Below are positions 1 to 64,000 of a stretch of DNA of 64,000 bases, piece by piece (the first letter of the stretch is position 1; every line of letters begins with the position of its first letter). Both the position numbers and the translations under genes were made by a program. The notes below the pieces were generated by a model. It did no database searches, had not been told where the DNA came from, and worked only from the letters and a program-made list of their open reading frames with translations. The stretch lies in assembly GCA_014728035.1 (NCBI GenBank), contig WJMJ01000131.1, forward strand, positions 96,001 to 160,000, in the 5' to 3' direction. The DNA comes from Promethearchaeota archaeon (GTDB taxonomy: Archaea > Asgardarchaeota > Thorarchaeia > Thorarchaeales > Thorarchaeaceae).

Positions 1-522
1 ATTTGTTGCCAGACTCACCTGTGTTCCAAAAAGAACCAATCCTGCAACATTTGCGGTATCAATTACCGCAGATTGTAATGCCACTCTAGATCCCATACTA
101 TGCCCGAAGATAACAATTTGCGAGTCGCCTAGCCCGGATAATGTTTTGAATTGCTCTTTAGCTTCAAGGGCTTGCAATGCTAATCTATCGGTTGCTGCGT
201 TATCAAATCCAAGTGCTCCTGGAGACCTACCATGACCCGAGAAGTCAAAAGTGAAAATATGAAGGCCCATCCGGTAGTATTCAGAAACCAGACTTTGTAA
301 TGCAGTCTGGTCACTTCCAAATCCCTCAAGTAACAATACACCTGCTTCTTCTGAACCTTCGTAGTATGAACCGACCAGTAAGTCGTGATTCTCATCATAG
401 AATTCAATTTTTTGAGGGGGAACAATATCAGAATCTAATGCAACAAGACCGATAACAGAGGAAATTGCCAACAGTCCACCAATCATGGTAATAACAATCA
501 AAGATTTCTTAGAAACATTCAT
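1..522 (-). CDS. Alpha/beta hydrolase with N-terminal signal/TM anchor (runs off the left edge, 3' partial)
   Basis: Manual translation from ATG at 522: MNVSKKSLIVITMIGGLL...LLLEGFGSD...FDFSGHGRS...IFGHSMGSRVAL, with a GxSxG nucleophile elbow. Absent from the ORF track because there is no stop in the window. Confidence 0.85.
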   Translation of the reverse strand, partial: MNVSKKSLIVITMIGGLLAISSVIGLVALDSDIVPPQKIEFYDENHDLLVGSYYEGSEEAGVLLLEGFGSDQTALQSLVSEYYRMGLHIFTFDFSGHGRSPGALGFDNAATDRLALQALEAKEQFKTLSGLGDSQIVIFGHSMGSRVALQSAVIDTANVAGLVLFGTQVSLATN

Positions 523-612
523 GTCGAGTCACTTGACCATTGATGAAACTATCACTATTTGTTTATTGTCTATGAAAAAATAGTTTATAGGACGTTGTTT
601 AAGGGAGAGAGT

Positions 613-1008
613 ATGAGTGTTTCATCAAGTATGAGAGTAGCATTTGTAATCATTATACTTAGTTTTGGATTGCCGTTTGTTTTTCTATTCTTTCTCTTCG
701 AATATTTGGGGATAGCAGAATACGTTTTTCCGACCCTCTTACCAATTATTGGTTTTACATTTCTATTGTTAATTGTCATCTTTGGACTTGTATTTGGAGC
801 AATTAGATGGTCAACTGGAAAGATTGGTACCGTATACTCACAACAATATTCAACATATACAACACCGAAACAAAAGAGATACTACTTGGTTCCGGTCCAA
901 TGTCCACACTGTGATAGAGAGATAGAATTGGGACGTGCAGAATGGAGAGATAACAGAACGATGATTTGTTCACGTTGCTTTACAGATATACAAATCCAAA
1001 GATCATAG
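613..1008 (+). CDS. Small membrane protein with C-terminal Zn ribbon
   Basis: Two hydrophobic helices, then CPHC...CSRC. Start moved to the ATG after a GGAGAG motif. Confidence 0.7.
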   Translation: MSVSSSMRVAFVIIILSFGLPFVFLFFLFEYLGIAEYVFPTLLPIIGFTFLLLIVIFGLVFGAIRWSTGKIGTVYSQQYSTYTTPKQKRYYLVPVQCPHCDREIELGRAEWRDNRTMICSRCFTDIQIQRS

Positions 1009-1070
1009 TTAACAAATCAAAAAAAGAAGATTGTGTATCTGGAAGAATCACAGATACACAAAAGACCAAA

Positions 1071-2024
1071 CTAACCTACTCCAACAACTTCAAAGTCATC
1101 AAAGTCCTCTGGGCCCGAGTTGCGTTTTGCCAACATTACTACAACCGCAATGATAACAACTGCACCAACCACACCGATTCCAATAATCATAACTGTACTC
1201 ATATCAAGTGCAACCGGGGGCGCATCAGAACTTGTAGTAGTAGTTTCATCTCCTCCACCAGATCCGAGAGTAATATCAATACCATAGGAAATCGTTACGG
1301 TATCGCTTTGTTCAAGAGCTGAGAAGACACAATACCAAGTTCCAGAGGTTGGTATCTCAAATGGCCCAATTGAGGCTTGATGGAAATCATCTTTAATGGC
1401 ATATCCACTTGCACTGCCACCAGTAGTCCAAGAATTATAATTACTTGAATCACAGATGAAAAAGTTGATTCCATCAGTTGAAAACCAAGTTGAGAAATGA
1501 CCCTCTATTTCATCTCCAGCATCCAGATTGAACGAAATATATGCCCATTCATCAGTTTCAAGAGTTTCACCATTTTCGGTATAATCCCAATTTGAGGTCG
1601 AGTAGAAGGGAGAATTATCGTCATCAATGTCAATTCCAATATCCAAGCTCACACTAGATGAACCGTCTGCATTACTGAAGACAATATGCCATGTGTCAGA
1701 GCTGGGAATAGAAAAGGAAATTCCCAACGTATGCATATCTTCATTGAGTTCATATACCGATGCGCTTCTACCAGCTTCCCACTCGCCCATGTTATAATCA
1801 TCAGCTATGAAGAAGTCAACACCTTGAGTTGCAGAATGCGTTTCAAAGAATCCAGAGATATCGGTACCGACAGACAGGGACCCTGAGACATCATACCATT
1901 CCCCAGCATTTAGTGAAACATTGGTATATTCTTCAGTCCAATCAGCAGCAGCCACATTTTGCGTAGTGCTAGACGATACAAGAACAAATGCAAAAAACAA
2001 AAGTATAATTTTCTTTTTATCCAC
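1071..2024 (-). CDS. Secreted/surface protein: signal peptide, two repeated beta-rich (GOLD/p24-like) domains, Ser/Thr linker, C-terminal TM
   Basis: Internal repeat (GVDFFIADDYN..W..G...IPSSDTWHIVFS vs GINFFICDSSNY..W..G...IPTSGTWYCVFS), TTTTSS linker, TM helix. The fold assignment is inference. Confidence 0.7.
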   Translation of the reverse strand: MDKKKIILLFFAFVLVSSSTTQNVAAADWTEEYTNVSLNAGEWYDVSGSLSVGTDISGFFETHSATQGVDFFIADDYNMGEWEAGRSASVYELNEDMHTLGISFSIPSSDTWHIVFSNADGSSSVSLDIGIDIDDDNSPFYSTSNWDYTENGETLETDEWAYISFNLDAGDEIEGHFSTWFSTDGINFFICDSSNYNSWTTGGSASGYAIKDDFHQASIGPFEIPTSGTWYCVFSALEQSDTVTISYGIDITLGSGGGDETTTTSSDAPPVALDMSTVMIIGIGVVGAVVIIAVVVMLAKRNSGPEDFDDFEVVGVG

Positions 2025-2181
2025 GGTGTTGTCACCTTTTGTATTCTACAGTAGAAACCTCAAGCCACAAATAGATTTTGGATATTATATTATCAATATA
2101 AAAGAGAAATCGGCTATTGTTTGTAAGGAATTCAGACACGTAAGTTGTATTAATGACAAAACACATGATTTCATGGTTGCA

Positions 2182-4398
2182 ATGAGTGAAATTCCTCCAG
2201 TATGGCAGATGATAAAGGATGCAATTGATGCGCTCGATGGAAGAGCGACTCACGCGGAAATCCGGGAACACATCCAAACAAAATATGGTGACATTTCTGA
2301 TGCTATGATTAAGACCGAGATTAACTTCTGCTCGGTTAACAGCCCAACTAGGATATACGGACCGGAAAATCAAGACCCGCGAAGTACCAGAAATCCAGAT
2401 GAGCGGTACGATTTTTTATTCCGAGTTGAACGCGGGACTGTAATGAAGTATGACCCCCATATTCATGGATACTGGGAGATTGCTCAAGATACGGATGGGA
2501 GAATGGTAGTTAGACAGGACGTAATGGATGATGCTGACGTATTCCTGGAAACTAGAGATCCAGAGGAACTTAGAAGAATCGGAGACCGTCTTGAAGAAAG
2601 ACGAAGATATGTAGAAGCAGAGCTCATGTACCGAATGGCAATCGACCTAGATGAGGAATATCATGCAGCATGGAACAATCTTGCCCTCGTACTGGAGAAA
2701 CAAGGGAGATATGAAGAAGCAAAGGAAGCCTATGAAAAATCTATTGCAATCAATCCAGAAGACCCAGCAACTTGGAGCAATCTTGCTGACGCCTTAATCG
2801 AGATGAAGAGCTTTTCCGATGCTGAAAAGGCCTACAAAAGAGCATTGGACCTTGATAAAGAGAATCCAGTCACGTGGAACAACTATGGACTGGCTCTTGA
2901 AGAACAGGGATTCTACGAAGACGCGGAACGTGCATTCCGAACATCAGTTAGACTAAATCCAAATGATGCGGTCGCATGGGGAAATCTTGGTGATTTGTTA
3001 GAACGAGATGATAGGTTAGATGAGGCTGAAAATGCCTATAGGCGTTCTGTGGACTTAGACCCAGATCATTCGGATGCATGGTACATGTTAGGATGGATAC
3101 TGGAACAGATGGAACGTTATGATGAGGCAATTGAAGCATATAGATGGTCATCAGATATTGATCCAAATGACATAGAAATTTGGAAGAAGCTTGGGGAAGT
3201 GCTGCAATACGAGAACCGCTTCTCAGAAGCGTCGGAAGCATATCGAAGAGCAATTAGGATAGATCCAAATGATCCACATTTGTGGAGGTCTTTTGGATGG
3301 GTTCAGTTGATGACAAACGAGTCGAACACAGCTGAGAAATCATTTCTCAAGGCAATCAGTTATGATTCTAAAGATGTGCTATCACGTATTGGTATCGCAG
3401 TAATTCAAACAGAGGAAGAATATTATAGTCGTACCATAAAGACTTGCGACCAAATTTTATCAATTGAACCAGAGAATCCATATGGATTGGTATTGACTGC
3501 TATCGCAAAATGGAAACAAAACCACATTGAAGAAGCTGAAACACTTCTTGAGAAATCTACAGGTATCCATCCCGATTTCTACCTTGGATGGAGACATTTG
3601 GCTCTGTTTTATCAGGAGCAGAAAAAGCATGAAGAAGCAGAAGAAGCATTCAGAATGGCTCTGGATCTTGAACCAGATTATGCAGATCTCCACTATGAGC
3701 TTGGAGTACTCTTAATGGATTTGGGGAGAAAGAGGGAGGCTCTAGAAGAATTCAAAGAAGCTGTTACTATTGATGGTAAATTCGTGCAAGCATGGGCAAG
3801 ATTAGCGCTTCTAGCTGAAGAATTGGGAATTACAGATCTCATGGAATCAGCAAAGAACACCTACAATGAGGTATCTAAAAAACACAAGAGAAAACGTTCA
3901 CCAGTTCTTATTCCACCGGAAATAGCGGATTATGATGAAGAAGATATGGAAGAGATAGAGTCCAGAAAACGCATTCGTAGGACACACGAGATTCAAGAAC
4001 TAGTAGAAGCAGGACCCTCTCAGACGTTTACAACTGAACTTATTGAGAAATTTGTGAAATGGTTAGAAGAAAAAGGAATTGCTTCAAAACAAGAACCAGA
4101 TCATGTAGATATAATATTCCAAATGAAAAATCGAACTTATGCAACAGAAGTGAAATCTCTAAGAAATGAAATTGAGGACATCAGAGACGCAGTGGGTAGG
4201 TTACTTCAATACAATCTTCTTCCAGACAGAAAACCCGCAGACGTATGGCTCATTCTAGCTGATGAAAAACCAACTGAGGCAGGTCTTGTATGGATAAGCA
4301 ATTTACGTCAAAGAATGAGTGAAGAGAAGTTTCCAGTATACATTGGATGGCAAAAGGATGCAGATTTCATCTTTGATGGTATTGATTTAGGATTCTAA
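2182..4398 (+). CDS. N-terminal wHTH-like domain + long TPR array + C-terminal PD-(D/E)XK-like nuclease domain
   Basis: Many 34-aa TPR units (AWNNLALVLEKQGRYEEAKEAYEKSIAINPED etc.). C-terminus has VDII...ATEVKS...IRDAVGRLLQY. Confidence 0.8.
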   Translation: MSEIPPVWQMIKDAIDALDGRATHAEIREHIQTKYGDISDAMIKTEINFCSVNSPTRIYGPENQDPRSTRNPDERYDFLFRVERGTVMKYDPHIHGYWEIAQDTDGRMVVRQDVMDDADVFLETRDPEELRRIGDRLEERRRYVEAELMYRMAIDLDEEYHAAWNNLALVLEKQGRYEEAKEAYEKSIAINPEDPATWSNLADALIEMKSFSDAEKAYKRALDLDKENPVTWNNYGLALEEQGFYEDAERAFRTSVRLNPNDAVAWGNLGDLLERDDRLDEAENAYRRSVDLDPDHSDAWYMLGWILEQMERYDEAIEAYRWSSDIDPNDIEIWKKLGEVLQYENRFSEASEAYRRAIRIDPNDPHLWRSFGWVQLMTNESNTAEKSFLKAISYDSKDVLSRIGIAVIQTEEEYYSRTIKTCDQILSIEPENPYGLVLTAIAKWKQNHIEEAETLLEKSTGIHPDFYLGWRHLALFYQEQKKHEEAEEAFRMALDLEPDYADLHYELGVLLMDLGRKREALEEFKEAVTIDGKFVQAWARLALLAEELGITDLMESAKNTYNEVSKKHKRKRSPVLIPPEIADYDEEDMEEIESRKRIRRTHEIQELVEAGPSQTFTTELIEKFVKWLEEKGIASKQEPDHVDIIFQMKNRTYATEVKSLRNEIEDIRDAVGRLLQYNLLPDRKPADVWLILADEKPTEAGLVWISNLRQRMSEEKFPVYIGWQKDADFIFDGIDLGF

Positions 4399-5576
4399 CT
4401 TTTACGAATAGCAGCCAAGGGTATGTTTCGAACATAACTTTGGTCTGTTTTCCATCCATTTTCATCATGGTTTTCATGGTAAAAGTAGTATGTGAATGCT
4501 GAGTCAAATTGCAGTTGAAGTATTGAAACATCGTCTGCATGTTCCCAGATGAATTCAGATAATTCGGGTGCAAAAGATGGAGAGGATGTGGAAAAGAGAA
4601 CAAATCCATCGTCATCCGATACGAGCTGGCATTCAAAAGGTATTATTTTTGATTTGATAAAATAATGTAGAGTGGAATTATCCAAATCACTATCAGGCCT
4701 GAAGTGCCCCAATATTGCTTGAGGATACGTCAAATCAAATACTGAGCGGTCATAGTATAATTGCTCACCAGGAGCTACTGAATCGCGTATTTTCCTTACT
4801 CTTCGAGAGATTGTGGTAGGATCTCGGTCATGATATTTGCCTAAGTCTTTCTTGGCAATCTTGGAATTGATTGTTAGTTCGCGGAGCAATAATTTGTCGA
4901 GACGATCAAGATCCAATTCATCGTTTAATCTAACTGGCTCAAGTGAGGGATTTTTGTCAAGGGTTTCTAACATTTGGTCCCACATGGTATCGAGAGCACT
5001 CTGTTTAGATCCACGTTCTGATTTCAAATCCGATTCTATTCTCCACGTATTTGATTTCTTATCCCACTGAGAGAAATCTGCAGGAGTTTTAGAAATGTAA
5101 CTAGAATTCTGACACCGGAAACTTTTGAACAAGTCTTGGTCCTGAAGATCTTTGAAGAGTAGATTCATAGAGTCTTCTGTGGAGGGAGGAATGTCGAATT
5201 GAACGTATAATACAGCGCCTTGCGAGTAGGCAACTGTTCGATAATGAGTATATGGATGCTCATCACATAGCATCTTTAGCTTATTCAAACTTTCACGGTT
5301 TGGAACCTGATTGAAAAATACGTGTTTTCTAACAAGACCGAGTCTTTGTGGCAAATACACAGCCTCAATCTCTGTTTGGGTGCGGTTGCCTAGAATAGGA
5401 TCTTTAATCTCTCTATCAACGCGAAGAAATCCCTTTTCTTTCATGTGCATCAATCTTGTACGCACAGTTTCAATAGAAACTGAAATATCAGAATCCTTTG
5501 TCACCGCTGATGCAATCTCATGTAATTTAGATGATGGGTCATTCTTCAATTTGAGAAAGATTTCGTAATCTTTCAT
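4395..5576 (-). CDS. Large Lrp/AsnC-like transcription regulator with two wHTH modules
   Basis: N-terminal HTH (LHEIAS...SIETVRTRL..MKEKG) and a second HTH (LDRLDKLLLREL...DPTTISRRVRKI). GGAGG precedes the MKDY start. Confidence 0.7.
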   Translation of the reverse strand: MKDYEIFLKLKNDPSSKLHEIASAVTKDSDISVSIETVRTRLMHMKEKGFLRVDREIKDPILGNRTQTEIEAVYLPQRLGLVRKHVFFNQVPNRESLNKLKMLCDEHPYTHYRTVAYSQGAVLYVQFDIPPSTEDSMNLLFKDLQDQDLFKSFRCQNSSYISKTPADFSQWDKKSNTWRIESDLKSERGSKQSALDTMWDQMLETLDKNPSLEPVRLNDELDLDRLDKLLLRELTINSKIAKKDLGKYHDRDPTTISRRVRKIRDSVAPGEQLYYDRSVFDLTYPQAILGHFRPDSDLDNSTLHYFIKSKIIPFECQLVSDDDGFVLFSTSSPSFAPELSEFIWEHADDVSILQLQFDSAFTYYFYHENHDENGWKTDQSYVRNIPLAAIRKS

Positions 5577-5661
5577 GTCGAGATTATAACCCCTCCAAGC
5601 AACCATTCAATTTCACCTTTTTATCTTTGTTTTGTCGTTCTTCTGTATCAATGTGTTGTCT

Positions 5662-6165
5662 TTAGTATACTATCAGTGTTGGCTCTCCACCAGAAGATCC
5701 ACCAGGTGGGTCAAATGTGTGACTAACCGTATCGGAATCCCAATATGGAGAGATGAGTAATGCGTCAACATGAATGGTATAATCACCACTCTCAGTCGCA
5801 TAGTCATAGAATACATTTCGTAGGTAAATCGTATCCGCCCATGCAAACACGTGAACTTCATAGCAGAATGCTTTACCAGAGGGCAACTCCAAAGTAATCC
5901 AATAGTAGTACTCGTAAATCAAAGAGCTCGATAAATCGAACCGTATCAATGAGAAGACATCGTTTTCTATCCCATCTCCATCAAGACAGTCATAATACGC
6001 AGCTTCAATTGAAACTTTGATTTCTGGCTCATATAGATAGCTTGCAGGATAAGCACTTACACCAGATACTGAAGACATAACAAATAATAGTGAAAGAAGA
6101 ACACCGAATAAGGCGACTCTAGGACGTATTTTCATACCAGAGCCAATCTTTTTCATCTTTGTCAT
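5662..6165 (-). CDS. Hypothetical secreted protein
   Basis: Signal peptide, a DGDGxEND Ca-binding-like loop and a beta-rich body. Confidence 0.6.
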   Translation of the reverse strand: MTKMKKIGSGMKIRPRVALFGVLLSLLFVMSSVSGVSAYPASYLYEPEIKVSIEAAYYDCLDGDGIENDVFSLIRFDLSSSLIYEYYYWITLELPSGKAFCYEVHVFAWADTIYLRNVFYDYATESGDYTIHVDALLISPYWDSDTVSHTFDPPGGSSGGEPTLIVY

Positions 6166-6359
6166 GTTTCCCAGCTCTATTGTGCAGGAAATGCAATGCA
6201 GTATATATATTGTTTCCGGAAAATCCTGCGTGCAGTATTTTCAACACATTTATATATAATATTTGACATTCGTGCAACACAACTAACTGACCTGATTGGG
6301 GCCACCAAGACGGTCTAGCCCTAAGTCAACGAACGACGAACGGGCAATCGGTGATAAGA

Positions 6360-8201
6360 ATGAAGAAACACAAAGTGGTGTTTTTTGCAGCCGTATTGGC
6401 AGCAGTGCTTGTTTTACCAAATATATCAGCAATGCCCAGTGCGACTGTTACACCAAATACGAGTTTTGTTGATGCTGTGATTATGTTTAATCCCAGTGCC
6501 AATATAGATTTGCAAAATTTTGATATCATTCGAGAGTATGATTCATTGAATGGTATAGCAGCAAGAATTCCCCTTCCGTTCTACCGGATACTTGAAAAAT
6601 CATGGTTTGTTTCTGCAATCCAGATCGACCATGATGTAACAATCTTCCAAGACACACTAGATTGGGGTGTCGATGATGTTGAAGCAGAACGAGTATGGGG
6701 CGGCATTGAAAATGCAGCTGATGTTGTCAGTGGAAATGTTGATGGAACTGGTGTGAAGGTAGCTATACTCGATACTGGTATTGATTATAACCACCCCGAT
6801 TTGAATGACATCTATGCCGGTGGATACGACTTTGTCCAAAATGATAACGACCCAAAGGACGAAAATGGTCATGGAACTCACTGTGCGGGTATCGTAGCTG
6901 CTGAGGATAATGGTGAAGGTGTTATTGGAGTAGCACCACATGCTTCAGTATATGCAGTACGTGTTCTTGATGCCCAAGGTTCAGGTTCTATCAGTGACAT
7001 TGTTGCAGGAATTGACTGGGCAATAGATAACAATATGGATGTGATTTCGATGAGTTTGGGTGCAAGCTCTGGAGATTCCACATTGGAGTCAGCAGTCAAT
7101 CGAGCGTACAATGCAGGTTTAGTAGTGGTTGCTGCTTCTGGAAATGACGGCCATAATGGTATATCATATCCCGCAGCATATTCCAATGCTATTGCCGTTG
7201 GAGCAACTGATTCAAGCCATAATCTAGCAAGCTTTAGCAACTACGGAGCTGAACAAGAAGTTGTAGCTCCTGGAGTAGACATCTACAGTACCATGCCAAC
7301 CTATCGAGTGACTTTGAACTCATGGTGGTATGGAGGACTTAGCCAAGATTATTCAGAGATGGATGGTACATCAATGGCCTGTCCAATGGTTGCAGGAGTT
7401 GTTGCACTAATTCTGGATGCAGACCCAACACTCACCCCTTCGGAAGTGAGAGATATTCTACATACCACTTCTGTAGACCTTGGTTCCACAGGATGGGACA
7501 GTACATTTGGCTATGGTCTTGTTGATGCAGAGATGGCGGTAGAAGAAGCGGATAGCGGAGGAACTCCTTCTGACGAAAACCCAACAGTCACAATCGAAGA
7601 TCCTACAAATGGTGAAACCGTATCAGATACCAAGAGAGTATACATCTCTGCAAGTGATGACAATGGTGTGTCAAAAGTAGAGCTGAATATTGACTCTGGA
7701 ACCTGGATCGACATTACTAACAACTTTGATGGTACATACTACTATTATGACTGGGATACAACTCAGGAATCAGATGGTAGTCACAATATCAATGCCCGTG
7801 CCACGGATACTGCAAGTCAGACTGACACGGATTCGATATCTGTAACTGTAAACAATGGCGGCACCATCACAGACACCATGCATGTTGCATCAATTGCAAT
7901 GAGCTATGAAGAAGTAAGATGGTGGTTCTGGGTCATAGGTTATGATGTCTATACAGAGATAACTGTTCATGATGGGAATGGAAACCCACTCGAAGGCGTA
8001 ACAGTCTATCTCGAAATGACTCTCCCTGATGGCTCCACTGCTACAGGTAATGCAGATACTGGAACTGATGGTACTGTAACTTTTGTTTTAGAACAAGGCG
8101 ATTCTGGAACCTACACATCTACAGTCACAGACCTCCAGAAGACAGGATACAGCTATGTATCTTCAGACAATGTAGAAACCTCGGAGTCTCTTACTATCTA
8201 A
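6360..8201 (+). CDS. Subtilisin-family (S8) serine protease with propeptide and C-terminal Ig-like domains
   Basis: Catalytic motifs VAILDTGID, HGTHCAGIV and GTSMACP, with a signal peptide and an Ig-like repeat (PTVTIEDP...ASDDNGVSKVE). Confidence 0.95.
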   Translation: MKKHKVVFFAAVLAAVLVLPNISAMPSATVTPNTSFVDAVIMFNPSANIDLQNFDIIREYDSLNGIAARIPLPFYRILEKSWFVSAIQIDHDVTIFQDTLDWGVDDVEAERVWGGIENAADVVSGNVDGTGVKVAILDTGIDYNHPDLNDIYAGGYDFVQNDNDPKDENGHGTHCAGIVAAEDNGEGVIGVAPHASVYAVRVLDAQGSGSISDIVAGIDWAIDNNMDVISMSLGASSGDSTLESAVNRAYNAGLVVVAASGNDGHNGISYPAAYSNAIAVGATDSSHNLASFSNYGAEQEVVAPGVDIYSTMPTYRVTLNSWWYGGLSQDYSEMDGTSMACPMVAGVVALILDADPTLTPSEVRDILHTTSVDLGSTGWDSTFGYGLVDAEMAVEEADSGGTPSDENPTVTIEDPTNGETVSDTKRVYISASDDNGVSKVELNIDSGTWIDITNNFDGTYYYYDWDTTQESDGSHNINARATDTASQTDTDSISVTVNNGGTITDTMHVASIAMSYEEVRWWFWVIGYDVYTEITVHDGNGNPLEGVTVYLEMTLPDGSTATGNADTGTDGTVTFVLEQGDSGTYTSTVTDLQKTGYSYVSSDNVETSESLTI

Positions 8202-8215
8202 AGAGGTGTTCCAAT

Positions 8216-8244
8216 AAGCCCGATTCATTCGGGCTTCTTTTTTT
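8216..8244 (+). terminator. Hairpin + T-tract terminator between convergent genes
   Basis: AAGCCCGA-ttcat-TCGGGCTT followed by CTTTTTTT. Confidence 0.7.
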
Positions 8245-9721
8245 ATTCAAATTGTGGTTTCTTTTTCTTCCTCAAGGCTTCTTTAACACCATCAAGTGGA
8301 AGCTGTAGTGTGTGTCGTAGTCCATCTACAGTGGATAAGTTTCTTACATTTCGGCGTGTTTCAGCAATGATTGCATCAATGACCACCTTTTCATCCACTT
8401 CCCCTTGTTCCTCGACTAACGCAAGTCTATGAACTGCATAGATTCCGATTAGCACAGAGAAAAGAAATAGGAAGTCAATACCTGAAAGATAGATAGTATT
8501 GAATACAATCTGACCAGCTGGATTATTCCAAGTGAATGTGAGGATGAGTTCATGACTTGCCAAAATGTCAGCAAGTATTCCACCAATAATGGGGGCTACA
8601 GATGCTGCGGATGATATAACTACACTTCGAGTTGCAATATATCCAGGAGCTTGTCCACGAGGTGCAAGTTTCAATCCTATATTGGCCGAAGTGAGATTAA
8701 CACCAGCTGCAGATAATCCAGTTAGAAGATGAATAACAACCAGCAAAGGAATCCCCAGAGAGATATCTTGAGCTACAGTAGAAAATGCCCAAAGAAGAGT
8801 CCCTATGAGGAAGAGGGGAGCTGTTATTTGAAGAACCGATTTATTGGTAAATCGATCAGATAGAGAACCCCAAAATCGGAAGAACATAATACTAACAATC
8901 TGTGTTAGTGCAGAAAGGCCAGTTGCAATAGGCAGGTCTAGTCCTAAACGCGTTAGAAGATATACTGTGAAAAAAGGAGCCACTAAATTAGTACTAAAAC
9001 TCCAAAGAATAGAGAATACCATCAGATTCCTGAAATTGATATTTCCGAAAGGATGACGAATCTGGTCAACAAAGCTCAGCCTTTTTTCGGGTTCCTCCAT
9101 TTTTGGCTCAGGAATGGAACGAGTAATGAAAAGCGAAACCATTCCAAAGAGAAATGCCAAGAAGAACAAGAAACTATAACTGAAAATTGTGGGACCTAAT
9201 CCCCAATTAGCCCATTCACCGACAAGAATGCCACCAAAAAAGGTAACAACTACAGAAACTATAGCATTAAGAGCCATTCTTCGAGAAAAAAACTGCCCTA
9301 GTTTGTTTAATGGTACCAAATCGCGGAGCCAAGAATTCCAGCTTGGTGAACCAATTGCGACGAAGGCCGATTGAATCGCTATACTTCCGATGAAGAAGAC
9401 CAAAGCCAATTCCGAATCGTATAAAAAAGGAATAACAGCCATGAAGAGGATGGTCAGTCGACTTCCAATCGTGGTAATGGTATTGATACGCTTACGTGTT
9501 CGATATTTTTCAACAATATAGATTGAAGGGATTTGTAAAAACTGAGAAATGGATGGAGTAGCAGCTAGAAATCCAATGACCGTATTCGAGGCCCCTAATA
9601 GAAGAGCAAATGCAACTAGAAAGACTCCCTCTGTAAGAGTGATTTTTACCTGAGACGTAATGCCTTGATGAAGAACTCTTCTAAGAGTTTTATCAGATGT
9701 TTCTGATTTCTGATCACTCAT
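8243..9721 (-). CDS. MFS transporter
   Basis: About 12 TM helices, with WGSLSDRFTNK and WNSWLRDLVP motifs. Confidence 0.85.
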   Translation of the reverse strand: MSDQKSETSDKTLRRVLHQGITSQVKITLTEGVFLVAFALLLGASNTVIGFLAATPSISQFLQIPSIYIVEKYRTRKRINTITTIGSRLTILFMAVIPFLYDSELALVFFIGSIAIQSAFVAIGSPSWNSWLRDLVPLNKLGQFFSRRMALNAIVSVVVTFFGGILVGEWANWGLGPTIFSYSFLFFLAFLFGMVSLFITRSIPEPKMEEPEKRLSFVDQIRHPFGNINFRNLMVFSILWSFSTNLVAPFFTVYLLTRLGLDLPIATGLSALTQIVSIMFFRFWGSLSDRFTNKSVLQITAPLFLIGTLLWAFSTVAQDISLGIPLLVVIHLLTGLSAAGVNLTSANIGLKLAPRGQAPGYIATRSVVISSAASVAPIIGGILADILASHELILTFTWNNPAGQIVFNTIYLSGIDFLFLFSVLIGIYAVHRLALVEEQGEVDEKVVIDAIIAETRRNVRNLSTVDGLRHTLQLPLDGVKEALRKKKKPQFE

Positions 9722-9825
9722 TTTATCCTACTCCAAACAATCGACTGATACATTGCTCATTCCTCTATATGAACACTTCAATCGGTTAAAAAGATACGAG
9801 ATTAAATTGAAAGATTAGAATAAGG

Positions 9826-9913
9826 AGGTAGGCTTCTAGCAAGGCTCACTATTTGGGTGTGGTAACTGCTTTGGAACATGTGTTACCATAATGTCCCTGC
9901 AAGTTGCCTACCT
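9826..9913. ncRNA. Candidate structured RNA / long intergenic stem-loop
   Basis: Nested inverted repeats AGGTAGGC/GCCTACCT, GCAAGG/CCCTGC and TGGTAAC/GTTACCA in an intergenic region. Confidence 0.35.
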
Positions 9914-10021
9914 AGTACATATTCTAACTTGTATGCACTAAAATATTTTGACTCCGATGGATACGTAAATTTTTGACTACCACATGATAATGTTTAGATG
10001 TGGTTTCCGTACGCGATGCGT

Positions 10022-10312
10022 ATGTCAAGGTGCAATTCAATGGGTTGGTGCAATATGGTCAGAGGCCCCTGCAAAGGGAATAAATGCGATTTCTGGGCAA
10101 GAGCTAAGCTCAAGAAAATGTCAGTTGATGATATTGTTCAGCAATTACAAGAGGGATTAACTGAATGCGACCCAAACAACGGGAAAGCATTTGATGAAGC
10201 ACTAGATGAATTTTGGGCTGCTTTTGGTATCAAAGACATGGATGCCCTACAAGAAGAAGAGATAGGACTGTTCTCCAAAATCCAAAAGGCTGAAGAACAA
10301 GTCCGAACTTAG
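10022..10312 (+). CDS. Small hypothetical protein with N-terminal Cys cluster
   Basis: C-x5-C-x6-C-x4-C (RCNSMGWCNMVRGPCKGNKCDFW). Start uncertain. Confidence 0.55.
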   Translation: MSRCNSMGWCNMVRGPCKGNKCDFWARAKLKKMSVDDIVQQLQEGLTECDPNNGKAFDEALDEFWAAFGIKDMDALQEEEIGLFSKIQKAEEQVRT

Positions 10313-10314
10313 CA

Positions 10315-11958
10315 TTAGTTCACCGGATTTGGAATCATATTTCCTGGATTGATAATCCAATTTGGATCTAAAGCACGTTTTACTTCCTGCATCTCCTGAA
10401 TTCCTTTTTGACCATACATGACGGTCAGAAAATCGCGTTTTAGTTTACCTATTCCATGTTCTGCTGCTACAGTACCACCAAGTTCAACTGCACGTTTTGC
10501 AAAGATCATATAGTTATCCATGCCCTGTTTTACTTCTTCATTGTTACGAGGAATCATATTGACATGAACATGATTATCACCTATGTGACCGAAGATGACA
10601 TATTCCATTCCTTGTTCCTCGAGTATATCCCGATAGTATTTCAAATATTCACGAAATGCCTTATCCGGAACTGCCATGTCAGTGCCGATTTTGTGAACCT
10701 CATGATATTTCTGTTTTCGAGATGCAATGAGACCATTTACCGTTTCAGGGACAAAATGTCGAACAGTCTTCATCTTTTCCAATTCGGAACGATCCAGCCC
10801 AGCCCAGCTTGACTCTGATGATGAGTTGTGCTTATTCAATATCATCTCAAGACCCATGATTTTTTCCTCCATTGTTTCTTCAGTATATGCAAACTCGAAG
10901 AATACAATTGCCTGAGTGTCATCTGATAAAGCGGGTATCCTGATACCAGCAGAACTAGCCTTTTCACGAATCATCTTCAAAGCATTCGGACCAAAATATT
11001 CAAGAAAGTCCATCTGAACAGGAGTGTCTTCAGCTCGAATATCATACACAAATCCTACCGCATCGTCTTCACTAGGGAAGAATGCCATGACGGTCATGAT
11101 GTTTTCAGGAAGTGCAACAAGTCCTAATTCAACCATAGTAATTACACCAAGAATTCCTTCAGAACCAATAAATAGGTCAATCAAGTCCATATCGGGTTTA
11201 GCAAAGATACCAGCTGCATTCTTTGTTTCAGGCATTTGGTAAGAGGGAATTTGAATTTCAACAACCGAGCCATCTGAGTGGACAATTTCGAATTTGCCAT
11301 TCTTGGCTTTGCATTTTCCACGTTCGATATCCAATATGTCACCATTAGCTAGAACTACTCGAATTCGGTACACCCAATCCCTAACAGCTCCATAGTGGAA
11401 TGTACGTGCACCTGAAGCATTACAGGCAGTGATGCCTCCAATCCACGCACTCATCTCAGTAGGATCGACGGGGAATGTCATATCGACTGATTCCGCTAAA
11501 AATCGTTCAAGAGCTGCTTGATGCTCACCAGATTCTTTATCCTTCAAAGAATCCAAGTTCTTCTTGCTCACAGCATCAACCAAGTCTTCAAGCAAAACGC
11601 CGGACTCGGCTGCAATGGAATATCTATCTTCAGCCTCCGAGTAATTCATGTAAAGGAGGTCGTTCATTCTCTCAAGATTAAGAGCTATCCCACCCAAGGG
11701 AACTGCAGCTCCAGTAAGTCCAGTACGACCACCTTGAATTGTGACTGCCGTGCCGTTTTGATGAGCTTCCTTCAAAATAGAAGCAACTTGAGCTTCAGTA
11801 GAAGGGAATAGCAATTTTTCTGCTTTCCCATCAAACGAATGACTCTCATCATCCAAATATAGTGCATAGGTATCCATAATCTCAGCCTGATCTTCTATCA
11901 CTTTGACTTCTGATAAGTCAGCAGATTCAGGGGAAATAGCTTCAATTCGATTTGTCAT
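10315..11958 (-). CDS. FAD-binding oxidoreductase, GlcD / D-lactate dehydrogenase family
   Basis: GGRTGLTGAAVP, IGSEGILGVIT, FGHIGDNHVHVN, AEHGIGKLK and LDPNWIINPG motifs. Confidence 0.9.
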   Translation of the reverse strand: MTNRIEAISPESADLSEVKVIEDQAEIMDTYALYLDDESHSFDGKAEKLLFPSTEAQVASILKEAHQNGTAVTIQGGRTGLTGAAVPLGGIALNLERMNDLLYMNYSEAEDRYSIAAESGVLLEDLVDAVSKKNLDSLKDKESGEHQAALERFLAESVDMTFPVDPTEMSAWIGGITACNASGARTFHYGAVRDWVYRIRVVLANGDILDIERGKCKAKNGKFEIVHSDGSVVEIQIPSYQMPETKNAAGIFAKPDMDLIDLFIGSEGILGVITMVELGLVALPENIMTVMAFFPSEDDAVGFVYDIRAEDTPVQMDFLEYFGPNALKMIREKASSAGIRIPALSDDTQAIVFFEFAYTEETMEEKIMGLEMILNKHNSSSESSWAGLDRSELEKMKTVRHFVPETVNGLIASRKQKYHEVHKIGTDMAVPDKAFREYLKYYRDILEEQGMEYVIFGHIGDNHVHVNMIPRNNEEVKQGMDNYMIFAKRAVELGGTVAAEHGIGKLKRDFLTVMYGQKGIQEMQEVKRALDPNWIINPGNMIPNPVN

Positions 11959-12115
11959 TGTCCAATACTCCAGAACGACTTTGCATACAGAGTAGGTTCT
12001 GAATATCAAAGTTACCAAATACCTAAGAAAGTCAACGGTAGTGTTATCAATAGGATAGGATGCACGATATAGTACATTGATTGAATTATACAGAATCCAG
12101 TAGAAGGAATAAAAG

Positions 12116-13018
12116 ATGAGAATAGCAGCAGTTTCCGACATTCATGTGGCTTCAGATGGGAGCGATGAAAAGCTACTAGAGGAAATTCGGAAAAGAATAG
12201 AGGATTTGAGCCCAGACGTTTTCATTCTCGCTGGAGATGTGAGTGACAATATAGAGATTCTTTCTCATACATTATCGTCCTTGAAAGTGAATGACTGTGC
12301 TAGTCTATATGTCCCAGGCAATCATGATATTTGGTTTGAAAAAGAAAAAGGATTAAGCTCTCTAGAGAAGTATAGTGAAGTAATTGGAGCGGTCTGTAAC
12401 AAGACGGGATTTGTCTTTTTGCCTGACGAACCAACCATCTTTTCAAACATCGCATTTGTAGGGAGTATTGGATGGTATGATTACTCATTTCAAAGTGACG
12501 AATTTGATATTCCCGAAGAGTGTTTTGAAAATAAAGAGTTTAAGGGAAACATATGGTATGACGTGTTCAGTGTTGATTGGGAATTTTCAGATCAAGAGGC
12601 AACAGACCTGTTTAATCAAAAGCTACAATACGACTTGTCAACATTTCCACAAGATATTGAAAAAGTCGTGTATGTATCACATCATTTACCTTTTCGAGAG
12701 ATGACGCTCTACAAGCATTTTTTGCCATGGGATTTCTTCTCAGCTTTCATGGGATCAAGCTCGACAGGGAAGATTCTACTTGATGACGATAGAGTTGTTT
12801 TAGCAATCGCAGGCCATAGTCATATCAGAAAAATAACAAGAATTGGTGACATCACAGCGATGACTGTGCCTATTGGATATGGACGTCCTGAAGATAATGA
12901 TTGCAAGTCATTTGTAGAATCAGCTATAGCATTCATAGAAATCGGAGAAGAAGTAGAAATTCTAAAGTTTGTAGAGGGCGATATCTGTGAAGGGCTGCCT
13001 TATCTAAGTTTCAGATAA
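12116..13018 (+). CDS. Calcineurin-like metallophosphoesterase
   Basis: SDIH, AGDVSD, GNHD, HH and GHSH motifs. Confidence 0.9.
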   Translation: MRIAAVSDIHVASDGSDEKLLEEIRKRIEDLSPDVFILAGDVSDNIEILSHTLSSLKVNDCASLYVPGNHDIWFEKEKGLSSLEKYSEVIGAVCNKTGFVFLPDEPTIFSNIAFVGSIGWYDYSFQSDEFDIPEECFENKEFKGNIWYDVFSVDWEFSDQEATDLFNQKLQYDLSTFPQDIEKVVYVSHHLPFREMTLYKHFLPWDFFSAFMGSSSTGKILLDDDRVVLAIAGHSHIRKITRIGDITAMTVPIGYGRPEDNDCKSFVESAIAFIEIGEEVEILKFVEGDICEGLPYLSFR

Positions 13019-13124
13019 TATGCAGATTGAAATGCGAAGGATTAATGAGGAGGAACAATAACTAATTGGAACTTACAGGAAGAGTGTAGATTTGAAAAAT
13101 AGATAGATATGGGGACATGAAAGA

Positions 13125-14432
13125 ATGGATGCATTGGGAACAGCAATTCTAATAGTCTTTGTTGGAACATACTTGGTTATTTCCACAGAGAAAGTAAATC
13201 GCACCGGAATGTCACTATTAGGAATGGCAATTGCGGGTATTGTGTTGTGGATTGCTGCGATTATGGAAATCCCAGGTGGTACTGACTTTGCACACTATGC
13301 AGAACAAATAGAATGGAGCACCATACTATTTGTATTGAGTATGATGATCATTGTAGGTGTGGCAGGAGCTTCGGGTATGTTCCAATATATTGCACTAACA
13401 CTGTCAAGACCTAGTGGAGGAGATCACAAACAGCTGTTCATCACATTTTTGGTATTTGTTTTTGGTATATCACTCTTTTTCGATACTGTTTCCACAATGC
13501 TGATTATGGCACCATTAACGATTGAAGTCTGTAAGGCACTTGATATCGATTTCAAACCTTTTCTCATTTGTGAGTCTATCACGTGTAATTTCGCTTCAAT
13601 TCCCTCGATTGTAGGTGCAGTTCCCAACCTTGTTATTGCTCAAGCAACGAATCTGAATGCTGGATTCCTTTTCATCTGCTTTCTTCCACTATCAATCATT
13701 CTTTTTCTTGTAACACTTCCATTATTTCTCAAATGGTATAAGGACTCATTCGGAGTGACCGAAAAATACAGGGTTGAAGCAGTATTTGATATAGACCCAA
13801 CAGTGATGATCAAGTCGCGACGTGATTTTTATGCTGCAGTAATAGCAATTGGAGTCTTAGTAGTTGGATTCTCACTAGGACCTACCTTCGGATTAGAACC
13901 ACCATTGATTGCCTTGGGGATAGCTGCATTCATGCTTCTTTTATCGCATGAGAGAGCAAATGAGTTTTTGAGCAAAGTTGGATGGGATACTGTATTCTTT
14001 TTAGTTGGTCTCTTTGGATTAGTTGTGGCTTTAGAATTAACTGGTCTGATTCACGAGCTAGGTATTGCTATTGAAAACTTCATAGGTGATGACGCAGCGG
14101 TAGCAACAATTTTCATGGTTTGGATTCCCGCTATGTTATCAGCATTTCTAGATAATCTTCCAGTGTCAGCTGTTCTATCACCAATAGCACTTCAATTTGC
14201 ATCTGTTAGTCCAATGATACCATTAGCTCTAGTTTTTGCTGTGAACATTGGAGGGTATATTTTTACTCCACTCGGCTCACCAGCAAATATGATAGCTATC
14301 GGGTATTCTGAAGCTGAGCATGATGGGATTTCTTTTGCTGAGTTTGTTAAACTAGGAACCATTGCAGGGATTATACATCTTACAATTGGTTCGCTTTGGC
14401 TACTGGGAATCGGGGTTATACTAGGAGTATAG
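13125..14432 (+). CDS. ArsB/NhaD/CitM (ion transporter superfamily) permease
   Basis: About 12 TM helices, with SAFLDNLP, NIGG..TPLGSPANM and IVGAVPNLVI motifs. Confidence 0.85.
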   Translation: MDALGTAILIVFVGTYLVISTEKVNRTGMSLLGMAIAGIVLWIAAIMEIPGGTDFAHYAEQIEWSTILFVLSMMIIVGVAGASGMFQYIALTLSRPSGGDHKQLFITFLVFVFGISLFFDTVSTMLIMAPLTIEVCKALDIDFKPFLICESITCNFASIPSIVGAVPNLVIAQATNLNAGFLFICFLPLSIILFLVTLPLFLKWYKDSFGVTEKYRVEAVFDIDPTVMIKSRRDFYAAVIAIGVLVVGFSLGPTFGLEPPLIALGIAAFMLLLSHERANEFLSKVGWDTVFFLVGLFGLVVALELTGLIHELGIAIENFIGDDAAVATIFMVWIPAMLSAFLDNLPVSAVLSPIALQFASVSPMIPLALVFAVNIGGYIFTPLGSPANMIAIGYSEAEHDGISFAEFVKLGTIAGIIHLTIGSLWLLGIGVILGV

Positions 14433-14446
14433 AAGAAACAATTTAA

Positions 14447-14513
14447 GTGGCGCCCTGTCCCGTGCATGCCGTTGCCGCCGGGAGGACGAACAACTACGGA
14501 GACTAGACGCCAT
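14447..14513. ncRNA. Candidate small GC-rich structured ncRNA
   Basis: 67 nt at 66% GC in AT-rich intergenic DNA. Nested stems GTGGCG/CGCCAT, GTCCCGT/ACGGAGAC and GTTG/CAAC, with a GGGA tetraloop. Confidence 0.5.
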
Positions 14514-14681
14514 TATTAAATACACATTCTTTCTTTAATTATGTTACGTATTGTGACTTTCTATTACTAATTTGTTAAACTAATAGCCCCCAATTTTGAG
14601 TAAAGAAAAAGGTTGCCTGTGATAGACCAAGATGTTTTTCAACACGTTAAAAGTGAATGTACATACGGATTGTGTTCATCT

Positions 14682-15179
14682 ATGCCAAAACGGACAAGAT
14701 GCCCTCATTGTGACAGACTTTTCAGAAGAGACCAGATCGATGAACACATTCTGAAATGTCGATATCGCGAACGAGAGAAACGTGCTAGGAAACGAGTTGT
14801 AAGAAGAAAAAAAGTAGTAATCGATGGAAATAATTTGGCATACTATTTATCTCCTAACGGACTTCCAAGATGCTCGAATTTAGTCAAAGCTCGAAACAGC
14901 CTGATCAATGCAGGATATAGACCTGTGATTATAGTATCTGCTGCGTTGAAACACAAAATAGACAACACAGAAACACTACGAGCAATGATTAGAAATGGAC
15001 AGGTAATCGAGGCAAGAAGAGGCACCAGTGACGACCTAGCCATTATCAACTATGCTCAAAAGTACAATACAGATATAGTATCTAATGATAGATTTCTTGA
15101 TTGGCTTGATAGATACCCATGGCTGCCTGATCGTCTGAAGAAATACCGTATGACTCCCTCAGGTCTCATTCTCATCTGA
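14682..15179 (+). CDS. NYN/PIN ribonuclease (Zc3h12a/Regnase-like) with N-terminal C2HC zinc finger
   Basis: VVIDGNNLAY...DDLAII.YA...IVSNDRF.DW acidic motifs. Finger is CPHC-x11-H-x3-C. Confidence 0.8.
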   Translation: MPKRTRCPHCDRLFRRDQIDEHILKCRYREREKRARKRVVRRKKVVIDGNNLAYYLSPNGLPRCSNLVKARNSLINAGYRPVIIVSAALKHKIDNTETLRAMIRNGQVIEARRGTSDDLAIINYAQKYNTDIVSNDRFLDWLDRYPWLPDRLKKYRMTPSGLILI

Positions 15180-15266
15180 GAAAGAACTTCAGTATTGTAC
15201 TCTTCGAAAGCATTAAAATTACTAATGAAAATCATTCTTGAAAAGGCCTAGCGGTAAGGGAAGAAA

Positions 15267-17051
15267 ATGAAGACTAAAGAATTACGACAGAAATATCTTG
15301 ACTTTTTCAAAGAAAAAGACCACAAAGTCATAGGCTCAGCATCATTGATGCCTGAAAACGACCCTACAGTACTCTTCACCACCGCAGGAATGCATCCACT
15401 TGTACCGTTCTTACTAGGACAAAGACACCCGCAAGGAAAACGATTAGTAGATGTACAGAAGTGTATTCGAACTACAGATATCGATGAGGTGGGAGATACA
15501 ACACATCTAACATTCTTTGAGATGCTGGGAAATTGGAGTCTTGGAGATTACTGGAAAGAAGAAGCTATAACATGGAGTTACGAGTTCCTTACCTCAAAAA
15601 AATGGTTGGGAATAGACCCTGAAAGCCTCTCTATAACAGTTTTTGAAGGTGATGATGATGCTCCACGCGATGAAGAATCGGTAGAGGTCTGGAAGAAGGT
15701 GGGAATTCCTGAAGATAGAATCTATTATCTTCCGAAGAAAGACAATTGGTGGGGGCCAGCAGGCCAGACTGGTCCATGTGGACCTTGCACAGAAATGTTC
15801 ATTGAAATAAAGGGAATTCCAAAATGTAGTTCTGACTGTCAACCTGGTTGCAACTGTGGACATTTTGTGGAAATTTGGAATGATGTCTTCATGGAGTATA
15901 ACAAACAAGAGGATGGTACATATATCCAACTCAAACAAAAGAATGTTGACACAGGAATGGGAGTGGAAAGAACCGCAGCTATTCTACAAGGCGTTCCAAC
16001 CGTATATGATACAGATTTGTTTGTACCCCTAATAGACAAGGTCCGAGAATATATAGAAAAAGAGGATGAAACAGAACAAGACATCAGATACATCCGGATA
16101 ATTGTAGACCATGTAAAATCAGCAGTAATGATCATGTCGGATGATAGAAAAATATCTCCTTCCAATGTTGAACACGGGTACATTGTTCGACGTTTGCTTA
16201 GGAAAGCAATCCTAGGTTTAGACAAACTCGGAATAGAGAAGAACATAATGAAAGAGCTCGCCGAGATTGTTATTGATATGTACAAAGGCATCTATGAGGA
16301 AGTAGAACGAAATCGTGAATTTGTGATGGATAATTTAGAGCGTGAAGAGAAAAAGTTCAGACGAACATTGAGAAAGGCACTCAGAAAATTCAATCGTATA
16401 TATGATAAGAAGGGAAAAATCACTGGAGAAGATGCATTTCTACTATTCACTAGTTTTGGATTGCCGATTGAGATGACAAAAGACCTTGCAGAAGAGAGAG
16501 GATTCAGAATCGACATGAAGACGTTTCGAGAAGAATTCGAGCAACATCGAGATATTTCAAGAAGTGGAAGCGATAAGAAGTTTAAAGGAGGTCTCGCAGA
16601 TCATAGTGAGATTATTACCAAGCTGCATACTGCAACTCATCTTTTGCAGGCTGCTTTGCGAAAAATATTAGGGGAAACTGTAAAGCAAAAAGGAAGCAAT
16701 ATCACCAAAGATCGTCTGAGATTTGATTTCACGTTTCAGAGAAAACTCACAAAAGAAGAATTAGAACAGGTTGAGCAATTAGTAAACGAGGTCATTGAAA
16801 AAGACTTGAAAGTGACTCAGGAGTTCATGTCAATCGAGGAGGCTGAGGAAAGGGGAGCACTTGCATTCTTCACCGAAACCTATGGTGATGAGGTGTCGGT
16901 CTATTCGGTTGGTGACTTCAGCAAAGAAGTCTGTGGTGGGCCACATGTTGAACACACGGGAGTATTGGAACATTTCAGAATCAAAAAACAAGAAAATATT
17001 GGTGCGGGATTGGTAAGAATTCGAGCTATTGTAGAATCAAAATCATCGTAA
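15267..17051 (+). CDS. alaS: Alanine--tRNA ligase, short bacterial-type form lacking the C-Ala domain
   Basis: DPTVLFTTAGM, QKCIRT.D, HLTFFEMLGNWS.GDY, EIWNDVFM and VDTGMG.ER motifs. Editing motifs HTATH and CGGPH. Confidence 0.97.
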   Translation: MKTKELRQKYLDFFKEKDHKVIGSASLMPENDPTVLFTTAGMHPLVPFLLGQRHPQGKRLVDVQKCIRTTDIDEVGDTTHLTFFEMLGNWSLGDYWKEEAITWSYEFLTSKKWLGIDPESLSITVFEGDDDAPRDEESVEVWKKVGIPEDRIYYLPKKDNWWGPAGQTGPCGPCTEMFIEIKGIPKCSSDCQPGCNCGHFVEIWNDVFMEYNKQEDGTYIQLKQKNVDTGMGVERTAAILQGVPTVYDTDLFVPLIDKVREYIEKEDETEQDIRYIRIIVDHVKSAVMIMSDDRKISPSNVEHGYIVRRLLRKAILGLDKLGIEKNIMKELAEIVIDMYKGIYEEVERNREFVMDNLEREEKKFRRTLRKALRKFNRIYDKKGKITGEDAFLLFTSFGLPIEMTKDLAEERGFRIDMKTFREEFEQHRDISRSGSDKKFKGGLADHSEIITKLHTATHLLQAALRKILGETVKQKGSNITKDRLRFDFTFQRKLTKEELEQVEQLVNEVIEKDLKVTQEFMSIEEAEERGALAFFTETYGDEVSVYSVGDFSKEVCGGPHVEHTGVLEHFRIKKQENIGAGLVRIRAIVESKSS

Positions 17052-17080
17052 TCAATAGAGTATCGGTGAGAGATGAATCT

Positions 17081-17959
17081 CTATGATAGTGTATTGTATG
17101 CCTCAAAGAAACTACTAGGTCCGTCAACAATGGTCTGGACCAATGTAGCACGCCCAAGTTCCTTATCGATGCGTTCGGCCATATGTGCTCCAGTGATATA
17201 CCAGAGGCGTTTATCACGTCCACTCATGACCTCTAGAATCTCGAAGTCCTCTTCTTCAAGTTCTCTGTTCTGTGTGTTTGCGAGCTTTTCATAGATTTCA
17301 AAAAATTCACTAATTCGTTTTAAACGAGTTTTAGAGTCAAAGAGGGCCTGATAGTCCTCATGCTCCATTCCTTTTTGCTCAAGACGCAATTCTAAGGGAG
17401 CATATACTGCAAGTCCTTCAAGATGAGTTGCATACTGTATGACTGCAATCAGGTCAGATATTCGCTTCAAATCATGAATTGAAAATATAGGATTGTGTAA
17501 GGTGAATCCAACATGATGTAGTTCATGCATGGACATAAACAGGAGTTCTCGGTGATCCTGTTGGAAAAAACTATGACCGAGATTAATTAGTGCTGAATCT
17601 TCCGAAACAATTCCGATATCATAACCAAAATTGGCGTAAAGATGGAATGTGGATGAATTCATTGATGGAAGATAGTGCATTAAAGATTTGAACATGCTTT
17701 GAAATGCATCTTTTCGTGTTTCAATATAATTAACACATTCTCTAATTGCGTGAACTACCGTTTCATCATCTATATGACGATTCAAGATATCAGTCCAGAA
17801 TTTCCGAATATCGCTATCAGTGTTCCCAAACCGTTTTGCATGCGAATAGGTAAGTCTTGCAGCAGGATGGGCTATAATCGATTCAATAGCCATCGAAGAG
17901 GAGAGACTCTCGATCACTAATTCAGCGAAAGAGAGGTCTATTTCGATGCTGGAACTCAT
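17081..17959 (-). CDS. Putative Zn-dependent peptidase (gluzincin-like)
   Basis: HELHH plus downstream LEGLA and a late WYITG motif. Confidence 0.7.
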   Translation of the reverse strand: MSSSIEIDLSFAELVIESLSSSMAIESIIAHPAARLTYSHAKRFGNTDSDIRKFWTDILNRHIDDETVVHAIRECVNYIETRKDAFQSMFKSLMHYLPSMNSSTFHLYANFGYDIGIVSEDSALINLGHSFFQQDHRELLFMSMHELHHVGFTLHNPIFSIHDLKRISDLIAVIQYATHLEGLAVYAPLELRLEQKGMEHEDYQALFDSKTRLKRISEFFEIYEKLANTQNRELEEEDFEILEVMSGRDKRLWYITGAHMAERIDKELGRATLVQTIVDGPSSFFEAYNTLS

Positions 17960-17973
17960 AAAGATTCACAAAC

Positions 17974-18723
17974 CTATTGATAACCGGGAATACCGTGGAT
18001 AAGAATGTAATCTTTTGCCAAAGAGCCTGCTTTTATTGCTTCGTCACGGCACAAATGAACTCTGCGAGAGGTTTCTGGTAATTCGTCATGTGTGGCTTCA
18101 ATTATTGCAATATCCGCATCGCGCACACCAGTTTCAAGGGATTCGCAATATCTAGTATCACCACTATATGCTACAATAGTCTGCCCAATGCGAATTCTAT
18201 ATCCTAATGCAGGCATGAAAATATCATCTTCAGTAACGTTCTCAAGACCATAATGCTTTACTTCAAAAGCTCTTGTCTTGAAAAAATCGGTATCGAATCC
18301 TGAGCCATCAAAGAGTTCATGAAACCACAAATCAAAAGGCAATGACTCTCTATAATTAGAACGGAAAAAAGAAACAATTTCTTCTACTTCTTTACAACCT
18401 TTTGGGATGAGAATATTTAATGGGAGAGACCTTCCCATCATCCGCATGTATCCCAACAACGTATAGAGACCGCCCATATGATCGAAATGCCCATGACTAA
18501 TAGCGATGACATCAACCTCGTTAACTATCTTATCGCCATATAGATCTAGAAGATCTCTAGTAGATCCATCTCCAACATCAAGAAGCATCATCTTTCCAGT
18601 AAATTTCGAGTATAACACGACAGTGTTGCTAATTCCAGCAGCACTATATGGAATTATAACTTTTACTTCATCATTTTCCCATTCCGACTTGATAGCAGGT
18701 TCGTTCTTCGTCATGATTATCAC
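17974..18723 (-). CDS. Metallo-beta-lactamase-fold hydrolase, RNase Z-like
   Basis: LLDVGDG, SHGHFDHMGG, YSGDT, IEAT and H motifs. Confidence 0.85.
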   Translation of the reverse strand: MIIMTKNEPAIKSEWENDEVKVIIPYSAAGISNTVVLYSKFTGKMMLLDVGDGSTRDLLDLYGDKIVNEVDVIAISHGHFDHMGGLYTLLGYMRMMGRSLPLNILIPKGCKEVEEIVSFFRSNYRESLPFDLWFHELFDGSGFDTDFFKTRAFEVKHYGLENVTEDDIFMPALGYRIRIGQTIVAYSGDTRYCESLETGVRDADIAIIEATHDELPETSRRVHLCRDEAIKAGSLAKDYILIHGIPGYQ

Positions 18724-18834
18724 ATTGTAAGTGGAATATAACTCGTTGAATTGAAAGGAGTATCAAGAAAAGAAGAGGCATAAGGTAACAAAAACGTGTC
18801 GAATGCCACGTAATTATTACCTATGCAGAAGGGA

Positions 18835-20094
18835 TTATTCATAACCAAGTTCTGGAATTCTTGCAAGCCAGTTCATGAAGTATCCAATTAGTACGGATAT
18901 AACAAGTCCAGCTGTAGTAGTTAGAAGTACGTCAACCCAAGAAGGAGTTGCGCCGCCGAAGATTTGCATCCAGCTCCAATACGAAGAAGCCAAGGTCAAT
19001 CCTGAAAATGCAACTTTCTTAAGTGGGACTTTGACAGTTTTGGTCTGAAATACACCCATATCAGTAAGAGCTGCAGCCAAAGCACCGCCCTTGTCAGGTT
19101 TTAGCTTCAATGCTTTCGAAAACTTACCCACTGGCACTTTGGATTTTGGTTTTACAACGCGAAGTGCTTTTGGTGCATATTCAGCAATATCTTCTGAGAA
19201 GTATTGCACAGCATCTTGTTTTCCAATATGGCATTTTGAGCATTCCATTGCATCGGACTTCCACTTTTTACCACACTTTGGGCAACGTTTCCCATCCCAT
19301 GCAGATTTTGCTGCACTGCTAACTCTTGATACAAGTTCGTCCTTACTGATTTTATCCGCATCTTTCTTTGGCTTCCGCCGAAGTATTACTGCCTTTGGAA
19401 ATATTCCAACATCAGATGCAGTGTCTGCACCTCTAATTTTTCGTGCTGCGAGTATTCCTTGCTGGAAATCATCAAGTGCCAACAGCAATGAGAAAACAGA
19501 CATGACTGTAAACCCGACTGTAATCATACCAGCAACAGATGTGATGGCACCGATTCCGGTTTCACCAACATACAAAACAACACTATCCTGAATTGTCTTG
19601 TTTGTATCGGATACTGTTGATTCAGTGAAATTAGCAGTCGCATAGGTAATCAAGATGGTTCCAACTACGGTTCCACTGATGAGATTAACTCCACCCCCAG
19701 CTAGGCTACTAAGGGGAAAACTGAAGTTGAAAACATTTCCAGATGCAGAAGATGGTAGAATCTGCGACACATTTTCTTTTTGGTTGACAATCGGAATTGC
19801 CAGATATTCGACTAGGAATTCCATCGAATAAAACATAACATCTTCCAGTGGATCAATAGTAAGACTAAGAGATATGTTTTCAGACGGGCTCACTGGAATT
19901 GGATTTTCACTATTGGAGTCAGCTGCTGAAACCCCATTAGCAGTAAAGAGAAAAGCGAAGTTCTCATCACCACTCCACCCTGCAGGTGGTTGTGCAAAAA
20001 TGGGAGTAATAGAAGCTGAACAAAGAACACAAGTAATTGAGAGTACAAGTAGCAAATTAACGGTCTTCCACTGCAAACAATCGGACCTCCTCAA
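18835..20094 (-). CDS. Hypothetical membrane protein with extracellular domain and cytosolic Zn ribbon
   Basis: Signal peptide, TM, CPKC...CSKC and two C-terminal TMs. Start uncertain. Confidence 0.6.
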   Translation of the reverse strand: MRRSDCLQWKTVNLLLVLSITCVLCSASITPIFAQPPAGWSGDENFAFLFTANGVSAADSNSENPIPVSPSENISLSLTIDPLEDVMFYSMEFLVEYLAIPIVNQKENVSQILPSSASGNVFNFSFPLSSLAGGGVNLISGTVVGTILITYATANFTESTVSDTNKTIQDSVVLYVGETGIGAITSVAGMITVGFTVMSVFSLLLALDDFQQGILAARKIRGADTASDVGIFPKAVILRRKPKKDADKISKDELVSRVSSAAKSAWDGKRCPKCGKKWKSDAMECSKCHIGKQDAVQYFSEDIAEYAPKALRVVKPKSKVPVGKFSKALKLKPDKGGALAAALTDMGVFQTKTVKVPLKKVAFSGLTLASSYWSWMQIFGGATPSWVDVLLTTTAGLVISVLIGYFMNWLARIPELGYE

Positions 20095-20139
20095 AGAGAT
20101 TGGCTAAGTAGTACATCTAATGATTTAACACTTTGGAGC

Positions 20140-20508
20140 TTAAGTGTCTGCATCGAGTAATTTCCGAATTTGCTGCTCAAATAACTCGTCATCTTCTTCA
20201 AGATCAAAAATCACTCGTCTATTAGGTGTGTTTTTTTCGGTTGGTGCCCAATTTATTACGACTCCAAAAAAAGAGCCACCAAACGCTGAAAGGAGTGCAA
20301 TAATTAGGTCATAAGGGCCAAGTGAAACAAAAATGTAGGTCAAAATATAAGCCATAACTCCAGCAAACATAGTAAAAACAAATAGGTATATCAACCGATT
20401 CAATAGACGAAACTTCTTTTTACTTCCTATGACATATCCGATGATAATTCCAAATATAAATCCAATAATTCCAACAAATACGTTAATGGATGAAACTGTT
20501 GCCTGCAT
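20140..20508 (-). CDS. Hypothetical 3-TM protein
   Basis: Three hydrophobic helices and an acidic tail. GGTGA upstream. Confidence 0.6.
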   Translation of the reverse strand: MQATVSSINVFVGIIGFIFGIIIGYVIGSKKKFRLLNRLIYLFVFTMFAGVMAYILTYIFVSLGPYDLIIALLSAFGGSFFGVVINWAPTEKNTPNRRVIFDLEEDDELFEQQIRKLLDADT

Positions 20509-20618
20509 ACAATTATCACCATTTATTCAACATGATGCGTTCTAATACTGTTTGAATAGTACATCAGCAACTAGAAAAAGGTTTACTCCATAACTTCAGA
20601 CATATTGAAGTGAACGAT

Positions 20619-21176
20619 ATGGCTGAAGGAAATCTGATATTGGACGAGATTGTAAGAAGAAGGAGTGGAAGAGCATTCTCCTCAAGACCTATTGAAAGAG
20701 ACAAAGTTCACTCGATACTTGAAGCGGGTAGATGGGCCCCATCTTGTTCAAATACCCAAGCATGGCAATATATTGTCATACAAGAACATGAAGATCTTGC
20801 AAAAGCACATGATGCGCTAAGTAGAGGAAATGCATGGGGGAAAAATGCACCATTAATGGTCGTAGTAGCAGCAGCAGAAGATGGAGGATGTCCTGCACAT
20901 AATCTACCATATTTCATGATGGATGTTGGTCTAACGGTACAAAATATGCTAATACAAGCAGTGCATGTAGGTCTCATGGGACACCCTACAGCAGGATGGG
21001 ATGAGCACAAACTCAAAGAAATATTGGCGATTCCAGAATCCTATCGCATTGTTACCGTGGTTTTCTTTGGATATGAAGGCAACATCGAGGATCTAGATGA
21101 AAGAACAAGAGAAAAAGAAAAGAAAAGGTCTTCACGAAGACCCTTAGAGGAAATTGTACATTGGGAAAAATGGTGA
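20619..21176 (+). CDS. Nitroreductase family protein
   Basis: RRSGRAF, APSCSNTQAW and DVGL..QNML motifs. Confidence 0.9.
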   Translation: MAEGNLILDEIVRRRSGRAFSSRPIERDKVHSILEAGRWAPSCSNTQAWQYIVIQEHEDLAKAHDALSRGNAWGKNAPLMVVVAAAEDGGCPAHNLPYFMMDVGLTVQNMLIQAVHVGLMGHPTAGWDEHKLKEILAIPESYRIVTVVFFGYEGNIEDLDERTREKEKKRSSRRPLEEIVHWEKW

Positions 21177-21194
21177 TACCAGTATTGAAACGTA

Positions 21195-21362
21195 TTAGGC
21201 CTTAACAGCCATCTGCGCACCACAATGCTCTGGAACATCTTGATGTCCGCAAGCAGGGCCCATCCAGCATACAAGCTGATCACCCTCTTGGTGCATATCT
21301 TTTCCACAATGAACGGGAACATCTACTTCTTTTCCACATTTTTCGCATACTAATTTCGCCAT
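21195..21362 (-). CDS. 55-aa metal-binding microprotein with two C..CG....P.HCG..M repeats (desulforedoxin-like)
   Basis: Manual translation MAKLVCEKCGKEVDVPVHCGKDMHQEGDQLVCWMGPACGHQDVPEHCGAQMAVKA*. GAGGTGA RBS upstream. Below the ORF-track cutoff. Confidence 0.8.
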   Translation of the reverse strand: MAKLVCEKCGKEVDVPVHCGKDMHQEGDQLVCWMGPACGHQDVPEHCGAQMAVKA

Positions 21363-21451
21363 ATCATAATCACCTCAAGAGCGAACGGTTTATAACTATA
21401 GTTAATTCTGAGAGTATATTAATCTGACTCTCTGGTAGTGGTTACTAACAA

Positions 21452-22747
21452 TCATTCTGGCAGATATTTGTCAGCAGATTCACGATAGACCTTCTCTTCG
21501 GTCTTGTGAGCTCCTGGAGTATCCAACTCAACATCTCTATAATCAGATCTGTCCTGAGATAAGATACTACGGAATACTTCGTGTTGGATTATCATTCTCT
21601 GCACCTCATTACTACCCGTCCAAATTGTAGCAAGTCTAGCATCGCGATATAAGCGTTCTATAGGATAGACATCTGTATACCCGATACCACCCAAAATTTG
21701 CATTGCTTCGTGTACAGCCTTAAAGCCTGCTTCAGTTGCATACACCTTAGCTTGTGATACCTCTTTTCTGCACCATGCTCCCGTATCAGCTACTTTTGCG
21801 GCATGATATACAAGGCCACGAGCAGCATCAAGTTCAGTAACACAATCAGCAACTTTGAAACTAATGCCTTCGTATCTACGAATAGAATGTCCAAAGGCTT
21901 CACGCTTATCAGCATATCGAGCCGCTATTTCTATCGCTGCACGACCCATACCAATTGGCCCAGCTGCTGAAGTGAGTCTTTCTGGAACCATCATGGCATT
22001 GAATACATCCGCTCCCTCGTTCAGATTACCGATGATTCGAAACGGAGGAATCTCAATATTGGACATGACAATTCTTGCAGCACCCATCCCCCTACATCCC
22101 ATTAGTTCATATTCTTCTTCGACCTCCACTCCATCATCACGTTCGACTACAAATGCCGTAAGGGATTTGTGGGGTTTTGCATCAAAATCAGTTTTTGCAT
22201 AAATGAGAAAATAGTCTGCTCCAATTCCTCCGGCTACAAATCGTTTCTGGCCGTTTATGATATACGAATCACCATTTTTGATAGCAGTTGTATTTGTGCC
22301 GAAGAAATCAGATCCACCCCTAGGTTCTGTCAGTCCCTCACCACAAATCAACTCACCTTTTATAGTAGGAGCCAAGTATGTTTTCTTTTGTTCTTCAGTG
22401 CCAAATTTGTTAATACCTTCTCCAATTATACTTGGGAGAGAGTATGCACATCCGAGCGCTATACCAAGAACCCCTATCTCTTCGATCGCTAGCATTTCGG
22501 AAACCCATCCAAGACCACGTCCACCATAATCTTTTGGAAAACGGAGGCCTAGAATATTTGCCTTGCCAGCATCTCTAATGAATTCATAAGGATACTCTTT
22601 CTCTTTAGAGTCCATTTTTAGCAGTAAAGTTCGGTCTACATTATCGCGCACAAAAGTACGGATTTCATCACGTATCTGTTTCTCATCTTCAGAGAGCAAT
22701 ACTTCAAACATCTTTCTCATCCCACAAGACTTAGAATTATGCACCAC
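21452..22747 (-). CDS. Acyl-CoA dehydrogenase
   Basis: LTEPRGGSD, INGQKRF, REAFG and AMQILGGIGY...IERLYRDAR...IWTGSNEVQR motifs. The start may be at 22720 or 22711. Confidence 0.95.
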   Translation of the reverse strand: MVHNSKSCGMRKMFEVLLSEDEKQIRDEIRTFVRDNVDRTLLLKMDSKEKEYPYEFIRDAGKANILGLRFPKDYGGRGLGWVSEMLAIEEIGVLGIALGCAYSLPSIIGEGINKFGTEEQKKTYLAPTIKGELICGEGLTEPRGGSDFFGTNTTAIKNGDSYIINGQKRFVAGGIGADYFLIYAKTDFDAKPHKSLTAFVVERDDGVEVEEEYELMGCRGMGAARIVMSNIEIPPFRIIGNLNEGADVFNAMMVPERLTSAAGPIGMGRAAIEIAARYADKREAFGHSIRRYEGISFKVADCVTELDAARGLVYHAAKVADTGAWCRKEVSQAKVYATEAGFKAVHEAMQILGGIGYTDVYPIERLYRDARLATIWTGSNEVQRMIIQHEVFRSILSQDRSDYRDVELDTPGAHKTEEKVYRESADKYLPE

Positions 22748-23078
22748 GTAGTAAAGAATCTAGTGTCTCTGATGAGCCACTTTCTCGTTCTATATGAATT
22801 GCATTTCTTGGACAAACAACTTCACAAACAAGACAAAGAATGCAATCAGCATCTCGAACAGGGTCTACCACACGACCATGATCAGGAGAAAGCCATACTG
22901 AAAATACCTTTGTTGGGCATGCAGGAACACATTTCATACATCCATTGCAGGAGGCAAGATGTACTCCAGCCGTTTTGCCATGAATGCACTCTGAACCATC
23001 AGGGCTAACCCATACAGGATGCCCACTATGTTCGCCCGTACAGTTCCATCGTTTGCGGAATTCCTTGTCAATTGGCAC
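22737..23078 (-). CDS. 2[4Fe-4S] ferredoxin
   Basis: CNGCMKCVPACP and CILCLVCEVVCP. Confidence 0.9.
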   Translation of the reverse strand: MPIDKEFRKRWNCTGEHSGHPVWVSPDGSECIHGKTAGVHLASCNGCMKCVPACPTKVFSVWLSPDHGRVVDPVRDADCILCLVCEVVCPRNAIHIERESGSSETLDSLLRGA

Positions 23079-23124
23079 ATCAGGATAATGTGTTCCTGAA
23101 CTTATAGTCTATTTGGGAAAATAC

Positions 23125-23550
23125 TCAAAAGTCACCTAGACGATTTTCACCTTCTATCTGTTGGAGCGGAGTCAAATTAATGCTAGCCTCCAATGTCCCA
23201 AGATATGCTCCTTCACTGTCACGAATTGCAATGTACCGAATCAAAACTTTCCTTGGTTTATCACCAACAGGAAGGTCTATCCAGAAATCAATTTGGTCTC
23301 GTTCACCAGATTTAAGCTTCTTGAGTACTTTTTCTACCTTATCTAGACTATCGGATGGATGGCACATTCGAACATTTCGTCCAATCACACCAGGGCCTCT
23401 TTTAAATATCCGAGTGCCGTGTTTGTTCCAAAAGAGAACATCATCCTCTGCATCAATGACTGAAAATTCCACTGGAAGTACATCTAACATACTCGCCAAG
23501 AAATCAGTGTTCATTTCATCAAGTGCGTGGATAAGCGGTTTAATTGTCAT
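23125..23550 (-). CDS. Stand-alone PAS-domain protein (PAS_10-like)
   Basis: LPVEFSVID, IGRNVRMCHP and YLGTLE motifs. Confidence 0.8.
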   Translation of the reverse strand: MTIKPLIHALDEMNTDFLASMLDVLPVEFSVIDAEDDVLFWNKHGTRIFKRGPGVIGRNVRMCHPSDSLDKVEKVLKKLKSGERDQIDFWIDLPVGDKPRKVLIRYIAIRDSEGAYLGTLEASINLTPLQQIEGENRLGDF

Positions 23551-23578
23551 AGTATAATAAAGTGAAAACCATCACTTA

Positions 23579-23974
23579 TTGTTCTTTTCACTAATCAATC
23601 TTTTCAGATCAAGAGTATATTATTTGAGATATTGTAGATTCAATACGATTCTTCTCAAAGAAATAGCACCTTTTGCATCTATAACATATAGGAGTGTTTC
23701 ATATAATAAAAACACGATACCGTTGTCCTATAGATTAGATCCTAATCCTGATAAATTATCACGAGAAGATATTCTTTCATTAGTTTCATTTTGTCCTCTT
23801 TGTGGAAATAAATGGCCAAAGAAACAATACATTTGTTCAAATGGCCACTGTGGAGTAAAGGTACGCATTGAGCCCAAAGCCCATAACTGGTTTCTATTTT
23901 ATCCGAAGCATAATGGATGGGTGTATCTGGAAAGACGACTGCCAAGGATTTCGGAGGGAGAAAACAAGAGTTAG
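23579..23974 (+). CDS. Small hypothetical Zn-ribbon protein (true start probably further downstream)
   Basis: CPLC...CSNGHC. Confidence 0.45.
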   Translation: MFFSLINLFRSRVYYLRYCRFNTILLKEIAPFASITYRSVSYNKNTIPLSYRLDPNPDKLSREDILSLVSFCPLCGNKWPKKQYICSNGHCGVKVRIEPKAHNWFLFYPKHNGWVYLERRLPRISEGENKS

Positions 23975-24045
23975 TGAGAAGACTAATTACATGGATTTTA
24001 TACAATATCACAATCAATAGCATGGGATGTGCAAGGTGAAGATAA

Positions 24046-24534
24046 ATGACTGACGTTTTCATCCGATATCAAACAACAACAGGAATAGAAAAGACAGTCA
24101 AATTCGATACGGCAGAAACCAAAATCAATTTAGACCTTCGGGATATCCAGTCAATTGACCTTTTACCACTTATTTGGTGTACAAGTTTGCAGGACTTGAG
24201 CCTTAGAAATAACCAAATTGTTCATCTTGACCTGACACCATTAGCAAAATGCAAAAGCCTCATCTGTTTAGCTCTGAATAATAACAAAATAGAATCCATT
24301 GATTTTAGCCCATTGTCAAGTTGTAAGAAGCTTGAGGAGATTTTCCTAAAAAAGAACAATCTCTCACGCATAGATATATCGCCACTCTTTCAGTGCAGTA
24401 ACCTTCAGACATTTGAAATCGACGAGTCAGTTTCAATGACAGCAAATATGCTACTAAGATCAATCGGAAATTGGCCATCAGTACTAGTACAACAATATGG
24501 GAAGATACTCTGGAAAGTTCCACGAAAAAGCTGA
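24046..24534 (+). CDS. Leucine-rich repeat protein
   Basis: Repeated LxxLxLxxNxIxxIDLxPL units. Confidence 0.9.
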   Translation: MTDVFIRYQTTTGIEKTVKFDTAETKINLDLRDIQSIDLLPLIWCTSLQDLSLRNNQIVHLDLTPLAKCKSLICLALNNNKIESIDFSPLSSCKKLEEIFLKKNNLSRIDISPLFQCSNLQTFEIDESVSMTANMLLRSIGNWPSVLVQQYGKILWKVPRKS

Positions 24535-24539
24535 TGGTA

Positions 24540-25574
24540 TCAAAATATTGGAAGTATAACTAAGAATGCGAATACCATCAGACCAAAAATAGCTGATATA
24601 GGTACGGTAATAATCCAAGATATAACGATAGAACGAATCTGATCTTTTTTGATTGGTGTCTGCGAAATCCATCCCACAGCTATCAATGCGGCAACGAGAA
24701 CATGAGTACCACTTAGCGGCAATCCAAAATACGTCCCGACAAACATAACCATCGAAACGGAAACACTTGCAGATAATGCAGAAGAGGGGGAGAGCGTAAC
24801 TACTTCTGTAGAGAGTGTTTTGATAACCTTTCGGCCAACTACTACTAACCCGAAAGCCATTCCAACTCCTCCAACTAAGAGAGGAATCACAATACCTGGA
24901 AACACAAATGGGCCAAAGAAGACAGGCTCTTGAAAATCAGGTAGAGCAGTTAAGGGAGCTACTGCATTAGCAACATCATTCCCACCTCTACTTAGTGAGG
25001 TGATAATCAAGAAGACTGCAAGACCATAAGCAGCCAGTTCTTCTTGACGCTCACGCTGTGCCAGACCTGGCGCTCTAGATTGGATTCGCCGAACTCCTTT
25101 GAATACCACTGCAGCAATGCCAAAACCAACAACGGGAGAAATGACCCATCCAGCAAGAATCTCGACAATCACATTCCAAGAAATTATCTCCATGCCCCAA
25201 CCAGTCAACCCAAAAAACGGAGCGGATGCAGCCACACCAATAACTGAGCCGACTATACATTGTGTTGTGCTAATCGGAAGTCCTTTTGTTATAGAAGCAA
25301 GTAGAAGCCAAATTGCCATTGAGATAAGAACTGCAAACATCATTGTAGTCGTTAATTGTTGACCACTAATCAAATCAGACCCTACTTTCTCAGAGACCCC
25401 ACCACCAAGTGATAAAGCTCCGATAATATTGATGACCGCACCTATTGCAACAGCTGTGGTTACTGAAAAAACCTTAGCCCCAACAGCGGGACTCATTGTT
25501 TCATCATTGCTTCCAATCGCAAAAGCCACAATAAAGCCAATGACCAGTAATAGAAGAAGAATGACTAAATCCAC
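24540..25574 (-). CDS. PiT-family inorganic phosphate transporter
   Basis: GSNDET, GGNDVANAVAP, GLPISTTQ and GLPLSGTH motifs. Confidence 0.9.
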   Translation of the reverse strand: MDLVILLLLLVIGFIVAFAIGSNDETMSPAVGAKVFSVTTAVAIGAVINIIGALSLGGGVSEKVGSDLISGQQLTTTMMFAVLISMAIWLLLASITKGLPISTTQCIVGSVIGVAASAPFFGLTGWGMEIISWNVIVEILAGWVISPVVGFGIAAVVFKGVRRIQSRAPGLAQRERQEELAAYGLAVFLIITSLSRGGNDVANAVAPLTALPDFQEPVFFGPFVFPGIVIPLLVGGVGMAFGLVVVGRKVIKTLSTEVVTLSPSSALSASVSVSMVMFVGTYFGLPLSGTHVLVAALIAVGWISQTPIKKDQIRSIVISWIITVPISAIFGLMVFAFLVILPIF

Positions 25575-25598
25575 TAGAATGTCACACTCTTATCTTTT

Positions 25599-26267
25599 CT
25601 AGGAATATTTGGTAGCTAATGCACGAATGTAATCAGCAGTTGCTTCTGTGCGTTCCGCAACCAGTAATATTCTATGAGACATTCCATGAAACAGAAGTAG
25701 ATTAGGAGCTTCGTGGTTTTGTTCAGTAAGAAGTGCTCCCAACAGATCGAATTGTATGTCCCGTGCCTCTTCTCTTACATCTTCAACTTTATGACAGAAC
25801 TCAACCGATTTAGAGAAATTGGTGAAAAGGAACTTGACTGCGTCTTGAAGTAAATCAGTACAATTCCAACATTTCTCAGCAATTTTGACAATTGCTTCAG
25901 GAGGTTTAGACTTTCGACCAATCGCCATCATTCTTACAGCTTCTTCAGCAGCATCGACAATATCATCCATCATCTCGACAAGTTTGTGGCGTTCTTGGGT
26001 CTGTTGAGGGAGATAGGCATGTTTGGGAAAGATGGATTCGACTAGCTCGTCCTTCAGTTCGTCCGCATGTCTTTCTATTGTGATTATCTCTTCTTCTCGA
26101 GCTAATAGAGTTTCTAGATCTCCATCGAACCAAGCCTGTGCACTCTGGTGTAATTTGGCACTAGCAGCTTGAAGGGCTTTGCTAATTTTTAGCATTAATT
26201 CATCTGCTTGTCTTCTTAATTCCTTATCGCCGCCACGGAATATTTTGGAAAACGCCATGATAACCAC
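25599..26267 (-). CDS. DUF47/PhoU-like phosphate transport regulator
   Basis: IERHADELKD...MDDIVDAAEEA, adjacent to the PiT gene. Confidence 0.85.
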   Translation of the reverse strand: MVIMAFSKIFRGGDKELRRQADELMLKISKALQAASAKLHQSAQAWFDGDLETLLAREEEIITIERHADELKDELVESIFPKHAYLPQQTQERHKLVEMMDDIVDAAEEAVRMMAIGRKSKPPEAIVKIAEKCWNCTDLLQDAVKFLFTNFSKSVEFCHKVEDVREEARDIQFDLLGALLTEQNHEAPNLLLFHGMSHRILLVAERTEATADYIRALATKYS

Positions 26268-26320
26268 AATGTAACACGATTATTGGTATCCTCACTTATA
26301 ATCTTCATCCAAGCATAGTT

Positions 26321-27319
26321 CTATAGTTCAACTGCACCAATAGAATCCATATCACCAACGACTTCAAGTCCAGCATTTGTTCCTGTGCCTTCAAATAGCA
26401 GCTTGCGGCTGGTTTTTGTGAGCTCATAAAATCGAATACTAATCTTAGAAGTAAGACTCTCAATAATTCGTCCGGACATCGAGCCTTGGACTGGAGACCT
26501 AAGTGTTGCACCATCAGCACGTGAGGCATCAACCATAATAGCATATTTTTTATCACGTACTTGAAATCTAACGTTTTTTTCTGATACACGAATTTGAGAT
26601 ATCCGAGCCCCAGTGTAAGTTGTGAATCGGTATATTGTATTATCATAGAGAAGTCCAATTAGAAATCCAGGAAATTGAGAGCCAAACCAAGGAATCGTAG
26701 CAATTGATGATGAAAATGAAACTCTAGGTTCTTGAAAATGATTAGATTGCATCCAGATCCAAGAGCTAGGGAAACCTTGACCCCAGTCCTTCTCTAAATA
26801 TCCACGACCATCAGTGAAATCAATCTTGCTTCCATTGATCGTCAGAACTCCTTCTATGGAATGATCGAAGCTAAGTATACCATGAAGGCATTGTAATCCA
26901 GGAACAAAACGAAATATTCCCATAGCCCCTGGAGAAAATGTTGTTACAGGCCAAGGAATAATGTTTTTGAAAATCAGGCTCCCTTCAACATGTTGGTCAT
27001 CATTTCTGATTGCTAGTTTGATTCCATTTAGTGAAAATCTGCTATTCTCAACTTGGATGTCAAAAGAATGCTTAGCACTTGAGAAAGAATCTAGTGGGTA
27101 GCGATGGTAAGTAGCAGAGGCATCATTTCCAGTCAACACCTGGATAAAAGAATGTCGTGAGCCATCAAGCCCTCCAAAACTCACACCAGGAATAATGGCA
27201 TACGAGTGCTTCCGGGATTTATCAACTATTTTGAAATACCATCCCTCAAAGTAACCATTCATTTCCTTTTTCCCCTGATACATCTCAGGTTTCCAATAGG
27301 TACGCAAAGCATGAAACAT
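26321..27319 (-). CDS. Tocopherol cyclase family protein
   Basis: YFEGWYFK, HGILSFDH and GRGYLEKDWGQGFPSSWIWMQ motifs. Confidence 0.85.
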   Translation of the reverse strand: MFHALRTYWKPEMYQGKKEMNGYFEGWYFKIVDKSRKHSYAIIPGVSFGGLDGSRHSFIQVLTGNDASATYHRYPLDSFSSAKHSFDIQVENSRFSLNGIKLAIRNDDQHVEGSLIFKNIIPWPVTTFSPGAMGIFRFVPGLQCLHGILSFDHSIEGVLTINGSKIDFTDGRGYLEKDWGQGFPSSWIWMQSNHFQEPRVSFSSSIATIPWFGSQFPGFLIGLLYDNTIYRFTTYTGARISQIRVSEKNVRFQVRDKKYAIMVDASRADGATLRSPVQGSMSGRIIESLTSKISIRFYELTKTSRKLLFEGTGTNAGLEVVGDMDSIGAVEL

Positions 27320-27427
27320 TTAACCACCAGTTAGTCAATAAATAAGGACTAGATGCATATCTATCATTAGGTCATGCCGAATTCTTCATAGGTAACCTCA
27401 CAGAATCCTATACGAAGAGGTATTAAC

Positions 27428-28243
27428 TTGAAAACAGGTCTGAAAGGTAAGCATGCTGTAATCACGGGTGCAGCAAGTGGAATAGGTTTTGAAACTACCA
27501 AAAGACTCCTTGCAGAGGGGGTCAATATCACAGGAACATACCATAGTTCCAAGAAAGGATTAGAAGAGTTAATCGAACATTGGCAGGATCATCTTCAAAT
27601 AATCCAAGCTGACGTCAGAGATGAAGCAAGTGTACAAAATCTGTTTCGCCTAGCAAACAAAGCATTTGGAAGAGTTGATATTTCCATCGCAAATGCAGGT
27701 ATTGCCAATCACGAAGGAGTAGCAATTCAAGATATGACTCTTGAGCAATGGGATAGAATAATTTCTGTAAATCTGACTGGCGTGTTTCTTACTGCAAAGT
27801 ACTTCTTCAAAAACCTAGAAACATATCCTGAGGAACAAGCATCGCTTATACTTATCGGATCAACTGCTGGTATCTTTGGTGAAGCTTGGTATTGTGATTA
27901 CGCATCAACAAAAGCAGGTCTCAAAGGTCTCATGCTAAGTCTGAAGAACGAGATAGTCCATCTTGCAAGAAAAGGGAGAGTGAATATTGTGAACCCAGGT
28001 TGGACTGTCACACCAATGGCAGAAGAAGCTCTAACCGAAGAAGAAAGTGTAACCCGAATCCTTCAGACCCTCCCTATGAGGAAAGTTGCATTACCAAAAG
28101 ATATAGCGAACGCAATTCTGTACTTGGCTTCAGATGAATTAGCAGGTCATGTGAGTGGACAGTCCATAACAGTAGCAGGAGGTATGGAAGGTCGTCTACT
28201 ATTTGTCCCGTCAGACATAGATCCATCACGCGCAAGAGGTTAG
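27428..28243 (+). CDS. Short-chain dehydrogenase/reductase
   Basis: TGAASGIG, ANAG, YASTK and NPG motifs. Confidence 0.92.
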   Translation: MKTGLKGKHAVITGAASGIGFETTKRLLAEGVNITGTYHSSKKGLEELIEHWQDHLQIIQADVRDEASVQNLFRLANKAFGRVDISIANAGIANHEGVAIQDMTLEQWDRIISVNLTGVFLTAKYFFKNLETYPEEQASLILIGSTAGIFGEAWYCDYASTKAGLKGLMLSLKNEIVHLARKGRVNIVNPGWTVTPMAEEALTEEESVTRILQTLPMRKVALPKDIANAILYLASDELAGHVSGQSITVAGGMEGRLLFVPSDIDPSRARG

Positions 28244-28247
28244 ATTC

Positions 28248-29003
28248 TTGAGTTTTGATGAAATTGCTATAGCATATGACAATGCAATAAACTGGGAGAG
28301 CAGACTAGATAGAGAGATTCCATTCATCATCAAATCACTCAAAGATGAAGAGGCGGCAAAAATCCTAGACATAGCATGCGGATCTGGGCGTCATGCAATA
28401 GAACTTGCATCCAGAGGTGCATATGTGATTGCATTTGACAACAGCAGCTCTATGATACAACAAGCAAAGAATTTTGCAGACTCGGCAAACTCAAGTCCAC
28501 GTTTTCTCATTTTGGAGATGCTTGAGATGGAAAAGGAGGTCTCTGAATCCTTCGACCTAGCTTTGTGTCTAGGAAATTCTTTAGCTCTACTAAATGATTG
28601 GAATGAAGTAGAACATGTAATTCGAACGGTTCGAAACCTGCTAAACCAAGAGGGAAAATTCATATTTCAAACTCTCAACTTCACAGAGATAATTAAAAAC
28701 GATTTTCGACTCTTTCCACTGAAAAGAGGATATACACCTAGTGGAAAAGAAATTGTTTTTGGCAGATTCTTTGACCACGATACAAATAGCCAACAGACTC
28801 ATCTGATTATGTCATCTTTTGTTAAAACTGGTAAAGAGTGGACAGTAACTTCCTCCAAACAAAAGATTCTAAGAATACAGAAGGAGAATATCGAAGAAAT
28901 ATTACTAAGAGCAGGATTCAATCAAGTAGAATTCTACTCTGATTATAACAAATCCTCTTTTGTACCTACAACTAGTCGAAGTATGATTGTACGAGCTCAA
29001 TAA
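28248..29003 (+). CDS. Class I SAM-dependent methyltransferase
   Basis: ILDIACGSGRHA and FDLALCLGNS motifs. Confidence 0.9.
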   Translation: MSFDEIAIAYDNAINWESRLDREIPFIIKSLKDEEAAKILDIACGSGRHAIELASRGAYVIAFDNSSSMIQQAKNFADSANSSPRFLILEMLEMEKEVSESFDLALCLGNSLALLNDWNEVEHVIRTVRNLLNQEGKFIFQTLNFTEIIKNDFRLFPLKRGYTPSGKEIVFGRFFDHDTNSQQTHLIMSSFVKTGKEWTVTSSKQKILRIQKENIEEILLRAGFNQVEFYSDYNKSSFVPTTSRSMIVRAQ

Positions 29004-29010
29004 TTGGTAT

Positions 29011-29943
29011 TCAATCATTATTTGATTGAGTCTTGACAACAATAGCGATAATAATTGTAACCCCAACACCAACAGCTAGAATTCGAGTAGAATCAAATAA
29101 TGAAGGAGGTGAAGTAGGAGTGGGACTGGTCGGAGTAGTTGTAATGGAAGATATTTCAATCAATCCAATTGTCGGATCGTATGTGAGAGTTTCATTGAAA
29201 TAGGGGAAACAGAAGTAGATTTGTTCACCATTGTTTTGTGGATTCGCACCATTTACACTCGCAGTTACTCCGACTGTCTGAGAGCTGACCTCAGCAGTAG
29301 AGGGGTAAGATAGATATCCATTATCAAAGGAAACATTTCCTGCACCAGTAGCAACTGTGGGTCTATTCAACTGGCCGCTAGAATGCTGACCAATACTAAT
29401 CACTATTCCAACTGCAAGACTATTGTTGGTATTATGCCAATTCCATCCAGAGAGAATTACATCAAATTTCAAAGATGCATTTTTTGAGACTTCAATGTGA
29501 TTTACCAATACTATCTGAAGACTGGGTTGTTGCGGCCCGAAACTTCCCGGAGAACTGGCAAGTTCAAAGTCTAATTGAACCACCTCACCAGATTCTTCTT
29601 GAGTTACAAAGTTACTAAAAGTCCAAGTTCCAGACTGGAGTGCTATAACCGAACCAACAACTACATCACTGTCATGGGTATAACCACCATCGCTATTGGT
29701 ATCGGTATATTCAAACATTCTTACGAAGAGAACATGATAATCAGTCGTGTTCTCAACTATATCATAGAATCTATAATGTGGTGATTGGGAACCCATAAGA
29801 AAAAGACCAAACGATCCATTGCGTACATCAAGTCCAGTTGCATCTAATGTATAATCAATACCAAATGGAGAAGCAGCTGCCCAAGAGAGAGAAACCAGTA
29901 AGGTCAATACCGCAATAGTACACACTGATATAGGTCTGGACAT
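29011..29943 (-). CDS. Secreted membrane-anchored protein (paralog of 31022-31969)
   Basis: Signal peptide, PHYRFY..DYHVLF..MFE..D, KFDV..SGW.W, YDPTIG, Thr/Pro linker and C-terminal TM. Confidence 0.75.
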   Translation of the reverse strand: MSRPISVCTIAVLTLLVSLSWAAASPFGIDYTLDATGLDVRNGSFGLFLMGSQSPHYRFYDIVENTTDYHVLFVRMFEYTDTNSDGGYTHDSDVVVGSVIALQSGTWTFSNFVTQEESGEVVQLDFELASSPGSFGPQQPSLQIVLVNHIEVSKNASLKFDVILSGWNWHNTNNSLAVGIVISIGQHSSGQLNRPTVATGAGNVSFDNGYLSYPSTAEVSSQTVGVTASVNGANPQNNGEQIYFCFPYFNETLTYDPTIGLIEISSITTTPTSPTPTSPPSLFDSTRILAVGVGVTIIIAIVVKTQSNND

Positions 29944-30008
29944 AGCTATACACAATTCAATATTGCACAAATGCATATAATAAGACTGCTTCCTGCGTTC
30001 ATTAGGAG

Positions 30009-30857
30009 TTGAATTCACTGGATCAAGATACCATAATGGACAAGATGTTCAATGCGCTTGCTCATAAAATCAGACGGAAAATAATCGTCATGGTTGGTAA
30101 TCAGGGCTCCGTCACCTATACGGATCTTACGAAACTAGGTCTTGAACCAGGCACTCTCTATCACCATCTTGATATCCTTGTAAAATCCGAAGCTGCTATT
30201 CTCATACAGGGAAAGAACAAGCAATACTCTCTTACTGATCTAGGAGAAGCAGCTCTTAGTGTTATTTCACAGGGAGAAGACCAAACATCTTGGACCATAA
30301 GAGAACATAATACTTCTGGAACAATTCCTAAAAAGATAGCAGATTATGTTGGGATGAAGCCTTTGACCATTCGGATACAAAGAGACCCTTGGAGATTTGT
30401 TATTGAGGTGATTCTCTTCCTAAGTGTATATGGGTATCTTGCATCTGAAGTGGCACTTCTGCCTTTTCTATTGTTCTTTCTTGAGGGGACTTTTATTTCA
30501 GGGATAACAATCATAGCAGCACTAGCTTCATGGATAATCACATATCTGCTTGTAGAAATTCTTTCGATGATAATCCTGAAGAAACGAGAGCCATCTCGCG
30601 GGTTATTTATGGCAATACCACTTGCATTTGTTCCTCATTTCTTGATAGAACTGTTATGGTACATTGCACCTGCAAGCGCACCATTCACAGGTTGGCCTCT
30701 CACAATTGTTCTAACAGGAATAATTTCATGGAGTACGTATATACTCACAGTGGCAGTAGCGAGAGCAAAAAAGGTGAGACTATCACGAGCAGCAATGATT
30801 ACACTAATTATTACAAACCTTAACCTGTTTCTTTTGGCACTAATTACGGGATTCTAA
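30009..30857 (+). CDS. ArsR-like wHTH fused to a multi-TM domain (membrane-bound regulator)
   Basis: FNALAHKIRRKII...GTLYHHL...YSLTDLG, followed by about 5 TM helices. Confidence 0.8.
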   Translation: MNSLDQDTIMDKMFNALAHKIRRKIIVMVGNQGSVTYTDLTKLGLEPGTLYHHLDILVKSEAAILIQGKNKQYSLTDLGEAALSVISQGEDQTSWTIREHNTSGTIPKKIADYVGMKPLTIRIQRDPWRFVIEVILFLSVYGYLASEVALLPFLLFFLEGTFISGITIIAALASWIITYLLVEILSMIILKKREPSRGLFMAIPLAFVPHFLIELLWYIAPASAPFTGWPLTIVLTGIISWSTYILTVAVARAKKVRLSRAAMITLIITNLNLFLLALITGF

Positions 30858-31021
30858 CAATCAAAGTAGTAAATAGTCAAAGTGGTACTACATCTGAAGA
30901 ATGATGCGGTCGCTAAGAGAAATCGAAGTCAGTTCGGTAAATCCCGAAGTGGTATTTCCACAAACGCGGAATAGAACTATTATATATCCATTTGAGTAAA
31001 CCATTCATGGTGTACAACCTT

Positions 31022-31969
31022 ATGAAAGATAAGAAAATATTAATCGCCTTTGTAGCATTCGTGCTTCTGGCAACTGTTCCATTTGTTGCAGCTCAACAGA
31101 ATGGACCAGATTATGGTCATAGTAATGGTGTGGCTTCGGTGACCACAGATAACATTGGTCTCAAAGTCACAGCTACTAATCAAGTTCCACATTTCCACTT
31201 CTGGGATGCAAATGATAGCACACCAGGAGCTGATTATCATGTCATGTTTAGCAAGTTTTTCGAAGCTAATGATACTGATGATGACGGTACATACACACCA
31301 GGAACTGATCAGCGAGTATACGACCCCTTGACACTTCCATCTCTTGGTTGGGAATTTAGCGGATTCGAAACAGAAGGCAATCCAACTGAGAAGATCCACT
31401 TCAACTTCACATCAACAGAAACATTTACACCACAAGGACCCCCAACTCTTGCGGATACTGGACCCCCAACAAGCATGGACATAACCATTAAGATTCTCGT
31501 ACACATTGATTTGGCAAACGATAACGAAATGAAATTCGATATCATGCTCGATGGCTGGGATTGGACATACGACGATTCAATTCTTGTATTCCAATTTACA
31601 ATTTCTGAGAGCCAACATGGAGAAGAAAATGGTACAGCAGAACCAACTAATTTCCAGGGACAGAACGGAAACTTCACGTTTGGTAACGCATACATGGAAA
31701 CTGCTCAAACTGCCACTGCAGGAAATGAAACTGCTCCTCAGACAATTCAGGTCAGAGCTAGTCATGGAAGTTCAGAAGCTGGTGAAACCGGTGAATCCGT
31801 ATATATTGCCTTTGAGAACTTTGGAAACGAATCGTTATACTACGATCCCACTCTAGGTATTGAATCGGACGGATTTACTGGAATCATAGACTACAATACA
31901 CTCCTAATCATTGCTGGCGGTGCAACTGTTATTGTATTGATAGCAATCGTGCTCAAGATGAGAAAGTAA
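31022..31969 (+). CDS. Secreted membrane-anchored protein (paralog of 29011-29943)
   Basis: PHFHFW..DYHVMF..FFE..D, KFDI..DGWDW, YDPTLG and C-terminal TM. Confidence 0.75.
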   Translation: MKDKKILIAFVAFVLLATVPFVAAQQNGPDYGHSNGVASVTTDNIGLKVTATNQVPHFHFWDANDSTPGADYHVMFSKFFEANDTDDDGTYTPGTDQRVYDPLTLPSLGWEFSGFETEGNPTEKIHFNFTSTETFTPQGPPTLADTGPPTSMDITIKILVHIDLANDNEMKFDIMLDGWDWTYDDSILVFQFTISESQHGEENGTAEPTNFQGQNGNFTFGNAYMETAQTATAGNETAPQTIQVRASHGSSEAGETGESVYIAFENFGNESLYYDPTLGIESDGFTGIIDYNTLLIIAGGATVIVLIAIVLKMRK

Positions 31970-31992
31970 TTTTCTTGAACAACAGATAGATA

Positions 31993-32048
31993 ATGTTATG
32001 CACATGTCAGAGAATCGCTCTGCCTTTGCATAACATAAATTATTTTTT
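31993..32048 (+). terminator. Stem-loop + T-tract between convergent genes
   Basis: ATGTTATGCA...TGCATAACAT with an inner CAGAG/CTCTG stem, then TATTTTTT. Confidence 0.55.
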
Positions 32049-32107
32049 AAAACAAAGAAATAAGACCGGACAGAATAATCTGTCCGATCATGATGACTTC
32101 ACTGCTT

Positions 32108-32392
32108 CTAACGAAAGAGCATAGTAAGTTGCATACCTATTATTGATTCAACTCCATGCCGTTCAACAGCTTTTTGAATTGTTTTAGGTTCAACGTGATA
32201 GAGCGTCTTCCGCATATCTTGTAAATTCGGAATCCGTTGAACCATTCCAGTTTTTAGTAAGCGCTTCAGCGCAAACGCAACCGTTCGGGCTGGAATTTTA
32301 GCAAACTCACGAATTTGTTTAGGGGACATAGGACCTTTTCGTTGAAGTAGATGCAGTATTTTGAAGGAGCTAGGTGGTAGACTCTTTGCCAT
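32108..32392 (-). CDS. MarR-like wHTH regulator
   Basis: IPARTVAFALKRL...G.V.R..NLQDMR..LY. Confidence 0.8.
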   Translation of the reverse strand: MAKSLPPSSFKILHLLQRKGPMSPKQIREFAKIPARTVAFALKRLLKTGMVQRIPNLQDMRKTLYHVEPKTIQKAVERHGVESIIGMQLTMLFR

Positions 32393-32403
32393 ATTGATTC
32401 CTC

Positions 32404-34095
32404 CTATTCATCTGGTCGTGATATGGATCGCATTCCAGACCAAAGGAAACCGATACCTGCAATGATAAGAATCATTGGACCCCATAGAGCAAAAAGCCAG
32501 CCAAATCCAGTAGGACCTAATATCTGCTCTAGCAAAATATCAAGGTCTAAGATACTAAGAACTATCAGAGCAATAATTGAAGACATTATTGCGAACATTG
32601 GCACCATTATCGAAGTCATGACATTGGTTTGATGGGCGGGAGACTTTGTATCATCATAATCTGGATTATTTGCTGTAACTCCAATAGCCACCATTGTCGC
32701 CCCTACAGCGATAAGATATCCAATACCAAAAAGTGTCATTGCAACCCATATGTCCAAACCGGTTACCAAAGTAATAACAATCACAGCTATCGAGGTAAGA
32801 ACAAAATCAGTTAGAAAAGCGGATAGCGTCCTAGCTTTAACATAATCAGATGCTCCAGACGGAGTTCCTTGAAGAATCCATAGTTGTTTCTTACTCTCAA
32901 GAAAACCTACACCAGCATGAGGAAATGCACCAATTAATGCGAACATTATTCCAAAAATACCTATCAGTTCAAGAGGGGTTTCTGCAAGGTTGTTGTCAGT
33001 AAAGAGTGTCATAAACACAGGTAGAATTATTGCAAGTGCTAGTCCATAGAACATCTTGGACAAGTTCTGTGCCTTCCTGAAATAATCCTTCATATTGATT
33101 ACTACAAGTGTTCCGAAGTGTCCCTTCAGGATGGAACGCACACCTCTAAGGAAAATATTCTCTTCACCAGTAGTACTCACGACTTCAGTCCGAACTCCTG
33201 CACTTATTGTAAAAATGCGATCAGCACTTACAATTCCAATGATAGTGATGAGGGCCAAGAAACCAATCATGAGAGTCGCACTAACCATGAAATCCAAGTA
33301 CAAAACTGATCTGAACAGTTCAATCTGCGGCAAAGTTAGACCTATACCATTGTAAGAGATTGCCAACCAGCTAATTGTATCTGCACTCCAGGTGAAAGGA
33401 AGAAACAGAAATATTTCTAGTCCAAGAATATCCGATACCAAAGGAGCAGCATACATTATGAGATACATTGGAACGATTGCAATAATCCCCATAATCATTG
33501 ACATTGCTTTTGCCAAGTCATTCCCACGGGAGGAATCCCCCAGACGCGATTGAATCAATGACGTGATATACTTTGATAACCACAACACACCGAATACGTT
33601 GAGAAAAATTGTGCAATATATTAGAATTGACCCAACTACCGATACCTCAAATGCCATCAAAAACGGAGATAGCAGAAGAGGCGCTAGTATCAATGCAACA
33701 AACCCATAGAGAGGAGTCCACCCAAAGAAACCACCAACAAGGATATCTCGTGTGCGAGTATTGTTGCTTAGAAAGATCTCCCAGTGTCCAATCTTTATCT
33801 CTTCAAGCGATTGTGCCAAAGGAAATAACATCAATGCCAACCAAAGAAACATAATAACTGACCGCATAAGACCTGGAAAAATACCTATGAGGAGTGATCT
33901 TAGCTCTATCAGAGGTATGATAGAGGTCAATATACCATTTATCAAAAACGGTGCCACTAAGGTGGCCCAAATGATTCCTAAAGCAAATAGACTTCCTGTG
34001 ATAAGATATCTATGTTTTCTAAACTTCACTGTGAGAACATAGAAGTCTGCTTTTGCGATACTAAGCCATGTTCCAGACAATGGCTTCACCTCCAC
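32404..34095 (-). CDS. ABC-type exporter permease
   Basis: About 13 TM helices, overlapping the ABC ATPase gene. Confidence 0.75.
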   Translation of the reverse strand: MEVKPLSGTWLSIAKADFYVLTVKFRKHRYLITGSLFALGIIWATLVAPFLINGILTSIIPLIELRSLLIGIFPGLMRSVIMFLWLALMLFPLAQSLEEIKIGHWEIFLSNNTRTRDILVGGFFGWTPLYGFVALILAPLLLSPFLMAFEVSVVGSILIYCTIFLNVFGVLWLSKYITSLIQSRLGDSSRGNDLAKAMSMIMGIIAIVPMYLIMYAAPLVSDILGLEIFLFLPFTWSADTISWLAISYNGIGLTLPQIELFRSVLYLDFMVSATLMIGFLALITIIGIVSADRIFTISAGVRTEVVSTTGEENIFLRGVRSILKGHFGTLVVINMKDYFRKAQNLSKMFYGLALAIILPVFMTLFTDNNLAETPLELIGIFGIMFALIGAFPHAGVGFLESKKQLWILQGTPSGASDYVKARTLSAFLTDFVLTSIAVIVITLVTGLDIWVAMTLFGIGYLIAVGATMVAIGVTANNPDYDDTKSPAHQTNVMTSIMVPMFAIMSSIIALIVLSILDLDILLEQILGPTGFGWLFALWGPMILIIAGIGFLWSGMRSISRPDE

Positions 34096-34856
34096 GCAAG
34101 AAGAGATTTACGGTCCATCTTTCCACCGACTATCTTCAGATAAGCTTCTTCCAAATTACCTGTATTAGTTCTGTCAATTATTTCTTGAGGTGACCCCAGA
34201 GTCACAAGTTGACCTTGATTCAAAATGCCTATAACATCGCAGACATCTTCAGCAAAATCTGTCATATGTGTGCATATGAAAAAACCAGTGTCAGTTTCTT
34301 CAGCAAGCGCTAAAATCAAATCTTTAACTAAAGCACTAGCTGAGGGATCAAGTCTTGCAGTTGGCTCATCTAGAAAGACCAATTTTGGTTCATGGAGAAG
34401 TGTCGATGCCACCAATACTTTTTGTTTCATTCCAGAAGAGTAGGACTCTAATAGGTCATCTTGACGGCCCCCAAGTCCCAAAATAGAGAGGAGACTATCT
34501 ATCCGACGAGTAAGTGCAGCACCACTTCTTTTATTGAGTGCACCAATCAGTTCAAGGAACTCTCTTGCAGATAGTTTTGAGTAAAGTCCAGGAGATTCTG
34601 GAAGTATTCCAGTAGCCGCTTTGACTTGATCTCGGTCAGTAGAGATGTTAAATCCGCAAACTTCTGCAGTGCCACTTGTTTGTTTTAGTAGACCGGAAAG
34701 AATTCGAACGGTAGTAGTCTTCCCAGCACCGTTAGGTCCAAGGAAGCCAAATCTGCCACCGGTCTTCATCTCCAAATCTAGATCACGAACAGCTTGAACA
34801 GAGCCAAAGCTCTTACTCAAGCCGCGTGTGCTAATGCATATTCCATTCTGTACCAT
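34086..34856 (-). CDS. ABC transporter ATP-binding protein
   Basis: GPNGAGKTT, YSSGMKQK and LDEP motifs. Confidence 0.95.
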   Translation of the reverse strand: MVQNGICISTRGLSKSFGSVQAVRDLDLEMKTGGRFGFLGPNGAGKTTTVRILSGLLKQTSGTAEVCGFNISTDRDQVKAATGILPESPGLYSKLSAREFLELIGALNKRSGAALTRRIDSLLSILGLGGRQDDLLESYSSGMKQKVLVASTLLHEPKLVFLDEPTARLDPSASALVKDLILALAEETDTGFFICTHMTDFAEDVCDVIGILNQGQLVTLGSPQEIIDRTNTGNLEEAYLKIVGGKMDRKSLLAWR

Positions 34857-34879
34857 TATGTTTCACGTAATTCATATTA

Positions 34880-34958
34880 GTAAATCTTTACCAGATTTCT
34901 ATGCAATATACTAAGAGTTTAAATATAAATCTTTACCATAAAGCATGTAAAGAATTAC
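34880..34958. promoter_or_regulatory. Three imperfect palindromic operator-like sites in a divergent promoter
   Basis: GTAAATCTTTAC (34880), ATAAATCTTTAC (34925) and GTAAAGAATTAC (34947), around TTTAAATATA. Confidence 0.55.
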
Positions 34959-34998
34959 CATAACCCTGATATGGGATGATGAAAGAGAAAAACGAGGA

Positions 34999-35562
34999 AT
35001 GAAAATGGGATTGCTTTCAACTCACGAGGCTATTGTTTGGTGGGAATTTCAACAAGGAAAACCCACAGGAGAAATAGCTAGTGAGTATGAAGAAGAGAAA
35101 GAGTATCCGGAGTATGTTAGACAAATACTTGAGGAAGAAGCAGGATCTACAGCTTCCTTCAAAGATGCAGCATATGTGTCCAGAGTGTTGAATAGAGCAA
35201 GGAAGAAAATCAAGAAAGCACTCGAAGATCAAGGGAGAAGTCATAGACTGGACATAGAAAGTGTACAGGATTACAAGGGTCTCCTGATGGGCTTTGATTA
35301 TCAGGCTAATGCACAAGTCTACATCGTATTCACTATGCAACTGGGAAATGTTGTTTGGTACAAACACGACTCGTATGCGGGAAAATTATGTCCTGAATGT
35401 CCGAAAGAGTCCGAATGTCGAGAAACTCTTGATATTATCATTAAAGAGTACAACATCGAACTACGTCCGGATCAAGAACAGCTCCCTATGACTCAGCAAT
35501 CCATTGCAGTATTTACAAAACTTGCAGCAAAAGAGAATCCTCGTTACAAAAGAAGTACATAA
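34999..35562 (+). CDS. Putative HTH regulator with C-terminal Cys cluster
   Basis: EIA...YVSRVLNRARKKI and CPECPKESEC. Confidence 0.65.
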   Translation: MKMGLLSTHEAIVWWEFQQGKPTGEIASEYEEEKEYPEYVRQILEEEAGSTASFKDAAYVSRVLNRARKKIKKALEDQGRSHRLDIESVQDYKGLLMGFDYQANAQVYIVFTMQLGNVVWYKHDSYAGKLCPECPKESECRETLDIIIKEYNIELRPDQEQLPMTQQSIAVFTKLAAKENPRYKRST

Positions 35563-35577
35563 TGGATGTGATGTGAA

Positions 35578-36378
35578 GTGGGTCGGGATTACGAAGCAGA
35601 AACGGGAAAAGTCATAAAACCCCCATTGGAAACAATGGCTGGAAAGACGTTCAAACCAGCGCCAGCCTTTAGGAATAAGCTCTGGTTCACAGTACTATTT
35701 GTTACCTTTATCATATGGGTAATGATAATAGCAACATTCTATTTTGCTAGCAGCTTGGTAAGTTGGTTAGGTTATAATTACTCTCTTGAGCAATTCCTTG
35801 GTCTTTGGCTTGTTCAGATTACCTACTGGTATTGGATCATTTCGCTGTTTTGGATTGTTCCTCTCTTGATATTCATACCAATCTATATTGACAGAATCGA
35901 GTACTCTGTTCGAGCTGAATCAGGAGAGAGTCTTCCAGAGATATATGTGAAGAAGGGACTCATAGATATAACCGAAAAACATGTGCCTTTCAGAGCAATA
36001 ACCAATCTTACCAATAGAACTGGACCTTTTGACAGACTGTTCGGCATTGGAAATATCGAGATTGAAACTGCTGGATATTCTGGTTCTATGCAGACGGGCC
36101 CTGAAGAAAAAATCGAAGGTATTCTCTTTCATGATGAATTGCGAGACTATATGCTTCAGGAGATTCGCAAGTTTAAGGCACCCTATGCAACAACAATGGA
36201 AACAGAGGAGGATTTTGAAGAAACGGAATCAAAAGGGAGTCGCTTTGAAACATCTGAAATAATTTTGGTGCTTCAAGATATCAAAGCTGTGCTGGAGAAA
36301 ATAGATAGCAAACTGGATTCTTACAATGATTTTCAATCCGATATCAGGGATATCAAAGAAGAATTACGGAGAAAGTAA
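35578..36378 (+). CDS. Membrane protein with bacterial PH (bPH_2) domain
   Basis: 2 TM, then KGLI..TEKHVPF..ITN...TGPFDRLFGIG.IEIETAG. Confidence 0.8.
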   Translation: MGRDYEAETGKVIKPPLETMAGKTFKPAPAFRNKLWFTVLFVTFIIWVMIIATFYFASSLVSWLGYNYSLEQFLGLWLVQITYWYWIISLFWIVPLLIFIPIYIDRIEYSVRAESGESLPEIYVKKGLIDITEKHVPFRAITNLTNRTGPFDRLFGIGNIEIETAGYSGSMQTGPEEKIEGILFHDELRDYMLQEIRKFKAPYATTMETEEDFEETESKGSRFETSEIILVLQDIKAVLEKIDSKLDSYNDFQSDIRDIKEELRRK

Positions 36379-36382
36379 GAAA

Positions 36383-37159
36383 ATGACGGAAAGAAAAGCA
36401 AAGGTGATTAAACCACCTGTTGAGAAGATAACAAGTGGAAGGGTGTTCCACCCTGATAATAGATACAAATACAAGATGTGGATAGAAATATTCCTCGTGG
36501 CGTTTGTAATCTATATTCTACTAGTGGGATTCTGGGTTGGAATGGGCTACTTCATAGAAGTCGTAGATAATGACGTGACACCTGCACAATTCTGGGCGTA
36601 TATCGCAGAATGGTGGTGGCCGGTGAATTCTGCATTTTGGTTAGTCATGATGGTTTGGATGATTCCAGCAATAATTGCGGTTCCAATCTACTTCAAATCA
36701 TTCAGCTATTCGGTTATCAGCGAAAAAGGCGAAACGATGCCAGAGATTTTCACCAGGAGAGGTATCATCAATGTGACTGAGCGACATGTACCCTTCAGAA
36801 CAATTACTAACATTTCCTCTAAGGCCGGAATACTTGATAGAATACTAGGAATAGGTTCTGTAGAAATTGAGACCGCAGGAGGATCAATCAGAAGTCCAGG
36901 ACAACCGGGCCCTGAAGAGAAGATAGAGGGCGTCATGTACTATGAAGAAGTACGAGATTTTATCTTGAGAGAGTTGAGAAAGTTCAGAGATCCATATGTA
37001 ACAGGAACTGAACTAGTGACTCCCAGAGCTGAACATCCAGTTCCGGTGCTTGAGGATACACTTGATGATGATATACTTCGAACATTGAGAGACATCCGAA
37101 ATAGTACAGAGTGCCTTCCAGAAATTCTAGAATTGCTCAAAAAGTTGAGCAAAAGATAA
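36383..37159 (+). CDS. Membrane protein with bPH_2 domain (tandem paralog)
   Basis: RGII..TERHVPFRTITN...GILDRILGIGSVEIETAG. Confidence 0.8.
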   Translation: MTERKAKVIKPPVEKITSGRVFHPDNRYKYKMWIEIFLVAFVIYILLVGFWVGMGYFIEVVDNDVTPAQFWAYIAEWWWPVNSAFWLVMMVWMIPAIIAVPIYFKSFSYSVISEKGETMPEIFTRRGIINVTERHVPFRTITNISSKAGILDRILGIGSVEIETAGGSIRSPGQPGPEEKIEGVMYYEEVRDFILRELRKFRDPYVTGTELVTPRAEHPVPVLEDTLDDDILRTLRDIRNSTECLPEILELLKKLSKR

Positions 37160-37265
37160 TCTTTGCATGGGGAATGCAGTGCATTCTGCATTCCCGCTAA
37201 AGGAGTGAATCAAAGAAAATGATAATAGACAATGATATCTGGACAATATTATGGGATGAAAGACG

Positions 37266-37358
37266 ATGTCAACAAGGAGAATCATAATGAAAGCGTTGTT
37301 ACTGATGGGAGTTGTATTTTTCTTTGTATTTTATCTCCTATTATACTTCAATAAGTAG
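37266..37358 (+). CDS. Possible 30-aa single-TM microprotein
   Basis: Manual translation MSTRRIIMKALLLMGVVFFFVFYLLLYFNK*. Confidence 0.3.
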   Translation: MSTRRIIMKALLLMGVVFFFVFYLLLYFNK

Positions 37359-37374
37359 GAAGTAGTTTTACAAA

Positions 37375-38202
37375 TCACAAGTTAGTTCTTTGTTTTACTC
37401 TATTATATGGGAAAATAATGTTACCTTCATGAAAGACGACCATCTCGCCAGGATTAAACTCAATCCAGTCTTCAGCTGTTAACGCTCTAGTTACAATTAC
37501 ATAACCTGATTCTTGTTGGTCAGATTCGAGGTTGCCACTCTGGACATCAAGGATTCCAAAGGATTCATCCTTCCGTGTAAATTCAATAGAACCAGTTGGA
37601 ACAGATTTCGGGAGGAATCTTAGTCCATTATTATGTTGTTGCTCATCTGAATAACAAAACAGAAAGGGACCATTGGTTAGCATACAGTTGAAAGTGTTGT
37701 CCGAGTCATTGATCTCTTGAAATATTTCTTGGAGCTTCTCAAAATCGGGAATCTTCCACGAAGATACATCTTCATCAGCAATTGCATCCAAAATATAACA
37801 GAATGCATGTTCGGAGTCCGTTGTGCCAATTGGGTGATATACTCCAAGCTGTAATTTTTTAAATTCGTTAAGAGTTCCATTGTGAGCAAAAGCCCATTCC
37901 TGAATACCACTTTGTGTGGTGACTTGTCGATAGAACGGATGAGTGTTGGCATAGCTTCGCACGCCTTCAGTAGACCTACGAACATGACTTACAAAAGTCG
38001 TGGAAGTTGGATATACTTCAGCAAAGTCAAATAGTTTACTTGATTTAGCTGAAATTGGCTCTTTCAGAATACGTAGAAGTAATTCGTGATAAAAAGCTAG
38101 TCCCCAACCATCAGGATTTGGCTCTCCACGCAATTGAAATATATCCAGAGATATTCGTGGGCTTACAGGCGAATCAAAAGATAAACCGAGTAGATCACAC
38201 AT
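37375..38202 (-). CDS. Class II glutamine amidotransferase (YafJ/EgtC-like)
   Basis: N-terminal Met-Cys, with PDGWG, HVRRST, NTHPF, AHNG and GTTDSE motifs. Confidence 0.92.
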   Translation of the reverse strand: MCDLLGLSFDSPVSPRISLDIFQLRGEPNPDGWGLAFYHELLLRILKEPISAKSSKLFDFAEVYPTSTTFVSHVRRSTEGVRSYANTHPFYRQVTTQSGIQEWAFAHNGTLNEFKKLQLGVYHPIGTTDSEHAFCYILDAIADEDVSSWKIPDFEKLQEIFQEINDSDNTFNCMLTNGPFLFCYSDEQQHNNGLRFLPKSVPTGSIEFTRKDESFGILDVQSGNLESDQQESGYVIVTRALTAEDWIEFNPGEMVVFHEGNIIFPYNRVKQRTNL

Positions 38203-38514
38203 ACACTCAGTATATGTGTATACCTGATAAGGTCTACTCTCAGAAGTATCTAACAAAAATACAACCGAAGGAATTCAGATATACCACACTAATAAAAAAA
38301 CGATGAGTTAACAAATACAACAATATAGACCCGTTCTCGAAAATTATGTCTATCATGGAGGTGCTGTCCAATTACATTTAACCAAGGCGGAGTGGACTTG
38401 GCAATTTTTGGTAAAAGTAGCCCATAGTAGATTGCTGCTCCTGAGATAACCTATGGGATAGTTCAAACACCACAGACTAATCAAATCTTTAACTATTGCC
38501 AAATAAATTGACTA

Positions 38515-39264
38515 TCAAAAGAGGGATTTGCTCCAGATAGGTGTTTTCTTAACATAAGGGCTCAACAGCATTAGTATTGTTCCTATTGAGGACAGAACAA
38601 TCACATCTCCAACAAACCATGCATAAAATGCAGATATTGCACCATCAAAACTAGAGATGTTGAATAAATAGAATGTGAATGCACCTGGAATAGCTGAAGC
38701 GAACGAAGCTAATAATACACCAAAAATGAGGAAGCCAATCCAATTCGTTCTTTTTTTGCCTTTCTCAAATAGTGCAACCAACGCAATCCCAGCAATTCCC
38801 GTTGTAAAAGAGGCAAATAGAAGGATGTTTCCAAAAGTTGGAATGACAATAGATAAGATCACAAGCAAAAATGTGATGATTGCAACTAATAGAAAACCGA
38901 TTCTTCCTCTCGGGCTAGGTTCAAAATCAGGTTCAATAAGGAAGATATAGATTGCTAAAATGGGCATAAGTGCTTCAGATGCATCAGCGAGACCCCAAAC
39001 TAGAGACCCGACGATACCTAATGGTGTCGTGAGAATGCCAAGAATCACACAAGACACATACCCCACAACTACACCCCAACCCCGCATCCAATAAGCTAAC
39101 GGAACGTATATAGCAGCTGCGATGTAAAGATAACTGATTCCGGCCATGTTGGAAGGTAGAGATACGACCGCAGAGATTGCAACAACTGTTGCTACTGCAG
39201 TAAAAATCAATGCGATTATTCCACGAAGCAGAATCATATTGTCTTTCATGAAAGAGCTGGTCAT
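38515..39264 (-). CDS. Hypothetical multi-pass membrane protein
   Basis: About 7 hydrophobic helices and a WFVGD motif. Confidence 0.65.
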   Translation of the reverse strand: MTSSFMKDNMILLRGIIALIFTAVATVVAISAVVSLPSNMAGISYLYIAAAIYVPLAYWMRGWGVVVGYVSCVILGILTTPLGIVGSLVWGLADASEALMPILAIYIFLIEPDFEPSPRGRIGFLLVAIITFLLVILSIVIPTFGNILLFASFTTGIAGIALVALFEKGKKRTNWIGFLIFGVLLASFASAIPGAFTFYLFNISSFDGAISAFYAWFVGDVIVLSSIGTILMLLSPYVKKTPIWSKSLF

Positions 39265-39340
39265 TATATGTACACCTTGCAAAGATTCCTTGAAACACAG
39301 CATCTCACGATTTGTATTAAATAAATATAGGAGGAATGCA

Positions 39341-40654
39341 TTATATTCTCCGGCGCCATGCAATCGTGATTACTACTACTGCGACTAACACAGAGCCTGC
39401 TACTACGTAAGGAAGTAGAGATACCAAGTCTGGTGTATATTCAGTAATGGTAGTTGTTGGAAGAGGGGGAGCTTGGGGATAAAATGACACCATCAACTGG
39501 AATATGTCCGTATTATCAAGCACTTCATTGGACATATCATCAAAGATTGAACCATATCCATAGATAGGAACGTTTACTGCAGTATGTCCAGAACTACTCC
39601 AAGTGACATCTATTTGGTCCACTCGGTCAGCACGTAATTGTCTTTTTTCCTCTTCAGTATTCTCGTCGCTAGGCAGAGTTGAGTCCAAAGTATTACTATT
39701 CACAATCAATCCACCAGTTTCATGATCCGCAGTAACAATCAACATTGTATCATCATGAGTAACAGTATAATGCAACGCAACTTCTACCGCTTTGTCGAAT
39801 GCAATCGTATCAAGTGCATTCTGAACTTTGTTATTATCATGGCCCGCATGGTCAATTCTTCCTCCTTCAACCATAAGAAAGAAACCATCCGTATCTTGTG
39901 ATAGAAGTTCAAGTGATTTGTTAGTCATCTGTGCAAGAGAAGGGATGACCGTCAATTCACGGTTTAACTCATAGTCCATATGAAAATCTGAAAATATTCC
40001 AAATAGCTTTCCTTCACTTACCATATTCATTTCGGATAGATTCTGTACGAAAGAATATCCTTTATCCTGCATTGTAGTGATATTGGCATTAGAAAAATAA
40101 TGAAGTCCACCACCCAATAGTACATCTACATTTGCAGAATCTATTATTTGCTTGGTAATAGTATTGTACGAGTTCCGGTCATTTATGTGAGTCATAAATG
40201 CGGCTGGAGTCGCATGTTGGATATAACATGTGGAAATCACACCAGTGGATTTATCGAGTCGCTGAGCAAGCTCAAGAATGGTTTCCAAATTATGACCATC
40301 TGGATCCTTTGAGATAACACCATTATCCGTCTTCACACCAGTTGCAATTGCGGTTGCAGACGCTGCAGAGTCAGTAATCGATGAATCTGCACTGTGTGTC
40401 GTCACAGACGAGTTAAACGGAAGACTCTCCATAACAAGTTGGCCATCTACACCTTTCTCTACCCATCGAGCAAGTTTGACCTGTTCAAAACCCATACCAT
40501 CTCCAATCATCAAAATGATATTCATACCATTTTCATGTTCTTGATTAACGGATGATACAGGAGCTGCCATTGAGATTGAAAACATCAACATTAGGACTAT
40601 CGATGTTGTAACAACATGACCTTGAATACGGAGAAACCAACCTATAAGAGCCAT
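39341..40654 (-). CDS. Alkaline phosphatase, membrane-anchored
   Basis: IGDGMG, TDSAASATA, HATPAAF, EGGRIDHAGH and TADHETGG motifs, with a C-terminal TM. Confidence 0.95.
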   Translation of the reverse strand: MALIGWFLRIQGHVVTTSIVLMLMFSISMAAPVSSVNQEHENGMNIILMIGDGMGFEQVKLARWVEKGVDGQLVMESLPFNSSVTTHSADSSITDSAASATAIATGVKTDNGVISKDPDGHNLETILELAQRLDKSTGVISTCYIQHATPAAFMTHINDRNSYNTITKQIIDSANVDVLLGGGLHYFSNANITTMQDKGYSFVQNLSEMNMVSEGKLFGIFSDFHMDYELNRELTVIPSLAQMTNKSLELLSQDTDGFFLMVEGGRIDHAGHDNNKVQNALDTIAFDKAVEVALHYTVTHDDTMLIVTADHETGGLIVNSNTLDSTLPSDENTEEEKRQLRADRVDQIDVTWSSSGHTAVNVPIYGYGSIFDDMSNEVLDNTDIFQLMVSFYPQAPPLPTTTITEYTPDLVSLLPYVVAGSVLVAVVVITIAWRRRI

Positions 40655-40713
40655 AGATAGTATTAGAATAGTGGTTTAATATTACTGTTATCAAATAACA
40701 CCAAAATCCAATA

Positions 40714-41016
40714 TTATAATGGTATTAGTCGTGTCACGGTCGAATCAGTTCTAATTGCATTCAATCTGGCCGATAAGCGAATATAATCTTCATCACTATG
40801 TAGCTTCTCAATTGTGGACCTGTATTCTTCCTCATCTTTGTATTCAGACATATAATATGTATGAACAGGCTTGTTCTTATCACGCCAATATCCAATAATT
40901 TTTACACCATGCTTATGGTATATTTTGATAAATTCAGACCTGAGATCATCAAGTTCGCCAATATCGTCTTCTGAAACACTAGTTCTGTATAGCATTACTA
41001 AAGCCATCTTCATCAT
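40714..41016 (-). CDS. Small NIPSNAP-like dimeric alpha/beta barrel protein
   Basis: HKHGVKIIGYW motif and size. Confidence 0.55.
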   Translation of the reverse strand: MMKMALVMLYRTSVSEDDIGELDDLRSEFIKIYHKHGVKIIGYWRDKNKPVHTYYMSEYKDEEEYRSTIEKLHSDEDYIRLSARLNAIRTDSTVTRLIPL

Positions 41017-41098
41017 ATTAACAATAGTTAATACAGTTATAGATGTTTCTGTTGAAAAGATATTAAGAGTCCGTACACCTTACGGACTCTAAGAAGTG

Positions 41099-41587
41099 TT
41101 AGAGGTCAGAAGGATCACATACAATATCTGCCCCTGTTTCACCTTTAACTGATTGTAAAGGCTGCATCTGAATTATACGAACTAGCTCCTCTAAGTCAGC
41201 ATGATGACGTTCTTCATCTTTTCTAAGGTGTTCTAGAAGAAGCTCTCCAAGAGGATCGGTCATTTTTTCAATTGCTTTATCAAGAAGATCTATCATTCGT
41301 GATTCTTGTTTTTTGAAAGACTCAAGGTCTCGGGATAACTTTACTCGATCAATATAACGTTGAACTTTTGCACTCCATGCATCACACGGAGTATCCATAA
41401 GCATCTCGATAAGACCTTTGAGGAATTCTTTATGTTTCCACGTATCAAGCCTCATTTCCATAAAGACCAGTCGTACAGCAGTTTCGTGTACTCGCTCTTC
41501 AGCATTTTCCAAATCATTCAAGAGATTTTCTTCAACAGACACTTGATCTTGTAGAATCTCGATTAGTTCATCATTTCCTTTAGCCAT
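41099..41587 (-). CDS. Ferritin-like four-helix-bundle protein
   Basis: E...DTWKH and E...DEERH pairs. Confidence 0.7.
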   Translation of the reverse strand: MAKGNDELIEILQDQVSVEENLLNDLENAEERVHETAVRLVFMEMRLDTWKHKEFLKGLIEMLMDTPCDAWSAKVQRYIDRVKLSRDLESFKKQESRMIDLLDKAIEKMTDPLGELLLEHLRKDEERHHADLEELVRIIQMQPLQSVKGETGADIVCDPSDL

Positions 41588-41883
41588 AGGTACACTCTCT
41601 TAACATTCGATTACACATTCAGCACGAAATCGAAAGTTATGTTAAAATTTGTAACTTATTTATATAATGCAAGTCTTTTACGCGATTATAGTGTTCAAGG
41701 ACGCACAACAATTACGATGAACGGACCTTTTATAATTCGAATAGCAATGAATGTACTTTGGTATTTTTGAAACAGCTTCAATATGTACAATCCCAATGAG
41801 ACTTATCTGATGAGATATGGAAGATATTCATGATATACAAAAGATAGACAATGAAACCATATATTAAATAACGAGTGTGTGGA

Positions 41884-44190
41884 ATGATGCGAGTTCTGCA
41901 AGTTGATGATGATGAAATGACTTTGTTCATTTCATTAAAACATCTTGAAAAGAATATCCCTGGAATCGATTTAATACAAATCAAAACTGCGAAAGAAGCT
42001 CTTGAGAAGTTGGAGAGTGCCCAGTTCGATGCAATAATATGTGATTATCAGATGCCAGGTATGGATGGACTGGAATTACTAGACATCATTCGGAAAAAAA
42101 GAGTTACAATCCCTTTCATTATCTTCACAGGCAAAGGAAGAGAAGAGGTTGCAATAAATGCATTAAATCTTGGAGCAGATTATTATGTTGAGAAAAGAGG
42201 GGATGCCAAAAGTCAGTATGCAGAACTCGCACATGTCTTGAAAAGAGTTATTGCACATCACAAGTCAAAAACAATGTTGGAGCAAGAGAGGAAAAGAACC
42301 CAAAAGTACCTTGATGTAGCTGGTGTAATTCTTTTGGCTCTTGATACAAAGGGCAATGTGACTATGATTAATCAGAAAGGTTGCGAGATATTAGAACTGA
42401 CGAAAGAAGAAATTATTGGAAAGAACTGGTTTTCCGAGTTCTTGCCAAAAGGTCAACAAGATGAAATCTTCAAGATATTCAAAGATATAATGAACGGAAG
42501 AATATCTGAGCATGAGTACGAAGAAGGAGGGTTGATATCAAGAGGGGGGGTGGTGAAAACGATTGCATGGAATAATACTCTTCTTTATGATGATGAGGGA
42601 AATGTGATTGGGACGCTTTCTTCTGGCATGGATGTTACAGAAATCAAAAAGACCGAATTTCGACTCAAACGTGCATTAGCAAAAGTAGAGAATCATCGTC
42701 AATATCAAGAGTTGCTATTTGAAGCAGCTCGGTCAGTTCTAACAAACATGGTATTCGATAACGCATCAAAAGAGGTATTTGAAGTATGTAAAACACTCAC
42801 TGGGGCTCGATCGGGTTTCATTGCATTGCTTTCTGAAGATGGGACAACAAATGATAATATCTTAATAGATGGAGGTGGGGAGGAATGCAAGGTTGACCCA
42901 GAATTACCAACTATTATCAGAGGTTTGCGAAAAGTCGCATACCAGGAATGCAGATCAGTTTATGATAACAGCTATATGGAAAGCAAATGGACTAAATATA
43001 TGCCAGAGGGCCATGTAGCATTGTATAATGTCTTGCTAGTTCCACTGATCATCCGAGATGAGGCTGTAGGATTAATCGGTCTAGCAAATAAGCCAGAACC
43101 ATTTACTGAAGACGATGTGAAAACAGTAGAGGTGTTGGCTGAAATTGCTTCAGTCTCATTGGAGACTGATAAAAATAGAGAAGCCCTAAAAGAGAGCGAG
43201 GAAAGATTTCATACCTTTTTCAGTAATGCTCCATTTCCAGCTGCAGTGTTAAACGAAGAGGGGCGGTTCCTTCTATGTAATCAAGAGTTAGAGAGGTTCT
43301 TGGGTTATTCACAAGAAGAGTTTCGCGAATTTAGCTTCATAAATATCACCCATCCAGAGGATATAGCAATAGACCAAGCTTTGTTTGAAGAAGTGCAAAA
43401 AGGTGAACGTGACTCCTACGTAATAGACAAGAGGTATATACGAAAAAATGGAGAAATAATCTGGGGGAGATTAGGTACATCAGTAGTACGTGATGGGTCA
43501 GGTGGCTTGAAATATGTATTTGGAATCATCTCTCGTACAGGAGAACGTAAACCACCGCCAGCTACAAAGAAAGAGATGGTTCAAGAGGTTAGTGAGCTAG
43601 TACACTCGGTGTCCCATGATTTGAGAGGAAGTATCAGCAATATCGCAGGTCTTGCAACCCTATTTCAAGAAGAACAAGATTCTAAGTATATTGAAAAACT
43701 GGTGCATATAACAAAGAATATGCAAGATTTGCTTAACCGATTTGTAGAACTAATTGATGCAGGACTTGTTACAGAGTCGTTAGAGCATATTAACCTCAAT
43801 GAGCTAGTTGACAATCTTGCCCAAGACATAATACCAGACCATATAAATTTCAGACGAGAGAATCTACCAAATGTGATAGGAGACCCTGTTCGGGTTGAAC
43901 AATTGTTCAGAAATCTATTTGTCAATGCAGTTGAACATGGTAATCCGACATCAATCAGAGTATATTCAAAAAGCCATGATGATGGATTTGCTATTTTTGT
44001 TTCCAACAATGGAGACCCAATCCCTATAGAGTATGCCAAGAAGATATTTTCTAGAGGTTTTACCACAAAGGAGCACGGTACTGGAATTGGACTGACAATC
44101 GTTCAACGAGTTGCTGAAGCTCATAACTGGCAGATAAATCTTGAGAGTGTAGATGAACCTACTTTCAGGATATTCATTCCAATGCGATAG
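41884..44190 (+). CDS. Hybrid sensor histidine kinase REC-PAS-GAF-PAS-HisKA-HATPase
   Basis: VDDD/DYQMPGMDG receiver, two PAS domains, GAF, SHDLR, NLFVNAVEH and GTGIGL. Confidence 0.93.
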   Translation: MMRVLQVDDDEMTLFISLKHLEKNIPGIDLIQIKTAKEALEKLESAQFDAIICDYQMPGMDGLELLDIIRKKRVTIPFIIFTGKGREEVAINALNLGADYYVEKRGDAKSQYAELAHVLKRVIAHHKSKTMLEQERKRTQKYLDVAGVILLALDTKGNVTMINQKGCEILELTKEEIIGKNWFSEFLPKGQQDEIFKIFKDIMNGRISEHEYEEGGLISRGGVVKTIAWNNTLLYDDEGNVIGTLSSGMDVTEIKKTEFRLKRALAKVENHRQYQELLFEAARSVLTNMVFDNASKEVFEVCKTLTGARSGFIALLSEDGTTNDNILIDGGGEECKVDPELPTIIRGLRKVAYQECRSVYDNSYMESKWTKYMPEGHVALYNVLLVPLIIRDEAVGLIGLANKPEPFTEDDVKTVEVLAEIASVSLETDKNREALKESEERFHTFFSNAPFPAAVLNEEGRFLLCNQELERFLGYSQEEFREFSFINITHPEDIAIDQALFEEVQKGERDSYVIDKRYIRKNGEIIWGRLGTSVVRDGSGGLKYVFGIISRTGERKPPPATKKEMVQEVSELVHSVSHDLRGSISNIAGLATLFQEEQDSKYIEKLVHITKNMQDLLNRFVELIDAGLVTESLEHINLNELVDNLAQDIIPDHINFRRENLPNVIGDPVRVEQLFRNLFVNAVEHGNPTSIRVYSKSHDDGFAIFVSNNGDPIPIEYAKKIFSRGFTTKEHGTGIGLTIVQRVAEAHNWQINLESVDEPTFRIFIPMR

Positions 44191-44387
44191 TTCAGATTGC
44201 GAATTGGACCAAGATAGACTGATTGTAAGATTATTTCAGAAAGAGAAATGTATTTTGACATGCCATTTTGATGAGTTAAATATCTCAAATTCTATGGCTT
44301 TAATAGATTCGATTCGCCATGTGGTATCAGAAGAACACAAAACACCCAGAGCATGCCCACACAAACCACACCAAATCCCCCCACAAC

Positions 44388-44416
44388 CGCGCCGCGTTCT
44401 GCGGCGCACCTCTTTT
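44388..44416 (+). terminator. GC-rich hairpin + T-tract
   Basis: GCGCCGC-gttct-GCGGCGC followed by acctcTTTTT. Confidence 0.45.
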
Positions 44417-44502
44417 TCAGAGTTTCAGGAATTCGGATTCAATGTTTCATTTGCATTGAGTTCATAAAAGGTTGAAACGTCGTATTATAAAGACGGATTA
44501 GA

Positions 44503-45255
44503 ATGCCTGATGAAAAAGTAAGAAAACAACCACACTATGGACACTATGCACTACAGTGGATGGGCTACACCGTGTTTTTCATGTACCTTGTTGCAGTGAT
44601 ATTATCATACCTATATCTCGTTCTAGCTGGTGTTATTGTTGCTATCTTTGGAACGTATCTCATAACTTCATATATGATCGGGCTTCGTATATTGGACCAA
44701 CATAATCCCTTCCCCCCACCAAAAACACTTAAGCTCACTGGAGAGGAACATGTCTTAGATATCGGCTGTGGACTTGGAAAAATGACAGTTGGTATCGCAA
44801 AGAAACTGACCACTGGAAAGGTCACTGGACTTGACCTCTGGGTAAGTGCTGAGATTCCTGGTAACTCACCAGAGAGAGCTAAGAAAAATGCACAGCTAGA
44901 GGCCGTAGAAGATAGAGTCGAATTTGAAAGTGGCGATGTTAGATCCATGCAGTTCAACGATTCCACTTTTGACGTTGTGACTGCTCTCACTTTGATGAAC
45001 AATATCAGAGGTCATGAAGACAAGATGCTTGCTCTTTCTGAGATCTTACGTGTATTAAAGCCAGATTGCCAATTCTTACTGGTTGAAGTCCCCCGAGACC
45101 GTTGGGGAATGCTTATGGTAACTCCATTGATGTACTGGAGTATGCTAAAGAAAGAGCAATGGATAGAGCTCCTTGAAGAAGTAGGATTTGTAGACATATC
45201 ATACGAAAGATACAGAAAAATGACCACAATCCTAGCAAGAAAACCAGCTAGGTAG
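44503..45255 (+). CDS. Class I SAM-dependent methyltransferase with N-terminal TM
   Basis: VLDIGCGLG, FDVV and LRVLKP motifs. Confidence 0.88.
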   Translation: MPDEKVRKQPHYGHYALQWMGYTVFFMYLVAVILSYLYLVLAGVIVAIFGTYLITSYMIGLRILDQHNPFPPPKTLKLTGEEHVLDIGCGLGKMTVGIAKKLTTGKVTGLDLWVSAEIPGNSPERAKKNAQLEAVEDRVEFESGDVRSMQFNDSTFDVVTALTLMNNIRGHEDKMLALSEILRVLKPDCQFLLVEVPRDRWGMLMVTPLMYWSMLKKEQWIELLEEVGFVDISYERYRKMTTILARKPAR

Positions 45256-45328
45256 AATACCAGACTGTTATCATAGGCCTAGCTGGCGACGATTTACATT
45301 CTTCAATTGGATATACTACTAGAGATAA

Positions 45329-45808
45329 TCAGATGGTATCTAACTCAGAGAGAAGATATTTCTTGTTTCCTTCTTTTTCAATCTGCTTAGCTGACTTCTT
45401 TGCCAGTTCGAAGTATTTCTTGAAATCGTCAGCATCCCGGTCGATTAGGGAATGTGCTCTAGCTAATGCCTCATAGGCAAATGAGAGGTCGAAGTCACCA
45501 ATCCCATTCTCTTCACAGATTTCAAGGCTGCGATTTGCATGATACATAGCGGCTTTGGGTAGTTCTAGTAGCGCATAAACACGAGATATCTGCCATTCTC
45601 CACGTGCCAGATTAACTGGTCCTGTTCCTTCCTCACCGGATTCTACTATTACTCCCCAATGATAGCGTGACGCATGAGCTGAGTGAATCATATCATCATT
45701 GTCAGCTCGAGTCCTATCTGCTCCCTTGTCAATCAAGTCCCATGTACGATTAAAGAGACTCTTTGCCATCTTCTTATGCCATTCTAATTCCGATCTTTCG
45801 TCTGTCAT
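45329..45808 (-). CDS. Conserved helical hypothetical protein
   Basis: FNRTWDL...AHASRYHW...NLARGEWQISRVY...FAYEALARA. Confidence 0.7.
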   Translation of the reverse strand: MTDERSELEWHKKMAKSLFNRTWDLIDKGADRTRADNDDMIHSAHASRYHWGVIVESGEEGTGPVNLARGEWQISRVYALLELPKAAMYHANRSLEICEENGIGDFDLSFAYEALARAHSLIDRDADDFKKYFELAKKSAKQIEKEGNKKYLLSELDTI

Positions 45809-46065
45809 GGAATATACTCCATTCAGTACATGACTCAATGAAGCTTATAATAACCACTATTCTGCCACCTTCACAAGTATGAGGACGAACATACTACGCC
45901 TGCCACCCATAAACGAATACAACTGTAGAACAAGATATTCACTAAGATAGGTTGCGGACGTGACGACTCAAAACAAAATAGTCAGCGAGGAACACAAGCA
46001 CACAGACATATAAGATTGTAAACAAATAATGTATACGTATACTAAAGCGATTACATGTGATGCTA

Positions 46066-46299
46066 ATGACAGTATCGTCGGTTAGACTGACAGAGGAAGA
46101 GAAGGCCTTTCTAGAGAGACTTGTTGCTGAGGGGAGATTTGAATCCATTAGTGAGGCACTAAAGGCTGGAATATACCAGTTGATGAGGGAAGAGAAACTC
46201 CAACAAGTACCGTGGCAGACTTGTGATGATGTGAGACGGTATTTTGCAGATCGGGAAAAGAAACTGAAGGGGCTTGAAGAGGAACATGAAGAAGAATAG
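46066..46299 (+). CDS. Ribbon-helix-helix antitoxin (VapB-like)
   Basis: SVRLTEEE..FLERLV.EGRF.SISEALK, overlapping the PIN gene. Confidence 0.75.
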   Translation: MTVSSVRLTEEEKAFLERLVAEGRFESISEALKAGIYQLMREEKLQQVPWQTCDDVRRYFADREKKLKGLEEEHEEE

Positions 46300-46756
46300 G
46301 ATATATCTGGAGGCCTCGGCACTATGGAATCTTTTCTACGGCGAACCAGGAGAAAATCTTGTAGAATATCTACTTCTTCATAATGAGTACCTCTGTCTAA
46401 CGTCAATCTGGAGCCAACTTGAGATACATAGAGGAATTCAGAAACGTATCAATCAGTCAGAGATAACCTCTGAAGAGGGAACAAATCTTAGGATATACAT
46501 AGATACCCATCTACAACAACTGACTACCAGACGAAGGTTGGAACAGGTTCCAGTAGTTGAGGAGCATGTAGAACTCGCCAAGTCGTTGATAGTGGAATGC
46601 AATCTCTATGCATCCGATGCATTACATGTTGCTACTGCTCTGAACAATGCATGTGAGACGATCTTTGTGGATGACTATCATATGGAGCGACTGCATGACC
46701 GAATTGCCCCACGCCTGCGTATCATGAGGACTTCAGCAGAGATTGAGGATATATGA
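46286..46756 (+). CDS. VapC/PIN toxin
   Basis: IYLEASAL, LEI and LYASDALHVATA PIN motifs. Confidence 0.8.
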   Translation: MKKNRIYLEASALWNLFYGEPGENLVEYLLLHNEYLCLTSIWSQLEIHRGIQKRINQSEITSEEGTNLRIYIDTHLQQLTTRRRLEQVPVVEEHVELAKSLIVECNLYASDALHVATALNNACETIFVDDYHMERLHDRIAPRLRIMRTSAEIEDI

Positions 46757-47016
46757 AACAGATATCTGAACAAGTGACGTAATGTACAACCGCCCGCACC
46801 TCACGTTTTCTGGACATGCTCGCAATACCTATAATGAGTGTTTGAAGTACGATTTGTGCCTGTACTATCAGACACAAAACGAATGCGCAATATGTTCTTG
46901 GACTTCCACACAATCATTCAAAGACCGAAAATACCCAGCAAATGGTCGTAGGAAAGAAAACATGTGAATATTTTTTAGTATTCATACTAGTTAACAAGGT
47001 AAGGAAGTGGGAGATT

Positions 47017-48846
47017 ATGAAGAGATACAAATCAACTTTTGAGAAACTTATTCGACTTCGTAGATATGGAGAGATTGAGGCCCTCTGTGACAGGCTAATC
47101 CAGAACGAGGGGTGGAATGCAATCAGGTCTCTGTTTGCTGACTTGCCGGTGATGGATCATGCCCCCAAAGGATTCACAATGATAGACAAAGAAAAGGCAT
47201 ACATTGCAAAAGCAATACTTCAAGATAGGGACAAATTATACCATGTGCGTGGGGGAGAATTCGTTTTGGGAATCCCCTTAGGAAAAATGCGGGATGCACT
47301 GGTCAAACTGTATAGGATAGAGTCAATCAAAGGTATAGATACACCTCTATTGGAGCTCAGTCTCGATTTGAACCCAGACAACCTTGAAGAATTACGTACT
47401 CAAATCATACCAATATGTATTGAACATTTACTCGACCAAATCAAGACCAAAAACACGTTCTTCTTGGATTTTGAAGAGATTGCATCATCACTATATGCAA
47501 GCATTATTCCAAACTTGATAGATGCTCGGAAGCAAGAAATTGAGGCGCTTGAAGGGGATAACGATATCAATGAATTGCTTCAGACATATTACGGATTTGA
47601 GGTTATAATAAGAGGGACGATACCAAGATACAATCGTGAGATCCCTAAAGGCCTGAAGCAGAAAACTGACAGTCTCTTCAGATTGATGAAGGTGAAAGGT
47701 ACTATTACCAGTGAGGATCTACTCCCTCGAACCAGTCTTTTCCAGCACTGCTCTAAGTACTCAGCATTTCTACTGAATCAGATTGTTGAGATCTCCATTA
47801 GATCGAAACGAAAAAGAGCAAACTCTCTTAGAACTCTGGGATACTTGGGCGATTCACGCGCTATTCCATACATCATGCACATGTTCAATTCATATAACAC
47901 CAGTTCGGAACACAAACATAAAGCTTTAATCAGAACAGTAATTGAAACTCTGGGAAACATTGGATGTGTCGAATCACTGAGAGTTCTAAGGGAGCATATC
48001 GATAAAATCCATCCGAACACACGAAAAGCTTTTGCTAAGATGGCCTTCTCAGACCCAGAGGAAGTGAAATCACTTCTTGAAACAATATACAAAATGGGAA
48101 GAAAACAGGCTAGTATCATAATTGAAGAGCTATGGAGACTAGAAGACTCCAGTGTGATTCCCATTTTAGAATGGGCACTAAAAAAACGGGATGTTAGGTC
48201 ATTTTGTGCAATCCGAGCACTGAAATTATCTGGTGTACAGGGAAAACAAGTTCTGCTGGATCAGGGAGAACACATACCTGAACTAATGCTGGAAAGAAAA
48301 TATCTCCGTGAGCTATCGTCTTCCAGAATAGGGTGGGACCTATTCCAATCACCAGGATTCTTTAGAGGAATGATGGAACTTCTTGAATACCCAGAAAAGG
48401 TCATAAAAGTCCCCAACGAAGTTTGGCGAAGGAGCCGACCAGAGTGGAAGGAGGAGTTCGCTAAGCCACTTGCCCAAGCAATAAGAAGAGCAGACAAGAT
48501 CTTCATACAGCTAGTACTTTCTATACCAGAAGGATATTTCCAATATCAGGACCTACAAGATGCAATGAACGAATCTCGGGAAAAGCTCATCACTCATATG
48601 AAGGACGAAAGAAGTTTGAGGGGAACGCTTAGACATATTGGTTATGGGAAAGCAGTTGATATCTGTATCAGATACCCAGAGATCGCTCAAGATGAGGAGA
48701 TTGCCAAACTGGTTCTTCAAACTTTTGCAAAGGAATTTGAGAGACCAATATCGGTCAGAGAAGAGAGAATCGAGAAAATCAGACAGAACAAATGGCTCAG
48801 ACAAAGTCCTTACTTTGAACTGATTGTAGAAAAGACAAAGAAATGA
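47017..48846 (+). CDS. HEAT-repeat-containing hypothetical protein
   Basis: LRTLGYLGDSRAIP, ETLGNIG and LWRLEDSSVIPIL HEAT-like units. Confidence 0.65.
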   Translation: MKRYKSTFEKLIRLRRYGEIEALCDRLIQNEGWNAIRSLFADLPVMDHAPKGFTMIDKEKAYIAKAILQDRDKLYHVRGGEFVLGIPLGKMRDALVKLYRIESIKGIDTPLLELSLDLNPDNLEELRTQIIPICIEHLLDQIKTKNTFFLDFEEIASSLYASIIPNLIDARKQEIEALEGDNDINELLQTYYGFEVIIRGTIPRYNREIPKGLKQKTDSLFRLMKVKGTITSEDLLPRTSLFQHCSKYSAFLLNQIVEISIRSKRKRANSLRTLGYLGDSRAIPYIMHMFNSYNTSSEHKHKALIRTVIETLGNIGCVESLRVLREHIDKIHPNTRKAFAKMAFSDPEEVKSLLETIYKMGRKQASIIIEELWRLEDSSVIPILEWALKKRDVRSFCAIRALKLSGVQGKQVLLDQGEHIPELMLERKYLRELSSSRIGWDLFQSPGFFRGMMELLEYPEKVIKVPNEVWRRSRPEWKEEFAKPLAQAIRRADKIFIQLVLSIPEGYFQYQDLQDAMNESREKLITHMKDERSLRGTLRHIGYGKAVDICIRYPEIAQDEEIAKLVLQTFAKEFERPISVREERIEKIRQNKWLRQSPYFELIVEKTKK

Positions 48847-49281
48847 TTCAGATAGTTCCAAGTGAGATTTCTCTATTTGCGTACATCTACGTGACGTGAA
48901 TCCCAAGGATATCTAAGTGCACACAGTTTATCATTCTAGTAGAGTCGATAAGAGAATAGAACTGCTTCATTTTTGCAACACAGAGAAGATCTAGAACAAC
49001 AACAAGGTGGAAATATATCCGGTACAGCCTGAAAAAGACATCAATCAGATTATCCTATTTTATCAATCAACTATCTAAACAAGTTAAGTATTGCGATTCA
49101 TGTCCGTTTCTATTGGGAAGAACAACTCACGTCATCCTCAATAGGTTAGAAATAGTGATGAATTGCCGTCGCCAACAGTAAGCGGACTGAGTTTACTCAA
49201 TAGTCGGTTATAGTCAGTAAAACTTCATCGTGGACACATTGGGGGTGGCCGAAACTGCTTGCAATAGTTAGATCACTATAC

Positions 49282-49347
49282 AGGATATAGCATATCCTCT
49301 ACAGAGGACAAAGACTGCAAAAGAAAAATAGTCTGCGAGGATGATGA
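49282..49347 (+). repeat. Direct repeat copy 1 (duplicate of the 23S rRNA 3' trailer)
   Basis: 66 bp identical to 50558-50623 except for one base. 58 bp (49290-49347) are a perfect match. Confidence 0.95.
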
Positions 49348-49354
49348 GTTGTAT

Positions 49355-50494
49355 CTATTCAGCATCCTCTATTGTTTCATGAAGAAGAGAAATCACACCC
49401 TTAAGAGACTCAACTTCGCGTTTGAGCATAGCCGTGAATTCCCTCGAATCTTGCAAATCCTCGTAGGGAATTGTTTTAGATATTTGAAACCTACCATAAA
49501 GATCGATTCTATCCTTTCCAGAATACTTCTTTTCAATATCGGAAAGAGTGAAATCGCATTCCTCAGGAACTAGTCCATATACGGAATACCCTTCTTCAGT
49601 TTTCTTTAGGGATTCTACAAATTCTTCATAGTCCAGAACCTTCATTGAAATTTTAGGTAATGGTCCTTTTCGATGAACTCTGAAATATATTTTGAATCCA
49701 TCTGGTTTCATTTTGAAAGCGAGAATTACTTTAGATTTCCATTTCTTAGATCTGAATTCTAGATTTTCGAAGGCCAGGTGTCCAGATTGTTTTTTGTCTA
49801 ATTCATCAATATTCTTCACCAAAGATGCGATATAGGGTTCTAAGTTGAATAACTGACTCCTAACAGACAGATATCCCGAGATATCTTCATTTTTGATCCC
49901 ACTAAAGGAATTCATTTTCATTTTCTCCAAAATACGTTTAGTTTCCTTGAATAGAAAGGTAGATACAGCTTGTTCACACGAATTCGGGATAGAATCCGAC
50001 TTTGTGGATTTATCAGATTCAATGAGACTGCTCAATGCTCTGTGCAGATCTTGCCATAGCATGATATCCACCGATTCTTTAGGGACTCCCTGCTTTGCAA
50101 GGACAGAGAGAATATCCTTTTTAGATTGACTAGTCTGGTCTGCAGTGACTAGAAGTCGGATATCACGATTCTTGTATCTGGTTTTTAGATCGTCATAGTA
50201 TTTTCTGAGTTGGGAACTCTTCCCAGACGCGGCGTCGTGTTCTGATTTGACTTTGCTCTCAAATCCAATGACAATTTCATCCCCGATCAGAAGACCGTCA
50301 ATACGCCCATGATCAAGTGTTTCTTGGGAATGAATTATAAAATCGCAGTCCAGTCCCTTAAGTTTATCAAAGCCCAATTTGCAAAAAAGGGCCTTGCGCC
50401 TAGCAATATCAATCTTCTCAAGTACGGCCAGAAACCAGTTAGTAAGCTGGTCCTCGTTTCTTTTGTGAGGTTGATACAAGAGAGTTAGCCCCAT
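49355..50494 (-). CDS. PD-(D/E)XK nuclease-family protein (PDDEXK_4-like N-terminus)
   Basis: NEDQLT...SQE...GRIDGLL...IGFESK...QLRKY. GGTGG before the ATG at 50494 and TTTATAT at ~50532-50538. Confidence 0.75.
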   Translation of the reverse strand: MGLTLLYQPHKRNEDQLTNWFLAVLEKIDIARRKALFCKLGFDKLKGLDCDFIIHSQETLDHGRIDGLLIGDEIVIGFESKVKSEHDAASGKSSQLRKYYDDLKTRYKNRDIRLLVTADQTSQSKKDILSVLAKQGVPKESVDIMLWQDLHRALSSLIESDKSTKSDSIPNSCEQAVSTFLFKETKRILEKMKMNSFSGIKNEDISGYLSVRSQLFNLEPYIASLVKNIDELDKKQSGHLAFENLEFRSKKWKSKVILAFKMKPDGFKIYFRVHRKGPLPKISMKVLDYEEFVESLKKTEEGYSVYGLVPEECDFTLSDIEKKYSGKDRIDLYGRFQISKTIPYEDLQDSREFTAMLKREVESLKGVISLLHETIEDAE

Positions 50495-50557
50495 CAATAC
50501 CACCGTACAAGAAGAGTGTGAATCAGGGTTGATATAAACAAATTCAGGATGTAATTG

Positions 50558-50623
50558 AGGATATGGCATATCCTCTACAGAGGACAAAGACTGCAAAAGA
50601 AAAATAGTCTGCGAGGATGATGA
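50558..50623 (+). repeat. Direct repeat copy 2 (native 23S rRNA 3' trailer/terminator)
   Basis: Matches 49282-49347. On the minus strand it contains a T-rich tract (TATTTTTCTTTT) and hairpins. Confidence 0.95.
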
Positions 50624-50790
50624 TCCACGATACACAGTAGTACACGTTCTACCCTTGGCAACTCTAGGTACTGGCGAGTTACACTTTGGAACCGCACGCC
50701 TCGGACATTAGTAGCGGTGAGCTGAACACCTCGTCGAAACTTGGTGCTTACACCCCCGCCCTATTTACCTTGTCTTCTACAAGAGTCCTC

Positions 50791-50849
50791 GTTTCCTAGC
50801 CACACGTTACTGTCACCAGTCCCGTGCTGCATTATGCGGCGCTAGTTAA
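50791..50849 (-). other. Helix 98 / ES39-like expansion segment of 23S rRNA
   Basis: About 59-nt insert between conserved domain-VI flanks, folding as a closing stem (CTAGC/GCTAG) plus two hairpins. Confidence 0.7.
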
Positions 50850-50867
50850 GTGGATATCTAGTTTTGA

Positions 50868-50906
<39 letters not shown>

Positions 50907-51187
50907 TATGGCTTAGCTACCCCACGCTGCCCGATCGGACAATGGGTACACCATAGGCCACCACGATGCGTTCCTCTCGTACCGGCATCCTGTTGCTCTC
51001 AGATATCCAACAGTCCTAATAGATAGAAACCGACCTGTCTCGCAACGGTCTAAACCCAGCTCACGTTCGATTTTAATCGGTGTGCACCCGCACCCTTCGG
51101 GCCTTATGCGACCCGAGGATATCAAGAGCCGACATCGAGGAAGCAAGCCGCGGGGTCGATAGGAACTCTTGCCCGCGACAACTCTGT

Positions 51188-51403
51188 TTGGGGGTACCCA
51201 GAACGAATCTCAGACAGGAGAGCCTAGTTGTAAACTTGCTAAACTTACCAGCTCTCAAGCCTGCCGATAACTGTCGATCCGCGTTGCTATAAATACGGTC
51301 TCCCTTACACTCACATCAGAAAATCTGACGGTCATGTATCTTTCTTGGAAAGAGAGGGAGGTCGCACTTCTAGACGCGGACACGACATTTACCGGGGGAT
51401 ACC
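51188..51403 (-). other. 216-nt ORF-less archaeal BHB intron in 23S rRNA between the A2450 and A2451 equivalents
   Basis: 5' GGGG-UA|G-GUAUCC ... GGGUAC-CCCC-AA|A 3': a 4-bp G:C central helix with two 3-nt bulges. Removal gives GGGGUAACAGAG. Confidence 0.9.
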
Positions 51404-51413
51404 TACCCCTGGG
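51404..51413 (-). other. 10-nt 23S micro-exon CCCAGGGGUA (E. coli 2441-2450 equivalent)
   Basis: Supplies the 3' strand of helix 74, complementary to CCUG-C-GG at ~51812-51825. Confidence 0.88.
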
Positions 51414-51445
51414 TTCCTCGAACTGAAGAGCGAATCTACAGTTCT
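51414..51445 (-). other. 32-nt BHB hairpin intron in 23S rRNA after the C2440 equivalent
   Basis: 5' ACUU-AC|A-GAACUG-loop-CAGUUC-GAGG-AA|C 3'. Removal gives CUUACCCCAGG. Confidence 0.88.
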
Positions 51446-54016
51446 GTAAGTTTTTTGTCATGTCTCGCCTGAACAATTGAGGAGCGAAACGTTCGCTAGG
51501 CCAGCGTTTCCGCCCTGTTCGCGTTATTGTGCGGCGAACAGTCAGCCAGACTATATACCCTTGATCTCTAGGAGACGTTTCCATCGCCTCTGAGTCTAGC
51601 ATTGGTCAGGGCTGATCTCTTGTCAGCCCTGTGCCGCCCCAGCCCAACTGCCTACATGCAGGTGTCCCTAGGCTCGCTTGGCTTAGGTTAGCCAGCCCCA
51701 ATGCCATAGTCAGTGTTACATGGTTGCATTCTCACACCCCGGAGAGTGTGATTCAACGCTCCTGACTACGCTCTGTATGACACCAGAACTGGCAGCTACA
51801 TGCTGCGTAGTAAACCTCCGCAGGGACTTCTCTTCCCATTAGGACTACATACACTGTTCGGTATGGTGTAGGTTCACCGGAGCTCTCCTGGGGACAGTGG
51901 GGCTCTCATTGCTCCCTTCATGCACGTCGGCATTTAACCGACAAGGCATATGGCTACCTTAAGAGACTCATAGTTAGTCCCGGCGTTAACCCGAGCTTAG
52001 ACCCCTTCCGGAGTTTTGACTGACGGGCACAGACCAGGATTCACTGACTGTACTAACGCTTTCGCGCTCGCAGTCAGCTATGTTTGTATTAAACAGTTGG
52101 AACCCCTGAGTTACTAAGACCTGGAAAGGCGTGAACCAATCCAGGCATGGCACATCCCGAAGTTACGCCACTAATTGGCCGATTTCCCTCAGGAGAGTTG
52201 ACTCCGATACACCTTGGTCTTCTAAACCAGGGAACCTGTGTCAGATCTGGGTACGGACTAGGAGGATTCTTCCGAACTCGATTTTCAAGGTCACCAGAAA
52301 TCGGCTGAACGAGTGTCCGACCACTCGCTATTCCACTTTTCTTCTGCTTCTCACCATTACGGTACTCGACAGAGTTATAGTGTTAAACACCGCGAAGGCG
52401 GTGCTCAGCGTATCCAGATGAGTTACAAGTTCGGCATCGCGTTGCCGCGTAACGTACCTCCTAGGTTCAGGAATATTAACCTGATTCCCTTTCGTGTTAC
52501 TCGTGTTACGATAACACTTAGGATCGACTAAGCTTCGGCTGACGACGCATTGCCGAAGAACCCTTTCCCTTTCGGTGACATGGATTCTCACCATGCTTCG
52601 CTGTTACTACTGCCAGGATCATCAAATCCGGTCGGTCAACGGGACCTCACGGCCCCACTTCTACCCAACCGGATCGCTCCGCTACCGGATCACGCAATTT
52701 TACTCGCGTGCCGTATGGTCTCGGTGACCAGATTTAGCCCCGTCCATTTTCAAGGCCGAGAGCCTCGGTCTGTGAGCTGTTACGCTTTCGTTCGGGGATA
52801 GCTGCTTCTAAGCTCACCCCCAGACTGTCTTGGGCTCTCGACTCCCTTCTTCACCGCACTTATCTGGTACTTAGGGACCTTAACCATACTCTCGGTTCTC
52901 CCCATCTCGGCCTGCCGGGCTTACCCCGGGCACCCGTCTCCTGCTGTCTACGGTTCGTGCAGATTCGGAGTTTTCAGGATGGTGAAGAACTTTACGTTCC
53001 CCGAGCCAATCCGAAAGTGCTCTACACCACACGATACCTCAAGCAGGGCTTGGCTACGACCAACTTCGCGGAGAACGAGCAATCACCAGTCTAGATAAGC
53101 CTTTTACCCCTAGACCCAGTTCAACGGAACGAGTTGCACGTCAGAACCCTATCGGGCCTCCACCGAGCTTTCGCCCGGCTTCACCCTGACCAGGTCTAGA
53201 TCGACTGGTTTCTCGTGTTATGGGAGTGACTACGCGCACTTTCACACGCCGCTCCTCACCCGAAGGTTGCGAGCATATCGGTTTCCCTACGGTTTCAGCT
53301 TGACGCCTTAACCTTGCCACGCCCATAAACTCCCTGGCCCGTGTTTCAAGACGGATGATGCTGACCCGATCCGCTTCGTTCCTACTATACGATCACTCGT
53401 AATTCGTTCACGAAGCCTCTCTTCTTTTCATCAGCATCCTTTGACTAGATTGCTGGTTTCAGGTGCTTTTCACCCCGCTTCCGCGGCACTTTTCAACTTT
53501 CGCTCGCGCTACATAGTTTACTATCGGTTTGGTCTAGTATTTAGGCTTCGCAGATTGTTACTGCGTAATTCACACGAGATTACCAACCCATGCTACTCTG
53601 GTACTTGATAATGCCTGTAAGTTGCACCTACGGGGGTTTCACCCTCTATGCCCCGTCGTTCCAGACGAGTTCGGCTTCGTTACATAGGCATATGACTCAA
53701 GCCCTTACACCACATCTCCCATAACTCTTCGCTATGGGATTCAGTTTGGCCTTTTCCCCTTTCGCTCGCTGTTACTAAGGGAATCACTGTTGTTTTCTTT
53801 TCCTGGGCATACTAAGATGCTTCAGTTCTGCCCGTTCCCGTTCCAGATTTGACCCTGGAACGAAGCAGGGTATTAACCCACTTCAGGAAGTCCAATTGGG
53901 GATCCTGCGGATCAACGCCTTCATGCGGCTACCCACAGATTATCGCAGCTTGTCGCGCCCTTCATCGGCTGACCAACCAAGTCATCCACCAACAACCGTT
54001 TAGCGAAACGCGGTCC

Positions 54017-54114
54017 TACTCATGTAACCGGCACAGTATTGCCTGTTACCAAGGAGTGTATCTACTTCATTTCTACTTCATAGTTGTGTATGTTTGTGTA
54101 TCATCATCCTCTGC
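54017..54114 (-). other. 5' arm of the 23S processing stem (pairs with 50611-50687), with a BHB-like motif
   Basis: GGUAAC-AGG-CAA-UACUG (54034-54050) pairs with CAGUA-CCU-AGA-GUUGCC (50657-50673). GAGGAUGAUGAU pairs with AUCAUCAUCCUC. Confidence 0.8.
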
Positions 54115-54486
54115 AGTCATAGTGGTTGGTTACCCACCATTGACCGTTCCCCAACACGAAAGACTACCTATTTCGGGTCATGATCTAGCGAAGGACCACT
54201 TCGCGTCTCAGACTAATACTTATTCAGTACCATTACCCTAGTCGGGTCATGCTGGTTATTGGAACATGTATTACGCAATACCCTAGCCAGAGGCTGTGGG
54301 TGTGCGCTCGTCGGTCGAACCGAAGTAGCAATTTAAACGTTGCTATGTGTCCTGACCGATTTGTAATAAGCCAACATCGGTTTGGCGCTAAACCAGAATA
54401 ACCATGCGACGAATTTGCCAGCAATAGATGCCACGTCGCAAAAGGCCTCTCTAACCAATGCAAGCAAATGTATCCCGTAGCATTTC

Positions 54487-54500
54487 AAAATAAACTTTTT
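54487..54500 (-). promoter_or_regulatory. Probable BRE-TATA promoter of the 23S transcript
   Basis: Minus strand AAAAAG-TTTATTTT upstream of a GC-richer structured leader. Confidence 0.45.
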
Positions 54501-54577
54501 GCCGCGACGAAGGAAGTTCTCCCGCACTTAGGAGATATTCAGAGAAACTAATTGGCACACTATGGCGGCATCTGTTT

Positions 54578-54985
54578 TTACAAGTTTCTCGTTTTGAGGT
54601 ATGCAGAAACACACCGTCTAACAAGACCGGCTAAGGAAAATATCCAGGACAGAAACGCCAATCCAAGAAGGAGATCAATCTCAGGTCCGAAAACCAACAT
54701 AAGAAACGATACCAAGGGAACCGATAGAGCCATTGTGAGAATGCCAACGACCAAAAACAGGTGAAGAGTATGAGACGAATCACTCTTGCTCCGAGCCCAT
54801 GTGACAAGGGAGCCCATACCCCTAATAGCCAGTTCTGAGCCATTAAGACGAGAGACATATGCTCTTTGAAGAACATGAACAACTGTACCTATGAGATACT
54901 GTAAAAGAGCTATGAGAAACAACAAACCAGATGTTGTGAAGGAATCAATTGACCAGGCCATATGAGCTGAGCTGGTCAAAAGCAA
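54578..54985 (-). CDS. Hypothetical membrane protein
   Basis: Three hydrophobic helices, directly downstream of rph. Confidence 0.45.
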   Translation of the reverse strand: MLLTSSAHMAWSIDSFTTSGLLFLIALLQYLIGTVVHVLQRAYVSRLNGSELAIRGMGSLVTWARSKSDSSHTLHLFLVVGILTMALSVPLVSFLMLVFGPEIDLLLGLAFLSWIFSLAGLVRRCVSAYLKTRNL

Positions 54986-55002
54986 TTTGATTCTTTCCGT
55001 TA

Positions 55003-55713
55003 TTACAAATCAGTGTCTAATGTATCAGTTTGGATTTTTTGGAGGTCGGATATCCCTTTCACTGCAAGGTCCAATAGTTCATCTAATGCGGACCGGTTGA
55101 ATGTGCCATCTTCGCCAGTTCCTTGAACTTCAACAAATTCATCATCACGCATGACGATATTCATGTCAACAGACGCAGAAGAGTCTTCAATATAACAGAG
55201 GTCTAATAGACACTCATCATCAACTACTCCAACACTGACTGCAGCAACCTGTCCAATAAGAGGCAGTTCGGAAATCATATCCAAATCAACCATTAATTGT
55301 AGAGCATCACAAAGTGCAATATAGGCACCAGTGATGGATGCGGTTCTTGTTCCGCCATCAGCTTGGATTACATCACAGTCTATCCGAATTTGGTGTTCAC
55401 CAAGGTCACCAAGACTAACAGCAGCCCGAAGAGACCGGCCAATCAATCGCTGAATTTCTTGGTCGCGACCACTGATTCTATTCCTCCTGGTACGCTCATT
55501 GGTTGCGCGAGGGAGCATTCCGTATTGTGCAGTGACCCACCCCTTTCCAGTTCCATTTAGCCAACCAGGAACATCTTCTTCCACAGTTGCAGTACAGATA
55601 ACTTGGGTGTCACCAGTCTTAATCAGTACAGACCCTTCAGGATGTTTAAGAAAGTCACGAGTGATATCTACTGGTCTCAATTCATCATTCAATCTACCGT
55701 CAGACCGGGCCAT
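55003..55713 (-). CDS. rph: Ribonuclease PH, bacterial type
   Basis: R.DGR..DELRP, GWVTAQYGMLPRAT, EIQRLIGRSLRA, DCDVIQADGGTRTASITGA, LDLCY.EDS and EVQGTGE. Confidence 0.93.
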   Translation of the reverse strand: MARSDGRLNDELRPVDITRDFLKHPEGSVLIKTGDTQVICTATVEEDVPGWLNGTGKGWVTAQYGMLPRATNERTRRNRISGRDQEIQRLIGRSLRAAVSLGDLGEHQIRIDCDVIQADGGTRTASITGAYIALCDALQLMVDLDMISELPLIGQVAAVSVGVVDDECLLDLCYIEDSSASVDMNIVMRDDEFVEVQGTGEDGTFNRSALDELLDLAVKGISDLQKIQTDTLDTDL

Positions 55714-55845
55714 ATTAACCACAATATGGTTGAACATATTGTCTGCTATTAACGCTATTGACGTGTAGTCACCAAATAGCTTTATTGATAAAAGAGGAAA
55801 CAATACAATGAGATTGATGTAAATAACATTGGAGCGACCAAAATA

Positions 55846-56868
55846 ATGATGGATGTTCGTGGCAGATTCAACACCGCCCTAAAAGATACAGTCGAAGAAT
55901 GGAAAAAGAAGGATACTGTGAAAGGCGTATATGTTCATGGCTCATACGTGAAAGGTATAATCTCACCGAATTCAGACCTTGACCTCTGTGTAATTATGGA
56001 GGCAGATGAGGCTCCCGCACAACTACTTGCGAAGTATAAAGGTGTCATGATCGATATGACTTTCTTCACCCCTGAAGATGTACAAGATGTGGTCGAGGGA
56101 AACACCCACGATATGGTTAAGATTGCTTCAGTAGTAGGTCAGTTACGAAATGCAGAAGTGCTATACGATAAAGAGGGAAAACTCAAGAGTTGGCAGAAGG
56201 ATGTTTCAACATATCAATGGCCCAAGGAATCAATCCAAACAGCAAAAACTGAGGCGATAGAAGCTTTACAAAGTGCGTCAGCCTTTGCTGCAGAAGAAGA
56301 CATAATCAGTGCTGTTTACGAAATAAGAGAAGGCCTTTTTGAACTTGGACGAGCAGTGTTGATGAAGAATAATAATTTCTGTGTGATTAAACCTGCTGAA
56401 ATTCTTACAGAAATTCGAATGATGGACCCAATGACTTACCAGCTGTTCCTCAGAACGTTCAAACTCAAAGGACTAGGAGAGAATGAGCTTCTAGACATGC
56501 TAGAGGATATCAAAGCATGGATCAAGAAGGCTGAAGAGTTATTTGATGCTGAATCATCTGACATTGCGGCAACAATCATCCTATCGGATGCGCAGAGATC
56601 CACGTTCAGTGCGATTAACCTAACACTAAATGGAGATTATGAGTTAGCAGTATTTGAGCTAAGACTAGCAATACGAAAACTGGGACAGGCATTGCTCGCA
56701 ATATCAGGAGAAACAACTTTCAATGCACGTACATTTATCAGTGATATAAAAGAGCATGAGCCAAATTTCTATAATAACATCTTAGTGAAATATGGAGCTT
56801 ACGAGTTTCATCCGAAGGGTGTGAAACGAAGTATTGGAGAAGCAGAATTCATAGCAAAAAGAATATGA
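55846..56868 (+). CDS. Pol-beta-type nucleotidyltransferase with helical (HEPN-like) C-terminal domains
   Basis: YVHGSYVKG...SDLDL motif and two helical repeats. Confidence 0.75.
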   Translation: MMDVRGRFNTALKDTVEEWKKKDTVKGVYVHGSYVKGIISPNSDLDLCVIMEADEAPAQLLAKYKGVMIDMTFFTPEDVQDVVEGNTHDMVKIASVVGQLRNAEVLYDKEGKLKSWQKDVSTYQWPKESIQTAKTEAIEALQSASAFAAEEDIISAVYEIREGLFELGRAVLMKNNNFCVIKPAEILTEIRMMDPMTYQLFLRTFKLKGLGENELLDMLEDIKAWIKKAEELFDAESSDIAATIILSDAQRSTFSAINLTLNGDYELAVFELRLAIRKLGQALLAISGETTFNARTFISDIKEHEPNFYNNILVKYGAYEFHPKGVKRSIGEAEFIAKRI

Positions 56869-56917
56869 GACTGAAGATTGATATGGGAGCTGTTGTTTTT
56901 CTACAAAAGTGGTGACA

Positions 56918-57457
56918 ATGTCCGAATCCGATGTAGAAGTGATAAAACTCATGAGTGTTGCGCTAAATTACGAGAAACAACTTGTCCTTAAGACAGAGAT
57001 TGAAGCATATCACAATGCCACAAATTATGTGATAGAACAAATTCTTAAAATCAGAAAGAAGAAAGCGTCCGAAATAATTGAAGCAATTGGTGATGAATTC
57101 TCTGAAAAGTTCGATTCCCGCACAGCATATTTGAAAGATGTGGTCAAGACCGCTCGTGTTACAATTGGAGAGCACAAACAGAAAGCAAGATGGAGAAGGG
57201 ATTTGAAGAATAAAGTTCCCAAATTCAAACCAAATATCATGATTTTCTCAGCACCACTGATAGAGATTTCACATGAAGCAGCATTTCTCACTGTCAAGAG
57301 TGGAGAACAGAAAGCAATTCCATTCGATAAGCATAGCAGAAACAAGAACAAAGAGATACTTTCTGAGATTATAAAAGACCCAAAGAAAATGGATAGAGTA
57401 CGGTTAATGTGGAATAAAGAAGGTTACTTCAATGTTGACATCCGTGTATTCAGATAG
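56918..57457 (+). CDS. Basic hypothetical protein, possibly related to the TnpB N-terminal region
   Basis: Lys-rich, with L...IEAYHNATNYVI...VPKFK...VRL.W..EGYF.VDI and no RuvC motifs. Confidence 0.55.
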   Translation: MSESDVEVIKLMSVALNYEKQLVLKTEIEAYHNATNYVIEQILKIRKKKASEIIEAIGDEFSEKFDSRTAYLKDVVKTARVTIGEHKQKARWRRDLKNKVPKFKPNIMIFSAPLIEISHEAAFLTVKSGEQKAIPFDKHSRNKNKEILSEIIKDPKKMDRVRLMWNKEGYFNVDIRVFR

Positions 57458-58331
57458 TCCAGCATTTCAATGCACCTGAGAATTCAGTTGTGTAGAACTT
57501 CTTACCTTTCGAATCCCAAGACACTCCACTTACTCCAGTAGGAAGTTTCTGGTGGATAGATTCACTGAAGTCGTTAGCCCATAATTGAATTGTTGTATCA
57601 TAGCTCGAAGTGAGTAAACTTGAATCGGACGGATTGAAGCTGATTGAGCTGACTACATCAGTGTGACCATCAAGAATTATTGGTTTTCGGTCATTAACTA
57701 AATCAAGAATAACAACGGAACCGTTGTGAAGGCCTAATGCAGCTTTTGTGTGTTCTGGAGATATAGCAAGAGATCGTATTCTATTATCACTCTGAAATAT
57801 ATTTTCCACTAACTCATATGATGATAAATCCCACAAGTTACATTTGCCAGACCAAGACGCCGTAATTAATTTGCTATCCCCAGCATAGAAAGCAAGACCA
57901 GAGATGTCACGCCGATGAAAATGAAGATTTCTAATGCATTTGAGTTTCTTGAGAGAGAATAACTTGACCAGACCATCACGAGTTCCTGCGACAGCTTTTG
58001 AAATAGTCGAGTCTACTGCAAGAGCTTTGATATCACAACTATGACGAAGGAGATGACTCTCCTTGAACTTCTTTGACGCTAACCACATTCTTGCGGTTCC
58101 ATCCCAGCTGCTCGATAAGAGGTGAGATCCATTTTCAATAAAAAGCAGTGAGGAAATCATCTTTTCATGGCCGCTCAATGCAAGACGAGGTTTGCGAGTT
58201 TTGGAGTTGATAATGATGATTTGCCCATCGAGACTGCCGACCGCAACGAGATTCTTTGTAGGACTGACCGAAACACAGGTTAATGGTACAATTTGAGAGC
58301 TAGTTGGAAGGTAGATTGTAGTGGCCTGCAT
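57450..58331 (-). CDS. WD40 repeat protein
   Basis: GH...SSSWDGTARMW, TASWSGKCNLWD and GHTDVV...SSYDTTIQLW. Confidence 0.9.
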   Translation of the reverse strand: MQATTIYLPTSSQIVPLTCVSVSPTKNLVAVGSLDGQIIIINSKTRKPRLALSGHEKMISSLLFIENGSHLLSSSWDGTARMWLASKKFKESHLLRHSCDIKALAVDSTISKAVAGTRDGLVKLFSLKKLKCIRNLHFHRRDISGLAFYAGDSKLITASWSGKCNLWDLSSYELVENIFQSDNRIRSLAISPEHTKAALGLHNGSVVILDLVNDRKPIILDGHTDVVSSISFNPSDSSLLTSSYDTTIQLWANDFSESIHQKLPTGVSGVSWDSKGKKFYTTEFSGALKCWTI

Positions 58332-58394
58332 ACTTGTCACTCCGAATATTATCAATGCATAGTTATTCGTTTACAAGATAAAAAGTCTAACCAC

Positions 58395-59453
58395 TTACTG
58401 TTGACGACGAATAATAAAGTAAGAAACAATAACAAGAGGTATTGCGATAAGAATAACAAGAAAATCTAAAGGGGTTTCTTGTGGAAAATCAGAAACATCG
58501 GGGAGATAATCAACAACGAAGACTTCAACCACGCGACCTACTGCTTGTAAACTGGCTGCACTACATTTATCGGGTGTATCCTCAATAGTATGCCAAGTGG
58601 ATGGAAAGGGGTAATGAATTAGATCAACTGCTGGAATATCTGCATCTAGGAAAGGAATATGGTCATCTGTTATTCGTCCACCAGTTTCATTGAGGAAAAT
58701 ACTATCATAGCCAAACTCGTGGGCTATCGACCAAATGGTGTTTTGCAAAGAGGGGAATTGCATCGAGTTCTGCTCTTTTGGAATGCGCAGGTTTGCATCT
58801 CCAACCATATCTAATAGAACCATAGCTGCAATTGAGTCAATTCGGTCAGCAGATAGTTGGCTAACAAAATATCTTGAACCTTGAATCCAATCCCAGCCAT
58901 CAATATTCCCAGAGTCTTCTGCATCAAAGAATACTAACTCGACATATGAACGAACAGCTTCAGGCAATACTTTCGCAAGTTCAAGAAGTACTGCCACGCC
59001 ACTTGCACCATCATTTGCTCCAAGAACAGGCAAATTATGATTTGCAGGATTGGGATCATTATCAGCTTTAGGTCGTGTGTCATAATGGGCTCCCAAAATC
59101 ATGGTAGAGTTAACTTCCGGACCCCATCTTGCGAGTATGTTGCTGCAAAGTGTTTCTTGATAAGTGAAATTCTGTAGAATAACCTCCCAGCCATTGAGTT
59201 CAAGTTTATCTACAATATAAGATCGACAGTCACTGAGATTTTCTGACCCGGGAGGACGTGGTCCAAAATCACATTGGTCGTAAATATATTGAAGCGCCTC
59301 TTCTCCATTGAAAACGGGACTATAGTCATCACCGATAACCACAGGTATGTGTGGGATACCCAGCAAGAAAATGATGAGAAGCGACGAATATTTCAAAGAT
59401 ACACCATCAAATTCTGTACCAACGTCCCCTAAGAATCTTTTTGATAAAATCAC
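58395..59453 (-). CDS. M28 family peptidase / glutaminyl cyclase-like, membrane-anchored
   Basis: GAHYDTR, GANDGASGVA, FDAED, LDMVG, DDHIPF and WHT motifs. Confidence 0.9.
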   Translation of the reverse strand: MILSKRFLGDVGTEFDGVSLKYSSLLIIFLLGIPHIPVVIGDDYSPVFNGEEALQYIYDQCDFGPRPPGSENLSDCRSYIVDKLELNGWEVILQNFTYQETLCSNILARWGPEVNSTMILGAHYDTRPKADNDPNPANHNLPVLGANDGASGVAVLLELAKVLPEAVRSYVELVFFDAEDSGNIDGWDWIQGSRYFVSQLSADRIDSIAAMVLLDMVGDANLRIPKEQNSMQFPSLQNTIWSIAHEFGYDSIFLNETGGRITDDHIPFLDADIPAVDLIHYPFPSTWHTIEDTPDKCSAASLQAVGRVVEVFVVDYLPDVSDFPQETPLDFLVILIAIPLVIVSYFIIRRQQ

Positions 59454-60667
59454 GTAATATAAGACCTAATCTTGCTTCTCAACAATCTTGGCAATTCCCG
59501 GGGCAATAGACGAAGTGCGGTAGCTGGAATATCACCATATCCAATCTCACCTCTAGCAACTTTAGCCATAATTTCAGCTGCTAATGGATGACCGTTAATT
59601 TTAGAAAGGAGTCTATCTACAAGTACAGAACTCTGAGGTCCAGCCCATTCCGCCATCCCAAAACTGGATCCGAACACATCATGACATAGATTATGATATT
59701 TAGAAAGATACTGTTCATCGTGGCGATTAGCACTGATAGCATCCGAAATAACTTGTGCGGCAAACACTCCAGATTGCATGGCATATGCAATCCCTTCGCC
59801 CATCATAGGATCAACAAATCCAGCAGCATCTCCAACTAATATCACACGATCCAAAACATTCTTGTGTTTTAATCCATCCGCACCCAAGAAAAACGTTCGC
59901 AACTTTTCAGGAACCAGTTCAATATTTGCTTGGTTTTCGATGTGCTTACAGAAATCATAGAATTTGGGACGGAGTGGAAGTATATCGATCCCAGGGCCCG
60001 CAATACCAATAGCTAGATGTTCTCGTTTTGGAAAAACCCATCCATAACCCAGTTTGCCCTTTAGAGGTTGAATTGATAAGATGTGAGGGTTATTGTCGGT
60101 ACCTTTTGCAACACCCTCTTCACCAACATAAAAATCAGACTCCATTCCAAGACCATGACGGGTCAAATCTTTTCTTTTAGGACGCAGACCCAAAGATCTA
60201 CTGATCACCGAATTAACTCCATCCGCACCAATCAAAAATAATCCTCTAATATCAGCACCATTTTCTAGTTTGACACAAGCAGAATGCTCTGACACTTGAG
60301 CACTTACAACACGGGAGTCTTCCATCAAAATAACCCCAGCATCTTCTGCTCTTCTAGCTAAAAATTCATCAAACTTATTACGAAATACAGTAATGCCAAT
60401 CAACTTATCAGATACAAATTCAACAGTTGAAGAACTACTAGGAATTTGGAATTTTAAACCATAGATTTTTTGCTCTATGATCTCGGTTGGCAGGTTTCCA
60501 TTTATGACTTTTAATCCACGAAACATTACTGCACCGCCGCAAGGTTTCTCGCGAGGCAATACGAACTTTTCAATAAGAATAGTATCTAGATTTCGTTTAG
60601 CACATTCATAAGCTGCAATAGACCCAGCAGGTCCAGCCCCCACAACAATGACATCATATTCAGTCAA
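59450..60667 (-). CDS. Geranylgeranyl reductase-family flavoprotein
   Basis: GAGPAG, REKPCGGA, YGWVFPK and GDAAGFVDP..GEGI motifs. Confidence 0.9.
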   Translation of the reverse strand: MTEYDVIVVGAGPAGSIAAYECAKRNLDTILIEKFVLPREKPCGGAVMFRGLKVINGNLPTEIIEQKIYGLKFQIPSSSSTVEFVSDKLIGITVFRNKFDEFLARRAEDAGVILMEDSRVVSAQVSEHSACVKLENGADIRGLFLIGADGVNSVISRSLGLRPKRKDLTRHGLGMESDFYVGEEGVAKGTDNNPHILSIQPLKGKLGYGWVFPKREHLAIGIAGPGIDILPLRPKFYDFCKHIENQANIELVPEKLRTFFLGADGLKHKNVLDRVILVGDAAGFVDPMMGEGIAYAMQSGVFAAQVISDAISANRHDEQYLSKYHNLCHDVFGSSFGMAEWAGPQSSVLVDRLLSKINGHPLAAEIMAKVARGEIGYGDIPATALRLLPRELPRLLRSKIRSYIT

Positions 60668-60747
60668 ACTACTCTCTCCAAAACTGATTAGACAGATATC
60701 GAATCGTCTATCAAAACCTTTTTACAAAGGAATAAAAATTTGACGAC

Positions 60748-61383
60748 TCAAATATCACGACATTTTTCACAGCCAGGCCTTGGACGAAGACCCAACCGCC
60801 GCATTATTTTGCCACCAGGTAAATCAGCCGATGTATCTTGTTCAGGAGTAATTTGAACGTCCACTTCTCTTGTTCCAACTTGCTCAAATCCATATGCCAT
60901 AATCAACATCTGAGAAGGGGTATTTTCTTCGTAGACCTCACAATAGACCTCTTCAACCCCAGCATCTAGAAAGTATTTTGATGCACGTTTTATCAGAGCT
61001 GTAGCAATCCCTTTTCTTCTACGAGATGGGAGAACGCCAATACCAGTAATTTCTCCATACACTGAATCCTCTTCCTTTTCAACAAAACATGCAATGAATC
61101 CAGACAGTTTGCCCCATAGTTCTGCTACAAAAATACCCTCGGTATCGAGTTTCTTTGCTTGCTCGAGATTTATGGGGCAAAATGGGTCAGGAGACGCAAG
61201 AAAACATCTGTTGTAAAGGTCTACAAAGGATTCCAAATCATCATGTACCAATTTGCGTACATGAATGTAATTAGGAATAGTCTTACTATCCCACCATTCT
61301 TCAGCCAAGTCTAATGCTACTTTCGCCTCAGCCTTCATTATGAGATAAGAACGGGTGACACCATCCAAGTCAGACTCTGACAT
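60748..61383 (-). CDS. GNAT acetyltransferase
   Basis: GVLPSRRRKGIATAL and N motif, with a C-terminal CxxC. Confidence 0.85.
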   Translation of the reverse strand: MSESDLDGVTRSYLIMKAEAKVALDLAEEWWDSKTIPNYIHVRKLVHDDLESFVDLYNRCFLASPDPFCPINLEQAKKLDTEGIFVAELWGKLSGFIACFVEKEEDSVYGEITGIGVLPSRRRKGIATALIKRASKYFLDAGVEEVYCEVYEENTPSQMLIMAYGFEQVGTREVDVQITPEQDTSADLPGGKIMRRLGLRPRPGCEKCRDI

Positions 61384-61432
61384 CTATCAATCTCCATGTT
61401 CAATGAAATATCTACTAATAACAATCTGTCGA

Positions 61433-62212
61433 TTATTCACCCAGTTCAACTATGGAGTCAATAGCATTTACCGTAGCTTGTATTTCTTTTTTAACAGCTT
61501 CAATCAGAAGGGGATGTTGTTCACCTGACTCTTCAGATGTGTCCTCTTGTTCTACCTTTGGGTCAGAATGGAGATTGCCATCAACTGCAAGAATAGAGCC
61601 AGCAAAGAGTCCTTTCGTATATGCGAACGTATAGAGCAGCGAACTCTCCATTTCGATGCATTTCACCTTTGTACGGGTCCACAGGTCTAGTTGGTCAGTA
61701 TGTTTTGCAGCATAATACACATCACTTGTCCAACAAATACCTTGATGCACTCGTTCTTTGGGCAGAATCTCATTTATTTTCGAGTACAACGAGTTAAAGA
61801 CCACGGGAGATGGAACTGCTGGAAATTCGATTGGAGCATAGTTCAAACTTGTTCGTTCGTCTCTTATGCATCCGATGGGAACTACGACATCTCCGGTCTT
61901 AACAGAGGGGTCAATACCACCACATGAACCAACACGTATTAGATATTTAGCTCCCAGATTTGCCAGCTCTTCAATACAAATATGAGTTGAAGGTGTTCCA
62001 ATTCCAGTTCCAGATATAGTTACAGCAGTTCCTTTCGGGGTATATGCACGATACGTTACAAAACCACGATATCGAACAATTTCTTTGGCATCTTTCATCT
62101 CAGCTGCAATCTTCGGAACCCGGTCTGGGTTCCCAGTTATGAGGGTGAATTTTTCAACGTCACCTTCACCTACTCGTAGATGGGGTTGTATCCTTCTTTT
62201 CATCAGCACCAC
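61433..62212 (-). CDS. Nucleoside (uridine) phosphorylase
   Basis: GNPDRV, TGIG.PS, RVGSCG and EMESS motifs. Confidence 0.9.
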   Translation of the reverse strand: MVLMKRRIQPHLRVGEGDVEKFTLITGNPDRVPKIAAEMKDAKEIVRYRGFVTYRAYTPKGTAVTISGTGIGTPSTHICIEELANLGAKYLIRVGSCGGIDPSVKTGDVVVPIGCIRDERTSLNYAPIEFPAVPSPVVFNSLYSKINEILPKERVHQGICWTSDVYYAAKHTDQLDLWTRTKVKCIEMESSLLYTFAYTKGLFAGSILAVDGNLHSDPKVEQEDTSEESGEQHPLLIEAVKKEIQATVNAIDSIVELGE

Positions 62213-62604
62213 AGCAATATTGGAATGTACTATCTGCTTTTGACTCTTAGGCTCTTTCGTTTTTGGTGAAAATCACCTATGAGGAGTTTCAATTTTAGAG
62301 ATAATACAGTCAAGACATAACCATTTTTCATTGATTAAGAAGGATCGACCAAAAGACGGGGAGCTTGTACTGCAGATATCACAGGAACGAAATCGGCTCT
62401 CATAATTCTCTGTCAGAAAGACAATTAGCAATGAAATCAATTTCTTCCGAGCATGTACATATTGCAAAAGCCCACATCCAATGGTAAATACCTCATGGAA
62501 CCTTATTAGCACCACAAATAAGGTAAATACCAAACATACTTTTGTGCAACCTCCGACATTTTTCCTCGACTGGCAGGTTAATACCAGTTAGGACGATGTA
62601 GAAA

Positions 62605-62979
62605 ATGAGTGTGGATTTTACATACTACTGTTATCGCTGCGGAGGCAAGAATACGCTTAATCTCCCAGCACCAAATGCACCAGCATATCATCACCAAGAT
62701 TTGACTTGTAATAATTGCGGTGATGGCACAAGAGTTCTTGTAAGTCACTGCCCCAATTGTAGCAACCAATATGTCTACTGGATAGACGATTTACATATTC
62801 CAAATCTGGTACAGGGATTTGCAAAGTATATGGTACATAACATGCAGGCCATGATAGATAAAGCGGCACAACAAGGAGCAAGAATCAGCATAGACACCCC
62901 CGAAAAGTTTCCTATCAATGCAGCATGTCCTTGTGGGGCTAAATTCTCAATCGATATAGAAATTCCAGATTTAGACTGA
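62605..62979 (+). CDS. Cys-rich Zn-binding hypothetical protein
   Basis: CYRC, CNNC, CPNC and CPC motifs. Confidence 0.7.
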   Translation: MSVDFTYYCYRCGGKNTLNLPAPNAPAYHHQDLTCNNCGDGTRVLVSHCPNCSNQYVYWIDDLHIPNLVQGFAKYMVHNMQAMIDKAAQQGARISIDTPEKFPINAACPCGAKFSIDIEIPDLD

Positions 62980-63008
62980 TATTCACAAGAGTGGTTCGCG
63001 AAAATGAT

Positions 63009-63662
63009 TCAGCAACCACTTTCTTTCCTTTTTTGCATGCCTTTAAGAGAAGAATCACACACAGGACGTACAGGACACTCTTCACACCGCGAGTTTTTTC
63101 TCAGACAAACTAGCGAGACCAGGTCAATAATTCCAAAGTAGAACTGTGGTTTATGCGGTGCTCCGAATGTATTCATAAATGACCAAGCTTGTTCATTATA
63201 CGCATTTTTGAATTGTAATGAAAACACCCGATTTAGAAAATGAAGAATATTCCCATCAACAAGAGGAACTGAATAATGAAAAGCAAAATTCCTCACTGCA
63301 TTTGCCACATACTTTCCAACACCTGGAAGGGATACAAGGTCTTTTTCACCGGAGGGAACAAGCGAATCAAAATCGGACTGGATGATTTTTGCAGTTGTGA
63401 CAAGATGTTTTGAGCGAGTGTTTTGTAGCCCAAGAGAAGAGATAGTTGTGGACACTATTTCAACATTGGCAGATGCCAATTGATCAACAGTTCCATATTC
63501 TACAATAAAATCGGAATATAATCTTGCGACTGCTTGAGCAGTGGTACGACGTAGCATCATCTCTGCAATAAGAATATGAAAAGCATTGTCGGTAGAACGC
63601 CATGGAAATGACCGTCCGAATGAGGAGAACCAAGATAGTATTAGTGAGCGAGTGCGGTTCAT
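63009..63662 (-). CDS. HhH-GPD DNA glycosylase with [4Fe-4S] cluster (MutY/Mig-like)
   Basis: FPWR, LPGVGKYVA, VDGN and C-x6-C-x2-C-x5-C. Confidence 0.9.
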   Translation of the reverse strand: MNRTRSLILSWFSSFGRSFPWRSTDNAFHILIAEMMLRRTTAQAVARLYSDFIVEYGTVDQLASANVEIVSTTISSLGLQNTRSKHLVTTAKIIQSDFDSLVPSGEKDLVSLPGVGKYVANAVRNFAFHYSVPLVDGNILHFLNRVFSLQFKNAYNEQAWSFMNTFGAPHKPQFYFGIIDLVSLVCLRKNSRCEECPVRPVCDSSLKGMQKRKESGC

Positions 63663-63718
63663 TCGCTCATTTGAAACAGGGAATCTTGTCAGCTGGAATC
63701 ACCTCGATAACTTGAATT

Positions 63719-64000
63719 TCAGCGGAGAGAATCGATTATTTCAACAACCTCATTTATCGAACTAACTACAGTCACGCCCTCCATCTTACGCAACTTCTCT
63801 ACATTTTCCAAATCTATTGCTCTTGTTCGAATTTTCACTTCTTGTTCGTCTGGAGTCAATGTAGTGATTGTGCCAGGGAATTGGTCAACAGGAAACAGAA
63901 TAACACGAGTGCTGCCTTTCAAAGTTTGGGCGACTGCATTAGTAAGAAGAGTATCCTCAATTCCATATGCAATCTTAGCAGAAGAGTTTGCAGTGAGTGG
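63719..64000 (-). CDS. Archaeoflavoprotein (AfpA/HFCD-like), 5' partial
   Basis: Manual extension PLTANSSAKIAYGIEDTLLTNAVAQTLKG...LFPVD. Confidence 0.75.
   Translation of the reverse strand, partial: PLTANSSAKIAYGIEDTLLTNAVAQTLKGSTRVILFPVDQFPGTITTLTPDEQEVKIRTRAIDLENVEKLRKMEGVTVVSSINEVVEIIDSLR

Follow-up and report, generated by a model that had tools for sequence, protein, structure and literature searches.

Protein-spliced introns of the bulge-helix-bulge (BHB) class are known from the 23S rRNA genes of Crenarchaeota (Desulfurococcus, Pyrobaculum, Staphylothermus, Aeropyrum), where they occupy highly conserved sites; some carry LAGLIDADG genes and others are short and have no open reading frame (ORF). 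The splicing endonuclease EndA cleaves 3-nt bulges between their second and third bases. In crenarchaeal 16S rRNA, short (<50 nt) hairpin-forming BHB introns were found at seven of 13 loci, in Thermoproteales, Desulfurococcales and Aigarchaeota (Jay and Inskeep 2015, PMC4496867). The 16S gene of Pyrobaculum oguniense has two introns that are only eight nt apart, Pog.S1205, a hairpin without an ORF, and Pog.S1213, which carries I-PogI (Nakayama et al. 2003, cited via PMC4496867). These two are co-converted by I-PogI, which cuts at the site of the small intron, and a second, similar pair, at loci 901 and 908, is separated by seven nt (PMC4496867). [quoted passage not shown]

The stretch of DNA analysed here (the window) comprises 64,000 nt, positions 96,001 to 160,000 of contig WJMJ01000131.1 from the Thorarchaeota assembly GCA_014728035.1 (G000 in our set). 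It contains a 23S rRNA gene in which two inserts, called intron 1 and intron 2 in what follows, flank a 10-nt piece of the peptidyl-transferase centre. The gene and its parts are listed below; E. coli positions are anchored on U2449 and A2451.

50689-54011, minus strand: LSU (23S) rRNA gene, Rfam RF02540 (LSU_rRNA_archaea), 2418.6 bits, model positions 1-2987 (full model)
51825-51813, minus strand: helix-74 5' strand CCCUG-C-GGAGGUU, pairing with the joined exons according to the Rfam consensus structure line; parts CCCUG (51825-51821), C (51820) and GGAGGUU (51819-51813)
51459-51446, minus strand: end of the 5' exon, GACAAAAAACUUAC, approximately E. coli 2427-2440, identical in intron-free relatives
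51451-51448, minus strand: ACUU, exon strand of the intron 1 central helix
51447 and 51446, minus strand: A and C, first two bases of the intron 1 5' bulge
51445-51414, minus strand: intron 1, 32 nt, relaxed BHB (HBh') mini-intron
51413-51404, minus strand: micro-exon CCCAGGGGUA, 10 nt, approximately E. coli 2441-2450; the CCCAGG within it is the helix-74 3' strand
51409-51406, minus strand: GGGG of the micro-exon, doubling as exon strand of the intron 2 central helix
51403-51188, minus strand: intron 2, 216 nt, structured, without ORF
51187-51177, minus strand: first bases of the 3' exon, ACAGAGUUGUC; A51187 is equivalent to E. coli A2451

The pair represents a known architecture in a different gene, site and phylum. 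As in P. oguniense, a short hairpin BHB intron is combined with a larger intron of the homing-endonuclease type across a micro-exon (8 nt there, 10 nt here), and both introns lie in one essential rRNA gene and are co-inherited. The P. oguniense pair resides in the 16S gene of a member of the Thermoproteales, whereas here the peptidyl-transferase centre of a thorarchaeotal 23S gene is interrupted. Further differences are that the large intron in the window has lost any ORF and that the one relative with an endonuclease in this intron (G008) lacks the small intron. With the crenarchaeal 23S BHB introns the window pair shares its highly conserved 23S sites and, as predicted, protein splicing. The first-pass annotation, a reading of the DNA that preceded this analysis, had regarded a micro-exon pair at A2451 in an Asgard-like genome as not known to be described. 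That was too strong, since short hairpin introns 7-8 nt from a larger homing-endonuclease intron are known in crenarchaeal 16S genes (PMC4496867). A literature search, in which the older crenarchaeal 23S work was poorly covered, yielded no publication on BHB introns in the rRNA of Asgard archaea. The locus would thus extend protein-spliced rRNA introns, including the combination of a mini-intron and a large intron around a micro-exon, from Crenarchaeota to Asgard archaea, with the introns placed at the catalytic heart of the ribosome.

The two inserts beside the catalytic base A2451 are a real feature of this gene. The minus strand agrees to the base with the layout proposed in the first-pass annotation, 32 and 216 nt around a 10-nt piece, and after the 216-nt insert domain V reads ACAGAGUUGUCGCGGGC. 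The joined exons match the Rfam LSU_rRNA_archaea consensus CUACCCcgGGGAUAACAG without gaps, and this match places the insertion points, in E. coli numbering, at 2440/2441 and 2450/2451, where they had been proposed. The former is where the AC internal bulge meets the inner segment of helix 74. The predicted restoration of this helix also holds when compared with the Rfam structure line: all 11 pairs form in the joined product, ten of them Watson-Crick and one G-U. Position 2448 is a G and not an A, and this is so lineage-wide in intron-free relatives.

The spliced sequence that had been predicted occurs naturally in a gene without inserts. We took 23S genes from 27 related genomes and aligned the 15 full-length ones with MAFFT. 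The extra residues of the window gene form exactly two blocks, of 32 and 216 nt, which lie at core columns 2567 and 2577, ten core columns apart. A genome of the same genus (G001, 96.7% exon identity to the window gene) is free of both and reads GACAUGACAAAAAACUUACCCCAGGGGUAACAGAGUUGUCGCGGGCAAGAGUUCCU, equal to the joined exons over 94 nt; at the insert sites it has GACAUGACAAAAAACUUACCCCAGGGGUAACAGAGUUGUCGCGGGC, identical to the joined exons. Ten other relatives also have no inserts, and clean removal gives back the conserved mature sequence. Asgard LSU rRNAs are known to carry large expansion segments (PMC7594248), and the inserts could in principle stay in the mature rRNA as such segments. 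This is scarcely credible: one insert would interrupt helix 74 and the other would separate A2450 from A2451 in the catalytic core, both are entirely missing in close relatives, and their BHB-type borders are conserved.

It could also be argued that the inserts are an assembly artefact or that the gene is a decaying pseudogene, as the sequence comes from a metagenome-assembled genome (4.33 Mb searched, 173 contigs, 8.5% estimated contamination). However, three other independent assemblies have the same two inserts at the same positions, with sequences that covary instead of being identical. The exons are intact, with 2418 bits compared to 2390-2500 in relatives, and the Rfam search gave the window gene as the sole LSU match in the whole assembly, although the number of contigs and the estimated contamination leave room for a second, unassembled 23S copy. 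Both an artefact and a pseudogene therefore appear extremely improbable.

The alignment with Infernal that had been proposed as a check, with two inserts as the expected outcome, gave a different result. With the Rfam LSU model a single 271-nt insert was obtained, in which the 3' end of intron 2 was misaligned onto exon positions. The region concerned is 50950-51900 (minus strand), and automated annotation of such genes is locally wrong. Misalignment of such regions by covariance models means that genes of this type may be mis-annotated or discarded.

The borders of the inserts point to the protein-spliced class. In both introns four exon bases are followed by a 3-nt bulge that consists of two exon bases and one intron base and holds the 5' cut; then come the intron helix, four intron bases that pair back, two more bases, and the 3' cut. 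With a stroke for the cut, the bulges are AC/A (5') and AA/C (3') for intron 1, with GAACUG...CAGUUC as intron helix, and UA/G (5') and AA/A (3') for intron 2, with GGGG/CCCC as central helix. The bulge-helix-bulge geometry claimed in the first-pass annotation is therefore present as BHB-class borders at both positions, but in the relaxed HBh' form and not as the full motif. A canonical hBHBh' motif has a 4-bp helix between two 3-nt bulges on opposite strands, both of them closed by an outer helix. The 5' bulge of intron 2 is closed, but neither 3' bulge is closed by an exon-exon outer helix, which places both introns in the relaxed class. The ACUU/GAGG helix described for intron 1 does exist, but it amounts to three pairs plus an A.G mismatch. 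The same geometry is found in all four intron-1 alleles and all seven tabulated intron-2 alleles, and these covarying end helices are also present in additional alleles from a second Asgard family (f5). Comparison with the intron-free sequence sets the borders of every allele, and they always lie behind the second base of the 3-nt bulge. Because four intron-2 alleles end in a base other than A, there is no ambiguity about the border.

Taken together, these observations make it very probable that both inserts are archaeal BHB-class introns that are excised by proteins, with ligation of the exons to a functional 23S rRNA. We infer cleavage, ligation and the order of events from comparative evidence. 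Non-canonical tRNA introns are similar in having the relaxed HBh' motif and the same predicted (alpha-beta)2 EndA with L1 loop (PMC5829648). They differ in their substrate, which here is a pre-rRNA without a tRNA body to hold the exons; instead, intron 2 may supply an exon-binding loop.

Intron 1 is a minimal stem-loop with the following layout.

51445-51414, minus strand, first part: A (third bulge base), then stem GAACUG-U-AGA, loop UUCGC, UCU-U-CAGUUC
51445-51414, minus strand, end: GAGG (pairing with exon CUU, plus the A.G mismatch), then AA before the 3' cut

According to RNAalifold with four alleles, the stem runs from the second intron base to directly before GAGG, and seven of its ten pairs show compensatory changes. 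The intron is not found in G001 and ten other relatives and is present, with the same geometry, in G012, G005 and a metagenome contig. It resembles the short hairpin introns of crenarchaeal 16S genes in that a minimal stem-loop forms a BHB-like motif with exon bases, contains no ORF and is distributed patchily, whereas the lineage, the gene and the site (L2440) are different.

Intron 2 is larger and has a conserved architecture with the following elements.

51402-51397 with 51199-51194, minus strand: h' helix, GUAUCC paired with GGGUAC; it follows G, the third bulge base
between these strands, minus strand: helix P2, which closes a variable domain and is followed by hairpin P3
51256-51218, minus strand: hairpin P3, stem formed by GAGAGCUGG and CUAGGCUCUC, with a loop of 20 nt that is conserved
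51210-51200, minus strand: small hairpin P4, AGA-UUCGU-UCU
51193-51190, minus strand: CCCC, pairing with exon GGGG and followed by AA before the 3' cut

RNAalifold with five homologues gave a fold of 51 pairs, 18 of which have compensatory changes. The pairs found include the exon-intron helix, the h' helix, the helix of the variable domain, P3 and the small terminal hairpin. An ORF was not found inside either window intron. A box C/D guide RNA was considered for intron 2 and rejected: no conserved guide stands before the conserved CUGA, which reads UUGA in G012 and in the metagenome allele. The apical hairpin of intron 1, AGAUUCGCUCU (51427-51437, minus strand), resembles the P4 hairpin of intron 2, AGAUUCGUUCU (51200-51210, minus strand), and in G005 (L017) an identical 11-mer, AGAUGCGUUCU, is present in introns 1 and 2; the resemblance is not seen in the metagenome allele. 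The likeness may reflect an origin by partial duplication.

In intron 2, the loop of P3 contains two blocks complementary to the exons.

51249-51241, minus strand: P3 loop block GGUAAGUUU, a perfect 9-nt complement of the 5' exon AAACUUAC/C (stroke at the junction)
51453-51446 plus 51413, minus strand: 5' exon partner of this block
51231-51226, minus strand: P3 loop block ACAACU, complement of the 3' exon AGUUGU at 51183-51178

Both blocks are invariant in five introns that are otherwise only 44-66% identical. Among 500 dinucleotide shuffles, eight gave a 9-nt complement to the 5' exon. A complement of 6 nt to the 3' exon was obtained in 208 of them and is not significant alone, so that its weight derives only from its conservation and its position beside the 9-nt block. 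In the f5 family the exon has GUUACC and the intron hairpin loop has GGUAAC(UU) followed by GACAACU, a difference that we count as a single, family-level compensatory change. Duplexes of the P3 loop with the 5' exon have predicted energies of -9.5 to -14 kcal/mol. The endonuclease-bearing intron of G008 has no P3 loop module. That the two blocks arose by inverted duplication of target-site sequence can be dismissed, as their order is opposite to that in the reverse complement.

From these complementarities it can be proposed, tentatively, that the P3 loop plays an active role by pairing with both exon flanks, GGUAAGUUU with AAACUUACC in the 3' strand of helix 74 and ACAACU with AGUUGU in the 5' strand of helix 89. 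Several functions can be considered. The pairing could replace the outer helix that is missing from the splicing motif. It could also prevent the 5' and 3' exons from drifting apart while four cuts and two ligations take place. A third option is that it acts as a chaperone which masks the peptidyl-transferase strands until splicing, either as a built-in element or in trans as a stable excised circle. Pairing with ACUU would compete with the central helix of intron 1, a speculative hint that intron 1 is removed first. If the proposal is true, a protein-spliced intron possesses an exon-binding element, a trait otherwise associated with self-splicing introns, and a functional P3 loop would give such introns a new means of arranging their exons.

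Sequences complementary to both exons also bring to mind a degenerate self-splicing group I intron, with the P3 loop as its internal guide sequence. Position L2449 is a classic group I site. Archaeal LSU genes can indeed carry group I introns (PMC6125680). [quoted passage not shown] A group I core would not fit into introns of 144-216 nt, the blocks that could bind the exons are located close to the 3' end in an order opposite to that of P10/P1, and the borders fit the BHB motif with covariation. A group I origin of intron 2 is hence barely plausible, and protein splicing remains the preferred explanation.

Related introns are present in other genomes, and the survey of Asgard 23S genes for intron-plus and intron-minus alleles that had been suggested in the first-pass annotation yielded both kinds, within genera and across families. 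The tabulated alleles outside the window are the following.

G012: intron 1, 32 nt; intron 2, 186 nt
G005: intron 1, 33 nt; intron 2, 285 nt
Metagenome contig Ga0164310_10104255 (L157): intron 1, 32 nt; intron 2, 224 nt
G011: intron 1 absent; intron 2, 144 nt
G008: intron 1 absent; intron 2, 791 nt
G028 (another family): intron 1 absent; intron 2, 344 nt

A pattern search found the twin layout in three of 400 genomes of the phylum, all in the family of the window genome, with no match in the reversed control; the two besides the window genome belong to other genera. Together with the metagenome contig, the host rRNA of which is nearest to another genus group (about 92% identity), the layout is known from four lineages, namely the window genome, G012, G005 and L157. 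An earlier metagenome pattern built on intron-2 motifs matched nothing; it required CGTTCT, where the metagenome allele has CGATCT. Identity between alleles is 44-66% for the introns compared to 83-92% for the exons, with identical cut-site geometry. The introns are thus old and diverged and not copies of one assembly error. Three pairs of genomes (G000/G001, G005/G020 and G008/G023) consist of one intron-bearing and one intron-free member, and the 23S tree has three cases in which a gene with the intron is sister to one without, which indicates that precise loss or gain is frequent.

The site of intron 2 has a wider distribution. In the f5 family, 12 of 31 genomes have an intron at 2450/2451, and each of the five genera is represented among them. 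The window introns encode no homing endonuclease, but the G008 intron at the same site does: it contains a 242-aa ORF (L018, 4123-4851, plus strand) with a LAGLIDADG_3 domain (PF14528, 42.8 bits), which identifies 2450/2451 as a homing site. The intron family at this site is therefore mobile now or was so formerly. Intron 2 is a member of this old family, which bears an endonuclease in at least one relative, and the introns without an ORF are likely to be derivatives that have long resided there, or relatives. A 426-aa ORF at 49355-50635 (minus strand), 54 nt downstream of the 23S 3' end, was considered as a free-standing homing nuclease. It gave only sub-threshold PD-(D/E)XK matches (20.9 and 17.4 bits, with a cut-off of 22.3 for the better one), and a role in intron mobility is therefore unsupported.

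The genome encodes the machinery that splicing of relaxed motifs would require. Two EndA paralogues (PF01974), at L154:1216-1782 and L155:1213-1815, share 34% identity. One of them matches the catalytic repeat and has the Y...H...K pattern intact, whereas the second aligns to the structural repeat, has an N in place of the His and gives faint matches to beta subunits. The two would fit the (alpha-beta)2 enzyme reported for Asgard archaea. There is one gene for the ligase RtcB (592 bits to PF01139), with Candidatus Thorarchaeota MAGs as closest named relatives (76-82% identity). Gene content thus includes RtcB and an endonuclease that is predicted to cut relaxed motifs.

In view of the above, a pathway can be proposed. 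In the precursor, the four exon bases upstream of each 5' splice site would pair with the four intron bases before the 3' site. The 5' cut would be made in the 3-nt bulge between this exon-intron helix and the covarying intron stem, and the 3' cut two bases past the exon-intron helix, in the unclosed 'bulge'. The heteromeric (alpha-beta)2 endonuclease would cut after the second bulge base at four sites. RtcB would then ligate the 10-nt micro-exon to exon 1 on one side and to exon 3 on the other, and would probably circularise the introns. Helix 74 and the peptidyl-transferase core could form only after joining. If all four cuts preceded ligation, the free 10-nt exon would be hard to hold. The idea that ribosome function here needs two splicing events 10 nt apart, already put forward in the first-pass annotation, agrees with the presence of a single 23S gene and stands as a prediction from comparative evidence; any working ribosome of this organism would depend on tRNA-splicing enzymes.

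A variant of this pathway stops before ligation: the inserts are cut out but the ends are never rejoined, so that the mature 23S rRNA is fragmented and the 10-mer is either held by pairing or lost. Fragmented rRNAs are known from other organisms, and ligation is the step that we infer here. However, G2447 and A2450 are part of the 10-mer, and only about 6 bp of helix 74 would keep it in place. The geometry of the cut sites agrees with that of EndA, the products of which are substrates of RtcB, and RtcB is encoded in the genome. For the analogous introns in crenarchaeal rRNA, splicing has been described (PMC4496867). We consider fragmentation highly improbable and retain excision with ligation as the favoured outcome.

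Intron 1 is one of a class of predicted minimal introns of about 30-33 nt that are present at several sites in these genomes. Other inserts of 30-31 nt were found in domains V-VI of the relatives G001, G003 and G004, at positions other than those of the window introns. In G001 (L010), the helix-89 loop region of the 23S gene has a 30-nt perfect HBh' mini-intron with GUUC CU/U, a 9-bp stem and GAAC AG/A, at a site where the window gene has no intron. Further insert pairs in domains V-VI measure 31 and 216 nt in G003 and 429 and 30 nt in G004. The same minimal design also occurs inside a protein-coding gene of the window genome. A eukaryote-type actin (419 bits) is encoded on the window's contig; a Pfam search for profilin as an Asgard marker gave no match in the genome and none in the controls either, and is uninformative. 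The thorarchaeotal assignment is supported by this actin and by the named relatives of RtcB. At L158 1051-1080 (minus strand; contig G000:C103) the actin gene contains a 30-nt HBh' mini-intron with CCAG AA/U, a 9-bp stem, the loop AUUCC and CUGG UA/A, which corresponds to the plan of intron 1 (1 nt, stem-loop, 4 nt and 2 nt). The insert holds a TAA stop codon, and its removal gives back the conserved tail TFQKMWVSRKEF.
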